Source: Bacteriovoracaceae bacterium (GTDB lineage Bacteria; Bdellovibrionota; Bacteriovoracia; Bacteriovoracales; Bacteriovoracaceae). From it: a DNA stretch of 64,000 bases. Below the pieces are notes generated by a model. It did not search any database, was not told the DNA's origin, and was given only the letters and a program-made list of their open reading frames with translations. The translations under genes were made by a program, and so were the position numbers. The stretch is from positions 1 to 64,000 of the forward strand of contig JABIHA010000056.1 in NCBI GenBank assembly GCA_018649885.1. The letters are read 5' to 3'. Of this stretch, positions 1-64,000 are shown one piece after another (the stretch's first letter is position 1; every line of letters starts with the position of its first letter).

Positions 1-2
1 AA

Positions 3-86
3 TTAGGATTTATTGACGATATAGAATATAAATTCACATCGGGAGAAAGCCCCTTTAACTTCCGAGTAGTTAAGAAAAACACATAG
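3..86 (+). CDS. 3' end of an unidentified CDS truncated by the window edge (...LGFIDDIEYKFTSGESPFNFRVVKKNT*)
   Basis: Open frame from the window start to TAG at 84-86; too short to identify. Confidence 0.4.
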   Translation, partial: LGFIDDIEYKFTSGESPFNFRVVKKNT

Positions 87-260
87 TGTAAAGTATGTGT
101 CGCTAATAAATAGTAAAGTATGTCTCGGAAAGTTCATGAATGGACCGGACTTAGACGAACGTGATGAATTTGGAAAACTTACACCTTTTTAAAATTTATT
201 TTGGGAGGGCAAGGGCAACCGCCAACGGCAATAAAAAGGATAAGGTAGAAAAAAAGCAAA

Positions 261-291
261 AAAAAGAGGTGAATAAATTCACCTCCCTTTT
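261..291. terminator. Intrinsic terminator, likely bidirectional, downstream of the histone gene
   Basis: GAGGTGAA-TAAA-TTCACCTC stem with an A-run on the left (U-run on minus) and CCTTTT on the right. Confidence 0.75.
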
Positions 292-319
292 ATTTCATAG
301 AAAAATTATTTAAATAATC

Positions 320-607
320 TTATGCCATGAAGTCGTGAGCTCTAACAGTTTTTCTACCGTTAGCTTTTGCTCTACAAGCAGCTTGATCAATCAACCAGTA
401 TACCCACTGATTAATTCCTTCAAGAGCGTCCCCTGAAACATTAAGCTTATGTGACTTAAGAGCTTCTTTAGTTTTGCTTCCAACTAGAAGCATTTCTTTT
501 GATCTTCTAGTACTTGTTGCTTTTCTAGCAGAAGTAGTTGTTTTTCTAGTTGTTGTCTTTGCTGGTGTTCTTCTTTTAGTAGTAGTTGCTTTTCTTTTAG
601 TAGCCAT
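320..607 (-). CDS. Bacterial histone-fold protein (Bd0055/DUF1931-like) with basic N-terminal tail
   Basis: LLVGSKTKEALK...NVSGDALE...AACRAKANGRKTVRAHDF matches the prokaryotic histone fold (RKTV-x-x-x-D signature); AAGGAG SD upstream of the ATG at 607; terminator downstream. Confidence 0.88.
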   Translation of the reverse strand: MATKRKATTTKRRTPAKTTTRKTTTSARKATSTRRSKEMLLVGSKTKEALKSHKLNVSGDALEGINQWVYWLIDQAACRAKANGRKTVRAHDFMA

Positions 608-739
608 CTCGAAACTCCTTTTAATACCCCTAATTGAGGCTTTTATCGAAACACATTGTTTTTGTAATCAAAATATTAAATGCTACTCTTCTTTCACCTA
701 CAAGTGTTTTTTTGATCTTTTAGAAAAAAAAAGCGTTTT

Positions 740-1054
740 TTAGGCGTTTATAGGCCTAATAGTGATATTTCCCAGTATTTTGGCCCTGCATGTGAGTCTT
801 AAAGTCTGGGTTTTAAGCTCTGGATGTTTCTCATATACTGAATCTAAGGTGTTTTGTTCCACTGCACTTGCTTTTGAAATATTCTCAGCTCCCTCCAAAA
901 CTTCTACTTTGCATGAGCTGCAACTTCCTGCAAGGCATCCAGCGGGAAGCTTATAACCTTGATCTTCGACACCTTCCCAGATAACACTTCCCGAATTTAG
1001 CGAAAATTCTTTAGTAATTTCTCCAGATTGGCCTGCTAATGACACGATGGGCAT
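740..1054 (-). CDS. 2Fe-2S ferredoxin-type protein
   Basis: GCLAGSCSSC...RLTC (C-x4-C-x2-C...C) motif. Confidence 0.88.
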   Translation of the reverse strand: MPIVSLAGQSGEITKEFSLNSGSVIWEGVEDQGYKLPAGCLAGSCSSCKVEVLEGAENISKASAVEQNTLDSVYEKHPELKTQTLRLTCRAKILGNITIRPINA

Positions 1055-1203
1055 ATAGATTTTGTCTCTCTCGTTTTATAAGGATTTGAGCTATTTAATC
1101 AACTTCAATCCCTATTGGTTTAAGAATTCCTTTTATCATTTGGGCATAAGCGCAAAAGGTCAATTATTTTTAGCGCGCAAGTTACCTTCAGGAGAATAAG
1201 CCT

Positions 1204-2319
1204 ATGTTAAGTTTTGAAAAACTGTACTCTATGGGGCATGAACAAGTTGTCTTCCTTAGTGATCCGTCTTGTGGACTTAAAGCTATTATAGCCGTGCATA
1301 ACACTACACTAGGGCCCGCTCTTGGTGGAACTAGGATGTGGCAATACAAAAGTGAGGAAGATGCTTTAGAGGACGTTTTGAGACTTTCTAAAGGCATGAC
1401 TTACAAAGCTGCAATTTCTGGACTCAATTTGGGTGGTGGAAAAGCAGTTCTAATTGGTGATCCAGACAAAGATAAGTCTGAAGCTCTTTTTAGATCTTAC
1501 GGAAGATATCTTGAGTCTCTTAATGGCAGATATATTACGGCAGAAGACGTCAATATAGGTGTTGCAGATATCGAGCATATTTTTACTGAAACAAGGAATG
1601 TTGTCGGTGTGGCAAAAATCCACGGTGGTTCTGGTAACCCAGCTCCTTTTACGGCTCTTGGTGTATTTAGAGGAATTGAAGCTTGTTGCTACAAAGTTTT
1701 TGGAACAAGAAGCCTCAGTGGAAGAACTGTGGCATTGCAAGGTGTTGGCTCTGTTGGGCAAAACCTTATGAAGCTTCTGACTGATGGTGGAGCTAAGATC
1801 TTCTTTACTGATATTAGTGAAAAAAATATTCAAACTGTTAAAGAGAATTTTCCAGAAGCTGAATATGTTGGTCCTGATGAAATCTATGACGTTGATGCTG
1901 ACATTTACACTCCTTGTGCACTTGGTGCAACTATCAATGATGCCACTATTGGCCGATTGAAAGTTAAAATAGTAGCAGGGGCCGCTAACAACCAATTAAA
2001 AGAAGACCGTCACGGTGCTGAGCTGAAAAGTCGCAATGTTTTATACGCTCCCGATTATTTAATTAATGCTGGAGGCCTAATGAATGTTTCTATTGAATTT
2101 GAAGGGTGGAGTGAAAACAAGTCTCTTCGAATGGTAGATACAATTTACGATACAACTCTTAGGATTTTTCAACTCTCTGATGAACAAAATATTCCAGTTA
2201 ATCAGGCCACTGATATTCTCGCTGAGAGAAGAATTAATGAAATCAAAAATATCAAAACAAGTTACTTGGGCAATGTTTCCCATAGATTCCCAGGAAGAAA
2301 AACTAGACATAACCTTTAA
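1204..2319 (+). CDS. ldh: Leucine/valine dehydrogenase (Glu/Leu/Phe/Val DH family)
   Basis: GPALGGTR, GMTYK, GGGKAV, TAEDV, QGVGSVG, AGAANNQL motifs; AGGAG SD. Confidence 0.93.
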   Translation: MLSFEKLYSMGHEQVVFLSDPSCGLKAIIAVHNTTLGPALGGTRMWQYKSEEDALEDVLRLSKGMTYKAAISGLNLGGGKAVLIGDPDKDKSEALFRSYGRYLESLNGRYITAEDVNIGVADIEHIFTETRNVVGVAKIHGGSGNPAPFTALGVFRGIEACCYKVFGTRSLSGRTVALQGVGSVGQNLMKLLTDGGAKIFFTDISEKNIQTVKENFPEAEYVGPDEIYDVDADIYTPCALGATINDATIGRLKVKIVAGAANNQLKEDRHGAELKSRNVLYAPDYLINAGGLMNVSIEFEGWSENKSLRMVDTIYDTTLRIFQLSDEQNIPVNQATDILAERRINEIKNIKTSYLGNVSHRFPGRKTRHNL

Positions 2320-2350
2320 TTGAATTGTTAAAGGTTTTTTATTTTTTTTA

Positions 2351-2391
2351 TACCTGGAGACTTTTGAATAAAAGCTTCAGGTTTCCTTTTG
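2351..2391 (+). terminator. Probable intrinsic terminator after ldh
   Basis: ACCTGGAG...CTTCAGGT stem followed by TTCCTTTT. Confidence 0.5.
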
Positions 2392-2537
2392 ATACCCTAA
2401 TAATTTTACCTAAGTAGCTAATTCCCGACTTAATATGACCCCCAATTGGGAAAAATCTCTTCCATTGCCTAAAATCGACTCTGCACGTTAAAATTAATGA
2501 AAGTGAGGACCAGTAACTTGGTTATAGTTGATTAATT

Positions 2538-3722
2538 ATGTCAGTTAAACGAAAAGAAAAATTCATAAGTATCGTAGGGAGGATTGACCTCGGGGTGGCC
2601 TATACCCTTTTGAAGGTCTTTCTTGTGACGCTTTTGTGTTACGTGTTTACTCAAAGGGCACAGGCCCTCATTGGGTATGAAGATGCAATTTTTCCAGAAC
2701 CCATAGCCTCTGCAAGAGCACTGGCCATCGGGAATGCTTACGTTGCTGGTGCCAATGATTCAAATGCTGTGTATTACAACCCTGCTGGACTTGGTTCAGT
2801 GAAATGGTTTCACCTCCATCTAGAAAATTTTGCTTTTGAGGTAAATAAGAATTTGGGTAGGATGGGCGCAGGTGGAAATCTTCGAAATGCCAGTTCAAAT
2901 TTTTCCAGGATCACAAATATGGAGGGGATTAGGCAGGTCCTTTCAGTTAATCGAGATACAATTTATCACAGTAGATATCAATTCTTTCCCAATATAACCT
3001 CCAGGTTTTTTAGCCTTGGATATATGTATTCTAAAAAAACCAGAGCAATTATTGGGAAAGATCCCCCCGATGGAACTAAGGCACAATTTGAATATGCAGG
3101 GAGAACTGATCACGGTCCGGTTGCAGCAATAAATCTATCCGTAATGGGTGGTATTTTTAAATTAGGCGCCTCAGCGACTCTTCTCAATAGATCTGAGGTG
3201 AAAGGTGAGCAAGACTATGATGTTTCATTTGAAAAGACGGAGGAGAATTCATATAAGGGTGTAAGTCTTTATGGTGTTATCGGATCCAAGCTAACTCTTC
3301 CCGTTAGATTTCTTCCTACCTTTGCAGGGAAAATGAATAATGCTTTTAGACAAAGGTTCAGAAAAACTGGCGGAATTGATTCTCCTGACTATATTAAGCC
3401 TTCAGTAGATGTAGGTTTTTCAATTACTCCCCAAATAGGAAAAACATCTAGAATTCACTTAGAGGTAAATTACCGAGACATGTACCTAGAACATAAAGAT
3501 GTGGCTTCATCTAGAAGAATTGGTTTTGGTATGGAAATTGATTTGGCCAGAAGGTTTCACATAAGAGGTGGTTACGCCGATGGCTTTGGATCCGGTGGCA
3601 TTGGAATCAAAACTAAACCACTAGAAGTGGATATTACATCTTACTCAGTAGATCTAACCAACGACAGATACAAAGGCAAAGAGGATAGACGTTTCATGTT
3701 CTCCCTCTCCGCCGGAATTTAA
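2538..3722 (+). CDS. Outer-membrane beta-barrel protein (PorV/TraF/FadL-like)
   Basis: Signal peptide, ARALAIGNAYVA...AVYYNPAGL N-terminal plug motif, amphipathic strands, C-terminal FMFSLSAGI; start codon uncertain. Confidence 0.7.
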   Translation: MSVKRKEKFISIVGRIDLGVAYTLLKVFLVTLLCYVFTQRAQALIGYEDAIFPEPIASARALAIGNAYVAGANDSNAVYYNPAGLGSVKWFHLHLENFAFEVNKNLGRMGAGGNLRNASSNFSRITNMEGIRQVLSVNRDTIYHSRYQFFPNITSRFFSLGYMYSKKTRAIIGKDPPDGTKAQFEYAGRTDHGPVAAINLSVMGGIFKLGASATLLNRSEVKGEQDYDVSFEKTEENSYKGVSLYGVIGSKLTLPVRFLPTFAGKMNNAFRQRFRKTGGIDSPDYIKPSVDVGFSITPQIGKTSRIHLEVNYRDMYLEHKDVASSRRIGFGMEIDLARRFHIRGGYADGFGSGGIGIKTKPLEVDITSYSVDLTNDRYKGKEDRRFMFSLSAGI

Positions 3723-3740
3723 TATCAACTGCAAAAATTC

Positions 3741-4406
3741 TTAATGAAAAATCATTTTGAAAACGGCTAGGACATTTTTATTGGTGTGCTTGACAGCTTT
3801 TTTCATGAACTTGTCCATGCTTGGGATGACAAAATTAGATTGATGTATGATTAGGGCACCGCTTTTGTCTCTGTAGAGTTTGATCGTACCTTTTCTTAAT
3901 TTTATTCCTACAGCTCCATTGTAATCAGCTTCGCCTGGAATTTTATAATGTCCCTTGATGTCGACCTCGTAGTTGTAAGTTTTGAGAGCACCATCTTTTG
4001 ATTTAACTTCTTTGTATCTTTCAACCTCTATGACTTTAACTTTATTAACAGGCCAAGGTGCTTTTACAGTAATATGTGAATAGTGAAGGATGGCATCCTT
4101 ATCTATGGCCTTCTTTGATACGAGTCCAAAAGACTTATTAAATTGAAGACCTTTTACACTGTCTGACCAAGTATCCCAGTCATCAAAATTAAAATAACGA
4201 GCGCCTACATCACTGGTGTTTACGTAGATGTGTGAATCTAGCTTTCCCCAGAGATCAGTTTGTACTGTTTTTGTTCCAGATAGTTTTACAAGTTTAGAAA
4301 CAGCGCACACACTACTTCCTTTTGAAAAACAATCTTTAGGTACGCTTAATGCAAATGCTGACGCATTCCATAGACACAAGATACATAATATCCCAAGTTT
4401 TCTCAT
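3741..4406 (-). CDS. Secreted hypothetical protein, possibly START/SRPBCC-like
   Basis: Signal peptide (ASAFA); VKAPWPV resembles the START-domain PWP motif. Confidence 0.55.
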   Translation of the reverse strand: MRKLGILCILCLWNASAFALSVPKDCFSKGSSVCAVSKLVKLSGTKTVQTDLWGKLDSHIYVNTSDVGARYFNFDDWDTWSDSVKGLQFNKSFGLVSKKAIDKDAILHYSHITVKAPWPVNKVKVIEVERYKEVKSKDGALKTYNYEVDIKGHYKIPGEADYNGAVGIKLRKGTIKLYRDKSGALIIHQSNFVIPSMDKFMKKAVKHTNKNVLAVFKMIFH

Positions 4407-4636
4407 TGAATTTCCCCTTCTCTTCCATGGTTACAAAGTCCTAGTATCCGATGAGAGAAAGGCGGTGGGCAAGACGAATTGAACATTTTTCATAAAAAAA
4501 CGGTCGCAACGCCCTGCGTACAGTAGGCACTACGCTTCTTTTTTGATAGGTCTCTATCTTATTCTCGGTATTTAGAATTTTGAGGGTTCAAATCTCTCAC
4601 AAGTATGTACTTGAAACAAACCATTAGGAGTTATCA

Positions 4637-7345
4637 ATGTCACAAGCAGAGTCTTTGCGCCAAAACCCTTACAGCCAATTTTTAGATTCATTAGAAAAAC
4701 CAGCTAGGTATATTGGTGGAGAGCAAGATGAAATACAAAAGCAGTGGGACTCAACTAAGAGTAAAATTGCACTTTGTTTTCCTGATGTTTATGAAATCGG
4801 TATGAGCCATCTTGGTTTTAAGATTTTATATCAAGAGCTAAATGAATCTGAAGATGTATTAGCAGAAAGAGTTTTTGCTCCTTGGCCTGACTTAGAAAAA
4901 CAAATTAGAGAAAGAGAACTTCCACTGGTTAGCTTGGAGAGTTTTAGAGCGCTTCATGAATTCGATATTTTGGGTTTTTCACTTCAGTATGAAATGACCT
5001 ATACCAATATACTCAATATGCTAGAACTTGGAGGAGTAGCACTCTTTCAAAAAAATAGAACTGAAAATGATCCCTTTGTCATTTGTGGTGGGCCATGTGC
5101 AACTCACCCTGAACCAATTGCCGATTTTATGGACATGGTGGTTATTGGTGACGGTGAAGACCTATTTTTGAAGCTAGCAAAATTTATCTCTGACAGTAGA
5201 CTGGCCGGTAAAAATAGAAATGAAATCTTGAAATTAGTTTCAACCTGGAAAGGAATTTATGTTCCCTCACTATATGAAACTGAGATTGATGAGATGAGCG
5301 GTCTTGAAGTCGTTAGTGGTGAAAAACAAACGGAGAGATTTTTTATTGAATCTCTTAAAGATAGAGCGATACCTACAAGATCTCCGGTACCCCACTTAAC
5401 AGCTATTTTTGATAGATTTTCTGTTGAGTTATCTAGGGGATGCACAGAGGGTTGCCGGTTTTGCCAAGCTGGCATGATATATAGGCCAGTAAGAGAGAGA
5501 AGACCTGAAAAAGTTATCGACGCCGTAATGGAAGGAATGAAAAGAGGAGGCTTTGATGAAGCGTCTCTAACGTGTCTCTCTACAGCTGATTATTCTGCAG
5601 TTACTCCGCTGATCGTAAATCTTTTAGATAAAATGTCAGAAAAGAAAGCGAAACTTGGGATTAGCTCTCTTCGGGCCTATGGTCTTGATGAGAGAGTTTT
5701 CGAAAAATTAGCTGAAGTTAAAAATACCTCTCTTACCTTTGCTCCAGAAGCAGGCACGGAAAGAATGCGAAAGGTAATTAATAAAAATATTTCTGAAGAA
5801 GATTTGATGAAAACCACTGAGAATATATTTTCTCGTGGTTGGCAGAAAATGAAATTGTACTTCATGATTGGTTTGCCGACAGAGACCATGGATGACGTTG
5901 AAGGAATTATGCTAACCGGAAAAAAAGTTAGATCAACTGCCAGGTTTAAGTGTGGAGTAAAGAATCCACAAATAACAATTTCAGTTTCTACATTTGTTCC
6001 AAAGCCACACACTCCTTTTCAGTGGTCGGCAATGATTCCTCAAGAAGAGATAGTGGCAAAACAAAATAAACTGTGGGGTCTTGCAAAAGATCATAGGCTT
6101 AATTTCAGGAGGCATTTTTCAAAAGCTTCGATCATGGAAGGAGTTATTGCTAGAGGTGATAGAAGAGTAGGGCGAGTTATTTACCGCGCTTTTAAAAAGG
6201 GAGCTCGCTTTGATGGATGGGATGAAGGTTTTAAATATGACTTATGGATGGAGGCAGTCGCTGAAGAGGGGCTAGATATTCAGACATACCTTGGCACCCT
6301 TCCCATTAAAGGAAGATTACCATGGGATCATATTGATGTTGGGATTACTAAAAGGTTTTTAGAAATAGAATGGAAGAGAGCTGTAAAAGATCGTCTTTCT
6401 CCTCCATGTGGCAAAATCAATAAAATGTTAGTTCATCACACAAACCTCGAAGAGCTAGAAAAAGACTTTGGTATAGATAAGAAAAAGCTTGTCTGCTACC
6501 ACTGTGGAATAAAATGCGATTTGAAAGGCATGGTTGATGAAAGAAAGGAATATTTAGGAGAATTAGGAGCCAATAGCACTTCTTCTTTAGATACAGTAAA
6601 GAAAGAAGTTTCAGAAGAAGAAGTTATGGTAGCTCATAATGGTGTTAATGATAGTTGTATAAAATACAGGATTAACTTCTCTAAAATTGGATCGATCAGT
6701 TTTATTTCTCATCTAGATCTGCAAAAAGTCATGGCCAGAATTTTTAGAAGGGCAAATATAGAGGTCTCAAAAAGTAATGGGTTTAATAAACGACCACTTA
6801 TTTCTTTTGGACCTGCACTTACGCTCGGAGTTTCCTCACTATCAGAATTTTTTGATGTAAGGGTGCCTGAGCATTGGGGGAATCTTGATGATGTGCTAGG
6901 TAACCTACAACTTCACTCTGAGAAAGGGATTATTTTTAGAAGTATTAATGAAATTGATCTTAGAGCGCCTTCAATTCAAGAAATAGCCAAGGCCTATAAA
7001 TATTTTATCCCAATTGAGGGTGATATTGACCTGGATGAAGCTCTAGAAACGGTGATGAATCAAAATGAGATTATAATCAGCAGCTTTCATGCAAAGAAGA
7101 AAAAGCAAATTGAAAAAGACATAAGGCCCAGAATTGAGAGCTTGCAGGTGGGGGTCGTTGATTTAGACAAAGATACAATGACACTGATAGATGAGGTTTC
7201 ACCCATTATCGGAGAGAGAGGGTTCATGGCCTTGACTAAAGTTTTTGATGGAAGTTCAATAAAACCAATAGACCTAGTAAAAGGCTTAGGACAATTGGGA
7301 ATAAAAGCGAAAAAACCTATAAAACTTGAAGTAGTCTTACACTGA
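4637..7345 (+). CDS. TIGR03960-type radical SAM protein fused to a C-terminal TIGR03936/DUF2344 domain
   Basis: KPARYIGGE, FPDVYEIGMSHLG, RGCTEGCRFCQAG (CxxxCxxC), then FISHLDL...FGPAL domain; AGGAG SD. Confidence 0.92.
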   Translation: MSQAESLRQNPYSQFLDSLEKPARYIGGEQDEIQKQWDSTKSKIALCFPDVYEIGMSHLGFKILYQELNESEDVLAERVFAPWPDLEKQIRERELPLVSLESFRALHEFDILGFSLQYEMTYTNILNMLELGGVALFQKNRTENDPFVICGGPCATHPEPIADFMDMVVIGDGEDLFLKLAKFISDSRLAGKNRNEILKLVSTWKGIYVPSLYETEIDEMSGLEVVSGEKQTERFFIESLKDRAIPTRSPVPHLTAIFDRFSVELSRGCTEGCRFCQAGMIYRPVRERRPEKVIDAVMEGMKRGGFDEASLTCLSTADYSAVTPLIVNLLDKMSEKKAKLGISSLRAYGLDERVFEKLAEVKNTSLTFAPEAGTERMRKVINKNISEEDLMKTTENIFSRGWQKMKLYFMIGLPTETMDDVEGIMLTGKKVRSTARFKCGVKNPQITISVSTFVPKPHTPFQWSAMIPQEEIVAKQNKLWGLAKDHRLNFRRHFSKASIMEGVIARGDRRVGRVIYRAFKKGARFDGWDEGFKYDLWMEAVAEEGLDIQTYLGTLPIKGRLPWDHIDVGITKRFLEIEWKRAVKDRLSPPCGKINKMLVHHTNLEELEKDFGIDKKKLVCYHCGIKCDLKGMVDERKEYLGELGANSTSSLDTVKKEVSEEEVMVAHNGVNDSCIKYRINFSKIGSISFISHLDLQKVMARIFRRANIEVSKSNGFNKRPLISFGPALTLGVSSLSEFFDVRVPEHWGNLDDVLGNLQLHSEKGIIFRSINEIDLRAPSIQEIAKAYKYFIPIEGDIDLDEALETVMNQNEIIISSFHAKKKKQIEKDIRPRIESLQVGVVDLDKDTMTLIDEVSPIIGERGFMALTKVFDGSSIKPIDLVKGLGQLGIKAKKPIKLEVVLH

Positions 7346-7506
7346 TCACAGTTTAGTTTTCACGTGATCTTTATTCCAGCTTGGCGGCATATTTGATGCC
7401 AAAACTCTTCAACTTGCCACAGGGCTTGCCTTCAGAGCTTTGGCATCAAATCTACCACCAATCTGAAATAAATCTTCACATGAAAACTAAACTGCAACCA
7501 GTATAA
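7337..7506 (-). repeat. 170-bp imperfect palindrome (MITE/ERIC-like element or structured RNA)
   Basis: Nested inverted arms TACACTGATCACAGTTTAGTTTTCACGTGA...TCACATGAAAACTAAACTGCAACCAGTATA and ATTTGATGCCAAAACTCT...AGAGCTTTGGCATCAAAT. Confidence 0.85.
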
Positions 7507-7581
7507 AATAAATTAATAGGCGTTCCCAAAACAAGGACTTATGCCTATAATTTTAAAAAATCAATTTTAAAGGGGATACGG

Positions 7582-8823
7582 ATGTCTCAAGCTAATTCAA
7601 ATAAAACTGCAATGTATATTGGTATTGCAATGTTTCTAGGCTTCGCAATAGGCTTAGCTCTTCATTTTTCTGGAAATGCTCATATTACGGCCTACGTAAA
7701 ACCCATAGGGACTATGTTTATTAGGGCCCTTAAAATGATTATTGTACCCCTGGTTTTTTCATCTATATTTATGGCGATTCTAAGTTTGGGCACACCTGAA
7801 AAGCTTGGCTCAATGGGGATTAAGGCCCTTGGTTACTACTTCATAACCACAGCAGTTGCGGTTTTGATTGGGCTCATTTTAGTGAATCTCTTTGAGCCTG
7901 GTAACTCTGTTAATATCGCTTCCCTTGGAAGCACAGAACTACCAGCTCATTTAAGTACCAAATTAAATAATCAGCAAGGCCTTTATGGTACGATTATGGG
8001 AGTAATAACTACGGCCATTCCCATAAATCCTTTTCATGCCATGGCCAATACCAAGATTCTTCAAGTTATTGTCTTTGCCATACTATTTGGATTGGTGGCC
8101 CTTTTCTATAGAGAAGACTCAGCCCCTTTTGTCAGCTTTACAAAATCTTTGGAATCCATGTCTTTGACACTAACCCACTGGATAATGAAGCTGGCTCCAT
8201 TTGGCATATTTATCTTAATGTTAGAAGTGGTTGCCAACACAGGCTTTGATTCCGTAAAGGCACTTTCAAAGTATATGTTTGTGGTAATTCTTGGCCTGTC
8301 CCTTCATTTTGTTTTCCTGGTTCTTGTTGCCAGTTTTAAATCTAAAAAAAGTCCGATTTTCATCATAAAGGGAATTTTCCCTGCACTAATGACTGCTTTT
8401 TCCACTTCATCTTCAGCTGCAACACTGCCGCTGACAATGTCATGTGTTGAAGACAATTTAGGGGTTCACAAGAATACTGCAGAATTTGTGCTGCCTTTAG
8501 GTGCGACAATTAACATGGATGGCACTGCGTTATACGAGTCAGTGGCGGTTATCTTTATTGCTCAAGCTTCGGGAATCCCCCTGACAATGGGTAGCCAAGT
8601 AGTGATTTTCCTAACAGCATCTCTAGCAGCTGTTGGAGCTGCTGCGATTCCTGGTGCAGGACTCGTGACCATGAGTATCGTTTTGACGGCGGTTGGCCTT
8701 CCTATTGAGGGAATTGGATTGATCCTGGCAGTTGACCGTATTCTCGATATGTTTAGAACTACAGTCAATGTCTTCGGCGATTGCTGTGGGACCTTGGTAG
8801 TTGACAGCATGGTAGAGCACTAG
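7582..8823 (+). CDS. Dicarboxylate/amino acid:cation symporter (DAACS, GltP/GltT family)
   Basis: AFSTSSSAATLP, PLGATINMDGTALY, AVDRILDMFRTTVNV motifs. Confidence 0.93.
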   Translation: MSQANSNKTAMYIGIAMFLGFAIGLALHFSGNAHITAYVKPIGTMFIRALKMIIVPLVFSSIFMAILSLGTPEKLGSMGIKALGYYFITTAVAVLIGLILVNLFEPGNSVNIASLGSTELPAHLSTKLNNQQGLYGTIMGVITTAIPINPFHAMANTKILQVIVFAILFGLVALFYREDSAPFVSFTKSLESMSLTLTHWIMKLAPFGIFILMLEVVANTGFDSVKALSKYMFVVILGLSLHFVFLVLVASFKSKKSPIFIIKGIFPALMTAFSTSSSAATLPLTMSCVEDNLGVHKNTAEFVLPLGATINMDGTALYESVAVIFIAQASGIPLTMGSQVVIFLTASLAAVGAAAIPGAGLVTMSIVLTAVGLPIEGIGLILAVDRILDMFRTTVNVFGDCCGTLVVDSMVEH

Positions 8824-8917
8824 AGATTCTACGCAGCAGTATCGTGGACATTTAGCGCTCATTTATATAGGATACCGGTCTTGTTCTTTCTATTTTCAAA
8901 CAGTTAAAGGGTAGACC

Positions 8918-11140
8918 ATGAGCCTTTCCACTCAAAGTAACTCATCTTCGAGTAAGAAGAGAAAAAATTCTAAAAGCGCAAAGACAAAGAAAGTCACAAA
9001 AGTTCTTCGCACAGACAGTGATCCTAAAAGATCAAAATTAGATATTGTTAAAAGATACAAATTATCTAGAGACCAGCTTCACTGGATGCTCAAAAATATT
9101 TATATTTCTAGAAAGGTTGATGACACTGAGATCTTGATGAGAAAGCAAAACAATGCATTCTTTCAAATTTCAGGTGCTGGACACGAAGGAATTTTAACTG
9201 CTGTATCAATGATATTAAAACCATCTCACGACTTCTTTCTTTGTTACTACCGAGATCGCGCGCTTTGTTTGGGACTTGGAATGACTCCCTATGAAATGCT
9301 TTGCCAAGCAAATGGAAACCTTGGTGATGTGTCAGGTAAAGGAAGACAGATGCCCGCTCACTGGGGTCACAAAAAACTTGGCATTATAAATAAATCATCA
9401 TGTACCGGAACACAATTTCTTCAGGCCGTTGGGGTGAGTGAAGCTGGAAAATATCTTAAAGATATCGGAAATGAGGATGGTCCAGAATTTAACAATAGAG
9501 AAATTACTTACGTCTCTTCTGGAGATGGCACAACTTCTCAAGGTGAATTTTGGGAAGGACTAACCACTGCAGTTGTTAATCATCTGCCAGTTATGTTTTG
9601 TATCGAAGATAATGGTTATGCGATTTCTGTTCCTGTTGAGGTTCAAACTCCCAAGGGATCAATTTCTAAGGCACTGGAAGATTTTCCTGGATTAAAGATA
9701 TTCCGAGTTGATGGAAGCTGCCCAATTGAATCTTACGCCGTAGTTAAAGAAGCAGAAAAATACCTAAGGCTTGGCAAAGGTCCAGTTCTACTACATGCAA
9801 AAGTAACAAGGCCTTACAGTCATTCACTTTCAGACGACCATTCAATGTACAGAACCAAAAAAGACTTGGATGAAGAAAAGTTAAAAGATGTAGTAAATAC
9901 TTTTCCTGCATTTTTAAAAAGCACAAAACTTTTAACTGAAGAGGAAGATAAAGCAATTCACGGAGAAATAGACCGTGAAGTGAAAATGGCACTTGAAGAT
10001 TGCCTGAAAACTGATTGGCCTGCCAAAGAGACTTGGGGAGATCACCTTTACTCAGATGAAATTGATCCAATGTCGAGTGAATTTGAAACGCAGCCTAATT
10101 TTGAAGGCAAAGCAGATATTCCCATGGCCACTGCTATAAATATGGTTTTAAAAAGTGAAGTAAAGGCCAATCCTCTTGTCAGAATGTTTGGAGAAGATGT
10201 TGCTGATTTTTCTCAACTTGAAAAATTAGAAGATGAGACATTAAAGGGTAAGGGCGGTGTTTTTAAAGTCACTTCTGGCGTTCAAAGAGTCGGAATTAAA
10301 GGCCAAGTTTTTAATTCACCACTAGCTGAAGCTAATATTATTGGTCGTGCCATTGGCCAGGCGCTAAGAGGAATAAAACCAGTCGTTGAAATACAGTTTT
10401 TTGACTATATTTGGACGGCCTATATGCAATTAAAAAACGAGATGAGTACTCTTCGTTATAGATCAGCGGGTGACTATAAGTGTCCGATGGTTATAAGAGT
10501 TCCTACTGGTGGCTACCTTAGGGGCGGATCAATTTATCACTCTCAATCTGGAGAATCATTTTTTACTCATATTCCTGGGATAAGAGTCATTATGCCATCA
10601 AATGCACTAGATGCCATAGGCCTACTTAGAACAGCTATCAGATGTGATGATCCCGTTTTATTTTTAGAGCACAAGCATCTTTATTACCAGGGCTACAATA
10701 GAACGGCTTATCCAGGGGACGATTTTACTATTCCTTTTGGAAAAGCAAATGTAGTTCAAGAGGGAGTCGATGCCACTGTAGTTTGTTGGGGAGCTTTGGT
10801 TCAAAGATCTGTTGAAGCTGCCAAAAAACTTGCAAGTGAAGGCTTTAGTATAGAGATTATTGATGCAAGAAGTATTGCTCCATTTGATCTTGAGACTACA
10901 CTAAACTCTCTTAGAAAAACTAATCGTTTACTAATTGCTCATGAAGAAATAAAAACCTCAGGGTTTGCCGGTGAAATCTGTGCCCTGGTTAATGAAAATG
11001 GTTTTGAACTTCTTGATGCGCCGATTATGAGAGTCTGTGCCAAGGATTGTCACTGTGCCTATAACCCAGATTTAGAAGAAGAAATTCTTCCCCATACTGA
11101 TGATGTTTACAATAAACTTAAAGAACTTCTAAATTATTAA
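8918..11140 (+). CDS. 2-oxoisovalerate (branched-chain 2-oxoacid) dehydrogenase E1, fused alpha+beta
   Basis: TPP motif GDGTTSQG...EDN, HSLSDD, MFGEDV, PVVEIQFFDY, HSQSGE. Confidence 0.9.
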   Translation: MSLSTQSNSSSSKKRKNSKSAKTKKVTKVLRTDSDPKRSKLDIVKRYKLSRDQLHWMLKNIYISRKVDDTEILMRKQNNAFFQISGAGHEGILTAVSMILKPSHDFFLCYYRDRALCLGLGMTPYEMLCQANGNLGDVSGKGRQMPAHWGHKKLGIINKSSCTGTQFLQAVGVSEAGKYLKDIGNEDGPEFNNREITYVSSGDGTTSQGEFWEGLTTAVVNHLPVMFCIEDNGYAISVPVEVQTPKGSISKALEDFPGLKIFRVDGSCPIESYAVVKEAEKYLRLGKGPVLLHAKVTRPYSHSLSDDHSMYRTKKDLDEEKLKDVVNTFPAFLKSTKLLTEEEDKAIHGEIDREVKMALEDCLKTDWPAKETWGDHLYSDEIDPMSSEFETQPNFEGKADIPMATAINMVLKSEVKANPLVRMFGEDVADFSQLEKLEDETLKGKGGVFKVTSGVQRVGIKGQVFNSPLAEANIIGRAIGQALRGIKPVVEIQFFDYIWTAYMQLKNEMSTLRYRSAGDYKCPMVIRVPTGGYLRGGSIYHSQSGESFFTHIPGIRVIMPSNALDAIGLLRTAIRCDDPVLFLEHKHLYYQGYNRTAYPGDDFTIPFGKANVVQEGVDATVVCWGALVQRSVEAAKKLASEGFSIEIIDARSIAPFDLETTLNSLRKTNRLLIAHEEIKTSGFAGEICALVNENGFELLDAPIMRVCAKDCHCAYNPDLEEEILPHTDDVYNKLKELLNY

Positions 11141-11244
11141 ATTTGTTGAGCCCCCTAGCATAATACTCAAGTAATAGTGGTTTTTTACTACCTTTAACTC
11201 ATAATTAAATTGTTTATTGAGTAGGGTACCAATACAATTTCACA

Positions 11245-12201
11245 ATGTTTAATAGCAGAAAACTTCCAATTTTTTTAAAGCTCGCTTTTGGCCTGGCATT
11301 AATCTATTGGTTATTTCAAAAAGGTGGCTTAAGTTACCAAAATGTAAAAATTGGGCTTCTCAATGGAAAGCTTGCAGTGGTTTTTATTATCTTGGCTTTG
11401 GTGCGATTAGGCCTTGCTTCGTTTAGGACCAAAGATCTCTTGCAAATTGAGGGGGCTTCCAATAAAGGCATAGGCGAGATATTAATTATTTCCTGGGCAT
11501 CAATTTTTATTTCATGTATTGCTCCTATTTCAATTTTTGGTGAATTATTTAAAATAAAGAAACTAATGAATTTTAAAGAGAATCTTTGTCGCGATAATAC
11601 AATCTACGCAGCGATTTTTTCTAAATTATATTCCATCATTACCCTACTCACAATTGTATTGATCGCTGCATTTTTTACGCCTGAGTTAATCCCGATTTCA
11701 AGGAGTAACTATACCATATTGGTTGGGAGTTTATTGGCTTTATATGTAGTATTTTTATTTAAAAACTACTTTGTATCCTTTCTTGGTTTTAATAAAAATG
11801 ACGATTATCAAGGTTTTTTCCAAAGAAGGTGGGGGAATTTCCATAGGTATATTTTGAAAATGTTAGAAGATAAATTTTTAATTTGGAGAAGTTTATTTTT
11901 TAGCATTGGTATACAGGTTTCTAATATTGTTTCAATAATGCTTATAATCAAGCTAATTAACCCTTCTGTTGAAGTAGGGATATTAGAGCTTGCTTGTGTT
12001 GTTTCAATTGGGATTTTTTCTATGTTAGTTCCAATCTCTTTTTATGGGCTAGGTGTTGGACATTTAGCCTTTGCTTCTCTTTTGGCCTTAATAAATATCG
12101 AAAATGGAGCTGATGTCTTCACAATATTTTTTGCTCTTTCATTTATTTTTAACTTTATAGGAGTAATTCCTTTTTTGATTTTGAATAGAAGGAGTGCTTA
12201 G
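11245..12201 (+). CDS. Lysylphosphatidylglycerol-synthase-TM / YbhN (flippase-like) membrane protein
   Basis: Multi-TM; SIFGELFK and VPISFYGLGVGH resemble the family GGD..K and PisPgGLGv.e motifs. Confidence 0.65.
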   Translation: MFNSRKLPIFLKLAFGLALIYWLFQKGGLSYQNVKIGLLNGKLAVVFIILALVRLGLASFRTKDLLQIEGASNKGIGEILIISWASIFISCIAPISIFGELFKIKKLMNFKENLCRDNTIYAAIFSKLYSIITLLTIVLIAAFFTPELIPISRSNYTILVGSLLALYVVFLFKNYFVSFLGFNKNDDYQGFFQRRWGNFHRYILKMLEDKFLIWRSLFFSIGIQVSNIVSIMLIIKLINPSVEVGILELACVVSIGIFSMLVPISFYGLGVGHLAFASLLALINIENGADVFTIFFALSFIFNFIGVIPFLILNRRSA

Positions 12202-13725
12202 TTGAATAAAAAGTTGAAATGGCTTCTATCTAGTATTTTCATTACGATGGTATGTATTCTAACATTTCTAACTTTTAGAGAATATTCGGGCCAATCTGCC
12301 ATATATATATTCTTTACAGTTGTTTTAAACTTTTTCCTCTTTTTTGGATTTAGAAAAAATAGAATATTTTTTGATACATTCTTAGGAATCTTTTTTTGGC
12401 TAGGCTATTGGCTTAAATTTTCCTTTCGGATTGCTTTTACTTGGGGATATTTTGTTGATCCGGTGGGAAATTTTGATAAATCAGGTATTTCTTTTGATCA
12501 TGCTCTTTTGGTAACAACATTTGGAGTGTTAGCTTTTATCGCTTCTAGTATTGTAAGACAGAGATGGTGGTTTTCTTATTCCTGTGAGAAGTCCGGCAAG
12601 GGGCTAATTGGGTTACTCGAATTCTATAAAAATCATCGAAAAGCCATCTGGTTGAATTTTCTTTTGCTAGTCATTTTTATTTCAGGATCGAATGCTTTCC
12701 TCGGAATTTATCAAAGAGGTACAGTTCCTCGCACCATTCTTCCCATGGGCCTTGGGGGAGTTTATACATGGCTTTTATTATTTGGGCTTTCCTCTGCAAG
12801 CGCCCTAATGCTTGAATTTGAAATGAGACTTAAAAAAGGGAATTCGTTTGTTGTTGTGGCCTTATCAATAGTAGAAAGCTTTTTCTCCAATGTCTCTTTG
12901 TTGAGTAGGGCAATGGTAATTAATCTTTCAGCGATGGGCTGGGGATATATCAAGGCATTAGAAGTAAAAAAAATGGCAGTAAGTTGGAAATTTAAATCTG
13001 CAGCCACAGTCTTATTTTTAGCTCTCTTTCTTAGTTCAGTGTCCTTTGTAAATAAGCTAAGACACTTTCGATTTAGAGATAAAGTCGTAGCAACACAAAT
13101 ATCAAAATCAATCAAACCAATCAAAGTAATTGAGCCAGCTCAAACTAACTTCAAAGAGAATATTAAGTCAGCAGTTCACAATTTAAAGATATTCAATATT
13201 CATTCAAACCTCATCATTGATAGATGGGTTGGTATAGAGGGGGTTATGGCCGTGATAAGCTACCCCAAACGCGGTTGGGATCTATGGGCAAAAGCTTGGG
13301 AAGAAAAATATCATAACTTCGGAACAAGCTTTTATGATCGCGAGATTAGTAAACCTCCTCATTTGAGTGCTGATTTATCTAATTTACACAAAATTTTTCT
13401 TCCAGGGATTCTTGCTTTTTTCTACTACCCAGGTTCATTTCTATTTTTATTTTTTGGTCTGTTTATTGTAGGTTTATTGGGGGCAGGCGTTGAGTTTTTT
13501 GCTTTTAAGCTTAGTAATGGGAACTTAATCTTAACATCTTTAATATCACAGGTCGTTACTTATAGATTTACCCACTTTGGATATGTACCGGCAAGGAGCT
13601 ATCTATTATTTGGGACAATTTTTTTAAATATTGTGATTATTTATATTGCCAACAAATTACTTCTTAAATTTTATCGCCTTGATGAGTCGAGTCGCGAGTT
13701 ACCTTCAAAGTTAATTAAAGTATAA
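12202..13725 (+). CDS. Polytopic membrane protein, possibly Wzy/O-antigen polymerase-like
   Basis: About 11 predicted TM segments, LLSRAM motif, large loop; TTG start abuts the previous stop. Confidence 0.5.
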   Translation: MNKKLKWLLSSIFITMVCILTFLTFREYSGQSAIYIFFTVVLNFFLFFGFRKNRIFFDTFLGIFFWLGYWLKFSFRIAFTWGYFVDPVGNFDKSGISFDHALLVTTFGVLAFIASSIVRQRWWFSYSCEKSGKGLIGLLEFYKNHRKAIWLNFLLLVIFISGSNAFLGIYQRGTVPRTILPMGLGGVYTWLLLFGLSSASALMLEFEMRLKKGNSFVVVALSIVESFFSNVSLLSRAMVINLSAMGWGYIKALEVKKMAVSWKFKSAATVLFLALFLSSVSFVNKLRHFRFRDKVVATQISKSIKPIKVIEPAQTNFKENIKSAVHNLKIFNIHSNLIIDRWVGIEGVMAVISYPKRGWDLWAKAWEEKYHNFGTSFYDREISKPPHLSADLSNLHKIFLPGILAFFYYPGSFLFLFFGLFIVGLLGAGVEFFAFKLSNGNLILTSLISQVVTYRFTHFGYVPARSYLLFGTIFLNIVIIYIANKLLLKFYRLDESSRELPSKLIKV

Positions 13726-13733
13726 AAATAAGG

Positions 13734-14615
13734 TTATGAGATGCGCCATTTCCTGCAATTATGTGGATAAGTAAATAGCCCTATATGTGTAGTGTTGATT
13801 AAAAAGTGTAAAAGAATCGGCCATTCAATTCTCCCAGTTTGAATATAGACCCATGAATAACCAATTCCTGCCAGAAATGAGAGGGCAATATAAGAAATCC
13901 CGCCTTTAAAATGAGTGAGAGCAAAAAATAGTGCTGATGTGAGGCAAATAGCTACAACCTGGTATTCACCTATAGGTACAATTTTTAAGAGAACTCCTAT
14001 AAAAAATGCTCGAAACAAAATCTCTTCGCTTACGCAGGTAAACAGTAAATTTCTGACGGCCCAAATACTAAATTTCTTTTCCCATTTAGGATTGAAGGAG
14101 ATGTATTTAATTAAAAGTCCAATTGGGAGAAGGACAGCAAGGACTGCAATATAGGCAATGAGAAAAGACTTTATCTGTTCGGATAGTGGTAAATCGATTG
14201 CAGCTGTTGTTTCAATAAATGCAAAAAACAATAGACCAATGAGCGGTTTATCAAACCAAAATAGAAGTTCAAACTCACTAGATTTTTCGTCTCTTTTAAA
14301 ATGGGGATCGTAACCAAAAGCTGTGATACCAGGAATCTTGTGGAAATAAAATTTTGTGGAAATGACAAAGAAAATCATAGGGGGAAGAGGGTTGAACGTG
14401 AGATCGTTCCAACTTCTTTGTAAATAAATTGCTGATAATATGTAAACAACAATACTGACAATACCTATTGGCTGGATTTGTTTTTGTGCTAGACCTAGTA
14501 TCAATGCTAGCGCAAAAAATGGAATCCAGAGGAATTGGATCTGAAAATAAGCTGCGCAAATGGCGAATCCAAGAAGTAAGTAGGTGAGAATTGTATTTTT
14601 TAGCAGTGCAGTCAT
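13734..14615 (-). CDS. CPBP/CAAX (Abi) intramembrane metalloprotease
   Basis: EEILFR, FFALTH, LLHFLIN motifs. Confidence 0.9.
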   Translation of the reverse strand: MTALLKNTILTYLLLGFAICAAYFQIQFLWIPFFALALILGLAQKQIQPIGIVSIVVYILSAIYLQRSWNDLTFNPLPPMIFFVISTKFYFHKIPGITAFGYDPHFKRDEKSSEFELLFWFDKPLIGLLFFAFIETTAAIDLPLSEQIKSFLIAYIAVLAVLLPIGLLIKYISFNPKWEKKFSIWAVRNLLFTCVSEEILFRAFFIGVLLKIVPIGEYQVVAICLTSALFFALTHFKGGISYIALSFLAGIGYSWVYIQTGRIEWPILLHFLINTTHIGLFTYPHNCRKWRIS

Positions 14616-15736
14616 TAAAGTTTTTTAAGAACGATATCCATACTATCAAAGAAGTGGTTCATTTCAGATTTTGTTCCTATTGATACTCTTACATATTCGG
14701 GCATCCCATGGGCCTTCATGGGCCTAATGATCACACCCAGTTTTAACAATTCTTCAAAAAGAAAATTCGCTTTCTCTTCAGTGCCAACTTTGAAAAGAAT
14801 AAAGTTAGTTACTGAGTCAATGGGATCGAATCCATTTTTTTTCAAATATTTTTTTGTTTCATTGGATCTTTTTTTATTATTTCGAAGAGTTCTCTCTAAG
14901 TGAGGTTGATCATGGATAGCTCCACATGCTCCAAGTTGTGCAATTAAATTGGGCTCGAAAGGGAGTTTTACTTTTTTTAAATTTGAGATCAAATTCTCAT
15001 GGGCAAATCCATATCCAACTCTGATTCCTGCAAGACCATACGCCTTGGAGAAGGTTCTTAGAATTATAAAATTATCATAGCGATAGTCCATGGAATCGGG
15101 ATAGTCAGGATTTTGTTTAGCAAATTCATAATAGGCTTCATCTAGAATGATTAAAACATTTTTAGGAACAGCTTCTAAGAGTTCATCAAATTCTCTTTTG
15201 GTAATATAGGTTCCAGTAGGGTTATTTGGATTGGCAATATAGATTATTTTTGTTTTCGGGGTAATATTTTTTGCAAGTGCCTTAACATCAAAGCGGTAAT
15301 CACTTGTTAGAGGAACTGTCTTTAATTTAGCACCACTTGCTCTGGCAACAATGTAAAAGCCCACAAAAGTGTGCTCACTTGTTAGAACCTCATCACCTGG
15401 TTGAATAAAAGCGCGTGAAATATATGACATGATTCCCTCGGAACCATTACCCAAAATAATATTTTCTCTTTTTAGGTTATAGAGTTTTGCCAGCATTGAA
15501 GTGAGTTTAAAGGCATGCATGTCAGGATAATTGTGCAAATTCCAAAGACCTTGAGTCATTTCTTTAATTGCATATGGGGAGGGTCCAAGTGGGTTTTCAT
15601 TACTAGCTAGTTTTGAGATTTTTTCCAGTCCCATTTCCCTCGCTAACTCTTCCACTGGCTTTCCAGCTTGGTAGGCTTTTAGATCACGCAGGTGACTAGG
15701 AATGAGAGATTTTTCTGTAGGAAATTCAGTGGCCAT
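14615..15736 (-). CDS. hisC: Histidinol-phosphate aminotransferase family protein
   Basis: KLASNENPLGPSP, ANPNNPTG, DEAY, RTFSKAYGLAGIRVGY. Confidence 0.9.
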   Translation of the reverse strand: MATEFPTEKSLIPSHLRDLKAYQAGKPVEELAREMGLEKISKLASNENPLGPSPYAIKEMTQGLWNLHNYPDMHAFKLTSMLAKLYNLKRENIILGNGSEGIMSYISRAFIQPGDEVLTSEHTFVGFYIVARASGAKLKTVPLTSDYRFDVKALAKNITPKTKIIYIANPNNPTGTYITKREFDELLEAVPKNVLIILDEAYYEFAKQNPDYPDSMDYRYDNFIILRTFSKAYGLAGIRVGYGFAHENLISNLKKVKLPFEPNLIAQLGACGAIHDQPHLERTLRNNKKRSNETKKYLKKNGFDPIDSVTNFILFKVGTEEKANFLFEELLKLGVIIRPMKAHGMPEYVRVSIGTKSEMNHFFDSMDIVLKKL

Positions 15737-15959
15737 GACCTGCTCCTGGATAAAAATTATCGGACAAATGATAATAGTGTCTAAAAATTACGTTATCAAC
15801 CTTATTAATATCAGCTATTTACAATCAGAGTTTACTAATAGTAAATCTTGGAATCATTATTTGTTTATTTTTAGTTTACCCGTAGCCTTCGGCTCCCTAT
15901 AACTACAAACATCAAAAGGCTTTTAGAGAGGAAGTCGAAAAATAAACAGGAGAAGAAAG

Positions 15960-16607
15960 ATGAAATTTTTAGCAGCATTAATTGCCATTACATTTGTATT
16001 TTCAGGGACTGATGCCAGTGCACGTCACCGGAAACCTAAGAAGAAAAAAGTTGTAATCGTAAAAAGAGGTCCTAAAAGACCTAAGAAAGTTATTATTGTA
16101 AAACCAGGACCACGTAGACCAAAAAAGGTCATTATCGTTAAGCGAAAGCATCCAAGAAGAAGACCAGTTGTAGTTGTAAGACCAAGACCACATGTAGTTG
16201 CAAGGCCAGCTAGACGAATTTACGTTTTTCCACTAAGAGCTCACTACCCAAGACTTAACTACCTTGGAGCGACTACTTTTCTTGGTGCAACTTCACTAGC
16301 TGATTGGAAAGATTACGATCGTATTTCACTTCCAAGCTGTGCAACTTACGCAAACCAAAGAGTTTCTAAAGTAAAAATGCATGCTTTACGCTACGGGGCA
16401 GAAATTGATTATGTAACTCTAAACTTTCAAAATGGTGGCTCACAAAATCTCAATATCAGAGAGTTTTATGCACCAGGATCTTCAACAAGATGGATTGACC
16501 TTAGAGGAGCAAACCGTTGTATCAGATCAATCGAAGTATTTGGCGACACTGAAACAGCAGTATTTGATAACTCACGCCAAGCAAAAGTTTTATTCTACGG
16601 ACTTTAA
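15960..16607 (+). CDS. Secreted protein with a cationic Pro/Lys/Arg repeat region and a C-terminal YaaI/DUF2541-like domain
   Basis: Signal peptide; PKKVIIVKxGPxR repeats; C-terminal D..I.LP.C...FQNGGSQNL...TRWIDL...RCIRSI.V.G resembles YaaI. Confidence 0.65.
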   Translation: MKFLAALIAITFVFSGTDASARHRKPKKKKVVIVKRGPKRPKKVIIVKPGPRRPKKVIIVKRKHPRRRPVVVVRPRPHVVARPARRIYVFPLRAHYPRLNYLGATTFLGATSLADWKDYDRISLPSCATYANQRVSKVKMHALRYGAEIDYVTLNFQNGGSQNLNIREFYAPGSSTRWIDLRGANRCIRSIEVFGDTETAVFDNSRQAKVLFYGL

Positions 16608-16655
16608 TAATAAAAGGCTCCCCTGAGAAGGTAAGAGTCCCCAATGTCGAACCCC

Positions 16656-16681
16656 GCCCCTCACCCCGAGGGGCTTTTTTT
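16656..16681 (+). terminator. Intrinsic terminator
   Basis: GCCCCTC-ACCCC-GAGGGGC followed by T7. Confidence 0.85.
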
Positions 16682-16798
16682 GTTTGTTTCGCACAGCAAA
16701 GCTTTGGTGTGCTGATTTACTTACCAAAGTCTTCAAAATAATAATAAACTCCTAAGATTAAAACGAGCATAAGCCCACATAGTGTGGCGGAGGACAAT

Positions 16799-17563
16799 AT
16801 GGGATTACTAGAAGGAAAAAAGGCACTGATTCTTGGCGTGGCCAATGAGAGATCAATTGCCTGGGGAATAACTAAGGCCTTTAAAGAAAATGGGGCCAGC
16901 ATTGCCATGTCTTATCTAAATGATGCTCTTTACAAAAGAGTTGAGCCACTTTCAAAAGAAGTGGATGCAGATTTTTTGTGTGAGCTCGATGTAGGTCGTG
17001 ATGAACACATTGAAAATATGGCAAAGATGGTAAAAGAGAAATGGGGAAAATTTGATATATTAGTTCACTCATTAGCGTTTGCTAATAGAGATGATCTTCA
17101 AGGTAGGTTTGTTGAAACATCTAGAGATGGTTTTTCTCTTGCTTGTGATATTTCGGCATACTCTCTTTTAGGAGTATCCAATGCACTAAAAGAGTTACTT
17201 AATGAAGATGCATCAATAATGGCCATGACCTATCACGGTTCTCAAAAGGTTATGGCAAATTACAATATGATGGGAGTGGCCAAAGCCGCTCTGGAAGCAT
17301 CAGCTAGATATCTTGCAGATGATCTTGGAAAGGAATCAATTAGAGTTAATTGTATTTCAGCAGGACCAATTAAAACACTGGCTGCAAGTGGAATCTCTGG
17401 CTTTAGAAGTATTCTAAAGACTGTTGAGGAGAGGGCCCCACTTCATAGAAATGTGACGCCTGAAGATGTTGCTGGCACAGCTCTCTATTTAGGAAGTGAT
17501 CTTTCAAAAAATGTAACTGGTCAAATTTTATACATCGATTCTGGCTACTCTATTTTGGCTTAA
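16799..17563 (+). CDS. fabI: Enoyl-ACP reductase FabI
   Basis: GVANERSIAWG, YNMMGVAKAALE, ISAGPIKTLAA; GGAGG SD before the ATG at 16799. Confidence 0.95.
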   Translation: MGLLEGKKALILGVANERSIAWGITKAFKENGASIAMSYLNDALYKRVEPLSKEVDADFLCELDVGRDEHIENMAKMVKEKWGKFDILVHSLAFANRDDLQGRFVETSRDGFSLACDISAYSLLGVSNALKELLNEDASIMAMTYHGSQKVMANYNMMGVAKAALEASARYLADDLGKESIRVNCISAGPIKTLAASGISGFRSILKTVEERAPLHRNVTPEDVAGTALYLGSDLSKNVTGQILYIDSGYSILA

Positions 17564-17566
17564 GTT

Positions 17567-17977
17567 ATGAGTGAAAATCTTGGGTTTGGGCCAGAATATA
17601 TTGACCGAGTTAGAAAGGGCGTAGAACTATTTAATGAGGAAAAATTTTGGGAATGTCATGAAGCACTAGAGCACCATTGGTTAGAAGATGCCCATGATCC
17701 AGTAAGATATGTTTACTGGGCAATTATTCAAGTGGCCGCTTGCCTGCTTCATTACAAAAACCAAAATACTGTGGGCGCTAACGGCTTGTTAATTAAGGCT
17801 AAGAGAAAATTTGTAAAGGTGCGCGAGTTAAAGATCGGCAATAATTATTTAGACAAAGTGCTGAGCTGGGATAAATTAGAGAAATTGGTAATGAGTATAC
17901 CGGATGGATCATCGCTCGATCGTTACCATGAGCTATATGAATTTAAGTTCAATGAATTGCCAGGGGATAAGAAATGA
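17567..17977 (+). CDS. DUF309 domain protein
   Basis: GVELFN..KFWECHEALE..W...IIQVAA..H. Confidence 0.85.
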   Translation: MSENLGFGPEYIDRVRKGVELFNEEKFWECHEALEHHWLEDAHDPVRYVYWAIIQVAACLLHYKNQNTVGANGLLIKAKRKFVKVRELKIGNNYLDKVLSWDKLEKLVMSIPDGSSLDRYHELYEFKFNELPGDKK

Positions 17978-18711
17978 AACATATGATTCCTAGTGCCTTC
18001 CAGGCTACACGTTTGATGTTCAAAGATAAAATTATTCTTGCTCTAAGCATGGTTCCTGTAGCCATTGGGGTAGGTCTTTATATTGGAATGGGGTCTTGGT
18101 TTTATAGCTCCATTTTGGGATGGGGAGACACTTGGATTAAGGGACACGTCTCTGAGAGTTGGGGAGTGGTTGTTTACTACCTTTTGTTTTCGATACTAAC
18201 AGTACTGTTGTTTTTTATAGTGAACTGGACCTTCGTTCTCATTGTTTCAATTCTAGCAAGTCCATTTAATGATGCTATTTCTCATAGAGTAGAAAAAATT
18301 CTGGGAGGTGAGACGCCAGAAAGTTTAGGTGGCACCTTTAAGAGAATTTTGGCCAACGCAATTTTTTCTTTTATTAATCAAATAAAAAAGGTGGCCTTCA
18401 TTGTAGTACTGGCGTCCCTTGGATTACTTTTAAGTTTGTTCCCAGTACTAGCTCCCATTAGTATGATTATCACTGCTGTACTTTTATCCATTGAGTTTAT
18501 GGATTATTCATGGAGTAGGCACGATATTCCTTTTTCAGCTTGTAAAACTGATGTTAAAAATCACCTAATCGAATATATTTTGACAGGAGGAGGGTTTGCG
18601 ACTTTGATAGCCATTCCTGTTGTAAACTTATTTGTGCTTCCATACGGTGTAATCTATTACACAACTCTTTGGACTAATAACAAGAAAGATTTAATAGGGT
18701 ATAGCAAATGA
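17974..18711 (+). CDS. EI24/CysZ-family membrane protein
   Basis: ILASPFNDAISHRVE, FMDY, IPVVNL motifs. Confidence 0.8.
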   Translation: MKHMIPSAFQATRLMFKDKIILALSMVPVAIGVGLYIGMGSWFYSSILGWGDTWIKGHVSESWGVVVYYLLFSILTVLLFFIVNWTFVLIVSILASPFNDAISHRVEKILGGETPESLGGTFKRILANAIFSFINQIKKVAFIVVLASLGLLLSLFPVLAPISMIITAVLLSIEFMDYSWSRHDIPFSACKTDVKNHLIEYILTGGGFATLIAIPVVNLFVLPYGVIYYTTLWTNNKKDLIGYSK

Positions 18712-19649
18712 AAAAAATAGCTGTATGTCTTCCTCAAGATCTTGGTGGTGTTGTAGATTCTCTTCCATTTCTTATGGAGCTGTGTGAATGTTACGCTGAC
18801 GAGAACAAAATTGAATTTAGTATTATATGCCCTAAAGAATATACCGAATTGATGGAAGTCATTCCCTATGAAATAGACATATACCCTTTTGATGTTGATA
18901 AAGAGGGGAGCATACCTGGTGTGCACAAATATGCTGTCAATTTGAAACATGTTTATAATATTGACGCTTTTTTCACCCTTCCAGATGAATACTATGCAGC
19001 CTTGATGGGACTGTGCTTTAGAGCAACGGATAGAGTGGGTTATCATCACCTTTTTAAAAAGGGGACTCTTACTCATGCCTATGAAGTTCCAGATACAATT
19101 CCTTCTTCTGAGAAATATTTAAGACTTTTGGATAATTATTTTGAGAAAAAAGTATCCAGAAAAACTATCACAAGTCGTCGAACTAAGCCCTATTACCAGG
19201 ACCATGCTGAAAATCGCTATTTTGCTGTGGGGATAACTTCAAAAAATAATACAAAGTGGCTTGATCCTGGCTGGTGGGCAGATTTCTTTAATGATTTTGA
19301 CGGGGAAAGATTTGTTTTTTTAGGTAGCCTTAAAGATGAAGCATATATTCACTCGGTGATAGAGCAATTGGGTGATCAAAACAAATATATAAATTTGGCC
19401 GGCCAAACGACATTTAAAGAAATGATATCAATAATGTCTTATGCCCAGGGTTCTATTGCCTATTCCAGGGGATTTGGATCAGTTTCAGCACTTTTTAAGT
19501 GCCCTGTTCTAATGTTTGCTCAAAGTGATAATGACCTTCCCAATTTTACAGTTGGAAAATCGATTAGATTTGATAGAACAAGTGATCGTATTGTCATGGT
19601 GGATAGATTGTATAAATTGGTAGATGAGGTTCGTTTCTCAGGAAATTAG
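18708..19649 (+). CDS. Glycosyltransferase family 9 (heptosyltransferase-like), divergent
   Basis: N-terminal P..LG.VV..LP, RVGY, FLGS..D, INLAGQTT motifs. Confidence 0.7.
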   Translation: MKKIAVCLPQDLGGVVDSLPFLMELCECYADENKIEFSIICPKEYTELMEVIPYEIDIYPFDVDKEGSIPGVHKYAVNLKHVYNIDAFFTLPDEYYAALMGLCFRATDRVGYHHLFKKGTLTHAYEVPDTIPSSEKYLRLLDNYFEKKVSRKTITSRRTKPYYQDHAENRYFAVGITSKNNTKWLDPGWWADFFNDFDGERFVFLGSLKDEAYIHSVIEQLGDQNKYINLAGQTTFKEMISIMSYAQGSIAYSRGFGSVSALFKCPVLMFAQSDNDLPNFTVGKSIRFDRTSDRIVMVDRLYKLVDEVRFSGN

Positions 19650-20500
19650 GGAACAGCGTATTTTTGTTTGAGTTCATGAACTACCAAAGGGATTTTTTCG
19701 CCAACAAAATTATATCCATATTTATTGCTTTGCTTTTTTAAAAACTCAAGCCGCTTCATACTTGGTGGATGAGTTGAAAAAAAGCTAGTGAGCTTTGATA
19801 GTTTTGAGTTTTTTAATTTTCCAATTTTTCTAAAAAAATCTTTTGAACCTGCAACATGGCCATAATTGTTATTTACACATCTGAGTGCATATCCATCTGA
19901 TTGTATTTCGTGATCTCTTTGAAATTTGAGGCCAATAAGTTGAAATAACTTTTCAATTTTTATTTCCATATTTAAGGCCCAAGAAGAAATACCTATGAAT
20001 AGCTGCTGGGTGATATTTGAAAACGTATGGCGATGATAAAAATGGCCTAATTCGTGACAAAGCACAAAGGCAAGTTCATTTTCACTACTTGATTCTTCTA
20101 AGAACTTATGTGTCACAAGGAAAATTCCACCTGGAAGGGTGAAAGCATTTGAATAATCTTCTGCTACGACTCTAACCTGAAAATCGAGATCGCGGTATTT
20201 TGAATCATCTTGCATGCCATTCCACAGATGGGTGATGAAGGTCTCTAGATTTTTATCTCGATTACCTTTTGAGCCCCCAAGGTAGTGGCCATAGCGCGCA
20301 CCTAGGGCCACTTCTTCCTGGTAATTGATGAAATTTTTTAGCTTTGAATTAATGGCGAAAATTAGAAGGAAAGCTAGCAGTAGAGCTAGCAGTAGCATGA
20401 TCCCAAAAAATATTGCTAGGGCCGCAAGGTCTTTCACTTGGCTTTCATGTGTTCGGTTTATTCCTTCCGGAATTTTTTTAGGAGTAAATTTTTCTTTCAT
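19646..20500 (-). CDS. M48-family zinc metallopeptidase
   Basis: NAFTLPGG, ELAFVLCHELGH, E..SD, STHP. Confidence 0.9.
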   Translation of the reverse strand: MKEKFTPKKIPEGINRTHESQVKDLAALAIFFGIMLLLALLLAFLLIFAINSKLKNFINYQEEVALGARYGHYLGGSKGNRDKNLETFITHLWNGMQDDSKYRDLDFQVRVVAEDYSNAFTLPGGIFLVTHKFLEESSSENELAFVLCHELGHFYHRHTFSNITQQLFIGISSWALNMEIKIEKLFQLIGLKFQRDHEIQSDGYALRCVNNNYGHVAGSKDFFRKIGKLKNSKLSKLTSFFSTHPPSMKRLEFLKKQSNKYGYNFVGEKIPLVVHELKQKYAVP

Positions 20501-20949
20501 GGTTGTTTGATGCCTGTGCCGTAAGCAACAACTTCAACAGATACTAATTTTGATTCTCCCGAAGGACCTTTTCCTCCCACTGAAGAAGTTTCTAGTCTAA
20601 GGCCTACTACTTTTTCAGCCCCCCAATTATTTGCCTGTGCTTTCATTCGCAAAATGGCTTCTCTTCTTGCTCTATCGGCTAAGGTTTCATAGAAAGTTAT
20701 TTGTCCTCCAACTAGGCTTCTTAGGCTACTTCCAACAAGTTTGAAATAATCACCGCTGATAACAACATTTCCAACAAATAATCTTCCCTGAGTTCCCGCA
20801 CCATCAAATTGAGTTTTTTTATCAGTAGTAACAGGTATATGTAGGAGCTCAGCTTCCCGTACTATAATATTTTTGTAATGGGATTTCTCTATAGACTGAC
20901 CAACAAAATATCCAAGACTTAGTAGTATAAGAAAAACAATTATTTCCAT
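20497..20949 (-). CDS. YbjQ/UPF0145-family protein with N-terminal membrane anchor
   Basis: LVGGQITFYETL..ARREAILRM...VAYGTG. Confidence 0.85.
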   Translation of the reverse strand: MEIIVFLILLSLGYFVGQSIEKSHYKNIIVREAELLHIPVTTDKKTQFDGAGTQGRLFVGNVVISGDYFKLVGSSLRSLVGGQITFYETLADRARREAILRMKAQANNWGAEKVVGLRLETSSVGGKGPSGESKLVSVEVVAYGTGIKQP

Positions 20950-21269
20950 GGTATTTTTTCTACTTTTACGGCTGTTCCGTATGCAAAGAGCTCAGCTGCA
21001 CCTTGAGAAATTGAAGAAGTGCTAAATCTTATATTGATAACAGCGTTGGCACCGGTTGCTTGTGCCTGCTCAACCATTCTTTTTTCTGCTACCGCACGAC
21101 TTTCATTGAGAAGCTCGGTATAACTAGCAAGCTCGCCACCAACTAGATTTTTAAAGCTAGCTAGTATATCTTTTCCAACATGCTTAGCTCTGACTGTGCT
21201 GCCTTGGACTAGTCCATAGTGCTCTACCACTCTATGGCCTGGTACGGACTCTATATTTGTTAAGATCAA
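20940..21269 (-). CDS. ybjQ: YbjQ/UPF0145-family protein
   Basis: GSTVRAKHVGKD..A..KNLVGGEL..YTELL...GANAV...AYGTAV. Confidence 0.9.
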   Translation of the reverse strand: MILTNIESVPGHRVVEHYGLVQGSTVRAKHVGKDILASFKNLVGGELASYTELLNESRAVAEKRMVEQAQATGANAVINIRFSTSSISQGAAELFAYGTAVKVEKIPWK

Positions 21270-21341
21270 ATTTATTCCTTTAGCTTGGTAAACGGTATTT
21301 ATTTAGCCTATATTATTGCACCTTTAGGAGCAATTTTTTTG

Positions 21342-21369
21342 TAAAGTGAATTGCTTTAAAGACCGATAG
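21342..21369 (+). promoter_or_regulatory. Candidate sigma28 (FliA)-type promoter
   Basis: TAAA-N16-ACCGATAG just upstream of the AAGGAG SD of the 21396 gene; spacer is 1 nt longer than the E. coli consensus. Confidence 0.4.
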
Positions 21370-21395
21370 GTTTAGTCAGATAAGGAGTTTTAATA

Positions 21396-22295
21396 ATGGC
21401 CAATTCACCAAGTGACCATCAAAAAGAGATGATCCTATTAAAGAAGAAATTCTTGATGCTTACAAAGAAGCAGAAAAAGGCCATGGATGATCTAAAGAGA
21501 AAATTTGCTGTTACATTAAAAAAAGAAAGAATAAATAATATTAAAATGAAAAAGGAAAATGAAGAACTTAAAAGACAACTTGAGTTTGAAAGAAACCAAA
21601 GAGCAAACGCACCCCAAGTTGATTCCTCAAAAATACAGAAACCAAATATAGATTTTGATGTCTTAAAAAGTGGCAATTTGTCAGCTGAGCAAATGGCAAA
21701 ATTTCGTGAAACTTTGGAAAACCAGATGTCCAAAAGTTCTGAAATGTTGGCCAGCGCGGAATCCCGCATCGCTAAATTAGAGCTTCAAGTAAGCAAAAAA
21801 GAAAAACATGTTCACAAATTAAATCATGCTGCGAAAAAACAAGATGAAAAAATTAAAGATGTAGTACTCGAAAATGAGAAAAAAGATAAAAAAATAAACT
21901 TAATGGAAGATGACTTTGCTGAAATTAAAGATATCGCTAGAAAAAAAGAACTTGAGTTTGATGATTCTCTAAATGTGAAGGAAGATCAGATACACGGTCT
22001 TAGAAAAGACATCCGAACTAGAGAAGAGAAAATTGATGACCTTGAGGCTATTTGTGAGGCTTTTGACATTATTAGAATTAGGGAAGAAGTGATCGATTTG
22101 AAGGTAAAAGCACTTGAAACAGTTGAAAGAGTTAATCAAGATGAGATGCAAGAACTTCTTGAAGATGTATCTAGGATGAAAATGAATTTAAGAGATTATG
22201 ATAAAACATTGGGTGAGAAATTTATCAATATGTACCTAGATATTGAAAGTTCTGAATCTAATCTTAAAGAAAAAATATTCGAAAAAGTGTCTTAG
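21396..22295 (+). CDS. Coiled-coil hypothetical protein
   Basis: K/E-rich heptad pattern; AAGGAG SD. Confidence 0.7.
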   Translation: MANSPSDHQKEMILLKKKFLMLTKKQKKAMDDLKRKFAVTLKKERINNIKMKKENEELKRQLEFERNQRANAPQVDSSKIQKPNIDFDVLKSGNLSAEQMAKFRETLENQMSKSSEMLASAESRIAKLELQVSKKEKHVHKLNHAAKKQDEKIKDVVLENEKKDKKINLMEDDFAEIKDIARKKELEFDDSLNVKEDQIHGLRKDIRTREEKIDDLEAICEAFDIIRIREEVIDLKVKALETVERVNQDEMQELLEDVSRMKMNLRDYDKTLGEKFINMYLDIESSESNLKEKIFEKVS

Positions 22296-22328
22296 GATGT
22301 TTTTTTGGTCTATTGCTTAGTCTTAGTA

Positions 22329-22382
22329 CGTAACCGTAACCGTAACCGTAACCGTAACCGTAACCGTAACCGTAACCGTAAC
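22329..22382. repeat. Perfect hexanucleotide tandem repeat (CGTAAC)9
   Basis: Nine exact copies counted, intergenic between convergent genes. Confidence 0.97.
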
Positions 22383-22498
22383 CCTGGCCGTCGCCGATTT
22401 CAAAACCTATGTCCTGAATCAAACCCAAGCTGATTGGCGAGGGCGAGGGCGAAGTATTAGGGCAATGGTGAGGTTTAATGTGGGCGGAGGGCTTTTAC

Positions 22499-23026
22499 TT
22501 AAGAGCGCAATCTTATTTTCTTGTAGGCTTTAATAGCTGCCATAAGCACAAAGGTAAAAACAATAAGTCCAGCTACTGCATAGAGCATTTCAAGGGATGA
22601 CTTGTATATTGCAAGAAACACAATCGATACTAGAAATAGTGTGGCAACCTCATTGAGGATTCTTAATTTTCCGGAACTTAACAGGACACGATTTTCTTTC
22701 AATGCCTTTAGTAGTTTTCCACAGTAGAGGTGATAGATGACAAGGCCCATCACTAGCAAAATTTTTACATGAAGCCAGCTGTCTTCAATGAATCCTGTGG
22801 TGAATGCCAAGGAGAACCCAAAAACGATGGTTACCACGAGTGATGGCCAGGTTATCCCGTACCAAAGTCTTCTTTCCATTATTTTAAATTGCTCAGTTAA
22901 CTCAGATGAGCTTTTATTTGAAATAGCTTCAACATGGTAAATGAATAGCCTTACAATATAGAAAAGACCTGCAAACCAGCAAACAAAACCTATAATATGT
23001 AGTGACTTTAGTAATTCATAGCTCAT
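22499..23026 (-). CDS. hemJ: Protoporphyrinogen oxidase HemJ (CopD/UPF0093 family)
   Basis: LHII..VCWFAGLFYIVRLFIYH, MERRL...I, WLHVK, R..NEV. Confidence 0.9.
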   Translation of the reverse strand: MSYELLKSLHIIGFVCWFAGLFYIVRLFIYHVEAISNKSSSELTEQFKIMERRLWYGITWPSLVVTIVFGFSLAFTTGFIEDSWLHVKILLVMGLVIYHLYCGKLLKALKENRVLLSSGKLRILNEVATLFLVSIVFLAIYKSSLEMLYAVAGLIVFTFVLMAAIKAYKKIRLRS

Positions 23027-24332
23027 GGTTTAAAAACTTTACTATCTCAGAGGCCTCATCAATATCACATAGGTGTTGGTTCCGGTCTTTAAGGTTTTTG
23101 ATTTGTATTTTTTTGTCCGCGAGTTCCCTATCACCTATTAGTCCAATAAATTTGGCCCCTCTCTTTTCGGCAAGTCCGAAGGCCTTGTTTAATTTGGTTA
23201 CTCCAAACTGTGTCGAAACCATGAGCCCTTTTGCCCTCAGTTGATTAGCTAGCAGTAGGCATGGAGTTTCTCCCTCTATTATTTGAGAAGTTAAAAGGAT
23301 GTCGACTTTTTGAGTAGAGAGGTCTGGTAGCAGATCATGAGTTTTTAAAAAATCTTGCATGGTTACATCACCCATACCAAAGCCAATCCCCGATAATGGT
23401 TTTTCATCAAAAATTTTGAGAAGGTTTTCATAGGAACCCCCACCACACAATGCCCTTTTATTATCTGGGTTTTTATCAAAGCATTCAAACACAATGCCTG
23501 TGTAATAATCAAGGCCTCTGACAATGCATGGATCAAATTTGCAATATTCTTCTAGATTTAATTCTCCAACTTTTTGATGAAAGCTTTTTAAAACAGATAT
23601 TTTTTCACCGCCGCCATTTTTTTCAGCAAATGAGATGGCATCTGAAAATAATTTTAAATCCAAGTATTCGAAAAATACCTCTTGTTTTTCATCAGGCAAT
23701 TTCATTTCGACAAGAGATTTTTTAGTGGCATCTCGATTAATTTTTTTCGAGCGATCTACAATTTTATAGAGCTTATAGCTATCTTCAGTACTAAGCTTTA
23801 GTAAGTCATTAAAAATAAAATCCACAAACTTGCGGTCATTGATTAGTAATTCGAAGTGTTCACTAGTTGCACCAAAGCTTTGATAAACGTGGGCAATAAG
23901 CTGAACAATTTCAATTTCTCCCAAACCTTCGGGAGCACCAAAGACGTCAACATTAAATTGCCAATGCTCTCGTAGTCTTCCACGTTGAGGTTTTTCATAT
24001 CGGTAAAGGTTTGGGATAGAGTACCAACGAATTGGTTTAGGCAGGTTGGTGTGGACCCCAGAAATCATCCGTGCCAGGGTAGGGGTCATCTCTGGACGTA
24101 TTGCCACAAACCTCTCGCCCCGATCTGTGAATGAGTAAATTTGCTCATCGATAAGCTCTTGCCCTGACTTAGCTCTGTAGAGATCAACTTCTTCAAGGAA
24201 GGGGCCATCATAGGCTTCATAACCAAACTGCTCTGCGCTAAAACGCCATTTTTCAAATATATAGTCCTGAATTCTCTTATTTTCAGGAAAAAAATCTCGC
24301 GTTCCACGGTAAGGTTTTTTGCTTAATCCCAT
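23016..24332 (-). CDS. hisS: Histidine--tRNA ligase
   Basis: RGTRDF, RPEMT, YRYEKPQRGRLREHWQ, RGLDYYTG, GGGSY. Confidence 0.96.
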   Translation of the reverse strand: MGLSKKPYRGTRDFFPENKRIQDYIFEKWRFSAEQFGYEAYDGPFLEEVDLYRAKSGQELIDEQIYSFTDRGERFVAIRPEMTPTLARMISGVHTNLPKPIRWYSIPNLYRYEKPQRGRLREHWQFNVDVFGAPEGLGEIEIVQLIAHVYQSFGATSEHFELLINDRKFVDFIFNDLLKLSTEDSYKLYKIVDRSKKINRDATKKSLVEMKLPDEKQEVFFEYLDLKLFSDAISFAEKNGGGEKISVLKSFHQKVGELNLEEYCKFDPCIVRGLDYYTGIVFECFDKNPDNKRALCGGGSYENLLKIFDEKPLSGIGFGMGDVTMQDFLKTHDLLPDLSTQKVDILLTSQIIEGETPCLLLANQLRAKGLMVSTQFGVTKLNKAFGLAEKRGAKFIGLIGDRELADKKIQIKNLKDRNQHLCDIDEASEIVKFLNHEL

Positions 24333-24443
24333 ATTTTTATCCAAGGTATTTCACTGTATTAAGGTGGATCATAGCATATTAAACTACCTCTAGCTACGGT
24401 GCAATTAGATGTGAATTAGAAGGGTCGATTAGATTAAAATGAA

Positions 24444-24468
24444 AGGGACCCTCGATGGCGAAGGTCCC
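24444..24468. terminator. Probable terminator hairpin after the 24477-25487 gene
   Basis: GGGACC(C)TCG-ATGG-CGA(A)GGTCCC stem next to the stop codon. Confidence 0.55.
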
Positions 24469-24476
24469 ATAAAAAA

Positions 24477-25487
24477 TTATCTTGAAATTAGTACAACATT
24501 ATAAATAGCTGTTGCGGTTCCAGGATCGGGAGCTCCACACATGATGAAGTTTTTTGTTGAGCTATTGATTCCTTGAACGCCCATACATGCAGCAGCAGAT
24601 GATCCAAAAGTTCCGGTCATAAAGCCATCTGATGGAGTGTTGATGTTGGCCATGGTCATACTAGTACTGATATTGCCATCAGCCGCCTCAGTTTCGGGGT
24701 TGATAGAAGTTATTGCTATTACTCCAGCTGTCACAGTCGCTGTGACAGAATAGAGAGCAGTACCACTAGCTGTATTTACAAAACCAATATACGATCCATC
24801 TAAGCCAGTGATGTTTGAAATTGCCTTTTTTTCAAGGGCCACAATAAATTGGCTATTAGCTGCTGTATTGACATCTGTGTTTACAATTGCTCCTCCATCA
24901 GTCATGTACATTCTTGCAGTATCAACAGTTCCAACCCCATTAGAGCATGTGAAGATTCCAAGTGATGAAGCCGATCCAAAGACAGTGCCATCAACCATGT
25001 ATTTAGTGGGAAGAGAGGCTGCTCCTGTAGCATAATTAGAGGAAAAAGTTCCGAAGGTATCTTGAGTTGTAATATCGTAAGCAGCATCGACATTAAGGAA
25101 GAGCCAATTGCCTTCAAAGTTATCTGTTGGGCAGCTACCTGCTATTATAGTAGGAGTAAGTTGTGTAGAACCTGAAAGTTGTAGCATGGCCGTAAGTCCA
25201 GGAACTAAAAATACATAATGAACAGAATTTACAGCAGGAGGAGAGCCGGCAATAACTGTTTGAGTTGTAGTTGTGAGTTTACCAAACCCTGAATTGAGTT
25301 CTTCGAATTCCCCAGTGACAGTCCAACCAGCATCAGACTCCGTGAGTGAAAAACTACCTCCTACTTCATTTACAGTTAGGCTATAATTTGAACCCGGACC
25401 TGAATAACTTACTCCAGAGGATGAAGTGGAATTTCCTCCACATGAGAGATTTAATACAAGTAGCATCATTAAAAGAAAATATTTCAT
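24477..25487 (-). CDS. Ser/Thr/Gly-rich beta-strand lipoprotein, unknown function
   Basis: Lipobox LNLSC followed by a GGNSTSSSG linker; GGGG SD. Confidence 0.7.
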   Translation of the reverse strand: MKYFLLMMLLVLNLSCGGNSTSSSGVSYSGPGSNYSLTVNEVGGSFSLTESDAGWTVTGEFEELNSGFGKLTTTTQTVIAGSPPAVNSVHYVFLVPGLTAMLQLSGSTQLTPTIIAGSCPTDNFEGNWLFLNVDAAYDITTQDTFGTFSSNYATGAASLPTKYMVDGTVFGSASSLGIFTCSNGVGTVDTARMYMTDGGAIVNTDVNTAANSQFIVALEKKAISNITGLDGSYIGFVNTASGTALYSVTATVTAGVIAITSINPETEAADGNISTSMTMANINTPSDGFMTGTFGSSAAACMGVQGINSSTKNFIMCGAPDPGTATAIYNVVLISR

Positions 25488-25707
25488 AGAGAACCCCTTT
25501 TTAATTTATTAGTAATAAATGTTATTTAAATCTAAAGGCCTTGTCACTACAGTGAATTGAATAATTATGAAAAATTAATAACCAAATTACTTGACCAAAA
25601 GATACTGTTTTTGTGATGACCAGTCAGGTTGGGTGATAATTCAATTTTTACGCTTGTTTAATTAGGTATAACTCATGAAACAGTCATTTTTTACTCCTGA
25701 AGTCAGG

Positions 25708-26526
25708 TTATTCTTCTTCAGGTTTCCAACCAGGTGGCTTACTCGGTTGTGCTTTTTTCTGAATAGGAATAATTGACTCTAGCACTTTATCAAGTTTTTC
25801 CTCTTCCTCTTCATCTTCGTCGCTGTCCGTATTTTCTTCCTCCTCTTCTTCTTCTTCTTCTTCCTCCTCTTCTTCTTCTTCTTCTTCCTCCTCTTCTTCT
25901 TCTTCTTCCTCCTCCTCTTCTTCTTCTTTTTCCTCTTCTTCTTTTTCCACCTCTTTCATTTCAGGGTTTAGTTGAGCATAAAGTCTTAAGTTAAAAGAAA
26001 TAGTGCTTAAAATCTGCTGGTAGCATGGAATAATAAAGCTGTGAATATCTGACTTAGTAGTGCCTAAAAAAATGGATGTAATAGGCAAAAGGAGTCTTAT
26101 TCTTTTAAATTTTTGGGGCTGAACATATTTAGCTTTTTTATTTCCTTTTAAATATGCAGGATTAATACTTTCTTTAATATCATGAACTAAATTTTTCATT
26201 ATCCAGGTTGTAAAAGGGAATGCCTTATAATGATTTTGCTTTTTTTCCAATTTTGCAAAAACTTCTTCATCAAATTTATGGGTAGGTTTAACAGGATACT
26301 TGTATTCAAGTAATGTATTAAAGGTAGTTGAAGTTACAATGAAGAGAAACTCTTTTTTTGGTATTTTGGGTTCAAGTGCCTTTATCTCTTTTATTTTTTT
26401 TAAGGCAGTAGTCTTTTCAACATCGTCGAATTTGGCAATCTCTAGCTCAATAAGATTTAGAAGATTGTCACCCGCCTGCAATTGTGAGGAAAAGAACAAC
26501 AAAATTGCAAATAGACTTCTATTCAT
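25708..26526 (-). CDS. Secreted hypothetical protein with poly-Glu tract
   Basis: Signal peptide (SSQLQA); uninterrupted run of 31 Glu codons; overlaps the upstream gene's stop. Confidence 0.7.
   Translation of the reverse strand: MNRSLFAILLFFSSQLQAGDNLLNLIELEIAKFDDVEKTTALKKIKEIKALEPKIPKKEFLFIVTSTTFNTLLEYKYPVKPTHKFDEEVFAKLEKKQNHYKAFPFTTWIMKNLVHDIKESINPAYLKGNKKAKYVQPQKFKRIRLLLPITSIFLGTTKSDIHSFIIPCYQQILSTISFNLRLYAQLNPEMKEVEKEEEEKEEEEEEEEEEEEEEEEEEEEEEEEEEEEEEENTDSDEDEEEEEKLDKVLESIIPIQKKAQPSKPPGWKPEEE
25834..25926 (-). repeat. (GAA/GAG)31 coding repeat with 24-nt sub-periodicity
   Basis: Plus strand reads ttc2 ctc2 ttc6 ctc2 ttc6 ctc2 ttc5 ctc3 ttc3. Confidence 0.95.
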
Positions 26527-27571
26527 TTAATGAGTCCTTTGCTGTTTTATAATCACCTCGAAGGACTAAGTATTTCCCTTTCGACACTGCCAGAATACGG
26601 CCATCTAAATCAAAAATTTGTGTAACATCGGCTGAGTTTGTTAATCGGGAAAGTTTTTTACTTTCTATTTTTACAAGGAAAGCATCGTGTTTTCTTTGGA
26701 AGTCCCCTGCAAGTGATACATCTTTCACAAAAAATACTTCATCTTGGTCATTACAAATAATATTCCCTATATCATTTTGTTTAGATGAGTAAATAATTGT
26801 TTGATTTTCGATACTAATATCGGGACCTTTTTTGAGTACAGAAATAGTTGATCCAGCCTTTGTAGAAAAAGCTCCAAATTTGCCAAAGATGATATATTTG
26901 TTGGTTTCACAAAGCTCCACCTTTACTCCTGCGACTGGCGTTTTATATATTAGTTTTGATTTCTTTTGATCTTTCTCAAATAGAAAGAGTCCCGTTTGGT
27001 CATTGGCATTTTTATCAGTATACAGAATATGGTTCTGTGAAAGCATCATTACTTGTGGTGAAAAATAATGATCATGATTAACATTGAGACTGATACTTAG
27101 AGATATATCTAAATCTTCAAGAAATTTCACTTTAATTTCTTTATGGTGTGGCAGGTAGTATGAAATCCATTGATCGCTTAACTGCAGTTTTGGGTATAGG
27201 CCCTGCCCAACTTTGGTAACTTTTTTTCCATCGATTGTTGTTGTGAATATATTGTGGATTTCATTTAAACTATGTAAACCATAATAATGGTCAATATTTT
27301 CAACAATAAGCCTTTTTCTTACTGCACTTCCACTCATTAAAAATAATGAATCTGACTCCCCATCTAATACTTTTTTAACGGCATAATTTGTAGAGACGTA
27401 TAATGGACCAGATTTTCTTTGATAAAATGTAAATTTCCCATCACCTGTAATGAATCTAATTCTCGAAATGTCTTGTTTGGTGCTCAGTACCTTAGGCTTA
27501 CTTTCTTTTGTATGACCGCAATTAGATGCTATGGCCAGAGCAGTGATTACAAAGGTTTTAATGAAGTCCAT
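26519..27571 (-). CDS. Putative lipoprotein, TolB-like beta-propeller
   Basis: IASNC lipobox-like sequence; repeated short beta strands (SDQWISY, KLSRLTN). Confidence 0.55.
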   Translation of the reverse strand: MDFIKTFVITALAIASNCGHTKESKPKVLSTKQDISRIRFITGDGKFTFYQRKSGPLYVSTNYAVKKVLDGESDSLFLMSGSAVRKRLIVENIDHYYGLHSLNEIHNIFTTTIDGKKVTKVGQGLYPKLQLSDQWISYYLPHHKEIKVKFLEDLDISLSISLNVNHDHYFSPQVMMLSQNHILYTDKNANDQTGLFLFEKDQKKSKLIYKTPVAGVKVELCETNKYIIFGKFGAFSTKAGSTISVLKKGPDISIENQTIIYSSKQNDIGNIICNDQDEVFFVKDVSLAGDFQRKHDAFLVKIESKKLSRLTNSADVTQIFDLDGRILAVSKGKYLVLRGDYKTAKDSLNE

Positions 27572-29516
27572 ATAACCCCCATTCCTTTTTGGGATGAAGC
27601 TGTTGATATGATTTTATGGAATTAAAAATATAGCTCCACTCAATAATTCGAGGTGAATGTACATCATCAATTGCACTTCTGAAAATTAGTTTTGCTCGTA
27701 AGTTGTCCTCAATCATACCATCTAATATAAAAGTAATTGGATTACATTGGTTAAAAGAAACAATTTTGAATTTCTGTGGATAAATTTGTTCTAAACAGCC
27801 GATGCCAATGATTATATGACTATTTGTGGATTTTAAAAACTCACGGGCTTGAGTTAAATTTCTTATTTTTTTAAGACTCAACTTTAATTGCTCTTGAAGT
27901 ATAGCAAGTAGAGAAAACTTAGAAGTTTTGTATGAATGCGAAGTAAATTCAAGGTAGCTATTGCCAATCTTTTCAATGCCTGTAATTTCCTTTCCTCGAT
28001 ACATGATTTTTTTAGGACAGTGAGTTGTTGTACACTTCTGGTCATCGTATTGGATAAAGCAGCCATGAGCATGGGCAAGCCGTTTAGGGTTGTAATTTTT
28101 CTTATTTATTAGCGTGCATTTTTCTTCGCTGGTGATGCCTTTAAGCCGGGCCAAAATTTTGTGTATAGTTTTTTCTTCGCTATATTCACTTTTTGGATGT
28201 GATCCTAAAAGTGTGGGGTAGCACAGTTTTTCAGCTCTAATTTTATCGTAGTAGCAATACTTGATATCCCAGCCTCTTTGATGACCAAATTCTAAATTTA
28301 GATCAACATATTCAGAAGTTGGATCAGTGGCACACGTACTTGAATCAGAGTCGAAATTCTTTGTTTTGTAATGTTTGATAATTCTATTAACAGTACTTAT
28401 AATATGTTTATCGATTCTTCCTGGGCAGTCTTGATAGTTCGCATAGAGATGCGAGTTTTCGAGTGCAATTGATACTTCAGAACATGAAGGTCTTGGAAAG
28501 AAAGATGGATATCTTTTATTTCCAGCAAAGTGGCAAACTGAATTGTCTTGATCCATTTTCAATGTACAGTTGGCGTAATCTTCTTTTTTAAGATGGTCTT
28601 TGTTTAAAATTCCTTGGCAGCGATATTTGAGATTATATATGGGAGATTCACCATTAATCACTTTATTCCAAAATCCCTTAGCTGAATATTGATTACAAAG
28701 TGCATTCAGATTATCAATATTTTGACAAAGATTTCTAAAAAATCCGATTTGGTATCTGTTCATTTTTCCACGATAATTATTGGCCCTTATAATTTTTGAT
28801 TCTATATCACTTCTTAGTGAGAAATTTTCACTTTTTATTGTCTGAAGTTCCATTTCATAATCTGAAATACTATTTACCCAGTGAGAAATTGAGCAGACAT
28901 AGGCAATGTTTTTGCTGCCGACCCATTCATTTGCCATTTTTAAGCATTGTTTTTTTGACTTTGGAAGAGAAAAATCTAGTTTTGAAAGGGTCGTTTTAAA
29001 GTTTTTCTTAGTGAATCTTTGGGCTATTAATTTGTGATCCCCACAACTAGACTTACGAATATGGGCCAGGTAATGCTTCTTCTTAACATATATTAGTGCC
29101 TTGGATCCATCTTTTCTAGGAACACTTAATAAGACTCTAGTTATTTCACCGCTAGGGCCTTTGAGCATTCCTGCCTCTAGAAATGAATAGAAGTTGCAAA
29201 AATCTTTACCAATGAGGCTTAGAACTTTTTTATCTGTGTGAAGTAGTAAGCTCGCTGTGAAAAGTGGGGAGAGTGAGAATTGACTAAGTTCGGCTAATTT
29301 TTTCTCATCAATATTTTTTTGGCTTACTTCAGTTAGTGCTTGAGTATAGGATCTGCTCGATAATTCGATAAGCTCCTCAAGACCTCCAACTAAACCCGTA
29401 AATTTCTGTGCACCAAAAGTGTTACTAATTGTGGTTAATGTAATAACCACAATAGATAAAAATGTAAAAATTTTATCAGAGCACTGATTTTGCCAAAATA
29501 TTTGCGATATCTTCAA
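27558..29516 (-). CDS. Cys-rich exported hypothetical protein
   Basis: 652-aa ORF, N-terminal hydrophobic segment, about 20 Cys; coupled to its neighbours; start uncertain. Confidence 0.7.
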   Translation of the reverse strand: MKISQIFWQNQCSDKIFTFLSIVVITLTTISNTFGAQKFTGLVGGLEELIELSSRSYTQALTEVSQKNIDEKKLAELSQFSLSPLFTASLLLHTDKKVLSLIGKDFCNFYSFLEAGMLKGPSGEITRVLLSVPRKDGSKALIYVKKKHYLAHIRKSSCGDHKLIAQRFTKKNFKTTLSKLDFSLPKSKKQCLKMANEWVGSKNIAYVCSISHWVNSISDYEMELQTIKSENFSLRSDIESKIIRANNYRGKMNRYQIGFFRNLCQNIDNLNALCNQYSAKGFWNKVINGESPIYNLKYRCQGILNKDHLKKEDYANCTLKMDQDNSVCHFAGNKRYPSFFPRPSCSEVSIALENSHLYANYQDCPGRIDKHIISTVNRIIKHYKTKNFDSDSSTCATDPTSEYVDLNLEFGHQRGWDIKYCYYDKIRAEKLCYPTLLGSHPKSEYSEEKTIHKILARLKGITSEEKCTLINKKNYNPKRLAHAHGCFIQYDDQKCTTTHCPKKIMYRGKEITGIEKIGNSYLEFTSHSYKTSKFSLLAILQEQLKLSLKKIRNLTQAREFLKSTNSHIIIGIGCLEQIYPQKFKIVSFNQCNPITFILDGMIEDNLRAKLIFRSAIDDVHSPRIIEWSYIFNSIKSYQQLHPKKEWGLYGLH

Positions 29517-31524
29517 CCCCTAGGTTTTCTGTTTTAGAGTTTTGTCCCTTCGAAGAGTTAAAATTGATCAAGCAATAGGAGCAACCTGTAGCCAGCTTTT
29601 CGGTATTCATTTCAGCAATATCTTCAAGCCTATTAAGAGCAAGGTGGTCACCTTCTGGGAGCTCATACCACATATTTCCGCCACCCATGCCACAGCATCT
29701 AGCTGTGTCTTTGGTTTTTTCCATCTCTTTTATTTTAACCCCTGGAATTGCTTCTAATACTTTTCTTGGAGCATCGTATTCACCGTGGTGACGTCCCAGA
29801 TAGCATGGATCATGAAATGTAAGCTCTTCATCAATATTTTTCTTAGGTTTTAGCTTACCTGTTTTTAGTAGTTCATTTAAAAGTTCAGAGTGGTGAATGA
29901 CTTCGAAGTTACCACCTTCAAATTGGGAGTATTCCTTTCCAATTGTATGTAAGCAGTGTGGGCAGTGGGACACAATCTTAGTGAAATCATATTGATTAAT
30001 ATTAGCAATATTATCAATGGCAACTTCAAAGTAAGAATATTCATCCCCAATTCTTCTAATAGGATCACCACAACATTTTTCTGTTTTTCCTATAACAGCA
30101 AAATCAACTCCAGCAGCATTGAATAATTTAACTGTATCGACAACGACTTTTTTATTTGCATCATCATGTGATCCAGCACAGCCAACAAAGTAAAGATAGT
30201 CTACCTTCTTGCCGGTTTCCGCAATGGGAACATCTACACCTTCGGCCCAGCCAAATCTCTCATCTTGAGCTATTCCCCATGGGTTTCCGTTTACTTTTAT
30301 CTTGTTAACAGCGTCTCCGGCAGCTGGAGGTATTTCTCCAAGGGTAAGAACCTTGTATCTCTTTGCCTCCATTATCAAGCTGACGTGTTCAATGTTCGCT
30401 GGGCATTCTTCCATGCAAGCACCGCAGGTAGTACATGAGTCTAGCTCGTTTGTGGTATATAATGTTTTTTCCCAAATATCGCCATCGGGTTCACCTGATT
30501 TTTTTACTCCCTCAGCAAAATCTCTTAGTTTTGTGATTATCAATTTGGGATCAAGCGGTTTTCCTGCAGATTCAGCTGGACATGCTTGGGTACAACGACC
30601 ACATTCGACGCAAGAAATTGTGTCTAGCCGATTTTTCATTGTTAACTCTGATAGTTTACCTAGACCAAAAGTTTCAGCCTCTTCATTTTCAAAGTCCATG
30701 GCACCTAAAATGGCACCTCTTCTTGCAGGAGTGATTAGTGAAGCAAATGGAAGAAAAATAAAATGTGAAAATTTTGTGTATCCAATACTGGCAATAAAAA
30801 TCATTGTCATTGCCATGTGAAAAAACCATAAGCCTTGGTAAAGGATTGCTTGGGTACCGTCACTAAGGGCCAGACCCTGAAGTGAAAGCGCTAGCGTGTA
30901 TCCAATTGGCGCCCAAAGTTTTTCACCGGCTGGCATGCCGGTGCCCATAATTCTAAATCCTTCAATCAAGTAACCAACTACAACTAGGTTAGCTAGAGTT
31001 CCATACATAAATCTTTCACGATTTGGATTAGTTGCTGAAAGATACTTTGGTCTCTCAACGTATCTTCGTTTAAAGGCAAGAAAAAGACCTATTAGTACCA
31101 TGATTCCTGCAATATCTGCCAGAAAGCTTATGACGATATAAAGTGGGCCTTGAAAAATTTTAAAAGGTGTATCGGCGTGAATGGCCACAAGGTCAGTAGC
31201 AATCCACAAAATAAGAAAGCCATAATATATTAGGGCGTGGAAGGCCCCTACTTTTTTATCTCTGGGTACTTTTCCTTGAAGAAAAAGTGTTTTTAGAAAA
31301 TTATCCCATCTTAGTTCTGAAAGCGCTGGAACTAATCCAGCTCCAGGTTTTAGAGCAGTGAGAGCAGAAACTCCCTTTTTTCCGGAAATATAGCTTAATT
31401 TTTCAAAAAGGCCTTTAAACATGATGCCTGTACTAATAAAAAATAATACATACATCGCCAATTTAAACGAGTCAGGAATTGCCCACATTATTTCACGAGT
31501 GGCTAGTGCTGCACTACCGTCCAT
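29476..31524 (-). CDS. fadF: Membrane-anchored Fe-S oxidoreductase (FadF/HdrD-like, CCG domains)
   Basis: NarI-like TM region, CVECGRCTQACP and CTTCGACMEECP, CCG motifs, TFHDPCYLGR; GGGAG SD before the ATG at 31524. Confidence 0.88.
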   Translation of the reverse strand: MDGSAALATREIMWAIPDSFKLAMYVLFFISTGIMFKGLFEKLSYISGKKGVSALTALKPGAGLVPALSELRWDNFLKTLFLQGKVPRDKKVGAFHALIYYGFLILWIATDLVAIHADTPFKIFQGPLYIVISFLADIAGIMVLIGLFLAFKRRYVERPKYLSATNPNRERFMYGTLANLVVVGYLIEGFRIMGTGMPAGEKLWAPIGYTLALSLQGLALSDGTQAILYQGLWFFHMAMTMIFIASIGYTKFSHFIFLPFASLITPARRGAILGAMDFENEEAETFGLGKLSELTMKNRLDTISCVECGRCTQACPAESAGKPLDPKLIITKLRDFAEGVKKSGEPDGDIWEKTLYTTNELDSCTTCGACMEECPANIEHVSLIMEAKRYKVLTLGEIPPAAGDAVNKIKVNGNPWGIAQDERFGWAEGVDVPIAETGKKVDYLYFVGCAGSHDDANKKVVVDTVKLFNAAGVDFAVIGKTEKCCGDPIRRIGDEYSYFEVAIDNIANINQYDFTKIVSHCPHCLHTIGKEYSQFEGGNFEVIHHSELLNELLKTGKLKPKKNIDEELTFHDPCYLGRHHGEYDAPRKVLEAIPGVKIKEMEKTKDTARCCGMGGGNMWYELPEGDHLALNRLEDIAEMNTEKLATGCSYCLINFNSSKGQNSKTENLGVEDIANILAKSVL

Positions 31525-31594
31525 CTTTTCTCCCAAGCTTACTTTGAAATATTTTGCTTTGTTATTATACAAAGTTTTTATAAGGTAAGCTAAT

Positions 31595-32245
31595 ATGCTA
31601 GAAATTAAACCAATGATCGCTGCGCAGCTTGCCGCATTTGGACTCACCTCTGCCTATCTCGTAGCAAATTCATTTCGCATAATTCCTAATTCTCCATTTT
31701 TTAAGTGGAGAACTTTACATAAGGTTATCGCTGCCTTTTCACTCGTTTTTTATTGCATGGTTCTATTATTCAATATTCAACTGGGACCAGTTTTTAAAAA
31801 TGGTTTTGTTGGTGCTGTAGCTGGCCTATATTTTTTCTCATATGCCGGAATGTTATTGTTGACTGGAAAAGTCGAAGATCCATTCCTTCAAAAGAAACAA
31901 ATGGCCGTTGGTAAGAAAGTGTTCTTTCTCGGACCCCTTGTAGGAGTCACTTCAGCTAAATATTTTCCCAATGCTTTCGCCTATATCACAGGCTGTTTAG
32001 GCATTTTTGCCTCAGGGATGGCGCTAAGGTACATTGCTCCGAGAAATAAAATCGCCATGAAAAAGCTGTGCCTATCGGGGCTATTTTTTGTGGGTTGTTG
32101 TGGTTCTCTTATATGGTACCTCAGTAGTACAAATAATTCTTTTCTTCTGCTGGCGCTACTGTGCTTTAGTTTATCTTTGCTTTTTTTCGATCAATCACTA
32201 AACTGGTTTTTTATAGTCATAGAAAGAAAGGACGAATCGCTTTGA
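31595..32245 (+). CDS. Hypothetical membrane protein
   Basis: About 7 hydrophobic segments; stop overlaps the next start. Confidence 0.6.
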   Translation: MLEIKPMIAAQLAAFGLTSAYLVANSFRIIPNSPFFKWRTLHKVIAAFSLVFYCMVLLFNIQLGPVFKNGFVGAVAGLYFFSYAGMLLLTGKVEDPFLQKKQMAVGKKVFFLGPLVGVTSAKYFPNAFAYITGCLGIFASGMALRYIAPRNKIAMKKLCLSGLFFVGCCGSLIWYLSSTNNSFLLLALLCFSLSLLFFDQSLNWFFIVIERKDESL

Positions 32246-33258
32246 CTAGATTGTGGCCATGTTTATTTTTTCTTCTGAGTTGCTCACAAATTGCCTCTCT
32301 AAATATGGAGAGACACACTTTTGATACTGACCCACAAACAGTTGTCTGGTTTCAAATAGCGGGGCTAGCTGAGGAGCACTTAGCACTGCTTCGATATTCA
32401 TATCAAGAAGCAAGTCGAAAAACATCTTTTGAAACATATTCATGTGGTGGAAAACTTTGGAACTATAATCTCTACAATATTAGACCTTCCTCGACAGAGA
32501 GCTTTAACTCTCAAATGCTAGGGGTGGCAAATATTAAAGGCAATTGTGAAGATTTAAACCATAAACCTATTTGGAGTGACTTTCAGGAGAAAGGACATGA
32601 TGTTGTATTTTTCGAAATAGGGGCACATAAGGATCAAGGTTTAAGAAAATTTTTGGGCTGTGAGAATTTTAAAAAATATTACCACAAAACTACTATTCTG
32701 GAGATGGTTGAAAAGCCAAAAGCTTCAGAGGATCTTTTCCATTTCCAGGATAAAAAGAAATTTTCAGCTGGAAAAATATACTATGATAAATCTTGTAGAG
32801 GAAATGGGTGTTATTCAAGTATTTTGAATAATGCCGACATGGTTTTAACTGAGATCCAAAGACGGAATAAACCATTTAATTTTCTAATTGTAAGAGATTT
32901 TAGTTTCGAGCGTGCACTAGCACAAAATAAAATTGGAAAGGCCAGAGAGATTCTTCTTGAGTTAGACTCGCTTCATTTCAATATAAAAAAAGTGATGTTG
33001 AATAAGGACAAGGAAACTTTAGTCCTTGTCACTTCAACCGCGGCCAGACCGATTGAATTTCCTAATCAGGGAAAACAGTGGAAGTCTTATGAAAAAGCAG
33101 GGAAAAATATCATATACAAAAAACCATCTCTGATTTCATCTGCTTGGGCCTGGGGTTCTAGAGCAGAAAATTTCTGCGGCTTTTACGAGGAATCTCAAAT
33201 ATTTTCCCGTTTTTCTTCACCGTTCAAAGGACAAGGCCTTCTTCGAAGGATCTTTTAG
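32242..33258 (+). CDS. Lipoprotein with a degenerate alkaline-phosphatase-like fold
   Basis: Lipobox LLSC; TVVWFQIAGL, ETLVLVTST and AWAWG..AENFCG.YE...IF resemble PhoA core strands. Confidence 0.55.
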   Translation: MTRLWPCLFFLLSCSQIASLNMERHTFDTDPQTVVWFQIAGLAEEHLALLRYSYQEASRKTSFETYSCGGKLWNYNLYNIRPSSTESFNSQMLGVANIKGNCEDLNHKPIWSDFQEKGHDVVFFEIGAHKDQGLRKFLGCENFKKYYHKTTILEMVEKPKASEDLFHFQDKKKFSAGKIYYDKSCRGNGCYSSILNNADMVLTEIQRRNKPFNFLIVRDFSFERALAQNKIGKAREILLELDSLHFNIKKVMLNKDKETLVLVTSTAARPIEFPNQGKQWKSYEKAGKNIIYKKPSLISSAWAWGSRAENFCGFYEESQIFSRFSSPFKGQGLLRRIF

Positions 33259-33348
33259 TCTGTATTTTTTTCATGAACCTTGGTTTGAATTAGGTTCCAA
33301 GCCCCCTTTCATATATAAATACCTGAAATCAAAAAAATAAGGTCAGGT

Positions 33349-33777
33349 TTGAACGGAGTATACAAAAGCACTATTATTTCTATCTTCTGCTTTTTCATGG
33401 CATTTAATTCATATGCAAGGTTTCCCTTCTTGGTCTCTTCTGGATCAGTTATTGTTGATTCAGTTTGTGCCTATAAGAACTATGGTGCGGAAATAAATAG
33501 AATCGCCGCTACCAAGATGCCTTTTTCAGACAAGACGCAACATTGCTCTGTTAGTTGCCGTGTGGGTTTAAAGTGTGGAATTCAGATAATTTCCATGATG
33601 GGAGTTGGTAAGGAGGCGATTGATGCACTTCCATTTAATAGTGGAAATGCAGAGATTCTAGACCTTAAGGCAGACTTGAGCGGTATTCTCCTATCAATTA
33701 GAAGGCCATTTCTAAATCCCGACCAATGCTTAGTGAAGTGCACCGCTTGGTACGGATACAAATTTCCAAAGAAATAG
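33349..33777 (+). CDS. Small secreted protein, YfiM/DUF2279-like
   Basis: Signal peptide; DKTQH...GVGKEAID...DLKAD..G pattern. Confidence 0.5.
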   Translation: MNGVYKSTIISIFCFFMAFNSYARFPFLVSSGSVIVDSVCAYKNYGAEINRIAATKMPFSDKTQHCSVSCRVGLKCGIQIISMMGVGKEAIDALPFNSGNAEILDLKADLSGILLSIRRPFLNPDQCLVKCTAWYGYKFPKK

Positions 33778-33837
33778 CGCGCCTCGACAGATCAAGAAAG
33801 TTCTCTTCAAATTTTAAAAGAGTTGATACAAAGGATC

Positions 33838-36192
33838 ATGGCAAAAACCCCTGTAGTGGCCCTTTATTCAACACCCCACGATTTTTTATCCCAATGTAAA
33901 AAATCACAGACTGGTGATTTGGTTTTCATCACACCAAGTCCCAAGAAAGCTGACCACGTTAGAAGCTTACTTATGGGTCACGATTTATCAGAAAGCTGTG
34001 AAGTATTAACCATTAATAAATTTATTTCAAATCAAATGAAAGAAAACCTTGGCACTACTTCACCACAAAGTATCAAAACTAAATCTAGTTATATGCTTGT
34101 CATGGCAGCTGTGTGGAAGAATATGTGGGGAAGTGGAGAATATAATCAATTCGTTTCTGCTTTTAAATTATTTACTGATTTAAGATCATTTACTATTGAT
34201 CACGAATTTCTCTCACCCATTTGGGAACATTACACCGAGAAGATGGCAAATTCTGTCAGGACGTTTTATCAAATTTCCCAAAACCTCGATCTTATTGATG
34301 AGCAGGCTTCATATGCTAAATTGGCAGAAACTCTTCGGGCTCCTGCTCCTGAGGTGGAGACTGACTCCAGTGGAAGGCAATTTGTATTTTGGGGTTTTAG
34401 TCATCTTGGTGCCAACCAAATTGATTATATCAAAGCCTTTTCTATTAGAAATAATGTCCTTATCCCCTTTCCTAAAAGAGCTCTTCACAGGGCCATCATG
34501 AGTGATTGGATTTCATGGTTTGTTGATTTATCTAAAGTCGAGGATAGTGCTGAGACCAGTGTTCAAAGTATCAATTGTGCTAAGTTTCCAAAAGGTATGT
34601 TATCTCAAACTTTAAGAGATTTTCTAACGACCTGTGATGAAGAGCAAGGAGTAGACCTCTATCTTGGGGCAAAGAAAACTCAAATTGAAGCCTTCTATGA
34701 GATACCTACGAAGAATCTATTTTCAAAAGGTCAAGTAGACCTATTTGAAGACGAAGTTGAGCAGGTCTTTGGGCAGCTGTACCAAAGTATTGATTCAGGT
34801 AACTCAAATATTTCAAAGTTAAAGAGTTTACTTAAAGACAGTCTTCAGAAGACAAATTTTAAATATATAAAAGTGGTTTCAATAGTTCATGATATTCTTG
34901 ATGAGTGGGTAGAGCTATCAGATGATCATGATGAAATTTCGAGGTTTGAGTTAGATCTTTTTAAAGAAATTGCCATACTGGATTTACCGCGTAATTATTT
35001 CTTGCCTCTCAGTAAAGATATGTCGGGGGAGGTATTTACTGTAGATGATCTTATTGTAAGAGATGCTAGTAAAACAAATATACTAGTGGTGGCAAGTCAC
35101 CTTTCATCGATTAGATCTATGCAAAGTGATTACCCAGACAAATTAGAAAAATCTCTTTGCGCTTTGGGCCCTATTAGAAGACCTGAGTTTGATTTTTGTA
35201 TATTAAAAGAGGAAATTTTAGATTTTATTGGGGAGAAAAATACTGTTTTGCTTCTAGAGGGCGGAGTTGCAGACTCAAGTTTAGATTGGAATGAAATACT
35301 TCGAAATTGTAGTTTAGAGTATTTTGAAATTGGAAGTGTAAAGCATGCTCCTCGCCCATGGGATGTTACTGCTGAAAGTATTAGACTAGAGAAAGTTTCC
35401 CCTACAAGCTTGCAGTTATATCTTGATTGTCCAAGGAAGTATTTTTTAAGATATCATAAAAAATTGAATTCAAATATTTCCCTAGCTTCTGAGCTTCAAG
35501 CTTTTGAGTTAGGGGACTTAGAGCACAAAGTTGTGCAAAAGTATTTAACTGCTTTCAATAAGTGGGATACGACTAGTTTTCTAAAGGTCGTAGAAGAGAT
35601 CATTAATGGGTTTCTCTGCTCGAATAAAAAGAATGTTGATCAAATATATATTGATAAATACAAACGAGAGATAACAAATCGCTCAAAGCTCGGAATCCAA
35701 TTTCTATTAAACTTAGATTCAAATACAACCTTTGAGTTTGAAAAAAAACTCGAGCATGTTTTTTGTGATGTAGAGGTTTATGGAAGGGCAGACTGTATTA
35801 TTCATTTGAATGAAAAGAGTGCCGTTATTGATTTTAAAAGATCTTCATCATCAATACCTGCAATTGGTCAGTTTAAAAAATTTGAAAAAGTTCAAGGCTG
35901 GGTTTATCCACTTTTATTAAGCAAGACCTTTAAAACCATTGGGACAGGCTATTTAAATTTAGAAGAGCCTCAGAAGTCACTTCTTTTCTCTGAAAAAGAG
36001 GGGGGACTTGAAGGATGGAGACCATATTCTTTTGGGGATGAGCTTTCGAAGTTTGAAGTGTTTTTAAATAGCACAATTGAAAAGATGAAAAGTGATACTT
36101 CCTTTTTGCCACTGCCGAGTTCGAGTGCAGCTTGCAAGTACTGCGATTTTTCACCAATTTGCTCAAAAGGAGTCGACGTTGACATCTCCTAA
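33838..36192 (+). CDS. addB: AddB-like subunit (inactive helicase plus PD-(D/E)XK Fe-S nuclease)
   Basis: SPTSLQLYLDCPRKY, GRAD...VIDFK, ACKYCDFSPIC; overlaps addA. Confidence 0.8.
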   Translation: MAKTPVVALYSTPHDFLSQCKKSQTGDLVFITPSPKKADHVRSLLMGHDLSESCEVLTINKFISNQMKENLGTTSPQSIKTKSSYMLVMAAVWKNMWGSGEYNQFVSAFKLFTDLRSFTIDHEFLSPIWEHYTEKMANSVRTFYQISQNLDLIDEQASYAKLAETLRAPAPEVETDSSGRQFVFWGFSHLGANQIDYIKAFSIRNNVLIPFPKRALHRAIMSDWISWFVDLSKVEDSAETSVQSINCAKFPKGMLSQTLRDFLTTCDEEQGVDLYLGAKKTQIEAFYEIPTKNLFSKGQVDLFEDEVEQVFGQLYQSIDSGNSNISKLKSLLKDSLQKTNFKYIKVVSIVHDILDEWVELSDDHDEISRFELDLFKEIAILDLPRNYFLPLSKDMSGEVFTVDDLIVRDASKTNILVVASHLSSIRSMQSDYPDKLEKSLCALGPIRRPEFDFCILKEEILDFIGEKNTVLLLEGGVADSSLDWNEILRNCSLEYFEIGSVKHAPRPWDVTAESIRLEKVSPTSLQLYLDCPRKYFLRYHKKLNSNISLASELQAFELGDLEHKVVQKYLTAFNKWDTTSFLKVVEEIINGFLCSNKKNVDQIYIDKYKREITNRSKLGIQFLLNLDSNTTFEFEKKLEHVFCDVEVYGRADCIIHLNEKSAVIDFKRSSSSIPAIGQFKKFEKVQGWVYPLLLSKTFKTIGTGYLNLEEPQKSLLFSEKEGGLEGWRPYSFGDELSKFEVFLNSTIEKMKSDTSFLPLPSSSAACKYCDFSPICSKGVDVDIS

Positions 36193-39100
36193 TGACGAGC
36201 AAATGGTGGCCATAAAATCAAAGGGAGGAGTCCTTCTTCAGGCCGGTGCCGGTTCAGGAAAAACATTTGTTTTAGTGAATCATTTGATTTTTTTGATTGA
36301 AGATATCATTGAAAAAGATTCGAGCGACCAGCAACTTGTTTTCGAAAAATTAAAGAAACTTTTCCAGAGTATGGTTTTGATGACTTTTACTAGAAAGGCG
36401 GCAGGTGAGCTATCAATAAGAGTTTCTAGAGAGATTGAAAGTAAGGTTAAAGAGCATGGTGGAGTCTGGAGTGAAGTGCAATCGATGTTTTCACTTATAA
36501 ATATAACTACTATTCATGGTTTCTGCTCAAAGTTATTAAGAGAAGGGTATGCTCCTGCAATTCGATCGGACTTTGAAATAATTTCAGAAGTAGCTCAGAA
36601 AAAAAGAATTGAAGATCTATTTCTAAATTGGGTTAAAAGTAGAAAAGATTTACTTAGTGAAATATTTCTTTCTCATGATCAGCAAACGATTGGTGCACTA
36701 TATAGCATTTTTCAAGATCCCTCTCTTCGAATCGATTGGCAGGGTAGTCAAGAATCAGCTCAAGGTTTTTCTGATCTTATGAGGCAAATATTTGAATTAC
36801 ATGATTGGAAATACCTTCCACAGTTAAAAGATGGATTTTTAAGTAATTTTAGTGATCAAAGCGACAAGAAGTGGTTTGGATATTTAGATGAACTTTCAAG
36901 CTTACTGTGCTCAACGCAAATTAAAGATTGGGATAGCTATCAACGTTACTTGGATCATTTTGTAAAATACAAGGGCGTTAGGGCACCAACTGAGAAGTCT
37001 GGGTTGATTGAAGTTAGGGAGTTGATGGCCGAAGCTAAAGAGCTGCGAGAATTGCTTGTAAAATACGCTGATGACTTTGGCGCATACCTATCTGATGATC
37101 AAGGCCAATTCGTAGGTTGGAATGAGGGAGTCGTCCAGCTCATTAAATATATTGAAACTCATTACCATGAGTATCAGGGCTTAACTTATGCCGATTTAGA
37201 GTACTTTGTTTTAAAGGCCCTAGAACATGATGGAGTCGTTGATTCTATCAAAGAGAAATATCAATATTTTATAATAGATGAATATCAAGATACCTCCGAA
37301 GCGCAATATTCAATTGTTCACAAGTTGATTGGAGGTGATTACGATAAGGCCTATTTTGTCGGTGATGTAAAACAAGCAATTTATGGTTTCAGGGGAGGAG
37401 AGTTAAACGTATTTTTAGGAACAAAGAAACTTGTCAGCTCAGTCCTTGAATTAAGCAACAATTATAGATCAACAGGAAAGGTTATTAACTTTAATAACAA
37501 TTTCTTTCGCTACTTATTTAAACTGGGAGCAGGATTTAAAGGTGTAGATAAGTTTGAAATAAAAATAAGTGATCAGATTTGTCCAATTGAAGAAAGGTCT
37601 GATAGCGGACATGTGACCAGTGTTATTTCTCCTATGGATCAAGGTATTAAAAAGCCCACAGCTGTTATCGCAAATAGATTAGAAGCGAAGGCCATGGTCA
37701 CTAAAATTGAAGAGATTTTAGAAAGTAAGCTGCCAGATGAAGATATTGCCATTTTATATAAAAACCTAGCTCCATCGTCCTACCTAATTAAATTTTTGAT
37801 TGAAAAAGATATTAGCTTTACCGCTCAAATTAAAATACCAAGCAGAGAGGATCCAGTTATTGGTATTTTCTACTTACTTGTTAGCTCACTTTTAGATCGT
37901 GAAGATGATAGGCTTTACTTTGAAGTGCTTACTGGTTATTTGAAAGTTCTGGATACAAGTATTGATTTAGATCTTGTAAAGAATATTGAACAATGGGGTG
38001 CAGATATTCAGGTACTTGGACTCTACCATTCATTCCAAAAATTTATTTATAAACTTGGTATTTCCAATTCAAATTTTTCTAATAATTTACAGTTAATTAA
38101 AGATCTATGTCTTACCACTTGTTCTGATATTGAAAATGTGTGGAGGAAGTTAAAAACTCATTTTGATGGTAAGTATTCTTTCGAGTTTGAATACGGCGCT
38201 CGTCCAGAGCAAATCAAAATCATGACCACTCATGCCTCCAAGGGATTGGAGTTCGATCACGTGCTACTTGGAGGAATATATTCCAATGGTAGGACAGTCG
38301 TTTCAAAGGATTTATTGGGGAGCATTCCTGGTAGTTTTAAATGGAAAAAAAGTGAGTCTCAAAAAGATTTTTACATGAGTCCTGCATATATTCTTGAGAG
38401 ACAAATAAAAAGAAAGAAAGACTTTTCAGAGGACAAGAGGCTATTTTATGTAGCATGTACAAGAGCAAAAGATTCTCTGACATGGATTGATCTTTCAATT
38501 AATGGAATGTATCAAAATTCTTGGATAGGTGGATTGCGCTCATTTTTTGACAACGAGCTTGCTCTTTACAATCAGATGGTAGAAGTACAGAAGTCAGGAT
38601 CAGAAAAAGTAGAAGACACTCAGGCCAAGGAAATCCCACCACTATTTCATATATCAAGGATGGGCCTGTGTGAAAAATTGACTAAAGATAATGATTTAGT
38701 GCTGACCTCTGATCTCTCTGTTACAAGATTAACAACGATTGTTGAGTGCCCTCGAAAATTCTATTTACAAAATATTTGCCGTATTGATCAAACAGATCTT
38801 GAAAAGTTTGATTTGCTCGGTGTGAATATTGGAGCTGGTAAGACTGAAGGCGAAGAAGTCGTTGTAAAAAGTTCTGCTGAAAGGGGAAGCCAGCTTCATT
38901 TAGATATTTCTAAGATGATTAAAAATAGGTGGGTAATCCCACTGACCTATGAAGGAAGCGACGATAAACCAATACTCGAGTGGGTTAAATCAGAGCTAAC
39001 GGGTGGGGAAGCCGAGTTTAAATATATCAGTGAAAAGGATTTAAAATTTCCCGTGTTTGGTCACATGGTTTCAGGCACACCGGATTTAGTGGTACTGCCA

Positions 39101-39406
39101 AAGGATAAATCTGATTGTAATTCTCAGATTTGGGATTTTAAAACTGGAAGAGATTCGAAGGAAGAAGTTTACCTATTTCAACTCTATCTTTATGCGCTTG
39201 GCCATTACGAACTTAATATCATACCGAAGTCATCATCTACTGAACTTGTAATTGCTTACCTCGACAAAAGGGCAAAGAAGAGTATCTGCCTTAGCTATGA
39301 ACAAATTGTAGAATACATTTTTGGCCACTGGAAAAAACTTGCACAGTTAGATCAAGTAAATGTCAGTCATTGCCAGTCGTGTATTTATCAAAAAATTTGC
39401 ACATAA
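36179..39406 (+). CDS. addA: AddA-like UvrD helicase-nuclease
   Basis: AGAGSGKT, TFTRKAA, TTIHGFC, IDEYQD, VGDVKQAIYGFRG, NYRS, MTTHASKGLEF, RLFYVACTRA, C-terminal PD...WDFKTG; TTG start at 36179 inferred. Confidence 0.9.
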   Translation: MTSPNDEQMVAIKSKGGVLLQAGAGSGKTFVLVNHLIFLIEDIIEKDSSDQQLVFEKLKKLFQSMVLMTFTRKAAGELSIRVSREIESKVKEHGGVWSEVQSMFSLINITTIHGFCSKLLREGYAPAIRSDFEIISEVAQKKRIEDLFLNWVKSRKDLLSEIFLSHDQQTIGALYSIFQDPSLRIDWQGSQESAQGFSDLMRQIFELHDWKYLPQLKDGFLSNFSDQSDKKWFGYLDELSSLLCSTQIKDWDSYQRYLDHFVKYKGVRAPTEKSGLIEVRELMAEAKELRELLVKYADDFGAYLSDDQGQFVGWNEGVVQLIKYIETHYHEYQGLTYADLEYFVLKALEHDGVVDSIKEKYQYFIIDEYQDTSEAQYSIVHKLIGGDYDKAYFVGDVKQAIYGFRGGELNVFLGTKKLVSSVLELSNNYRSTGKVINFNNNFFRYLFKLGAGFKGVDKFEIKISDQICPIEERSDSGHVTSVISPMDQGIKKPTAVIANRLEAKAMVTKIEEILESKLPDEDIAILYKNLAPSSYLIKFLIEKDISFTAQIKIPSREDPVIGIFYLLVSSLLDREDDRLYFEVLTGYLKVLDTSIDLDLVKNIEQWGADIQVLGLYHSFQKFIYKLGISNSNFSNNLQLIKDLCLTTCSDIENVWRKLKTHFDGKYSFEFEYGARPEQIKIMTTHASKGLEFDHVLLGGIYSNGRTVVSKDLLGSIPGSFKWKKSESQKDFYMSPAYILERQIKRKKDFSEDKRLFYVACTRAKDSLTWIDLSINGMYQNSWIGGLRSFFDNELALYNQMVEVQKSGSEKVEDTQAKEIPPLFHISRMGLCEKLTKDNDLVLTSDLSVTRLTTIVECPRKFYLQNICRIDQTDLEKFDLLGVNIGAGKTEGEEVVVKSSAERGSQLHLDISKMIKNRWVIPLTYEGSDDKPILEWVKSELTGGEAEFKYISEKDLKFPVFGHMVSGTPDLVVLPKDKSDCNSQIWDFKTGRDSKEEVYLFQLYLYALGHYELNIIPKSSSTELVIAYLDKRAKKSICLSYEQIVEYIFGHWKKLAQLDQVNVSHCQSCIYQKICT

Positions 39407-39493
39407 TATTTGCTGCTACCCCTCTTTGGCTGGATCATGTTAAAATTATAATAAGTTACATTATAAATTTTTGAATCTAGTCAGGTAATTTCT

Positions 39494-40207
39494 ATGAATA
39501 AAAAATTTTATTTGCTCGCAGTGATGATTTATTTAGTCGTCCCCATTAGCAAAAGTTTTGCAAGTGAGGGCTCAACATACTACAACTTTTCTTGGCTTGA
39601 TCCAGATAAAGAAGTTTATGTTTTGCAAAATCGAAAATACAGAAAGAAGTCTAGGGTTTACCTAACCTTTGGTGGTGGTATTACAACATCAGGTGCATTT
39701 GTTACTGCACAAAACGGACAAGGTAGGCTTGGTTATTTTTTCAGTGAGAGTTTTGGAGTAGAGCTTCTTTATTCCGCGAATTTTGGATCTACAAATTCTA
39801 CCTTTGACGCAGTAAAGGCATTGCGAGTTGTTCCCCTTTATAGAAGAACTAAAAACTACTTTGGCGGCATGCTACTGTGGTCACCATTTTATTCAAAAAT
39901 AAACACTTTTAATATTGTAATGTACTACGACTGGGTTTTTGGTCTTGGAGCAGCTAGGACTCAAGAAGAAAATAATCGGCTTGAGTTTTTAAATAATGGT
40001 GGAAACCATAATAAGCAAGTGGAAGACCATACAGGGGTGATGTGGAATACACACATTCGTTGGTATCTATCTAAGCTTGTCGCTCTCAGAATGGATTTGA
40101 CTGCAATACATTACAAGGTACAAAAGGCAGGGTTTAGAACCCTCGAAACCAAAAAAACATGGAATGATAATTTTGATTTAACTGCTTCACTGCAGTTTTC
40201 ATTTTAA
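39494..40207 (+). CDS. Outer-membrane beta-barrel of the gliding cluster (GltA/B/H-like)
   Basis: Signal peptide, VYVLQNRKY, WSPFYSKIN motif, C-terminal Phe; first gene of the glt operon. Confidence 0.75.
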   Translation: MNKKFYLLAVMIYLVVPISKSFASEGSTYYNFSWLDPDKEVYVLQNRKYRKKSRVYLTFGGGITTSGAFVTAQNGQGRLGYFFSESFGVELLYSANFGSTNSTFDAVKALRVVPLYRRTKNYFGGMLLWSPFYSKINTFNIVMYYDWVFGLGAARTQEENNRLEFLNNGGNHNKQVEDHTGVMWNTHIRWYLSKLVALRMDLTAIHYKVQKAGFRTLETKKTWNDNFDLTASLQFSF

Positions 40208-40227
40208 ACTTATACAAGGCGAACAGG

Positions 40228-41649
40228 ATGTTCAAACTTATTGTATTAATCACACTTTTGATTCCACAATTTTCTTTTGCTGGATATAGAGATGCAAGTT
40301 TAATTTTTGGCCACGGAACCAGAGGAAATGTAAATAAATTTGGAAGAATGGTTGTACACCTAGTAGAGGCAGGAAATTACTATGCCTCGATTCCGCTAAT
40401 AAAAGAATATATGACCTCTACCGGGGGAGCAAATCTTACTCCAGAGCTAGATATGGCCCTAGATGAAATCATATTAAATGTAGGGGTTAGACAGTTTGAA
40501 TTACTTCCCGTGGAAATCTTAAGTAGATCTAATTCTCCTAGTGTTAATTATATTTTGGCCAAGAAGTTTTTTCGAATTGGTAAATATAAAAAGGCATTGA
40601 AATATATTAGAGGAATGAATGATAAGCACTCGATGGCCCCATTCGCAAGGCTTCTAGAGGGATCCGCATACAGCATACTTGGACTGCAAAGAAAGTCCAT
40701 TGATATGTTTAAAAGATGTATCGCTGTGACAGATGATAGTCTTGGCCAAACGAGTGACAAGCTGCAAGTTAGACAACTATTGGTTACCAAGGATGAATGC
40801 CTTATTGGTATTGCTAGAGCTCATTTTGCTGCGAAAAGATATGAGCGCTCAAACCTTACTTACCTTGACCTGCCAAAGAGCTCCTTTGTTTGGCCTGATA
40901 TACTTTTTGAAGAGGCCTGGAATTCTTACTACCGTAAAAATTATAATAGGACGCTTGGAAAACTTGTTACCTACAGTGCTCCTGTATTAGATCATATCTT
41001 TAATCCTGAGATTCATATTCTGGAAGCATTGTCTTATATGGAGCTTTGTCTTTATGGTGATGCAAAGAAGGTAGTAGATAGTTTTTATAAGAGATATTTA
41101 AAACGAAATCAAAGAATTGCTAAATTTATTAAATCAAATGGCAGGGACTATAATTTCTATTACAAGTTAGGAAGGCTAGCTACAAAAGGACCTATTAAAG
41201 GAAATCGTCTTTTAAATAGGTTTATGAAATCAATCGTTCATGGAGCTACCTACAATGATCTTATAGAGTCCTTAATGACTGGAAGACATGAGTTTTCCGA
41301 ATTAAAAAAATTAAAGAGAACACCATTTAACACATTTCTCCTGAAGAACACTTTGGACTCATTAAAAGTTCAGAAAAAGTTAGTGGGAAGCTATGTTAGA
41401 AGGCGTTTAGTAGTAACACACCTACAAGTGAAAAAAGCTTTTCAGCAAATGAGTTATATCAAGCTAGAAGTTCTAGCGAGGAGAAAGGCAGATCTATTTA
41501 GGTACACAGAAGAGCCTGGAGAGAGAAAAAGAGGTGATGTTAAATTTATATCTAGAAATGAAAAACAATATTTTTGGACTTTCAATGGAGAGTTTTGGGT
41601 TGATGAATTAGGAGACTATGTATTTGCCCTTGGAAATGAGTGTCGATAA
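40228..41649 (+). CDS. gltC: GltC-like TPR protein
   Basis: LFEEAW...TLGKL..Y.AP....F.PE and C-terminal WTFNGEFWVDELGDY...C. Confidence 0.75.
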   Translation: MFKLIVLITLLIPQFSFAGYRDASLIFGHGTRGNVNKFGRMVVHLVEAGNYYASIPLIKEYMTSTGGANLTPELDMALDEIILNVGVRQFELLPVEILSRSNSPSVNYILAKKFFRIGKYKKALKYIRGMNDKHSMAPFARLLEGSAYSILGLQRKSIDMFKRCIAVTDDSLGQTSDKLQVRQLLVTKDECLIGIARAHFAAKRYERSNLTYLDLPKSSFVWPDILFEEAWNSYYRKNYNRTLGKLVTYSAPVLDHIFNPEIHILEALSYMELCLYGDAKKVVDSFYKRYLKRNQRIAKFIKSNGRDYNFYYKLGRLATKGPIKGNRLLNRFMKSIVHGATYNDLIESLMTGRHEFSELKKLKRTPFNTFLLKNTLDSLKVQKKLVGSYVRRRLVVTHLQVKKAFQQMSYIKLEVLARRKADLFRYTEEPGERKRGDVKFISRNEKQYFWTFNGEFWVDELGDYVFALGNECR

Positions 41650-44519
41650 TGAATAAGATTATTTTACTAACGGTATTTTTATGTACAATTTCTTTTAGCT
41701 CCTACGCTGATAAAAGAGGGGCATTACTTCAGGTTATCGATGAAGAAATTGGAGAAGTATCTAGACTTTCGAAACAATCAAAGGGAAGAAATCCCAGGTT
41801 GCTATTAAGACTCGCTGAGCTCAATTTAGAAAAAGCAAGACATCTTAAAGAAAGAGAAAATGACAAATATTTGAGATTAAGCGTTAGTCAAAAAAGAACA
41901 GTCAATAGAAAGAAGTTCTTTAGTAAGTCAAAAGCCTATTTTAATAAGGCGCAGTCAATTTGCAAAAGTATTATTGGCAAGTTCAAGAAATTTAGTGGAA
42001 AGGGTGAAGTCTACTATATTATGGCTTTTAACTCGAAAGAATTTAAAGAATTTAAAAAGGCCAGACAGTACTTGCAATATTCAATTAAGTACTCAAAACC
42101 CAAGTCAAAAGTCAGGGTGAAATCGCAATCGGCACTTGCAGAGCTATATTTTAGTGATGGAAAATATGGGCTGGCTGCTCCTCTTTATGAAAGGGCGCTG
42201 CCCTATCAAAAAGATTCAACATGGTGGACAAAAGATTCCTATAACTTGGCCTGGTGTTATTACAGAAAAGGAAAGTTTAATAGAGCAATCGCTAAGATGA
42301 AAGAAGTTTACGCTAAAAGCAAGTCGGGTAAATACGTGGATATGTCATCAAAGGTAGCAGATGACTTGGCCGCCTTTTATGCCGCTGCAGGAAAGCCTCA
42401 ACAGGGAATCAAGTTTTACAAGTCTACCGGTGGTAATATTACAAAGAAACTTATCACTCTTGGGAAGCTTCAATCGGATAAGGGACAGAAAACAAATTCA
42501 CAAAAAACATTCTCTTCTGCTAAGAAAACAACGAATAATCCAGAAGAAATTCTTGAGATTAACTTAGCATTACTCGCTTTATACGAAAAATTTAACGACT
42601 ACAGTAATCATCTAAAAGTTTCAAAAGAGATAAATGCCTATCACAAAGTGAAACCACTTAAAAATGAAGATCTAAAGGTTTTTAAATATCAACTTGATAG
42701 GATGTCAGCTTTTTTACAAAAACAAGTTGTTAGTAAGCACTATAAAAATGTGAAAAAAGTTAGGATACGTAAAGCAAAGCTTGCAGGAGAGTATTTCGAA
42801 ATCCTTGGCAGCATTACGGGGAAGGTCGACTATAAAAAAATCTTCTTAAAGGGAGAGACTCATTATTCGGCCAAGTCTTATGGACCAGCACTTGATAGTT
42901 ATTTTAAAACATTAACTTATGCAGAAAATGCCAAAGATACGAAATATATAAAACTTTCATTAAAAGGACTTCTTGCGGTACTGGGAATGAAGGGACTTTC
43001 AAGGTCTTTAAAGAATAAGCACTTACTTCCAGTTTATCTTCGGTATTTGAAATTTGATCCAAAGTCAAAACGAGCTGAGTCTATTTATCAGAAAGTTTTT
43101 AAAATATACACTGATAAAAAAGATACCAAAAACTCTGAAAAAGTTCTCTATAGTTATAAGGCCAATTTTTCTGGCAAGCTTAAGATACAAGAAGCCATGC
43201 TTGCTCAAATCATGGAAAAAGCTAGAAAAGAAAAAAATGTAAAAGAAATTAGAAAATGGGTGAATCGTATCAATAAAGGTGAGTTTAAGGTTAGTAAAAA
43301 GTATGCTGATAACCTAAATAAGCTCCTACTCAAATATCAGTTTAGCAGAGTTGAATCGGCCAATACAAAGGGTGATAAGAAGTTTGCGCTTCAAGAATAT
43401 TTTAAAATTTACAATAACCCCAAAAGTGAATTACAGGCAAAGAAAAATTCTGCCTATAATATGGCCGTATTGTACTATGAGCTAGGAAGACCTGATGAAA
43501 GTATTTTATGGCAAAATAAATCAGTTGATATGATGAATGGGAGAGAGCTATTAAGATTCCAATCAACATTTCTTCTTATGATTAACTCGCTTTTTCACAG
43601 ACAGCGCTTTAAGAGTGCAAGTGATTTATCTTATAAAATATTTAAAAAAGTTTGCAAGCTGAGGAAATCAAAGAAAGGTGTTTTTTATAAAAATGCCGTG
43701 ATACTAGCGGCGGCAAATGGTGAGACTGAAAAGGTTTTGGCTGTTGCTGATGCCGGAAAGAAATGTGGTATCCCTTATAGCTTAATTGTAAATTCTTATG
43801 TTGAAATTTTAAAAATGCTTGAGAAATCAAAAAGGTGGGGAAAATATAGCGAAGTATTGGAGTACCTTGAATCCAGCAACAAAAACTGGGGAAGTATTAT
43901 TAAGCCGTATTTTAATTTGCTAAGGGCCTATAAAATCTCAGGCCGAAAAGAAGAAGCTGCTCAAATTAGATCAAAAATAATGAGGCTATATAAATTTGCT
44001 AAACGTGAAAGACAAGAAATCCCACTTGAAGGTCTAGATGTTGTTGCCCATTACAAGTTATTAAATCTTGAAAGGGAAATTAAAAAACTCTATGCAGTTA
44101 AACTTCAATATCCTGAAAAACGTTTTAATGCCAGATTGAAAAATAAATTAACACAGCTTGATAGAGTAACTTCTAAGGGACTCGAAATTCTCAAAATTGG
44201 ATCTGGAATAGGAATCGTCAAATCCTATCAATATCTAGTTGAGAGTTATCAAAGGGTGGTACAGGAAATTAGAGATTTCACTCCACCTAAGAAATCAAAG
44301 CAGTACACAGCTGGTTTTAAAAAGAGTATGAGCAGCCTAACTCAACCTCTTTTAAAAAGAAGCTTTGATTTTATTAAGGAATCAAAAGGACAAATCAAAA
44401 AATCCCAAATTTTGAGTAGAGAAAATTATTGGTTCTTTTCCTCTGAGAGACTGCCAATTAAAGTCGATTACTCCTCACGCCTTAGAGGCATTATTATGGA
44501 TAGAGGAGGCAAGAGATGA
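41649..44519 (+). CDS. gltD: GltD/AgmU-like large periplasmic TPR protein
   Basis: Signal peptide, LLRLAEL, YNLAWCYY and other TPRs; position in the operon. Confidence 0.65.
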   Translation: MNKIILLTVFLCTISFSSYADKRGALLQVIDEEIGEVSRLSKQSKGRNPRLLLRLAELNLEKARHLKERENDKYLRLSVSQKRTVNRKKFFSKSKAYFNKAQSICKSIIGKFKKFSGKGEVYYIMAFNSKEFKEFKKARQYLQYSIKYSKPKSKVRVKSQSALAELYFSDGKYGLAAPLYERALPYQKDSTWWTKDSYNLAWCYYRKGKFNRAIAKMKEVYAKSKSGKYVDMSSKVADDLAAFYAAAGKPQQGIKFYKSTGGNITKKLITLGKLQSDKGQKTNSQKTFSSAKKTTNNPEEILEINLALLALYEKFNDYSNHLKVSKEINAYHKVKPLKNEDLKVFKYQLDRMSAFLQKQVVSKHYKNVKKVRIRKAKLAGEYFEILGSITGKVDYKKIFLKGETHYSAKSYGPALDSYFKTLTYAENAKDTKYIKLSLKGLLAVLGMKGLSRSLKNKHLLPVYLRYLKFDPKSKRAESIYQKVFKIYTDKKDTKNSEKVLYSYKANFSGKLKIQEAMLAQIMEKARKEKNVKEIRKWVNRINKGEFKVSKKYADNLNKLLLKYQFSRVESANTKGDKKFALQEYFKIYNNPKSELQAKKNSAYNMAVLYYELGRPDESILWQNKSVDMMNGRELLRFQSTFLLMINSLFHRQRFKSASDLSYKIFKKVCKLRKSKKGVFYKNAVILAAANGETEKVLAVADAGKKCGIPYSLIVNSYVEILKMLEKSKRWGKYSEVLEYLESSNKNWGSIIKPYFNLLRAYKISGRKEEAAQIRSKIMRLYKFAKRERQEIPLEGLDVVAHYKLLNLEREIKKLYAVKLQYPEKRFNARLKNKLTQLDRVTSKGLEILKIGSGIGIVKSYQYLVESYQRVVQEIRDFTPPKKSKQYTAGFKKSMSSLTQPLLKRSFDFIKESKGQIKKSQILSRENYWFFSSERLPIKVDYSSRLRGIIMDRGGKR

Positions 44520-45427
44520 AATACCTTAATATCTTATTATTTGTCTTATTTCTTGTGAGTTGCTCTAGTGCTCCAAAGAAAACTACTATTGATCTTCCAG
44601 ATGATTTTGACGATATTAAAAATGAAGACTTTACATCAGTTGTAGAAGTTCCCTATAGGTCACACCTGGATAATTTTAAAGAAAACCAAGCAATCACAGA
44701 TGATTCTCTTGCAAAAGAATCCCTTGGTAGATTTTCTGAAAAAAGACTAGAGCCACTTATCGAGTCTGGAGATCCCATTAGTAAATCCCTTGGAATGTGC
44801 TACCGCGGTGAAACCCAGGAAGGTCTTAAAAATCTTGATGGTAATATAGAAAAATACCAAAAGCATCCAAGTTTTTGGACCGCTATTGGCACTTGCTACT
44901 ATTTGCGAAAGGAATTCCGTAAGGCCCTTTTATTTTACAATAAGACCATCGAAGTTGATTCGAATTATGCACCTTCCTACAACAATTTAGGCGTGCTTTA
45001 TATGAGAGATAACTTAGATCAAAAAGCACTCGTCGCTTTCCAAAAGGCTGCTAAATTAAATCCTTTTTCTTTGACTCCTATTTTCAATTTAGCGTTCTTG
45101 TACTTAGAGTATGGGCATATCAAAAAAGCTGAAACTTATTTTAAATCCCTCCACAATCAGTATCCACAAGATAAGGACGTATTGATTGGAAGGGCCACGA
45201 CCTATCTATTCCAAAATAAAATTGAAAGTGCATTAAAGTTATACTCTCAACTAGACTCTGATTACACTGAAAGACCAGATGTGGGCCTTAATTTTGCTGT
45301 AGGTTTATTTTTGAGTGGTAACAAGAATAAGGCTTCAGATATCTTTGAAGATATAAATGTTGAAAAGCTAGGCCGTTTGAAACCCTACTACGATAGAGTC
45401 AAAAAGCTTATTGGAGATAAATCGTGA
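44516..45427 (+). CDS. gltE: GltE/AglT-like TPR lipoprotein
   Basis: Lipobox LVSC; TPRs (YNNLGVLY, FNLAFLYLEYG). Confidence 0.65.
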   Translation: MKYLNILLFVLFLVSCSSAPKKTTIDLPDDFDDIKNEDFTSVVEVPYRSHLDNFKENQAITDDSLAKESLGRFSEKRLEPLIESGDPISKSLGMCYRGETQEGLKNLDGNIEKYQKHPSFWTAIGTCYYLRKEFRKALLFYNKTIEVDSNYAPSYNNLGVLYMRDNLDQKALVAFQKAAKLNPFSLTPIFNLAFLYLEYGHIKKAETYFKSLHNQYPQDKDVLIGRATTYLFQNKIESALKLYSQLDSDYTERPDVGLNFAVGLFLSGNKNKASDIFEDINVEKLGRLKPYYDRVKKLIGDKS

Positions 45428-45696
45428 AGATTTGTGTGTTTATTACATTCTTTGTTTTTATGGCCACCGCAAGTTCTCAAGAAAATATTGCGCTCAGGAA
45501 GAAAGAAGCAAAGATTATTTATAAGTATAAGAAATATGAAAGATTTGATTTCGAGGATTTTTCGATTGAAGGTGACTCTGGTGGTCCAGGTGATCTCTCG
45601 ATTACCCCTCGCCACGGTAAGAAATTTAAAAATAAACTTCCTCTTCGCAGAAACTTTAACCCAGAAATGCGAAGAGCAATTAATGCAATGAAATAG
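45424..45696 (+). CDS. gltF: GltF-like small exported protein
   Basis: Signal peptide; FDFEDFSIEG...P and R.NF.PE motifs; lies between gltE and gltG. Confidence 0.7.
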   Translation: MKICVFITFFVFMATASSQENIALRKKEAKIIYKYKKYERFDFEDFSIEGDSGGPGDLSITPRHGKKFKNKLPLRRNFNPEMRRAINAMK

Positions 45697-45710
45697 ATAG
45701 GAAGGTTGTA

Positions 45711-47828
45711 GTGGAAAAAGAGCCTTTTGTACCACCGAATGAATTATTCGAACTCATCCCTGCAAATGGTGAGACGCGTTTTTCAGGTGTTGTGCTGACA
45801 AAGAAGAGATTACTGCTCGGTAGATCAGAAAATTGTGATGTTGTTTTTCATGACTCCACAGTTTCTGCTATTCACGCTGTAGTAGAAGTTACACCAGGTG
45901 GTGCAATTGTCTACGATCTCAATAGTACCAATGGAACCTTTGTTAATGGTAAAAAGATTGTTACTGAGAAAGTATCAGAGGGCGATCAGGTTAGATTTGG
46001 ATTAATCGAGGTGAGCTTTAAAAAGTACGCTATGGGTGATGTATTGCCTCCGGTGCTTGATTCACTTGCTCCGAAATCTGCAAATCATCCTCACAGACCA
46101 CTACCAAAACAGCCCTTAGTTCTTGGCGGTGAGGAAAAATTAGCACCTACCTTGCAACCACCTACAAGTGGTGCAGATGAGACTATTTCAGAGGATCTTC
46201 CTCCTGCTCCAGAAAAATCGTCAGCAATTAGAGAGCTTCCGCAAAAACCTATTATTGAGGAATCCGATGATGGAATTCCCTATGTCAGTTACCCATTAGC
46301 ATCTGATCCCAAAGCGGAATTCAGTGAGTATATTTTTGAAGATTTAGAGACTCTTTATCCAATATTTAAATATGATGTTACAAAGTCGAGTGTAGAAGTT
46401 GTTATCATTAATGATGAAAATATTATTTCTGTTGATTACCTTCCCGGTAAAGACGGGGTATTTGGGCTTGTAGGCTACCTTCCTAAAGACAAGGATGTTG
46501 AGTTTGCTTACCTTGGTAAAAATGAGCGCCTAGATTTTGTTACCATAAGTGGTAATCAAGTTAGTGTCTTAGTTCCTCACAGCTACTCAGTTCTCTATTT
46601 AGACAAGGAAGGAAATCGGTTAGAGCGAGATGATATTAAGACAGATCACATAGACCTGAAAGAAAATGAGATTTTATCTTTTAGAAATGGTGATCTTCAA
46701 ATCTTTGTTCGAAATACTGAAGCGCCTCCCAAAGTAAAGGCTGCACCAGTATTCAGAAGAGATAAAACGCTTGGGAAATATTTTCTGATTATCTTTTTAT
46801 TCTTATTATCATTTCTCAGTGTTCTAACTTTTATTGATATAGATGAAGAAATAGAAAAGGAAAAGGCACCAGAGAGAATCGCAACTATCTTGTATAAGAA
46901 AAAGCTCATTGTCCCCAAGAAAAAAAGCAGCGATTACGTTCCTAGCCCCAAGAAAAAAACACCTAAAACACCAAAGCGTAGAAAAGCTGTTAAGCCTACG
47001 ACGACTAAAGCAGCAAAAAAGATTGTCAAAAAAGTGGCCAAGACTACTCATAAGTCTACTACTCCAAAAGCGGTGAAAAAGGTAACCCCTAAAAAGGCAA
47101 CGACTAAAAGACCTAAAAAGGTAGTTCGGAAAAAGACTCAAGTCGCTCCTAAAAAGACTAAGAAGATTGGTGGTAAACCTAATGCTGGTGCAGCAAGCAG
47201 GAGAAGAGCCAGAAATACAAAGTCTAAGGGTAGAGTTGATACTTATAAATCAACAGACTTTTCCTCTACTATGAATTCACTCTTGGCGAAAGGAGGGAGT
47301 GCTACAGGAGTGCAAACTCAGAATGCCGCTTCTGGAGATACTGGGCTAACAACTACCGCTATTGGTGGTAGTGAGGCGACTGCTGCTGAGATTGCCAACG
47401 TTGAACAAAAAGTTGGAAGTCTCACAGGTGCAGCAGATGGAAAGTTAGCTGCCTCCAAAGGTGCCGAAGGACTCGTAGATAAGAAGTCTGTAATGACCGC
47501 AGGAATTCCATCCAAGACAGTTGTTTTGGGATCCATGGATCCAGATATCATTAGAAAGATTTTGCGAGATCATCTCCCTCAATTTCAAAGATGTTACCAA
47601 AATGAACTTGATGCCACCTATAAAAAAATCCAAGGTGTGATTCCACTGAATTTTACCATTGGATCATCGGGGCATGTTGTGAAGGCCGGATTAAGGGGAG
47701 CTTCGCGCTTTCCACCTGGCATGGTCAACTGTACTTTAAGTGTTTTGAGAGGGATTACTTTTCCTGAGCCACTTGGTGGAGGAAAGGTTGAGGTTAATCA
47801 ACCTCTAAACTTTCTTCCACGAAAATAG
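45711..47828 (+). CDS. gltG: GltG/PglI-like protein: FHA domain, TM helix, Lys-rich linker, TonB-C-like AgmX/PglI C-terminal domain
   Basis: GR...CD...VSAIHA...DLNSTNGT (FHA); GSMDPDII...FQRCYQ...FPEPLGGG.VEV..P. Confidence 0.8.
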   Translation: MEKEPFVPPNELFELIPANGETRFSGVVLTKKRLLLGRSENCDVVFHDSTVSAIHAVVEVTPGGAIVYDLNSTNGTFVNGKKIVTEKVSEGDQVRFGLIEVSFKKYAMGDVLPPVLDSLAPKSANHPHRPLPKQPLVLGGEEKLAPTLQPPTSGADETISEDLPPAPEKSSAIRELPQKPIIEESDDGIPYVSYPLASDPKAEFSEYIFEDLETLYPIFKYDVTKSSVEVVIINDENIISVDYLPGKDGVFGLVGYLPKDKDVEFAYLGKNERLDFVTISGNQVSVLVPHSYSVLYLDKEGNRLERDDIKTDHIDLKENEILSFRNGDLQIFVRNTEAPPKVKAAPVFRRDKTLGKYFLIIFLFLLSFLSVLTFIDIDEEIEKEKAPERIATILYKKKLIVPKKKSSDYVPSPKKKTPKTPKRRKAVKPTTTKAAKKIVKKVAKTTHKSTTPKAVKKVTPKKATTKRPKKVVRKKTQVAPKKTKKIGGKPNAGAASRRRARNTKSKGRVDTYKSTDFSSTMNSLLAKGGSATGVQTQNAASGDTGLTTTAIGGSEATAAEIANVEQKVGSLTGAADGKLAASKGAEGLVDKKSVMTAGIPSKTVVLGSMDPDIIRKILRDHLPQFQRCYQNELDATYKKIQGVIPLNFTIGSSGHVVKAGLRGASRFPPGMVNCTLSVLRGITFPEPLGGGKVEVNQPLNFLPRK

Positions 47829-47856
47829 AATACTAGAGGAGCTCTCTAGTATTCTA
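47826..47856. terminator. 13-bp perfect hairpin containing both convergent stop codons
   Basis: TAGAATACTAGAG-GAGCT-CTCTAGTATTCTA. Confidence 0.6.
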
Positions 47857-48586
47857 CATCAAATATATAATGTGAATGAACATTATATGTACTCATCGGT
47901 GGTGAATAAGGGGTCACTCTAATCATGTGGTCCACATGAATTGGATTGAGTAGCAGTGGCAAGTCTGGAACTATCGTCATTCTTTTAATGTTGTATCCGC
48001 TATTGCTGAGACAATCAACTTGGTGACCTTGATAAGTGCCTCCATCAAAGTTTACATTTCCTGAACTCATTAGGTAGCACGTACCGTAGTTATAAAACAT
48101 ATTGTTAATTTTTTCTGTTTTTGTCAGCACCTGATTTCGCTTTATTCTTCCAACTCTTTGCCAACCAGTACTTCCAAAGCTAATGGATAGGTTTCCATTA
48201 AAAAAGTTTCCGCTGGTAGAAAATCCCCAGTTGCTACTATAACTAAAGGTTGTCAGATCATAATCGACAGAGTCTGCTGCAATTGAATTAATCTCAAAAT
48301 GCTTTTTTCTTCTATCTTGAAAATACATCTTCTTTATATTGCTACCTGCTTGTAAGCCTCCTCCATCTAAGGATTGGCCTTCCATAAAGCTAACTAACTC
48401 TTCTATGGTGTCAATATCAGTTGTAGCAACACCAGAAGTATTTGTGTACGAAGAAGTTCCCGAAGGTGATCCTGCACCGGTAGCCGCTCCATATTCTACT
48501 GGGTTGTCGCCCTCATCGGAACCACATCCTGATAGAAAAATCAGTGTAATTAGGAGAAATACTCCATTTAAAATTCCCTTTCTCAT
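47846..48586 (-). CDS. Lipoprotein, unknown function
   Basis: Lipobox LSGC, flexible G/S/T linker, AAGGGG SD. Confidence 0.7.
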   Translation of the reverse strand: MRKGILNGVFLLITLIFLSGCGSDEGDNPVEYGAATGAGSPSGTSSYTNTSGVATTDIDTIEELVSFMEGQSLDGGGLQAGSNIKKMYFQDRRKKHFEINSIAADSVDYDLTTFSYSSNWGFSTSGNFFNGNLSISFGSTGWQRVGRIKRNQVLTKTEKINNMFYNYGTCYLMSSGNVNFDGGTYQGHQVDCLSNSGYNIKRMTIVPDLPLLLNPIHVDHMIRVTPYSPPMSTYNVHSHYIFDVEY

Positions 48587-48625
48587 TTCTTTGTCCCCTT
48601 TTTTAGTTACATCACCTACCTAAAT

Positions 48626-48643
48626 AAGCAATCGAGAGGCCAA
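48626..48643 (-). promoter_or_regulatory. sigma54 (-24/-12) promoter
   Basis: Minus strand TTTGGC-CTCTCGA-TTGCT with exact GG-N10-GC spacing, 40 nt upstream of the ATG at 48586. Confidence 0.65.
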
Positions 48644-48732
48644 AAATGACAACAATTTGAGGCGATTTGAGCCGAATTTTGTTTATGTGTCTGATGGGTG
48701 TCTAAAAATTAGTCACTTTTTGTAACCAAAAC

Positions 48733-48762
48733 AAAGAGGCCCTCTCATGAGGGCCTCTTTTA
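48733..48762. terminator. Intrinsic terminator (bidirectional form)
   Basis: AAAGAGGCCCTC-TCAT-GAGGGCCTCTTT perfect 12-bp stem. Confidence 0.85.
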
Positions 48763-48788
48763 TAATCATTCAATAAATTTTATTTAAA

Positions 48789-49394
48789 CTAGATACAGTA
48801 TGATGGAAGATCAGCGTTTGTATTGTCTTCTCTTGCCAGTTTGTAGCGATCATAATCAGCTTTGGTAACTTGGCATTTTTGAAGTTTTACACATTTGAAC
48901 ATCTTCGTTTTAATCTGCTGGTTACCGTTTTGAAGTTTTGTTGTTTCAACATCTAATATCTTACCCCTGCACTCTGTCGTCTTATAAGGGTTTACTTTGA
49001 CTGTTGCTTGGCAGTTGTCTTGAGCTATTCTATCTTGAAGAAAGTCAGTGGCCTCAGCTTTTGAATTAAATGTTTCTCTTTGTTTTTTATTGATTTTTTT
49101 ATTTGGTCCAAATTCTTTTACTCCGCCGCTTACCCAAAGGATGCGACCATACCTTCTAATTTTTTCAATATTTTTGTGTCCCTCAGCCTTGGCCTCGTTT
49201 TTTTCAAGGATGGCCTTGGTGAAGCAAGTGTCGTTTACATCTGTTAGGACAATTTCATGAGTTTTTTGACTCTTACTTACTGTAGAAATTGTTCCTACCA
49301 CTGAGTCGTCTTTAGGTTCGGCAGTAGTTGTCTTATCGTTACTACAAGAAGTGAATACTACCAAAAAGGCCAATAGAAGTGACTTTGTTTTCAT
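48789..49394 (-). CDS. Cys-containing lipoprotein, unknown function
   Basis: MKTKSLLLAFLVVFTSC lipobox; GGAG SD. Confidence 0.7.
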   Translation of the reverse strand: MKTKSLLLAFLVVFTSCSNDKTTTAEPKDDSVVGTISTVSKSQKTHEIVLTDVNDTCFTKAILEKNEAKAEGHKNIEKIRRYGRILWVSGGVKEFGPNKKINKKQRETFNSKAEATDFLQDRIAQDNCQATVKVNPYKTTECRGKILDVETTKLQNGNQQIKTKMFKCVKLQKCQVTKADYDRYKLAREDNTNADLPSYCI

Positions 49395-49678
49395 ATATGT
49401 CTCCATAATTATTAAAGTGAGCCGATTGTGACATGTGCGTCATTATGCTGCAATATCATTGAAATTTTTACTGATTCTTCTATCTAAGCTTTAGTTTCCT
49501 AGGCCTTTTCAGGGTATCTAAACCACTTTAATTACAGGAAATAGTAAATAGGTATGTAAATATGGGGAAAGGGTGGCAATTTCCATGACACGGCGCAGTA
49601 AGCGTGTAAGATGGGCTGATTTTAAATTACTGTGTGTGTGCTCGTGCAAGCATATGAATTATTAGCGGAGGAATACAA

Positions 49679-52600
49679 ATGCCTTATCACTCTTTCAAGA
49701 GAGCAATGGTTTTATCCATCTTAAGCATCTCTACTTTGTCTCAAGTGGCTACTGCCGATGTTATTGGTAGCTTCTCAGAAACAACGAACCACCCCGGTTA
49801 CGTTACTACCAACAAAAATTCTGGCCAATATAAGCCAGTGGTTTTGCCGAAGCACTATAGAGGTGACGGACTTGAGTATGGATCTCCTTCTCAAATTATA
49901 AAAGGCTATATAAAAGACGGACAGGTTAATAGTGATAAAATTAACCAGGTTATCAAAGGCCTTGATTACTACGTTTCTCAAAATATGCTTTTAGAATGTC
50001 AGATGGATATTCTTAAGGATTACATAAAAAAAGGAAAGACTTCCAAGGAGTTAGCTAAAGACTATGATAAAATTGGAAATAAGGTTTGCACCAAATATCC
50101 AATTAAAGAAGAGTCTGTTGTTCAGGGTTTTTATACCAAATATAAGAAAAGTAGAGTTTTTGTAACCGCTGAAATTGCTAAAGATCGATTAGAAAAAGCA
50201 AAGTCTTATGGCATTTCTATTGCCATGAATGACCAGGGTCTAAATTCTTCTAAAGGATTGTTATTTGTTGAAAACTTGATCGAGGGTCTTGAGATTAATG
50301 AGGCCATTAGAGTTGAGCAATTAGATAAAGGGCTTGAAAAAGGTGCCGTTTCAAAAATTTCTCAAACAATTAAAAACCTATTGCGAAAATACACTATTAA
50401 GAAAGGAAGACCTGAAGCTTCAAACCTTTTAATTCCTTCTAGGTTACTATCAAAATATCCTGGTCGAAAGTACTTTTCATCTGATGAGCTTTCCACCGAA
50501 AAAGTTAAAAAACAACTTAAGAGAGTTGGAAAAGATGTATCCTCATTGACACCTGGTAATACAGGCTTATGGAGAAGTCCAAAAACACCAATTGGTGAGT
50601 ATAATACTGCTAATCACAATAATGGAGAGCCGATTGGGACTCTTTTAAATCATATGTCCAGACCTGAGGCAGAAGCCTTACTAAATCCTGAAGTAGAAAT
50701 CAGTGCTGTTTATAAAAAGAGTAAACATGTAAATGGAACTTCTCCTAAAATGGCAGTTATGATTTCTGGGCAAAAATTTAAACTGAAGTTCATAACCAAC
50801 AAATTAAAAGCGCCACCTCATATGAGTATTCTTGAAACCTTTGAAAGGTTTATGATGCATGGGATGGAGGTTAATGTAGAGCCGGTTACCAACAATATAG
50901 CGGCTGCTCTTGGTTTCACAGTCGATCCAGTTCATTTTCAAAAGTCTATCAGGTTATATCTACCAGGTAGTGACTTTAATAAGTCCTATGAAAAATTCAT
51001 TGAAAAAATGAAAGAAGATTTCGATCCAGGTTTAAGCATTGAGTCTGCTTTTGAAGACGGGCAGTGGCCTGATGGAACAGCTCGAAAAGTTATTCACTTT
51101 GATAAAAAATTACAGAAAAACTACCTTCTTTTAAGAAATGTCACTCTTGAGAAAAAGTCAGACAAACTTTCTGATAGAAATATCGGCCATTTTGCTAAAA
51201 CCTCTTTTGGTCGATCATTAAAAAGAGATCACAGGGCCATGGGACTTTTTCTAGCATGGATTGAAGATAAAGATGTAAAAGATGGTAATGCTAAGGTTAA
51301 GTACATCCCAGGAAAAGATCCAGAAAACTATAGTGATTATAAGATAGCTTACTCTGCAAGTGATATTGGCTCAGGCATCGGGATGGGATTTCCAAATCTT
51401 TACTCAAAAGAATTTGTAAAATCTCACAAAGTTGATAGAAATGGAGATGTTAAGAAAATTACTCTTGGATTCCATTCAGCATATCCAGTAGATATTCTTG
51501 ATGCTGTAACACTTGATGATGCCAAATGGTTTGCAAGCCTAATTATGCAATTATCTCCAAGGCAGATTTATACCGCGATGAGAGAAGGAGGCCGATATCC
51601 TAAGGTGATAGCTCTAACACTAACTGAAACAATGTTAAAAAGAAGAGATGACCTTGTAAAAGCTCTAGGATTAGTAGGAACAACCTTTACTAATGAATTT
51701 GGGCAAACAATTAAATATGAACTCACAAGTCAAATCAATGAAGAAAATGTTGAAAATTATGTGTTAACTGGAAGAAGTAAGACGGGCATTATTTATGACC
51801 CATCTGAATCACTAGATTTATCTAAGTACTTCAAGTTTGGACTTCTTACTGATCCTGATAATTCAATTTATTCCTCTGAAGACGACATCTTTTTAAGATA
51901 CTGGGGATCATCAATGCATTTTGGAAAAAACATTGATGAGAAAAGTGCCATTGAATTCAAGGCCTCTCTAACAAAAGGGCTTTGGAATGATTTAATCAGT
52001 TTAGTGGGACCGGTAATTTCAGATGAAGTACAGTTAACAAATGCTGGTATTGAAATTGATGGCTCAGACCTAAACCTAATTCCTTTTTGCGGTGGAGAGA
52101 AGTGTTTCTTTCAAGGAGCAAAAGTTGGTGTAGAGGGCTTCATCCCTTTTAGATATTACACAAAAAATCCTTTCTTTAATGAGGAAGATCCAAAATCCAA
52201 CAAATATTGGGTTGTTGATGTTTTCAGAATGGCCTTCGTTTTAGGAACTCCAAGTGCCACCATGGATGAAATTTTTGGTGATTCGGATTTAGGCATAGTA
52301 GGCGATAATTCTCTTTTCTCAGCTCAGGGCACAGTTGGCTTTGAATGGGTGAAAATTAGAGGAGTCAGAAATTATATCGAGGCCAAGGAAGAATTAAGAT
52401 CAAGAAGTAGAAAAGCAATTCCTAAGAAAAATTTCAAACAAAACCTTCTGGCTTCAATGGAAAATGGTGACATGCTTATTTCAAGTTCATTTCTTGGTGG
52501 CAAGGCCATGGCGAAATTTAAGTATCCATTATTTTATCTTCTAAATGCAGAGATCAAGGCCAAGACTGAAAGAATTGTAACCAATAGAACAATGGTAATG

Positions 52601-53848
52601 AAGAAAAGCTCAGATGAGGCGATTGTGACTTGGGAAAATGTTGGTGACAGTAATATCGAGCTAAGTGCGGGACTTTCTGTTCTATTATTAAAGTTTCCAC
52701 TTATCAAGGCAAATATCAGGAATCTTAATAAGGTTGATAGAAGTTATAGCTTTGATTTAAATAAACCAACTGAGTTAAAACTTGTAGCTAATTCAATAAA
52801 TAAGATGCTTCCAACTCAAGCTGATTTTCCAGAAGCTAACAAGTTTCGCGTTGATAAACTCCAAATGAATGAATTGGGGCTTATGGCAACATTTTTTAAT
52901 ATATCTGATGCAGTAAATGTTAGACAGAGAAGAATTGTTGCTGAAACTGACTTCACTGATCCTCAGAAAAAAGACAAGACAATACTAGTGTTTGAAAAAA
53001 CAGAAAAGGTTATCTCTAAGGTTGGTCTTCTTCCTGTTAGCAGAGATATTTACACGACAAAAGCAATCTTTGATCAAGATGAAAATCTATACGCAAGCTT
53101 TAAATTTGACTTCACTCTACCAGGTGCTACTAGAGATAAGTTTTTAAAATTTTATGAAAGAAATATCAATCTCTTTCCTAAGGATCTTGTAACTTTCGAC
53201 ATCAGCACAATTAACTACTACGTGGGAGATGTAACTATGAGTAGTGAGGTGATCTTATCAGATGAAGGTATTTATGAACTCTTTGGTCCAGATGAAGATG
53301 GAAATGTTAAGACAAAGAACGATATTTGTCTGATCTACGCCAAAGTTAATGAAGTTGAAAATGATAACACTCAGTGGTGTGAAAAATTGGTGGACGGAGA
53401 TATCTTTACCGTGGCCAAAGGTAATCATCCATTGGCCGCAAAGGCTTTTATAAGAGCTTTCATAAGGGCACAGAAGACATACCAAGAAATTGCAGATGAA
53501 ATTGGTATCACTAAAGGCAAGAAAAGAAGAAAAGCTTTTAAGTTACTCAGAAAGATCGTTAGTGTTTTAAATAAAACCAATAAGTACAGAAGAACACTTG
53601 ATGTACTTTTAGAGTATGTTTCTGATGACAATTACTATAGAAATGCACTGATTGATGTAACAAGGCTTAGATCAATGACTGGTAGAAACTATGAAGTTGA
53701 AATAAGTGATCATTCAAACGGAAACTTTGCTCCAATTAAAGAATACCTTGGGTCGAATCCAAGTTCATATCTAGACAATGTCTTAACAATTGTCCTCGAT
53801 ACACTTGGAAACTTATACGCAAACCCAATATTAATTAAGACAAAGTAG
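49679..53848 (+). CDS. Large secreted protein (1389 aa) with an atypical kinase-like domain and an unknown C-terminal region
   Basis: Signal peptide (VATA); GTSPK..FKLKF..EVNVE..AALGF; WIEDKDVKDGN; SDIG; GGAGG SD. Confidence 0.7.
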   Translation: MPYHSFKRAMVLSILSISTLSQVATADVIGSFSETTNHPGYVTTNKNSGQYKPVVLPKHYRGDGLEYGSPSQIIKGYIKDGQVNSDKINQVIKGLDYYVSQNMLLECQMDILKDYIKKGKTSKELAKDYDKIGNKVCTKYPIKEESVVQGFYTKYKKSRVFVTAEIAKDRLEKAKSYGISIAMNDQGLNSSKGLLFVENLIEGLEINEAIRVEQLDKGLEKGAVSKISQTIKNLLRKYTIKKGRPEASNLLIPSRLLSKYPGRKYFSSDELSTEKVKKQLKRVGKDVSSLTPGNTGLWRSPKTPIGEYNTANHNNGEPIGTLLNHMSRPEAEALLNPEVEISAVYKKSKHVNGTSPKMAVMISGQKFKLKFITNKLKAPPHMSILETFERFMMHGMEVNVEPVTNNIAAALGFTVDPVHFQKSIRLYLPGSDFNKSYEKFIEKMKEDFDPGLSIESAFEDGQWPDGTARKVIHFDKKLQKNYLLLRNVTLEKKSDKLSDRNIGHFAKTSFGRSLKRDHRAMGLFLAWIEDKDVKDGNAKVKYIPGKDPENYSDYKIAYSASDIGSGIGMGFPNLYSKEFVKSHKVDRNGDVKKITLGFHSAYPVDILDAVTLDDAKWFASLIMQLSPRQIYTAMREGGRYPKVIALTLTETMLKRRDDLVKALGLVGTTFTNEFGQTIKYELTSQINEENVENYVLTGRSKTGIIYDPSESLDLSKYFKFGLLTDPDNSIYSSEDDIFLRYWGSSMHFGKNIDEKSAIEFKASLTKGLWNDLISLVGPVISDEVQLTNAGIEIDGSDLNLIPFCGGEKCFFQGAKVGVEGFIPFRYYTKNPFFNEEDPKSNKYWVVDVFRMAFVLGTPSATMDEIFGDSDLGIVGDNSLFSAQGTVGFEWVKIRGVRNYIEAKEELRSRSRKAIPKKNFKQNLLASMENGDMLISSSFLGGKAMAKFKYPLFYLLNAEIKAKTERIVTNRTMVMKKSSDEAIVTWENVGDSNIELSAGLSVLLLKFPLIKANIRNLNKVDRSYSFDLNKPTELKLVANSINKMLPTQADFPEANKFRVDKLQMNELGLMATFFNISDAVNVRQRRIVAETDFTDPQKKDKTILVFEKTEKVISKVGLLPVSRDIYTTKAIFDQDENLYASFKFDFTLPGATRDKFLKFYERNINLFPKDLVTFDISTINYYVGDVTMSSEVILSDEGIYELFGPDEDGNVKTKNDICLIYAKVNEVENDNTQWCEKLVDGDIFTVAKGNHPLAAKAFIRAFIRAQKTYQEIADEIGITKGKKRRKAFKLLRKIVSVLNKTNKYRRTLDVLLEYVSDDNYYRNALIDVTRLRSMTGRNYEVEISDHSNGNFAPIKEYLGSNPSSYLDNVLTIVLDTLGNLYANPILIKTK

Positions 53849-53854
53849 TGAAAA

Positions 53855-53881
53855 ATTGAGCTCACCCTTGGTGGGCTCAAT
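53855..53881. terminator. Stem-loop between the two kinase-like genes
   Basis: ATTGAGCTCACC-CTT-GGTGGGCTCAAT; weak U-tract. Confidence 0.5.
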
Positions 53882-53972
53882 ATAGTTTAAGTAATGTTGC
53901 AGGGGCGATTAATTACATAGCAAGTTGTGGAATTAATCGGTAGGTTCTTAACTCCTAATGAAGGAATGGTAA

Positions 53973-56342
53973 ATGTCTAATTTAAAGAGATTGAATGTGC
54001 TGGCTCTTTTAATGTTTTTCATTATTCAAAGCTCTTACTCAGCAATCGTTGTTCCGCTGAAGCAAGCTGACAAGCTTTTTGAGTCATTTGGTGTTCAAGT
54101 AGATTACGATACGGAATCTTTTAATAATCTGATGACATATTCTCGTGAAACATTACAAAAAAACATTGCTTCAATAGATACTCTTAAGGAGAAAAAATCA
54201 GACCTGAAGAAGACGCTAGCAGAGTCTAAGGATAAGAAAAAGAAAGAAAGAAAAGCTCTCGGTCTTAAGAAGCCGAAGAAATTAAAATCTAAAATTGATG
54301 ATGTTGAAGATAAGATTGATGAACTGGTACTAGCAAATAAATTTCTGATCTATGCAGGTTCACTGCTGGCAGAGGCAAAAGACTCTGATGAAGAACTTGA
54401 AATGGAAAAATCATTTTACTTGGCCAAAAGAATGATTTATGGCCTGGTTGTTGAAGATCTAAAAAATCCACTAATATTCTTTTCTGTAATATGGAAACTC
54501 TTTCACCAATTTAGCACGAAGGTTGATTATATAGCTCCAGAAGATGTTGATAGAAAAATTAATTTGAAGCAAGCTAAAAAAGAAGCTCGCTCCCTTTATG
54601 ATTCAAAAACGGGGAAACTACTAAGAAAAGAAGAGCTTGCTAATTTAAGCTACAATGAAATTGCTGATTTAGATGTATTCCCAAATCATCCTACTTGGAG
54701 AACAAAACAGGAAATGGCCAGCTTAAATGGCGGCAATGCCTACGATGGACTTGTAAGTTGGACTGAACAAAGTGCTAATAAGCAATTGGCCTTAGAGAGT
54801 AAGAAAAAATGTAGAGATTTTAAAAACAAATCCAATAACAAGAATATCGAATGTCCGCTCGCTAGTTATACTCCAGACTACACTCTTGAGGCTGCAAGGA
54901 AAGTTCTTTTCTTTACCAAAGTGAAAGATAACGATACTAACCCTAAGATTAGTACCAAAGATGCTTACGGTATGAAATGGAAGGTGAAGTGGGGATCTGA
55001 AACGCAATCAGAAACGGTTGCTGGACGAATCTATCTTCAACTAGGTGCTCGTTATACAGACCCTCTATATGTTGCAAGACATAACGATGGATCAATGCTT
55101 ACTCTGGTCTTAGACAAGAAAGACAAGGAAAGTAAAAAATTAGAAATTACTGGTAAATCTAAACATCATAAAAAAGAGTGTCGCGAAATCTACACTTACG
55201 ACCACTTTAGAAAGTGCTTAATGTCATCAATTTATAAATTTAAAGTTGATGGATATGTGAAAGATCATGGAGTGATCACCGAAGAAAATGCCGAAGAGAT
55301 ATTAAAAGATCTTCCGCGAAATACTTTGAAACAAAAATACCAACTTAAAGATGCTATTGGCAGAGAGTATGTAACTTTCATTGAAACCTCTGTGGAATTT
55401 AGAGGCTCAAAAAAGGGTCTTGATAAAAGTGGAGCTGAAGCCTATTCATCAATGGGCGTAACAGACGATAGAGCTGGTAGAGCAACAGGACTATATAACT
55501 TATATGTTTGGAATATTGATGTACGAGATCAAAATAATTCAGCTTTTCTCTTCCATGACTATCAAGGAAATAGAGATCTTTATGTTGGAATTACAACTGA
55601 TTTAGGTGCCACAAATGGTGGGGCCCTAACATCAGCAAAACTCAATAAATTTACAGTTGGAGAAGACTTCGTAAAAATAAAAAGGCGTACAAAAAAAGTT
55701 GAAGGAGTCCAGCACTATAAATTGAAATTCAAACAGTTTATCCTCTATAGACCAGATGCGTGGGTAAAATCAACTCACTCTGACTTATTATGGATGGCCA
55801 AAAAAATCGCAAGATTATCCAATGAAGATATTGAATACGCAGTTAGTATCTCTCGCTGGCCAGATTTCATGCAAGAGATGTACAGATATAAATTAGAGGC
55901 AAGAAGAAATAGGATTGCTGAGCTATATGGACAAGAAGTATTACTTAGTAAAGTTAGTGGTCTTCTAAGAATGAATCCAGTACTAGAAGCGCCTGCTCCT
56001 TTTGAAGTCGATCTTTCTACAGCAGCTCAAAGAAGAGCAGTTGAAAGAAAATATGATTTGCCTACTAATTCCATTGATCATGCTATGGTTAAAGGTAAGA
56101 TAATCGATCAACAGATGAATCCACTAAAGAAGAAGTATAGAGACCAAGATGGAAACTTAAAGTTCATTGATGTATTGACTGCTGATGGAGATATTAGCAA
56201 GTGTCAAAAAACAGTACTCATTGGATTACTTGAGAAAGTACACTTCATTTCAGGTCTTGAAAGAAGAACTTCTAGGTTTACTGACTTTAAAAATTTAAAA
56301 GAATGTTATTTTGGGCACAGACCAATGGCACTAGTTGATTAA
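53973..56342 (+). CDS. Secreted protein (789 aa) with an atypical kinase-like domain; paralog of the upstream gene
   Basis: Signal peptide (SSYSA); TNPK..D..G.KWKVKWG.ETQSE..A.R; WNIDVRDQNN; TDLG. Confidence 0.7.
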   Translation: MSNLKRLNVLALLMFFIIQSSYSAIVVPLKQADKLFESFGVQVDYDTESFNNLMTYSRETLQKNIASIDTLKEKKSDLKKTLAESKDKKKKERKALGLKKPKKLKSKIDDVEDKIDELVLANKFLIYAGSLLAEAKDSDEELEMEKSFYLAKRMIYGLVVEDLKNPLIFFSVIWKLFHQFSTKVDYIAPEDVDRKINLKQAKKEARSLYDSKTGKLLRKEELANLSYNEIADLDVFPNHPTWRTKQEMASLNGGNAYDGLVSWTEQSANKQLALESKKKCRDFKNKSNNKNIECPLASYTPDYTLEAARKVLFFTKVKDNDTNPKISTKDAYGMKWKVKWGSETQSETVAGRIYLQLGARYTDPLYVARHNDGSMLTLVLDKKDKESKKLEITGKSKHHKKECREIYTYDHFRKCLMSSIYKFKVDGYVKDHGVITEENAEEILKDLPRNTLKQKYQLKDAIGREYVTFIETSVEFRGSKKGLDKSGAEAYSSMGVTDDRAGRATGLYNLYVWNIDVRDQNNSAFLFHDYQGNRDLYVGITTDLGATNGGALTSAKLNKFTVGEDFVKIKRRTKKVEGVQHYKLKFKQFILYRPDAWVKSTHSDLLWMAKKIARLSNEDIEYAVSISRWPDFMQEMYRYKLEARRNRIAELYGQEVLLSKVSGLLRMNPVLEAPAPFEVDLSTAAQRRAVERKYDLPTNSIDHAMVKGKIIDQQMNPLKKKYRDQDGNLKFIDVLTADGDISKCQKTVLIGLLEKVHFISGLERRTSRFTDFKNLKECYFGHRPMALVD

Positions 56343-56348
56343 TTTGTG

Positions 56349-56864
56349 CTAGAAATTCTCACCGAGAACGACAAATTTATACTGCTTGTAGCCAGCTTCT
56401 GCAGCAGTATACATTAATCGTTTTAAGTAATTATATTTCAGAGTTTTATCAATTACAAAATTAATGACCCCAGAAAATGGCTTGGCCTTATCGGATCCCT
56501 TTTTAATTCTTTTCGCCATCTCTTTCTTTCTCGTGAGCTCATTGAATAATGGAATGATCCTTCTGCCTCCGTGATCATAGGTTCTAGAGGGCAGTTTATT
56601 TAAGTCGAGTATGATTTGATCATCAACCCAAATTTTTTGAGGAGAAACCTGTACTATAACGCCTGCATTATTTGGAGCTTGTGAGGCGGATTTAGGAAGC
56701 TGGATGCCCTTGGGAACGTTGAGGATGATTCCAGAGGAGTTATAGCTATGTAAAAGAAATACAAGCATGATAACTAAGATATCGAGTAGAGACGTGATAT
56801 CTAGTTCAGGCACGGCCTTTCGGCTTCTTCTCATTTTTCCAAAGCGAATGGATCTATGTCTCAA
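56349..56864 (-). CDS. aglS: ExbD/TolR-family gliding motor subunit, AglS-like
   Basis: LDITSLLDILVIMLVFLL with conserved TM Asp; DK...Y..L..LM.TA..AG. Confidence 0.7.
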   Translation of the reverse strand: MRHRSIRFGKMRRSRKAVPELDITSLLDILVIMLVFLLHSYNSSGIILNVPKGIQLPKSASQAPNNAGVIVQVSPQKIWVDDQIILDLNKLPSRTYDHGGRRIIPLFNELTRKKEMAKRIKKGSDKAKPFSGVINFVIDKTLKYNYLKRLMYTAAEAGYKQYKFVVLGENF

Positions 56865-56873
56865 AAAAGACTC

Positions 56874-57401
56874 CTAACTCATTAAGTTACCAAAAATAAT
56901 TTTATCAAACAGTAGCTTTAGCCTCTCTTCAATACCGCTTTTATTAACTTTATAAAGAGCATCATCTGTATTTTTCAAGGTTCTGACTGTATCCATGATT
57001 TTTACGATTTTTTCGTATGAAATATTCACAAGAGGTTCAAGAATTACTGAATCTTCTTGAATATATCTTTTCTTCAAATTAACCAGGTAACTATGGAGAG
57101 ACTCTAGGTCATATTCTCCATCCTGATTTTTGCCAAAAGATCTTCTCACAACTGAGGGAATACCTGTCATCACAACTATATTTGTGTGACTTATTTGAAG
57201 AGTTAAGGCCAGTGGCTTTTTAGCAGGGGGAGGAGACTTACTTGAAATAATGGGAACGTTACTATTTATCTCAAAAATTTTGATAAAATTAGCTGACATT
57301 AACAAGAAGAAGATAAAAATGAATACAGCATCTAAAATTGGCGTGAGGTTGAGTTTTGTATCCTCACGCTTATTTCTTCTACGACTGGGTATTCTATACA
57401 T
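56874..57401 (-). CDS. aglQ: ExbD/TolR-family gliding motor subunit, AglQ-like
   Basis: LNLTPILDAVFIFIFFLL with conserved TM Asp; ISYEKIVKIMDTVR. Confidence 0.7.
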   Translation of the reverse strand: MYRIPSRRRNKREDTKLNLTPILDAVFIFIFFLLMSANFIKIFEINSNVPIISSKSPPPAKKPLALTLQISHTNIVVMTGIPSVVRRSFGKNQDGEYDLESLHSYLVNLKKRYIQEDSVILEPLVNISYEKIVKIMDTVRTLKNTDDALYKVNKSGIEERLKLLFDKIIFGNLMS

Positions 57402-57422
57402 ACTATCTTCTCCCAGATCTAA

Positions 57423-58079
57423 TTATTCAGATGACTTCTTTGTTCCAAGTAAGTCTAAAAGCTTTACTGAGAACTCATCAATTTCTGCGATAATTTTATC
57501 TGACTTACTACTTAGAAAAGTATGAATCATCATTATGGTTATGGCAGAAAAAAGTCCAAGAGCTGTGGTATTCATAGCTTTCGAAATACCTATTGCTAGA
57601 AGTTCAGCCTTTTGTGCTGGGTCAGCTTCTGCAACTGCCGAGAATGATGTAATGAGACCTTGAATCGTTCCCAGTAGTCCAAACAGTGTTGAAATATTGG
57701 CAACCATTGAGAGGTAGTTAAGATTTCTCTCTACCTTTGGTATCACTTCAAGCGTGGTTGCATCGATTGCATTTTGAACTTGATCCTGAGATTGACCTGC
57801 TCTTTTTAATCCCGATTTTAAAACTTTCGGAAGCATCGCCACAGAACCAGAGCAAACTCTGATTGCACCTTGAATGTCGTTCGACAGAATGTAGCGTTGC
57901 AATTCATTCATAAACGACGGTCCATCGACATCGTACTTAAATGAAAGCTTACTAAATCTTTCGAAACAAATTGCTATTCCAAAGCCCCATACTATGAGGA
58001 TTACCCACATAAATATCCCACCGCTTTGGATGAATGAAGCTAAACTATTAACGAGTGAAGTGATCTGAAACCCTTCCAT
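57423..58079 (-). CDS. aglR: MotA/TolQ/ExbB proton-channel subunit, AglR-like
   Basis: GGIFM, STLFGLLGTIQGLI.SF, GISKAMNTTALGL. Confidence 0.8.
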   Translation of the reverse strand: MEGFQITSLVNSLASFIQSGGIFMWVILIVWGFGIAICFERFSKLSFKYDVDGPSFMNELQRYILSNDIQGAIRVCSGSVAMLPKVLKSGLKRAGQSQDQVQNAIDATTLEVIPKVERNLNYLSMVANISTLFGLLGTIQGLITSFSAVAEADPAQKAELLAIGISKAMNTTALGLFSAITIMMIHTFLSSKSDKIIAEIDEFSVKLLDLLGTKKSSE

Positions 58080-58188
58080 GGATGCCGTTCTCCTGTTGAA
58101 TTTTTGGGCACTTAAGATTATTTTAATGTGTGGCGGGATTTCTTACTAGCTTTTTTTATAGGAAAATGTTGCTGGAATCATTATGAAC

Positions 58189-58773
58189 TTAACTATATAA
58201 CTCGGGATAAAGATTTCTCTCTATTCCTTCTATGAAAATATGGATGCATTTAATATGAATTTCTTGGATTCTATCAGTCATCTGACTTGGGACAACAATG
58301 GCGACATCCGCTGTAGCAGCTAGTTTCCCACCTGACTTACCTGTAAGACCAACTATTTTCATTCCCCATTTTTTTGCACTCTCACAAGCATTCAAAATAT
58401 TCTGTGAATTCCCACTGGTGGAAATGGCCAACAAAATATCTCCACTTTTTCCAAGTGCATCAACATTTCTTTGAAAGACTTGGTCAAACCCAAAATCATT
58501 GGCAACACAACTCATATGGGCGCCATCACCCATGCCAAGAGCTGCAATTGCTGGTCTGTCTTTTCTATATCTTCCAGTGAGCTCTTCCACAAAGTGAAGA
58601 GAGTCACACATGGATCCACCGTTACCACAACTCAGAATTTTCCCGCCATTTTTAAGGGACTCACTCATAAGATCAATAGCACTAGCTAAGTTTAGCGCAG
58701 TATTTTTGTCACTAATAAATGTATTTAGCGTTTCACAAGACTGTTTAAGGGCTTCTTCTATAAAAGAACTCAT
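58189..58773 (-). CDS. gmhA: Phosphoheptose isomerase
   Basis: CGNGGS, ANDFG, ISTSGNS, TDRIQEIH. Confidence 0.93.
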   Translation of the reverse strand: MSSFIEEALKQSCETLNTFISDKNTALNLASAIDLMSESLKNGGKILSCGNGGSMCDSLHFVEELTGRYRKDRPAIAALGMGDGAHMSCVANDFGFDQVFQRNVDALGKSGDILLAISTSGNSQNILNACESAKKWGMKIVGLTGKSGGKLAATADVAIVVPSQMTDRIQEIHIKCIHIFIEGIERNLYPELYS

Positions 58774-58777
58774 CTAT

Positions 58778-59101
58778 TTAGATAAGTTCATTTATTGAAG
58801 TTAGGATTTCGTGTTTGCCTTGATTTCCAACAAGTGTTTTTTTAACTTCTCCATCTTTAAAAAAGAGAAGAGTTGGAATTCCACGAATTCCATATTTTTG
58901 AGCAAGCTCACCATTTTCATCAACATTGATTTTTACAATTGAAGCCTTACCGTTAACTTCCCCTGCAATTTCATCAAGTAGTGGTGCAAGTGCTTTACAT
59001 GGGCCACACCATTCTGCCCAAAAATCTACTACTACTGGGCCATTTGATCCTAGTACATCAGAATCGAAAGAATTTTGATCAACTTTTTTAACTTCACTCA
59101 T
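58778..59101 (-). CDS. trxA: Thioredoxin
   Basis: [23 protein letters not shown] before the ATG at 59101. Confidence 0.96.
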
Positions 59102-59262
59102 TATAATCTCCAAATAATGCAACGCGGGAGTGCCCTCCCACAACTTAGCTGGAGCATAACATCTGAAAATAAACTAAACAAGCTCACTGTGGTGTGCTCA
59201 TCGGCTAAAGGAATAATTTTCGCCACGCAAATAATAGGTATCTATCTGGTAATATTATACTA

Positions 59263-59769
59263 ATGGATAAGAAATACCTTCAAGGTTCTCAAGTCAGAGT
59301 CGCAAGATTATCGCGCATCCTGGCAAAGGGAATTGATATTTTTATAGTGCTGCTTTTGAGCATGTTCTTTTACCCGCTGGGTCTTATCGCCTCTATTGTC
59401 TACATGTGTGTTTCTGACTCTCTCCAAGGTGGTCAGTCGGTGGGGAAGAAGTTTATTGGATTTTCAGTTGTTAGTTTAAAAGATGGAACTCCCTGTTCGT
59501 TAAAACAAAGCACCATTAGAAACCTTCCTTTTATAATTCCACTGGCCTTCGGGATTATCCCCCTCTGGGGCTGGGTATTTTCAATACTTCTAGGATTGCC
59601 GCTTGTGGGCTTTGAGTTCTATATGCTCTTTAAAATAGACTCAGGACATCGTCTTGGAGATGTCATGGCCGACACCACCGTCATTGCCAATGATCCAGCA
59701 TCGGCAAACTACAAAAAGAAAAAAGACAGTTGGTTTGAAGAAGAATCATCTTCTATTGCGAGCTTATGA
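59263..59769 (+). CDS. RDD-family membrane protein
   Basis: RILAKGID, GQSVGK, RN, RLGD..A.T.V. Confidence 0.85.
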   Translation: MDKKYLQGSQVRVARLSRILAKGIDIFIVLLLSMFFYPLGLIASIVYMCVSDSLQGGQSVGKKFIGFSVVSLKDGTPCSLKQSTIRNLPFIIPLAFGIIPLWGWVFSILLGLPLVGFEFYMLFKIDSGHRLGDVMADTTVIANDPASANYKKKKDSWFEEESSSIASL

Positions 59770-59813
59770 TTAATTCATTATTGTAGGCCAAGTTAAAAAC
59801 CAAGGTCTACTAT

Positions 59814-62504
59814 ATGCAGCACAAACGACTCATTGTCATAGATATTTCAAATTTCATCTTTCGGGCCTTTTTTGCCATTAGACCTCTTCATGCTCCAGAT
59901 GGAACTCCGGTTAATGCCGTCCAAGGTGTTTTGTCTATGCTAATGAAACTCTTTAGCGTCTATAAGCCAACTCATGTATTCATCGCAAGGGATTCAAAAG
60001 AAAAATCTTTTCGACATGAAATGTACAATGAATATAAGGCCCATAGAGATGCACCTCCCGAGGAGCTTATTCCTCAGTTTGCATTGATAGAAAAACTTAT
60101 TCAGCATCTAAGGGTGCCGGAGTTAATTTTTCCTGGTTATGAGGCTGACGATATTATTGGTTCTGCAGCTGTTCAATGGAAAGATGAATTTGACGAGGTT
60201 TATCTAGCTACAGGTGATAAAGACCTTATGCAATTTGTTGATGAAAAGGTGAAGATGCTAGACACAATGAAAGAAAAGCTTTTTGGTCCTCCAGAAGTTT
60301 TTGAAAAAATGGGAGTTCATCCCAATCAAATTGTGGATTACCTCTCTTTAGTAGGGGACTCTTCTGATAATATTCCCGGAATGAAGGGGGTCGGTGCCAA
60401 AGGTGCTGCAAAGCTTTTAGCTGAGTATGGGACTCTTGAAAAATGCATTGAAAATAAAACTGATTTTAAAAACAAAAGAGTTGTAAACGCTTTTGAAAAT
60501 CATGTTGATGATGCTCTACTGTCAAAAAAATTAGTCCAAATTGTAACTGATCTTGATTTAAAGAAAAGTAGTGATGATTTAAAATTTCATTTTTATCCAC
60601 ATCCAGAAGTGATCACATTTCTAAAAGATCTAGGAATGAATAGGATGGTTGAAAAGTTAGGGGATCTAGCTTTCAATGAATCTCAACTTGAAGAGGGAGA
60701 AGAGGCACCACAGGGCCAAGACCCAGCTGCAAATTGTGATATCCAGTTAATTAACGATGATAGCTTTGATGAATTTTACGGTGAGCTTTCTGCTCAAAAA
60801 ACAATTGCCTATTTTTCATATTATGACTTAGACAATGCAATGACTGCCAAGCTTGAGGCCATATCGGTTTCCTACAATGAGGGCATGGCGAGAGTTCTTC
60901 CCCTTCAGTTAGAGGAAAACAATCTGTCGGCTGATAATCGTAAGAAGCTTTTAGAGTTTATTTGGGGAAATAGTGAGCTGTGCTCTTATACCGTAAATGC
61001 AAAGTTCGATATGAAATACGCAGTTTCAAATGATCTTTCATATAACTGTGCATATGAAGATATGGGCCTTGGGCACTACGTATTTGAAAGTGGGAGTAAG
61101 CATGACATTGCCTCAATGAGTCTTAATGTCCTGGCAGAGGTATTGCCTCAAATACCCAAAGGTCAAAATATCAATTCACTTGAGGGGAGTGGGACCAGCA
61201 ATTATCTTGGACTCAGATCTCACGCCATTTTTAAATTGAAAGATGTAGTAAAAAAATCTCTTGAAGAAAATGATTTAGAAAAAGTCTACCGAGATATGGA
61301 ACTTCCGCTTTCAAGAGTGTTGGGAATGATGGAGCTTCATGGTGTTGGTTTAAACTGTGACTACTTAAAAAGTTTAGAAGAGAAATTCACCGACCAGTTG
61401 ATGGAGATTACATGTCAAATTGATGAAGCTAGTGGGGGAGAGAATGTAAATTTAAATTCACCCAAACAAGTTGGAGCTCTTTTATTTGAAAAACTGGATC
61501 TTCCAATTATCAAAAAAACTAAAACGGGGGCATCTACTGATGTAGAAGTACTAACTAAATTAGACCAGATGGGACTAAGTCCAATTCCGGGTTTAATTAT
61601 GAAATTTAGAGAACTCGATAAACTAGTATCCACTTATGTTAGTGCACTTCCTAAATTAATTAATCCCAATACAAAAAAAATTCACACCCATTTTAATCAA
61701 ACTGTAGCCGCCACAGGCCGACTTTCTTCCGATAGACCCAATCTACAAAATATCCCCATTAGAACCGAAAATGGACGCTTGATTAGGAAGGCCTTTGTTC
61801 CGAGCCCAGGGAATCTGCTAGTCTCAGCTGACTACTCACAAGTTGAACTGAGATTACTTGCCCACTTCTCGGAAGATCCAATAATGGTTGCTGCCTTTTT
61901 AAATGACGAAGATATTCACGCTCAAACAGCGGCTGAAGTATTTGAGGTAGAGCTCTCCAGTGTAACTAGGGAGCAACGATCAAGTGCCAAGGGTATTAAC
62001 TTTGGACTCATGTATGGACAATCCTCATTTGGACTTGCGGGGAGTCTGGGGATCTCTAGAAGGGATGCCAAAGATTATATTACAAATTACTTTTTAAAAT
62101 TCTCCCGTGTTAAGTCATATCTAGACGAACTTAAAGAAATTGCCTCAGAAAAAGGATACTCTGAAACCATGTTCGGACGAAAAAGATTTCTTCCCGATAT
62201 TAATTCAAGTAATCGCACAATTAAATCCATGGCCGAAAGACTGGCAATTAACAGCCCAATTCAAGGAACGGCTGCTGATATTATAAAAGTCGCGATGATT
62301 GGTATTGATAAGACACTTTCTGAAAAAAATATGAAATCAAAAATGATTTTACAAGTCCACGATGAACTGATTTTTGAAGTTGAGGAAAGTGAGCTCGATC
62401 TCATGCAGGCCATTATTAAAGATGGAATGGAAAATGCTGTCAAACTAAGAGTACCTCTTCGTGTAGATATGGGAATTGGCGTAAACTGGTACGACCTAAA
62501 ATAG
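59814..62504 (+). CDS. polA: DNA polymerase I
   Basis: 5'-3' exonuclease (FRAFFA, EADD, GDKD, GDSSDNIPG); polymerase TGRLSS..PNLQNIP, DYSQVELR, LQVHDEL. Confidence 0.97.
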   Translation: MQHKRLIVIDISNFIFRAFFAIRPLHAPDGTPVNAVQGVLSMLMKLFSVYKPTHVFIARDSKEKSFRHEMYNEYKAHRDAPPEELIPQFALIEKLIQHLRVPELIFPGYEADDIIGSAAVQWKDEFDEVYLATGDKDLMQFVDEKVKMLDTMKEKLFGPPEVFEKMGVHPNQIVDYLSLVGDSSDNIPGMKGVGAKGAAKLLAEYGTLEKCIENKTDFKNKRVVNAFENHVDDALLSKKLVQIVTDLDLKKSSDDLKFHFYPHPEVITFLKDLGMNRMVEKLGDLAFNESQLEEGEEAPQGQDPAANCDIQLINDDSFDEFYGELSAQKTIAYFSYYDLDNAMTAKLEAISVSYNEGMARVLPLQLEENNLSADNRKKLLEFIWGNSELCSYTVNAKFDMKYAVSNDLSYNCAYEDMGLGHYVFESGSKHDIASMSLNVLAEVLPQIPKGQNINSLEGSGTSNYLGLRSHAIFKLKDVVKKSLEENDLEKVYRDMELPLSRVLGMMELHGVGLNCDYLKSLEEKFTDQLMEITCQIDEASGGENVNLNSPKQVGALLFEKLDLPIIKKTKTGASTDVEVLTKLDQMGLSPIPGLIMKFRELDKLVSTYVSALPKLINPNTKKIHTHFNQTVAATGRLSSDRPNLQNIPIRTENGRLIRKAFVPSPGNLLVSADYSQVELRLLAHFSEDPIMVAAFLNDEDIHAQTAAEVFEVELSSVTREQRSSAKGINFGLMYGQSSFGLAGSLGISRRDAKDYITNYFLKFSRVKSYLDELKEIASEKGYSETMFGRKRFLPDINSSNRTIKSMAERLAINSPIQGTAADIIKVAMIGIDKTLSEKNMKSKMILQVHDELIFEVEESELDLMQAIIKDGMENAVKLRVPLRVDMGIGVNWYDLK

Positions 62505-62715
62505 GTTCTCTAATTCTAATTTTTCTTTAAGCTCACAAGTTTCAAAAAAAATTATTTAATTGGGACAGGTATTTTTGGCATATGGATTCAATAAATTGTA
62601 TTCACCCTTTCGAAAACTTCCTTGAAAACTCAGTAGCTTACACTTTCAGTCCATTTTAGCCTCAGAGCTCCGCTTTTATTCTTTATAATTAAGCAAAATA
62701 TAAGTATCGGACTAC

Positions 62716-62743
62716 TAAGGTAGACTAAAAAAGTTGACGATAG
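62716..62743 (+). promoter_or_regulatory. Candidate sigma28-type promoter
   Basis: TAAG-N16-GACGATAG, same geometry as the 21342 candidate. Confidence 0.3.
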
Positions 62744-62808
62744 GTTAAGCTCTGGAGGAATAGAAAATTAAAGCAATTTGGCTCGATATATTCAAGAATT
62801 ATCTCAAG

Positions 62809-64000
62809 ATGCTCAGAGTGTTTTTTCTATTTTTTGTTTTCGGTTCTTTTTTAGGTTATTCCACGAGCTATGCCAGTGAAGCATGTCGAAATCCCATTAA
62901 ATGGAAACCAGCCTTTCATGCCTCAACAGGTTGGCTGATGGATAAACTTATTCGTCACGTGCGAGGAGATGAAGGTGGGGGACTAAAGGAATTTAATCCC
63001 GCTTGTAGATATGTCTTGGCGAAAATGGCCACTGCTGAAGTGGAAAGACAGCTAAGAGTGCAAAAAGTTAATCGAAAATATCCACCAGATGAATACTTTG
63101 ACACTGAAATGACTTGCCAGCAAAGAAGAGAAACTGAGGGAACAGTAAAAACCTTATGGATTAAACATAAGGCAAAGCTTACTTTGAAAGAAGCCTGTCC
63201 CCATGAGTGGAAGTTAGACGAACAATATCGACAATTAAAAGATGCTGCCTTGGTGGCAATGAAAGATGCAACTGAAGGTGATTCATCACTCGCTAATAAA
63301 AGTATAAAAGCGAAGGGATGCAAGCTAATAGATGACCAATATGAGATATATCCATTGTATGATTGCCGACTTGATTGTGCTTCATCTGACTGGTGTACCG
63401 AAACAAGAGGGGCGGTTACAGTCAATCCAGATGGCTCAGAGACAGGAGTCGATGAAAGAGTGGCTGAGATTGTGGTTGAACAAACAACTAGTGTTGAGGA
63501 AGGCGATTTAACAGCGGCAGTAACCGCTTGTAATAAAAAAGGGCCAGAAATCGTGGCCATGGGAACATTCGACTTTTGTAGTGGTGAAACATTAGAAATT
63601 ATGGCCGACCATTACGGATGTACTGACCCCAATCAAAGCAACTCTGTTATTGGGCAAATGGGTTACTTCAATGGAAGTGACTTGGATGCAGAAACCAAAG
63701 AAATGTATCATTATGTAAAAAAATTCATGCTAGACAAGGCTTGGAAAAATACACCTCTTCAGATTAGATCTATAGTTCTTAATAATAGAAAGTGCAATGG
63801 CATAATAGGAGATGACCCACTATTGAACTCTTCTCGAGTTCCTGACCCCTACGAAATGTCTCTGGAAGATTTTGAACATGAAATAGAGTTTATTCCCTAC
63901 CTGGAGGAAATTTGCACCAGCTCTCCCAAAGAGCCCTTCCCTTTTTCTGAACCGGGAAGAAAAGAATTCTTTAAATATTTAAGAGCGCAAGATCCTCACT
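62809..64000 (+). CDS. Secreted Cys-containing hypothetical protein, runs off the window end
   Basis: Not in the ORF track; manual translation MLRVFFLFFVFGSFLGYSTSYA-SEACRNP... stays open to 64000. Confidence 0.8.
   Translation, partial: MLRVFFLFFVFGSFLGYSTSYASEACRNPIKWKPAFHASTGWLMDKLIRHVRGDEGGGLKEFNPACRYVLAKMATAEVERQLRVQKVNRKYPPDEYFDTEMTCQQRRETEGTVKTLWIKHKAKLTLKEACPHEWKLDEQYRQLKDAALVAMKDATEGDSSLANKSIKAKGCKLIDDQYEIYPLYDCRLDCASSDWCTETRGAVTVNPDGSETGVDERVAEIVVEQTTSVEEGDLTAAVTACNKKGPEIVAMGTFDFCSGETLEIMADHYGCTDPNQSNSVIGQMGYFNGSDLDAETKEMYHYVKKFMLDKAWKNTPLQIRSIVLNNRKCNGIIGDDPLLNSSRVPDPYEMSLEDFEHEIEFIPYLEEICTSSPKEPFPFSEPGRKEFFKYLRAQDPH

Follow-up and report, generated by a model that had tools for sequence, protein, structure and literature searches.

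The histone locus and its genomic setting

The window (the whole 64,000-nucleotide stretch of DNA analysed) carries, on its minus strand, a gene for a histone of 95 amino acids with a long basic N-terminal tail. The features recognised at the locus are as follows.

320..607, minus strand: gene for a tailed face-to-face (FtF, alpha3) histone of 95 aa, assigned by reading of the open reading frame, homologues, PDB match and model
497..607, minus strand: codons 1-37, predicted disordered basic tail with a net charge of +14 (model and composition)
323..496, minus strand: codons 38-95, core with a histone fold in which alpha2 is short and alpha3 truncated, residues R79, N83 and R85, and the RD clamp R85-D92 (alignment and models)
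615..620, minus strand: Shine-Dalgarno sequence AAGGAG, 7 nt 5' of the ATG of Met1 (sequence reading)
260..291, minus strand: intrinsic-terminator-like hairpin and T run, 29 nt past the stop codon (consensus match)
327..644, minus strand: cover by a contig from a seawater RNA library, Shine-Dalgarno sequence and tail codons included (run X1)

The histone gene is real, well formed and stands alone. The reading frame and protein letters quoted in the original prediction were recovered unchanged, and the strand, which had not been given, is minus. Also as predicted, a strong AAGGAG precedes Met1, and the sequence holds no Shine-Dalgarno-like word before the Met39 codon. The terminator ascribed to the gene corresponds to the hairpin at 260-291, which on the minus strand has 14 pairs followed by a T run and matches the consensus; three terminator-like sites occur in positions 1-1300, versus 0.8 ± 1.1 in shuffled sequences. 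A search for sigma-70 promoters 5' of the gene found none.

One contig of the RNA library of run X1 matches positions 327-644 with zero differences and zero gaps, and the region 721-2000 has no cover in the same library. The tail letters are thereby confirmed by a source other than the assembly, and the cover agrees with a transcript that stands alone, in a library that may include DNA, that is perhaps from the same campaign as the genome, and from which start, strand and level of the transcript are not readable. Run X2 gave no cover of the histone gene, and three further runs contained next to none of its words.

The neighbours of the gene are ordinary, comprising a 2Fe-2S ferredoxin (740-1054, minus strand) and a Glu/Leu/Phe/Val dehydrogenase resembling leucine dehydrogenase (1204-2319, plus strand). 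Neither these nor the third neighbour occurs beside the histone in any of 100 other loci, whose flanks extended over 1.5-2.5 kb. Positions 1-137 of the window are repeated at 99-100% identity on the ends of seven other contigs, and occur in the RNA library too; they probably represent one end of an insertion element at which the assembly was interrupted. Just past the terminator lies a short degenerate repeat (190-260); over ten other contigs carry copies of it at 76-90% identity, frequently in inverted pairs.

The genome itself measures 5.4 Mb and is 92% complete. A contaminant origin of the contig was rejected in view of its GC content (37.2% vs 38.2 ± 1.3%) and its tetranucleotide correlation of 0.995 (rank 34 of 58). 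Five full-length HU/IHF matches and one partial match were found in the genome, together with a second histone of 157 aa (locus L002, G000:C133, approximately 2090-2560, plus strand), which combines a dimer-type core with a Ser/Gly-rich linker and an N-terminal Cys/His cluster spaced as in ZZ histones. This ZZ-type protein has no Pfam match over the cut-off, and the family profile found neither a Bd0055-type nor a doublet histone in the genome. A search of viral contigs gave 35 pattern matches, none of which was confirmed.

Fold and class of the histone core

Searches of Pfam and NCBIfam with the histone protein returned no family at E<=1. Since no more than 10 of the 90 aligned homologues have a CBFD_NFYB_HMF match at E<=0.1, both collections miss the FtF histone family, of which 390 homologues of this protein were retrieved at E<=1e-3. 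The PDB sequence search returned prokaryotic alpha3 histones only, namely HLp, HBb/Bd0055 and HTkC, with an E value of 5.6e-10 for HLp (9QT0) versus 6.5e-4 to 7.8e-4 for HBb. In the AlphaFold2 model, built from a 90-row alignment, helices span residues 43-51, 59-82 and 90-94, with block pLDDT values of 92-95 at residues 41-90 and of 51-52 at the helix-free residues 1-30. The top Foldseek match of the model is again HLp 9QT0 (rmsd 0.7 Å, TM 0.95), followed by HTkC and HBb, and the probability is 1.00 with four prokaryotic histones. The histone fold that had been read into residues 38-95 is therefore upheld by helices predicted at high confidence and by this match, and a fold search against known histones, as had been suggested, returns that fold. 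The relative named for it, Bd0055, is to be replaced by the FtF histone HLp, which is nearer in sequence and in shape.

The chain ends at residue 95, with an alpha3 truncated to 5 residues in the model and a short alpha2 that aligns with HLp. As this alignment is gap-free, HLp numbering maps onto the present protein by adding 30, and the HLp tetramer residues R49, N53 and R55 correspond to R79, N83 and R85. Among the 90 aligned homologues N83 and R85 are invariant and R79 is kept in at least 90%; among the best 120 of the 390 homologues, R/N occupy the tetramer positions in 119 and K/N in one. The RD clamp (RxTxxxxD), here R85-K-T87-V-R-A-H-D92, is invariant in 90/90 aligned homologues, and 6 of the 9 DNA-contact residues of HLp are identical (S44, K45, K47, K51, G59 and T87). 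As judged from alignment and models, the core is a face-to-face alpha3 histone like HLp of Leptospira, and not one of the Bd0055/HBb kind.

When residues 36-95 were modelled as four copies, the score was 0.93, versus 0.00 for the best of 3 controls, with contact agreement of at least 96% and partner pLDDT of at least 92 across the runs. In a calibration set that differs from this run of four copies with its own alignment, 20 of 30 solved pairs attained the score mark, as did 1 of 23 single chains. The scored copy contacts its dimer partner and one copy of the other dimer. The second-dimer contacts, reported for one copy, involve residues 75, 78-79, 81-83, 89, 91-92 and 94-95, which correspond to the tetramer surface of HLp, so that the model predicts the homotetramer typical of FtF histones, joined through the C-terminal end of alpha2, loop 2 and alpha3. 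Because the score takes in the dimer interface and may reflect likeness to the solved structures 9QT0 or 9F2C, which the predictor may have learned, it supports the class assignment, not binding in the cell.

That the protein is instead a Bd0055/HBb-type dimer histone, bending or coating DNA and with a tail added, appears very improbable. It belongs to the same alpha3 superfamily and its match to HBb is appreciable (E about 7e-4, TM 0.82-0.85), but bacterial dimer histones are defined by lacking both tetramer residues (PMC11390915, accessible portion), HBb having Ser and Asp at these positions in the alignment, whereas R79 and N83 are present here. The confident contacts with a second dimer in the model also argue against it.

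In the tree of the core (59 columns, bootstrap unsettled), the protein groups with rows of the family and of Bdellovibrionota (97/84) as the earliest branch, and the family histones fall among records titled Bacteriovoracaceae and Halobacteriovoraceae. The grouping suggests a Bacteriovoracaceae-like bacterium as the bearer of the gene. A horizontal origin was considered and rejected on account of this placement; no transfer is claimed. An FtF-level match, defined as a family-profile match at E<1e-20 (none fell between 1e-20 and 1e-14), occurs in 76 of the 150 family genomes, counting the present one. A further 68 have weak matches only (E above 1e-14; those examined are ZZ-type) and 6 have no match. 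Two large genera (19 and 27 genomes) have no FtF-level match, so the gene is patchy in the family. The present gene adds one member to a family of histones, tails included, that was described in 2024-2025.

The basic N-terminal tail

Residues 1-37 consist of 13 T, 7 K, 7 R, 5 A, 3 S, 1 P and Met1 without any acidic residue, a recount that agrees with the figures given earlier, and the tail has a net charge of +14, the core one of +3. Thr makes up 35% and Arg 19% of the tail, versus 41% K, 22% A, 12% T and 5% R in the pooled homologue tails. To judge from the sequences, the traits that set this tail apart are modest: it is long (37 aa are reached by 5 of the 120 best homologues out of 390), its Ser+Thr share (43%) is the highest among the 92 homologue tails drawn from the same 120, and it is far richer in Arg than the tails of the family (0.50 of the basic residues, the next value among 31 tailed family proteins being 0.20). 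All 7 Arg codons of the tail are AGA, which would be one transition from Lys AAA, just as Thr ACN would be from Ala GCN. Thr/(Thr+Ala) declines with the GC content of the locus (rho -0.44, P 0.0016, n=48 distinct tails, kinship uncorrected), and some of the Thr excess is accordingly a matter of base composition. No dependence on GC was seen for the Arg share (rho 0.13, P 0.39), which leaves the Arg excess without such an explanation. A Pseudobdellovibrionaceae record (L023) of a different branch has a comparable T/R tail, and the Thr/Arg flavour is proposed to be a variation, by lineage, on the usual Lys/Ala tail.

Possession of a tail is by contrast not unusual. The original prediction had proposed a survey across orthologs and had implied that a tailed bacterial histone is a rarity. 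Among the best 120 of 390 homologues, self included, 92 have a tail of at least 15 aa with a net charge of at least +5 (median length 19), so that basic tails are the majority state, as is already in print: the accessible text of Schwab et al. 2024 (PMC11390915) describes H3-like basic tails in most bacterial FtF histones. When starts were picked by Shine-Dalgarno sequence in genome loci, a qualifying tail was carried by 52 of 89; these remained from 101 loci after 6 unparsed ones and 6 others (a ZZ histone, three miscalled or cut starts and two distant short proteins) were set aside. Tailed members occur in records titled Bdellovibrionota, Myxococcota, Planctomycetota, Acidobacteriota and Krumholzibacteriota. 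Within the family, lengths range from 3 to 42 aa, and of 55 distinct proteins 31 have tails of at least 15 aa and 17 of at most 7 aa, from which it follows that a long tail is not required for retention of the fold. On these sequences tail presence is the family norm.

A long basic tail that is probably translated had been predicted, and the Shine-Dalgarno sequence at Met1 only, as well as a composition typical of the family, agree with it. The tail could otherwise be an artefact of gene calling, with the true start at Met39, which we regard as hardly credible. Of the 120 listed homologues, 82 do have Met here, and a longer database form of HLp (77 aa) was rejected on Shine-Dalgarno grounds (PMC12701072, accessible portion). 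However, Val is found there in 28 of the 120 and I, P, T or S in 10, a possible start at this position is without Shine-Dalgarno sequence in 43 of the 44 family loci having one, and the RNA-library contig covers both the tail and its Shine-Dalgarno sequence.

TSARKATS, a segment of the tail, had been said to resemble histone H3 superficially, most likely by convergence. The resemblance is indeed superficial and not a homology, since the tail matches the H3 octapeptide at 4 of 8 residues, which is equalled in 50% of residue shuffles (P 0.50). ARKS is a modification motif of eukaryotic H3-type tails. It is absent from the present tail and present in 1 of the 92 homologue tails, and homology to H3 is ruled out.

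The repeated DNA words adduced for an origin of the tail by local duplication are both present, GTTGCTTTTCT at 516 and 585 and CTTTTAGTAG at 573 and 594, yet they are only borderline above chance. In codon shuffles P is 0.15 for the longest repeat and 0.07 for repeated 10-mers; with the protein fixed and the codon usage of the window, the values are 0.07 and 0.014. RK[AS]T occurs twice in the tail (P 0.005, for a pattern picked after looking). The tail may plausibly have arisen by local duplication. Other family tails show plainer repeats, with AAPKK-type units, which makes slippage a fair general source of changes in tail length. Elsewhere in the genome (G000:C40, plus strand, near 53230-53770) lies a frame of 178 codons made up almost entirely of KKKATAKK-type repeats, resembling H1-type bacterial proteins and the usual FtF tails.

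The tail could alternatively be translated yet nearly neutral, an AT-rich extension drifting in length by slippage with little functional gain. The spread of lengths within one family is in line with this, and Lys-rich tails are said to arise readily by frame extension into AT-rich upstream DNA, Leptospira histones being named among them (PMC10919886, accessible portion). Nevertheless, acidic and bulky residues are almost absent from long tails, whose K/A composition is the same in records of several phyla and over 34-75% GC, so that AT-driven drift alone is insufficient, and a MAKKK-like start is common to the family. We therefore consider a neutral tail quite unlikely.

A regulatory platform, in which reversible phosphorylation of Thr/Ser or acetylation of Lys would switch nucleoid compaction or transcription, possibly in step with the predatory cycle, is unlikely, though somewhat less so. 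Neither the regulation by modification nor the role in the attack phase that the original prediction had suggested found support in the analysis. The Ser+Thr content is in its favour, as is a bacterial precedent, HupS, in which acetylation weakens DNA binding by the Lys-rich tail and controls DNA binding and spore nucleoid compaction (PMC11229371, accessible portion). In the genome, three matches to protein kinases exceed the cut-off, and an HDAC-like gene, a Sir2 gene and the ZZ-type histone are also present, with one copy of each of the two enzyme genes. These kinase, HDAC-like and Sir2 families are, however, also found in 8-10 of 14 control genomes and thus are no evidence for modification, a search for SET in the 92% complete genome gave no match, and a reading of the tails by ZZ proteins is judged unlikely by Schwab et al. 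(PMC11390915, accessible portion). Furthermore, the family tails have no conserved motif: past the first five residues no position exceeds 55% of one residue, mostly K. Finally, the likeness to H3 is at chance level, half of the basic residues are Arg, which is not acetylatable like Lys, and the Thr content follows low GC.

Two FtF genes are present in 16 of the 76 FtF-bearing family genomes, the present genome having one. The tail lengths of the pairs (in aa) are 28/5 in G083, 20/5 in G084, 26/5 in G087, 23/5 in G089, 12/5 in G121, 17/5 in G131, 16/5 in G134, 15/3 in G023 and 7/5 in G009, while G001 has two tailed copies (20 and 21 aa) and G133 was read for one copy. In 8 genomes (loci L131-L144, L106, L114 and L016) a K/A tail of 12-28 aa is paired with a partner of 3-5 aa. 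No publication on pairs of tailed and tail-less FtF genes was found in the accessible parts of the open-access literature. The pairs constitute a natural test bed for tail function, with mixed tetramers a possibility. It is conceivable, at a low probability, that tailed and nearly tail-less paralogues form a small histone-variant system tuning nucleoid compaction in Bacteriovoracaceae, and that the single-copy lineage studied here uses its Thr/Arg-rich tail as a phosphorylation switch across the predatory cycle. If true, no regulated histone tail in a bacterium would precede this one, and its evolution would have been separate from that of the eukaryotic and Asgard tails.

Proposed mode of action and comparison with known systems

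We consider it probable, from sequence, models and analogy, that the protein wraps DNA as a homotetramer and that its four basic tails contribute to affinity and compaction in the manner of the H1-type tails of other bacterial proteins. The fold, the FtF residues, the disordered tail and the Shine-Dalgarno sequence at Met1 come directly from computation. HLp forms stable tetramers in solution, and these wrap about 60 bp of DNA with no sequence preference (PMC12701072, accessible portion). By analogy, two handshake dimers would assemble into a ring-shaped homotetramer, joined through the ends of alpha2, loop 2 and the short alpha3, and this tetramer would likewise wrap about 60 bp with no sequence preference. 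Composition and family pattern suggest that translation begins at Met1, in which case each tetramer would bear four tails, of +14 each compared with +3 for a core. The same two lines of evidence suggest that the tails may neutralise flanking or neighbouring DNA and so raise affinity and compaction. Selection appears to act on charge and disorder, without a sequence code. As five full HU/IHF genes coexist with it, the histone need not be the main chromatin protein of the genome.

No experiment on any bacterial histone tail was found in the accessible portions of the open-access literature, PMC10627809, PMC11789641, PMC11764897 and bioRxiv 10.64898/2025.12.06.692711 and 10.64898/2026.07.02.735847 included. 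The one characterised bacterial FtF histone, HLp, is nearly tail-less (PMC12701072, accessible portion). Whether bacterial histone tails provide plain charge or a regulated surface is directly testable with this protein and the natural pairs: its long T/R-rich tail is an extreme natural variant, and tailed/tail-less pairs occur naturally in non-pathogenic predators.

The closest known system is HLp of Leptospira perolatii (PDB 9QT0-9QT2; Hu et al. 2025, PMC12701072, accessible portion), which has the same fold with 46-47% identity over 56-57 residues, and shares the short alpha2, the truncated alpha3, the RD clamp, the tetramer residues and most DNA-contact residues. It differs in being 63 aa long with few N-terminal residues, in contrast to the basic tail of 37 aa here. 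Also, the Leptospira concerned are without HU, whereas the present genome has five HU/IHF genes and the ZZ histone, and no smc neighbour was seen beside the histone gene. FtF histones are known from the class Bacteriovoracia, their tails being common, mostly positive and 'H3-like', with no conserved sequence (PMC11390915, accessible portion); compared with that class, the present tail is long and T/R-rich instead of K/A-rich.

HTkC of Thermococcus kodakarensis (PDB 9F2C) has the fold (rmsd 1.1-1.2 Å) and the FtF residues in common with the protein, but is archaeal, tail-less and only 37-38% identical. Its R45A mutant is reported, in the accessible text, to behave like a dimer, which gives weight to the Arg kept as R79 here, presuming that the two residues match. 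Bd0055/HBb of Bdellovibrio bacteriovorus (PDB 8FVX, 8CMP) shares the alpha3 superfamily and the RKTV..D motif, at 34-35% identity, but is a strict dimer that bends DNA and is without the tetramer R and N. As for the tail, the H1-type Lys-rich tails of Streptomyces HupS and mycobacterial HupB are likewise low-complexity, basic, disordered extensions on a DNA-binding core; although they are C-terminal, placed on an HU fold and not homologous to the FtF tail, they are probably its best functional analogue.

Follow-up and report, generated by a model that had tools for sequence, protein, structure and literature searches.

Two neighbouring genes of a predatory-type Bacteriovoracaceae bacterium, ORF1 and ORF2, are predicted to encode members of a new family of exported kinases inside a known, atypical kinase fold. 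In ORF1 the kinase domain is followed by a predicted barrel, an architecture that was not found in the literature searched. Both genes lie in a window (the whole stretch of DNA analysed) of 64,000 nucleotides; the features are listed in Table 1. Judged from sequence relationships, they are distantly related family members that were probably acquired separately, and they do not form a unit. The explanation that we tentatively favour is that both belong to a family that has expanded in this genome to 15 scattered copies and whose products would be exported to act on prey.

Table 1 Features of the kinase locus and its immediate surroundings
Feature	Position	Strand	Description or basis
Two unnamed lipoprotein-like ORFs	47846-49406	-	246 and 205 aa; ORF list, Pfam/NCBIfam
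ORF1	49679-53848	+	1389 aa; after the signal peptide come an N-terminal region, an atypical kinase domain and a predicted barrel
ORF1 likely Sec signal peptide, aa 1-26	49679-49756	+	Inspection of sequence; heuristic across homologs
ORF1 kinase core, aa 274-668	50498-51682	+	Motifs and predicted structure
ORF1 C-terminal predicted barrel domain, aa about 783-1389	52025-53845	+	Predicted structure
Possible terminator, 12-pair hairpin between ORF1 and ORF2	53855-53881	+	Folding versus shuffles
ORF2	53973-56342	+	789 aa; a long helical hairpin follows the signal peptide and precedes the atypical kinase domain
ORF2 N-terminal helical hairpin (coiled-coil-like), aa about 47-163	54111-54461	+	Predicted structure
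ORF2 kinase core, aa 225-657	54645-55943	+	Motifs and predicted structure
ORF2 C-terminus, after the kinase domain			Extension with conserved cysteines; barrel absent

The initial annotation had described a tandem pair of secreted, kinase-like proteins with shared motifs, and all of the motif pairs that it quoted are found in both ORFs in the order given. The predicted structures of both contain the bilobal fold, and an atypical kinase fold is highly probable. Placement of the catalytic residues was judged by their order along the secondary structure of the models. The key residues are K357, K370 (β3), E397 (αC), R516/R519, D532-x-K534-x-x-N537, D562-x-G564 and D614/W617 in ORF1, and K325, K339 (β3), E343 (αC), R500/R503, D516-x-R518-x-x-N521, D543-x-G545 and D604/W607 in ORF2. 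Apart from R518, each of these ORF2 residues, equivalent to those of ORF1 other than K534, is kept in 148–151 of 151 homologs, so that the hallmarks proposed earlier (β3 Lys, αC Glu, D-x4-N and D-x-G) are borne out; two positions after the catalytic aspartate, 133 of the 151 have Lys and 10 have Arg. These homologs were chosen with the same profile, and members from Acidobacteriota that were found another way keep the catalytic residues too. Both proteins are likely to be active phosphotransferases. Inspection also agrees with the earlier assignment of Sec-like signal peptides (basic n-region, hydrophobic stretch, A-T-A or S-Y-S-A), and a crude test detects a hydrophobic N-terminus in 129 of 144 full-length homologs, the figure for long proteins in this genome being 293 of 496; the two proteins very probably work outside the cytoplasm.

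The description of the proteins as uncharacterised holds: Pfam and NCBIfam return no family match for ORF1, ORF2 or their homologs, and database names read 'hypothetical'. No PDB sequence match was obtained for ORF2, and Foldseek gave nothing for either model within an E cutoff of 0.001; the helical hairpin of ORF2 matched generic helical bundles only. The family profile aligned in the PDB with designed armadillo repeats over about 34 positions only, which was rejected as an artefact. Among the nearest known systems is Helicobacter pylori CtkA (PDB codes 3AKJ, 3AKK and 3AKL), with 12–13% identity; its chains are under 300 residues and lack a barrel, and no match to it was obtained at the sequence level. 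A D-R-H catalytic loop is typical of PI3K/PI4K and Fam20 kinases, whereas ORF1 and ORF2 have D-x-K/R-x-x-N. Pfam detects no PI3/PI4 kinase, type II PI4-kinase, Legionella MavQ, HipA/HipT, actin-fragmin kinase or Fam20C domain; Atlas likeness is 0.84 to Fam20 (110 of 256 features shared) and 0.83 to HipA/HipT, the latter being a lead only. Unlike HipA/HipT, the ORFs carry signal peptides and lack an antitoxin neighbour, no small antitoxin-like gene being present among ORFs of 100 aa or more. CotH kinases are alike in being exported and atypical, but the CotH Pfam model matches neither ORF, nor any of 31 family cores or 40 long members. The literature searched, which included few subscription papers, held no description of the kinase family or of its Bdellovibrio relative Bd2429, and the accessible part of a 2026 kinase-discovery preprint does not mention the host taxa of the family, VTC or CtkA.

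ORF1 and ORF2 are related only weakly in direct comparison (BLASTP, 22% over 260 columns, E 0.002). A profile built from the 15 paralogs of this genome nevertheless scores both at E below 1e-170, so their likeness is not due to chance. Calling them tandem paralogs was right as to the family and overstated as to the relation: in a FastTree phylogeny (279 columns, 103 rows, every fourth Acidobacteriota locus included) they fall in separate, well-supported clades, each nearer to paralogs elsewhere in the genome, at a distance of 4.09 from each other and with a common ancestor that spans 63 of the 103 rows. Tandem duplication was rejected, the nearest relatives of ORF1 being paralogs on C145 and C71 and those of ORF2 on C8. 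No genome among 60 relatives searched with each protein has an ORF1-type and an ORF2-type gene side by side, and the two are separated here by a hairpin of −18.3 kcal/mol (z −3.19; 1 of 200 shuffles equally stable), which a terminator scan missed because it fails the T-tract rule of that scan. The idea of a two-gene system was accordingly given up. The remaining 13 paralogs have unrelated neighbours.

The pair sits at a convergent junction between a gltG-like gene and exbD/exbD/motA-like genes, a position that had suggested that the kinases modify an adjacent Glt/Agl-like gliding machinery. The linkage is not conserved, however: among 51 other genomes with both markers the arrangement is convergent in 38 (the other 13 have separate contigs or another arrangement), with gaps of 9–4,088 bases (median 642) as compared with 8,527 here, and even ORF2 would not fit into 32 of the 38 gaps. 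We consider a gliding role very improbable. The two lipoprotein-like ORFs belong to the same insertion as the kinases, and no link to the kinases was seen. A promoter scan was uninformative (20 sites observed, 25.8 expected). In one marine RNA run, 0.10 of the words were present, and short contigs of at least 99% identity mapped five times to ORF1 (one past the stop) and once to the motA-like gene, with none inside ORF2; these contigs may be DNA, so the run is no evidence of expression.

The C-terminal 600 residues of ORF1 had gone undescribed. In the model, helices interrupt a series of 13 long predicted strands; the hairpin tips are hydrophobic, more weakly so in the later hairpins, and the C-terminus is helical. 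Its structure matches are generic (rmsd 5–8 Å, 3–8% identity), Atlas look-alikes occur in Acidobacteriota (0.91–0.92), and stand-alone barrel proteins exist. We consider insertion of the barrel into a membrane somewhat more likely than not. The helical C-terminus leaves ORF1 without the aromatic C-terminal strand that serves as a BAM signal; the BAM pattern is found in 1 of 81 long members, though 24 of the 81 end in F or W. The arrangement resembles that of AvrE/DspE, water and solute channels made of a single-chain barrel broken by helical insertions, hydrophobic on the lower stem only and with a helix at the end (PMC10511319). AvrE/DspE, however, are delivered by type III secretion, as against the Sec signal of ORF1, and only ORF1 has a kinase cap. 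Homology to AvrE was not detected by Pfam, and hhalign of the domain against one distant AvrE family member gave a probability of 0.1, like shuffles.

The family extends well beyond this genome. A profile of 31 cores, searched against 1.84 billion proteins, matched 2,397 representatives (at 50% identity) at E 0.001, 1,157 at 1e-10 and 524 at 1e-30; no match to a minimal member or to the barrel was found in a plasmid search. Acidobacteriota commonly carry a minimal form of 320–350 aa whose N-terminus is signal-like (218 stretches confirmed); the two lysines, the Glu and the two aspartate motifs are present in every one of the 21 ORFs sampled. Matches were found in 64 of 201 genomes sampled from the phylum of this bacterium, which also holds genomes whose proteins bear the name Bdellovibrio bacteriovorus. 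A strong match (E below 1e-30) was obtained in 27 of 100 other genomes of the taxonomic family; another 53 gave a weak partial match only, and the last 20 gave none. With full-length kinases in only 27, these are not core predation genes. The weak matches are proteins of 1,000–1,200 aa that have the C-terminal domain of ORF1 (probability 99.7) and lack the catalytic residues: this most widespread form has lost the β3 Lys, the αC Glu and the catalytic loop. Its prevalence, together with the stand-alone barrels, would fit a kinase fold whose main task is to bind nucleotide or lipid and to act as scaffold or gate for the barrel, with phosphotransfer minor or absent. We regard this as improbable for ORF1 and ORF2, which retain all of the near-invariant catalytic residues; furthermore, ORF2 has no barrel to gate.

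A long subtilase gene adjoins the dead-form gene at 18 of 20 loci selected from the list of weak-match genomes, most with a lipoprotein gene too, and four loci from other families show the same setting. One dead-form protein is Bdellovibrio bacteriovorus Q6MKG4, which is listed under Bd2429 and has Bd2430 and the subtilase Bd2428 as its neighbours. Bd2429 shares the two-domain architecture of ORF1, but has lost the kinase residues and lies in a fixed operon with Bd2428 and the lipoprotein Bd2427. In the portion of the proteome data available, Bd2429 is represented by 43 peptides, with values of 5.79, 6.41, 6.70 and 5.13 at 15 min, 30 min, 1 h and 5 h, the corresponding values for Bd2428 being 4.01, 4.67, 5.13 and 3.51 (PMC12546842); Bd2429 is absent from the cluster file of that paper. 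The accessible records give Bd2428 as a transposon-defined predation gene induced at 30 min (PMC2797640) and as part of the prey-directed secretome, whose supplements, as far as available, include Bd2427, Bd2428 and Bd2430 and not Bd2429 (PMC11003981). Bd2427–Bd2429 are not among the HD100 names listed in the Tn-seq supplements at hand, and the Bdellovibrio kinase-barrel protein CAE77910.1 was not found in two proteomes, no locus tag being matched.

An exported kinase needs a donor. The simplest one for a predator that lives in the periplasm would be the nucleotides of its prey, which is why we favour prey-directed kinases, a role to which we assign somewhat less than an even chance. The position of Bd2429 next to a predation subtilase lends the idea indirect support, and one source (PMC13689555) includes an ATP transport system of Bdellovibrio among its references. 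ORF2 would be a soluble exported kinase, and ORF1 a kinase atop a barrel that inserts into the target membrane. Both might be released into the prey periplasm, where the barrel, as anchor or conduit, could enter the prey membrane by its hydrophobic hairpin tips and let nucleotides leak to the kinase cap; the phosphate acceptor may be a prey envelope lipid or protein. Against this, the evidence for predation comes from a kinase-dead relative, of a type whose operon with the subtilase was not found in this genome (92% complete), and minimal Acidobacteriota members with the same catalytic residues lie in operons with exported phosphatases. Acidobacteriota are not known as predators, and members there point to another use for the family.

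Such a use could lie in the cell's own envelope: the kinases and exported phosphatases would together run a phosphorylation cycle on periplasmic proteins, lipids or exopolysaccharide, with a donor made and exported by the cell, likely polyphosphate from a VTC/DUF4956 pair, and with the ORF1 barrel as an anchor in its own outer membrane. In 80 of the 218 minimal-type stretches, nearly all from Acidobacteriota and from related genomes so that counts are not independent, an exported metallophosphoesterase or DSP/PTP phosphatase lies within 5 kb at 48 loci (41 and 7, respectively), an ABC transporter at 57, a PLD-like gene at 51, and an ABC exporter together with a PLD-like gene at 47. VTC lies within 5 kb at 5 of 20 intact-kinase loci, four of them with a run of DUF4956, HlyD-like, efflux-protein and VTC genes that we liken to the cotH-polymerase-DUF4956 cluster known for CotH kinases from the accessible part of 10.1101/768473. 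Two VTC genes are present in this genome, and inspection places a DUF4956-like ORF after one of them; of the paralogs, two belong to polysaccharide clusters and one has an extra Omp85 nearby. On the other hand, VTC is not among the listed neighbours of ORF1, ORF2 or the other 13 paralogs, the ORF1/ORF2 locus also lacks DUF4956, the four VTC–DUF4956 loci may stem from a single inherited event, and the barrel has no BAM signal. A self-envelope role would also leave unexplained why the family has expanded to 15 scattered copies and why its dead form is tied to a predation protease. We judge it possible, at well below an even chance; the family may well use both prey and self-envelope roles, by lineage.

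A bolder form of the favoured prey-directed reading, which we think unlikely, is that Bdellovibrionota predators carry undescribed single-chain, self-inserting barrel channels with a kinase cap. The barrel would pierce the prey membrane and supply prey ATP both to its own cap and to soluble sisters, ORF2 among them; the conserved dead version, Bd2429, matured by the predation protease Bd2428, would be a channel by which the predator drains the prey. The present analysis defines a large family of predicted exported kinases of bacteria, hitherto without a name, and poses a question that can be tested, namely the phosphate source of a kinase outside the cytoplasm, for which prey ATP via the fused barrel and exported polyphosphate are the two candidates. 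The uncharacterised Bd2429, too, receives a first structural interpretation; as it adjoins a known predation gene in a model predator amenable to genetics, the main ideas are directly testable. If the prey-directed reading is true, a bacterial predator would be tapping or modifying its prey in a way not described before.

In the runs of DUF4956 and VTC genes that lead directly into a kinase-barrel gene (the ORF1-like architecture), this gene occupies the usual place of CotH kinases, as described in 10.1101/768473, and the HlyD-like gene of the same runs has phytase-like matches. The genome of the window, G000, has two VTC genes of its own, on different contigs; by inspection, a CotH-like ORF precedes one, and a DUF4956-like ORF comes after the other. 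Each of the duplicated clusters on C84 and C82 of G000 contains a divergent kinase paralog, a sugar transferase gene and a GH44 glycosidase gene; on C84, glycosyltransferase, deacetylase and GH5 genes come after the paralog. The PLD-like protein of the Acidobacteriota operon gave weak polyphosphate-kinase matches, below the cut-off.

Features of the window and of related loci
Feature	Location
DUF4956, HlyD-like, efflux protein and VTC genes, then directly kinase-barrel gene	L074, L076, L077, L079, L090
VTC genes (n=2)	G000 C38:1-1825, C143:7706-9320
Divergent kinase paralogs (n=2; 665-667 aa) with a D-N-F loop	L095, L096 (G000 C84, C82)
Acidobacteriota operon: ABC exporter, exported kinase of the minimal type, PLD-like protein, 200-aa exported protein and exported metallophosphoesterase	L128-L207, e.g. 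L148:4100-9690
12-pair palindromic hairpin between two lipoprotein-like ORFs	window 48733-48760
HEAT protein, additional Omp85, 589-aa protein with the barrel domain alone, exported protein of 345 aa and, last, kinase-barrel paralog	L094:3637-13984 (G000 C21)
Barrel domain alone, 596 aa	L097:7625-9415 (G000 C133)
Lipoprotein, kinase-dead barrel protein, long subtilase operon	L054-L073, L110, L112, L114, L127, L208

Within the window, two lipoprotein-like ORFs without family (47846-49406) lie in the insertion they share with ORF1 and ORF2. The cysteine-rich exported ORF at 62809-63999, which is incomplete and continues past the window end, has no Pfam or NCBIfam match. Kinase family genes on C17 and C45 of a relative's genome, G008 (L019, L023, L032, L038), are broken by stops or frameshifts in that assembly.

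The C21 kinase-barrel paralog carries Met at β3 and Gln at the αC position in our own alignment. A laminin-G/pentraxin-like exported protein is encoded downstream of the C133 barrel-only protein. In the kinase-barrel proteins of family f9 (L108, L109, L111, L113, L115) the site is partly altered, with Arg at β3, a D-x-F/Y-x-x-Q loop and, in most, D-x-S; judged by these residues, they are possibly intermediate between active and dead forms. The kinase-dead barrel protein is adjoined by a long subtilase, mostly also with a lipoprotein, at 18 of 20 family loci picked from the list of matches, and the three-gene arrangement recurs at 4 loci of other families. Its Bdellovibrio counterpart is Bd2427-Bd2429, of which the subtilase, Bd2428, is a known predation gene according to PMC2797640.
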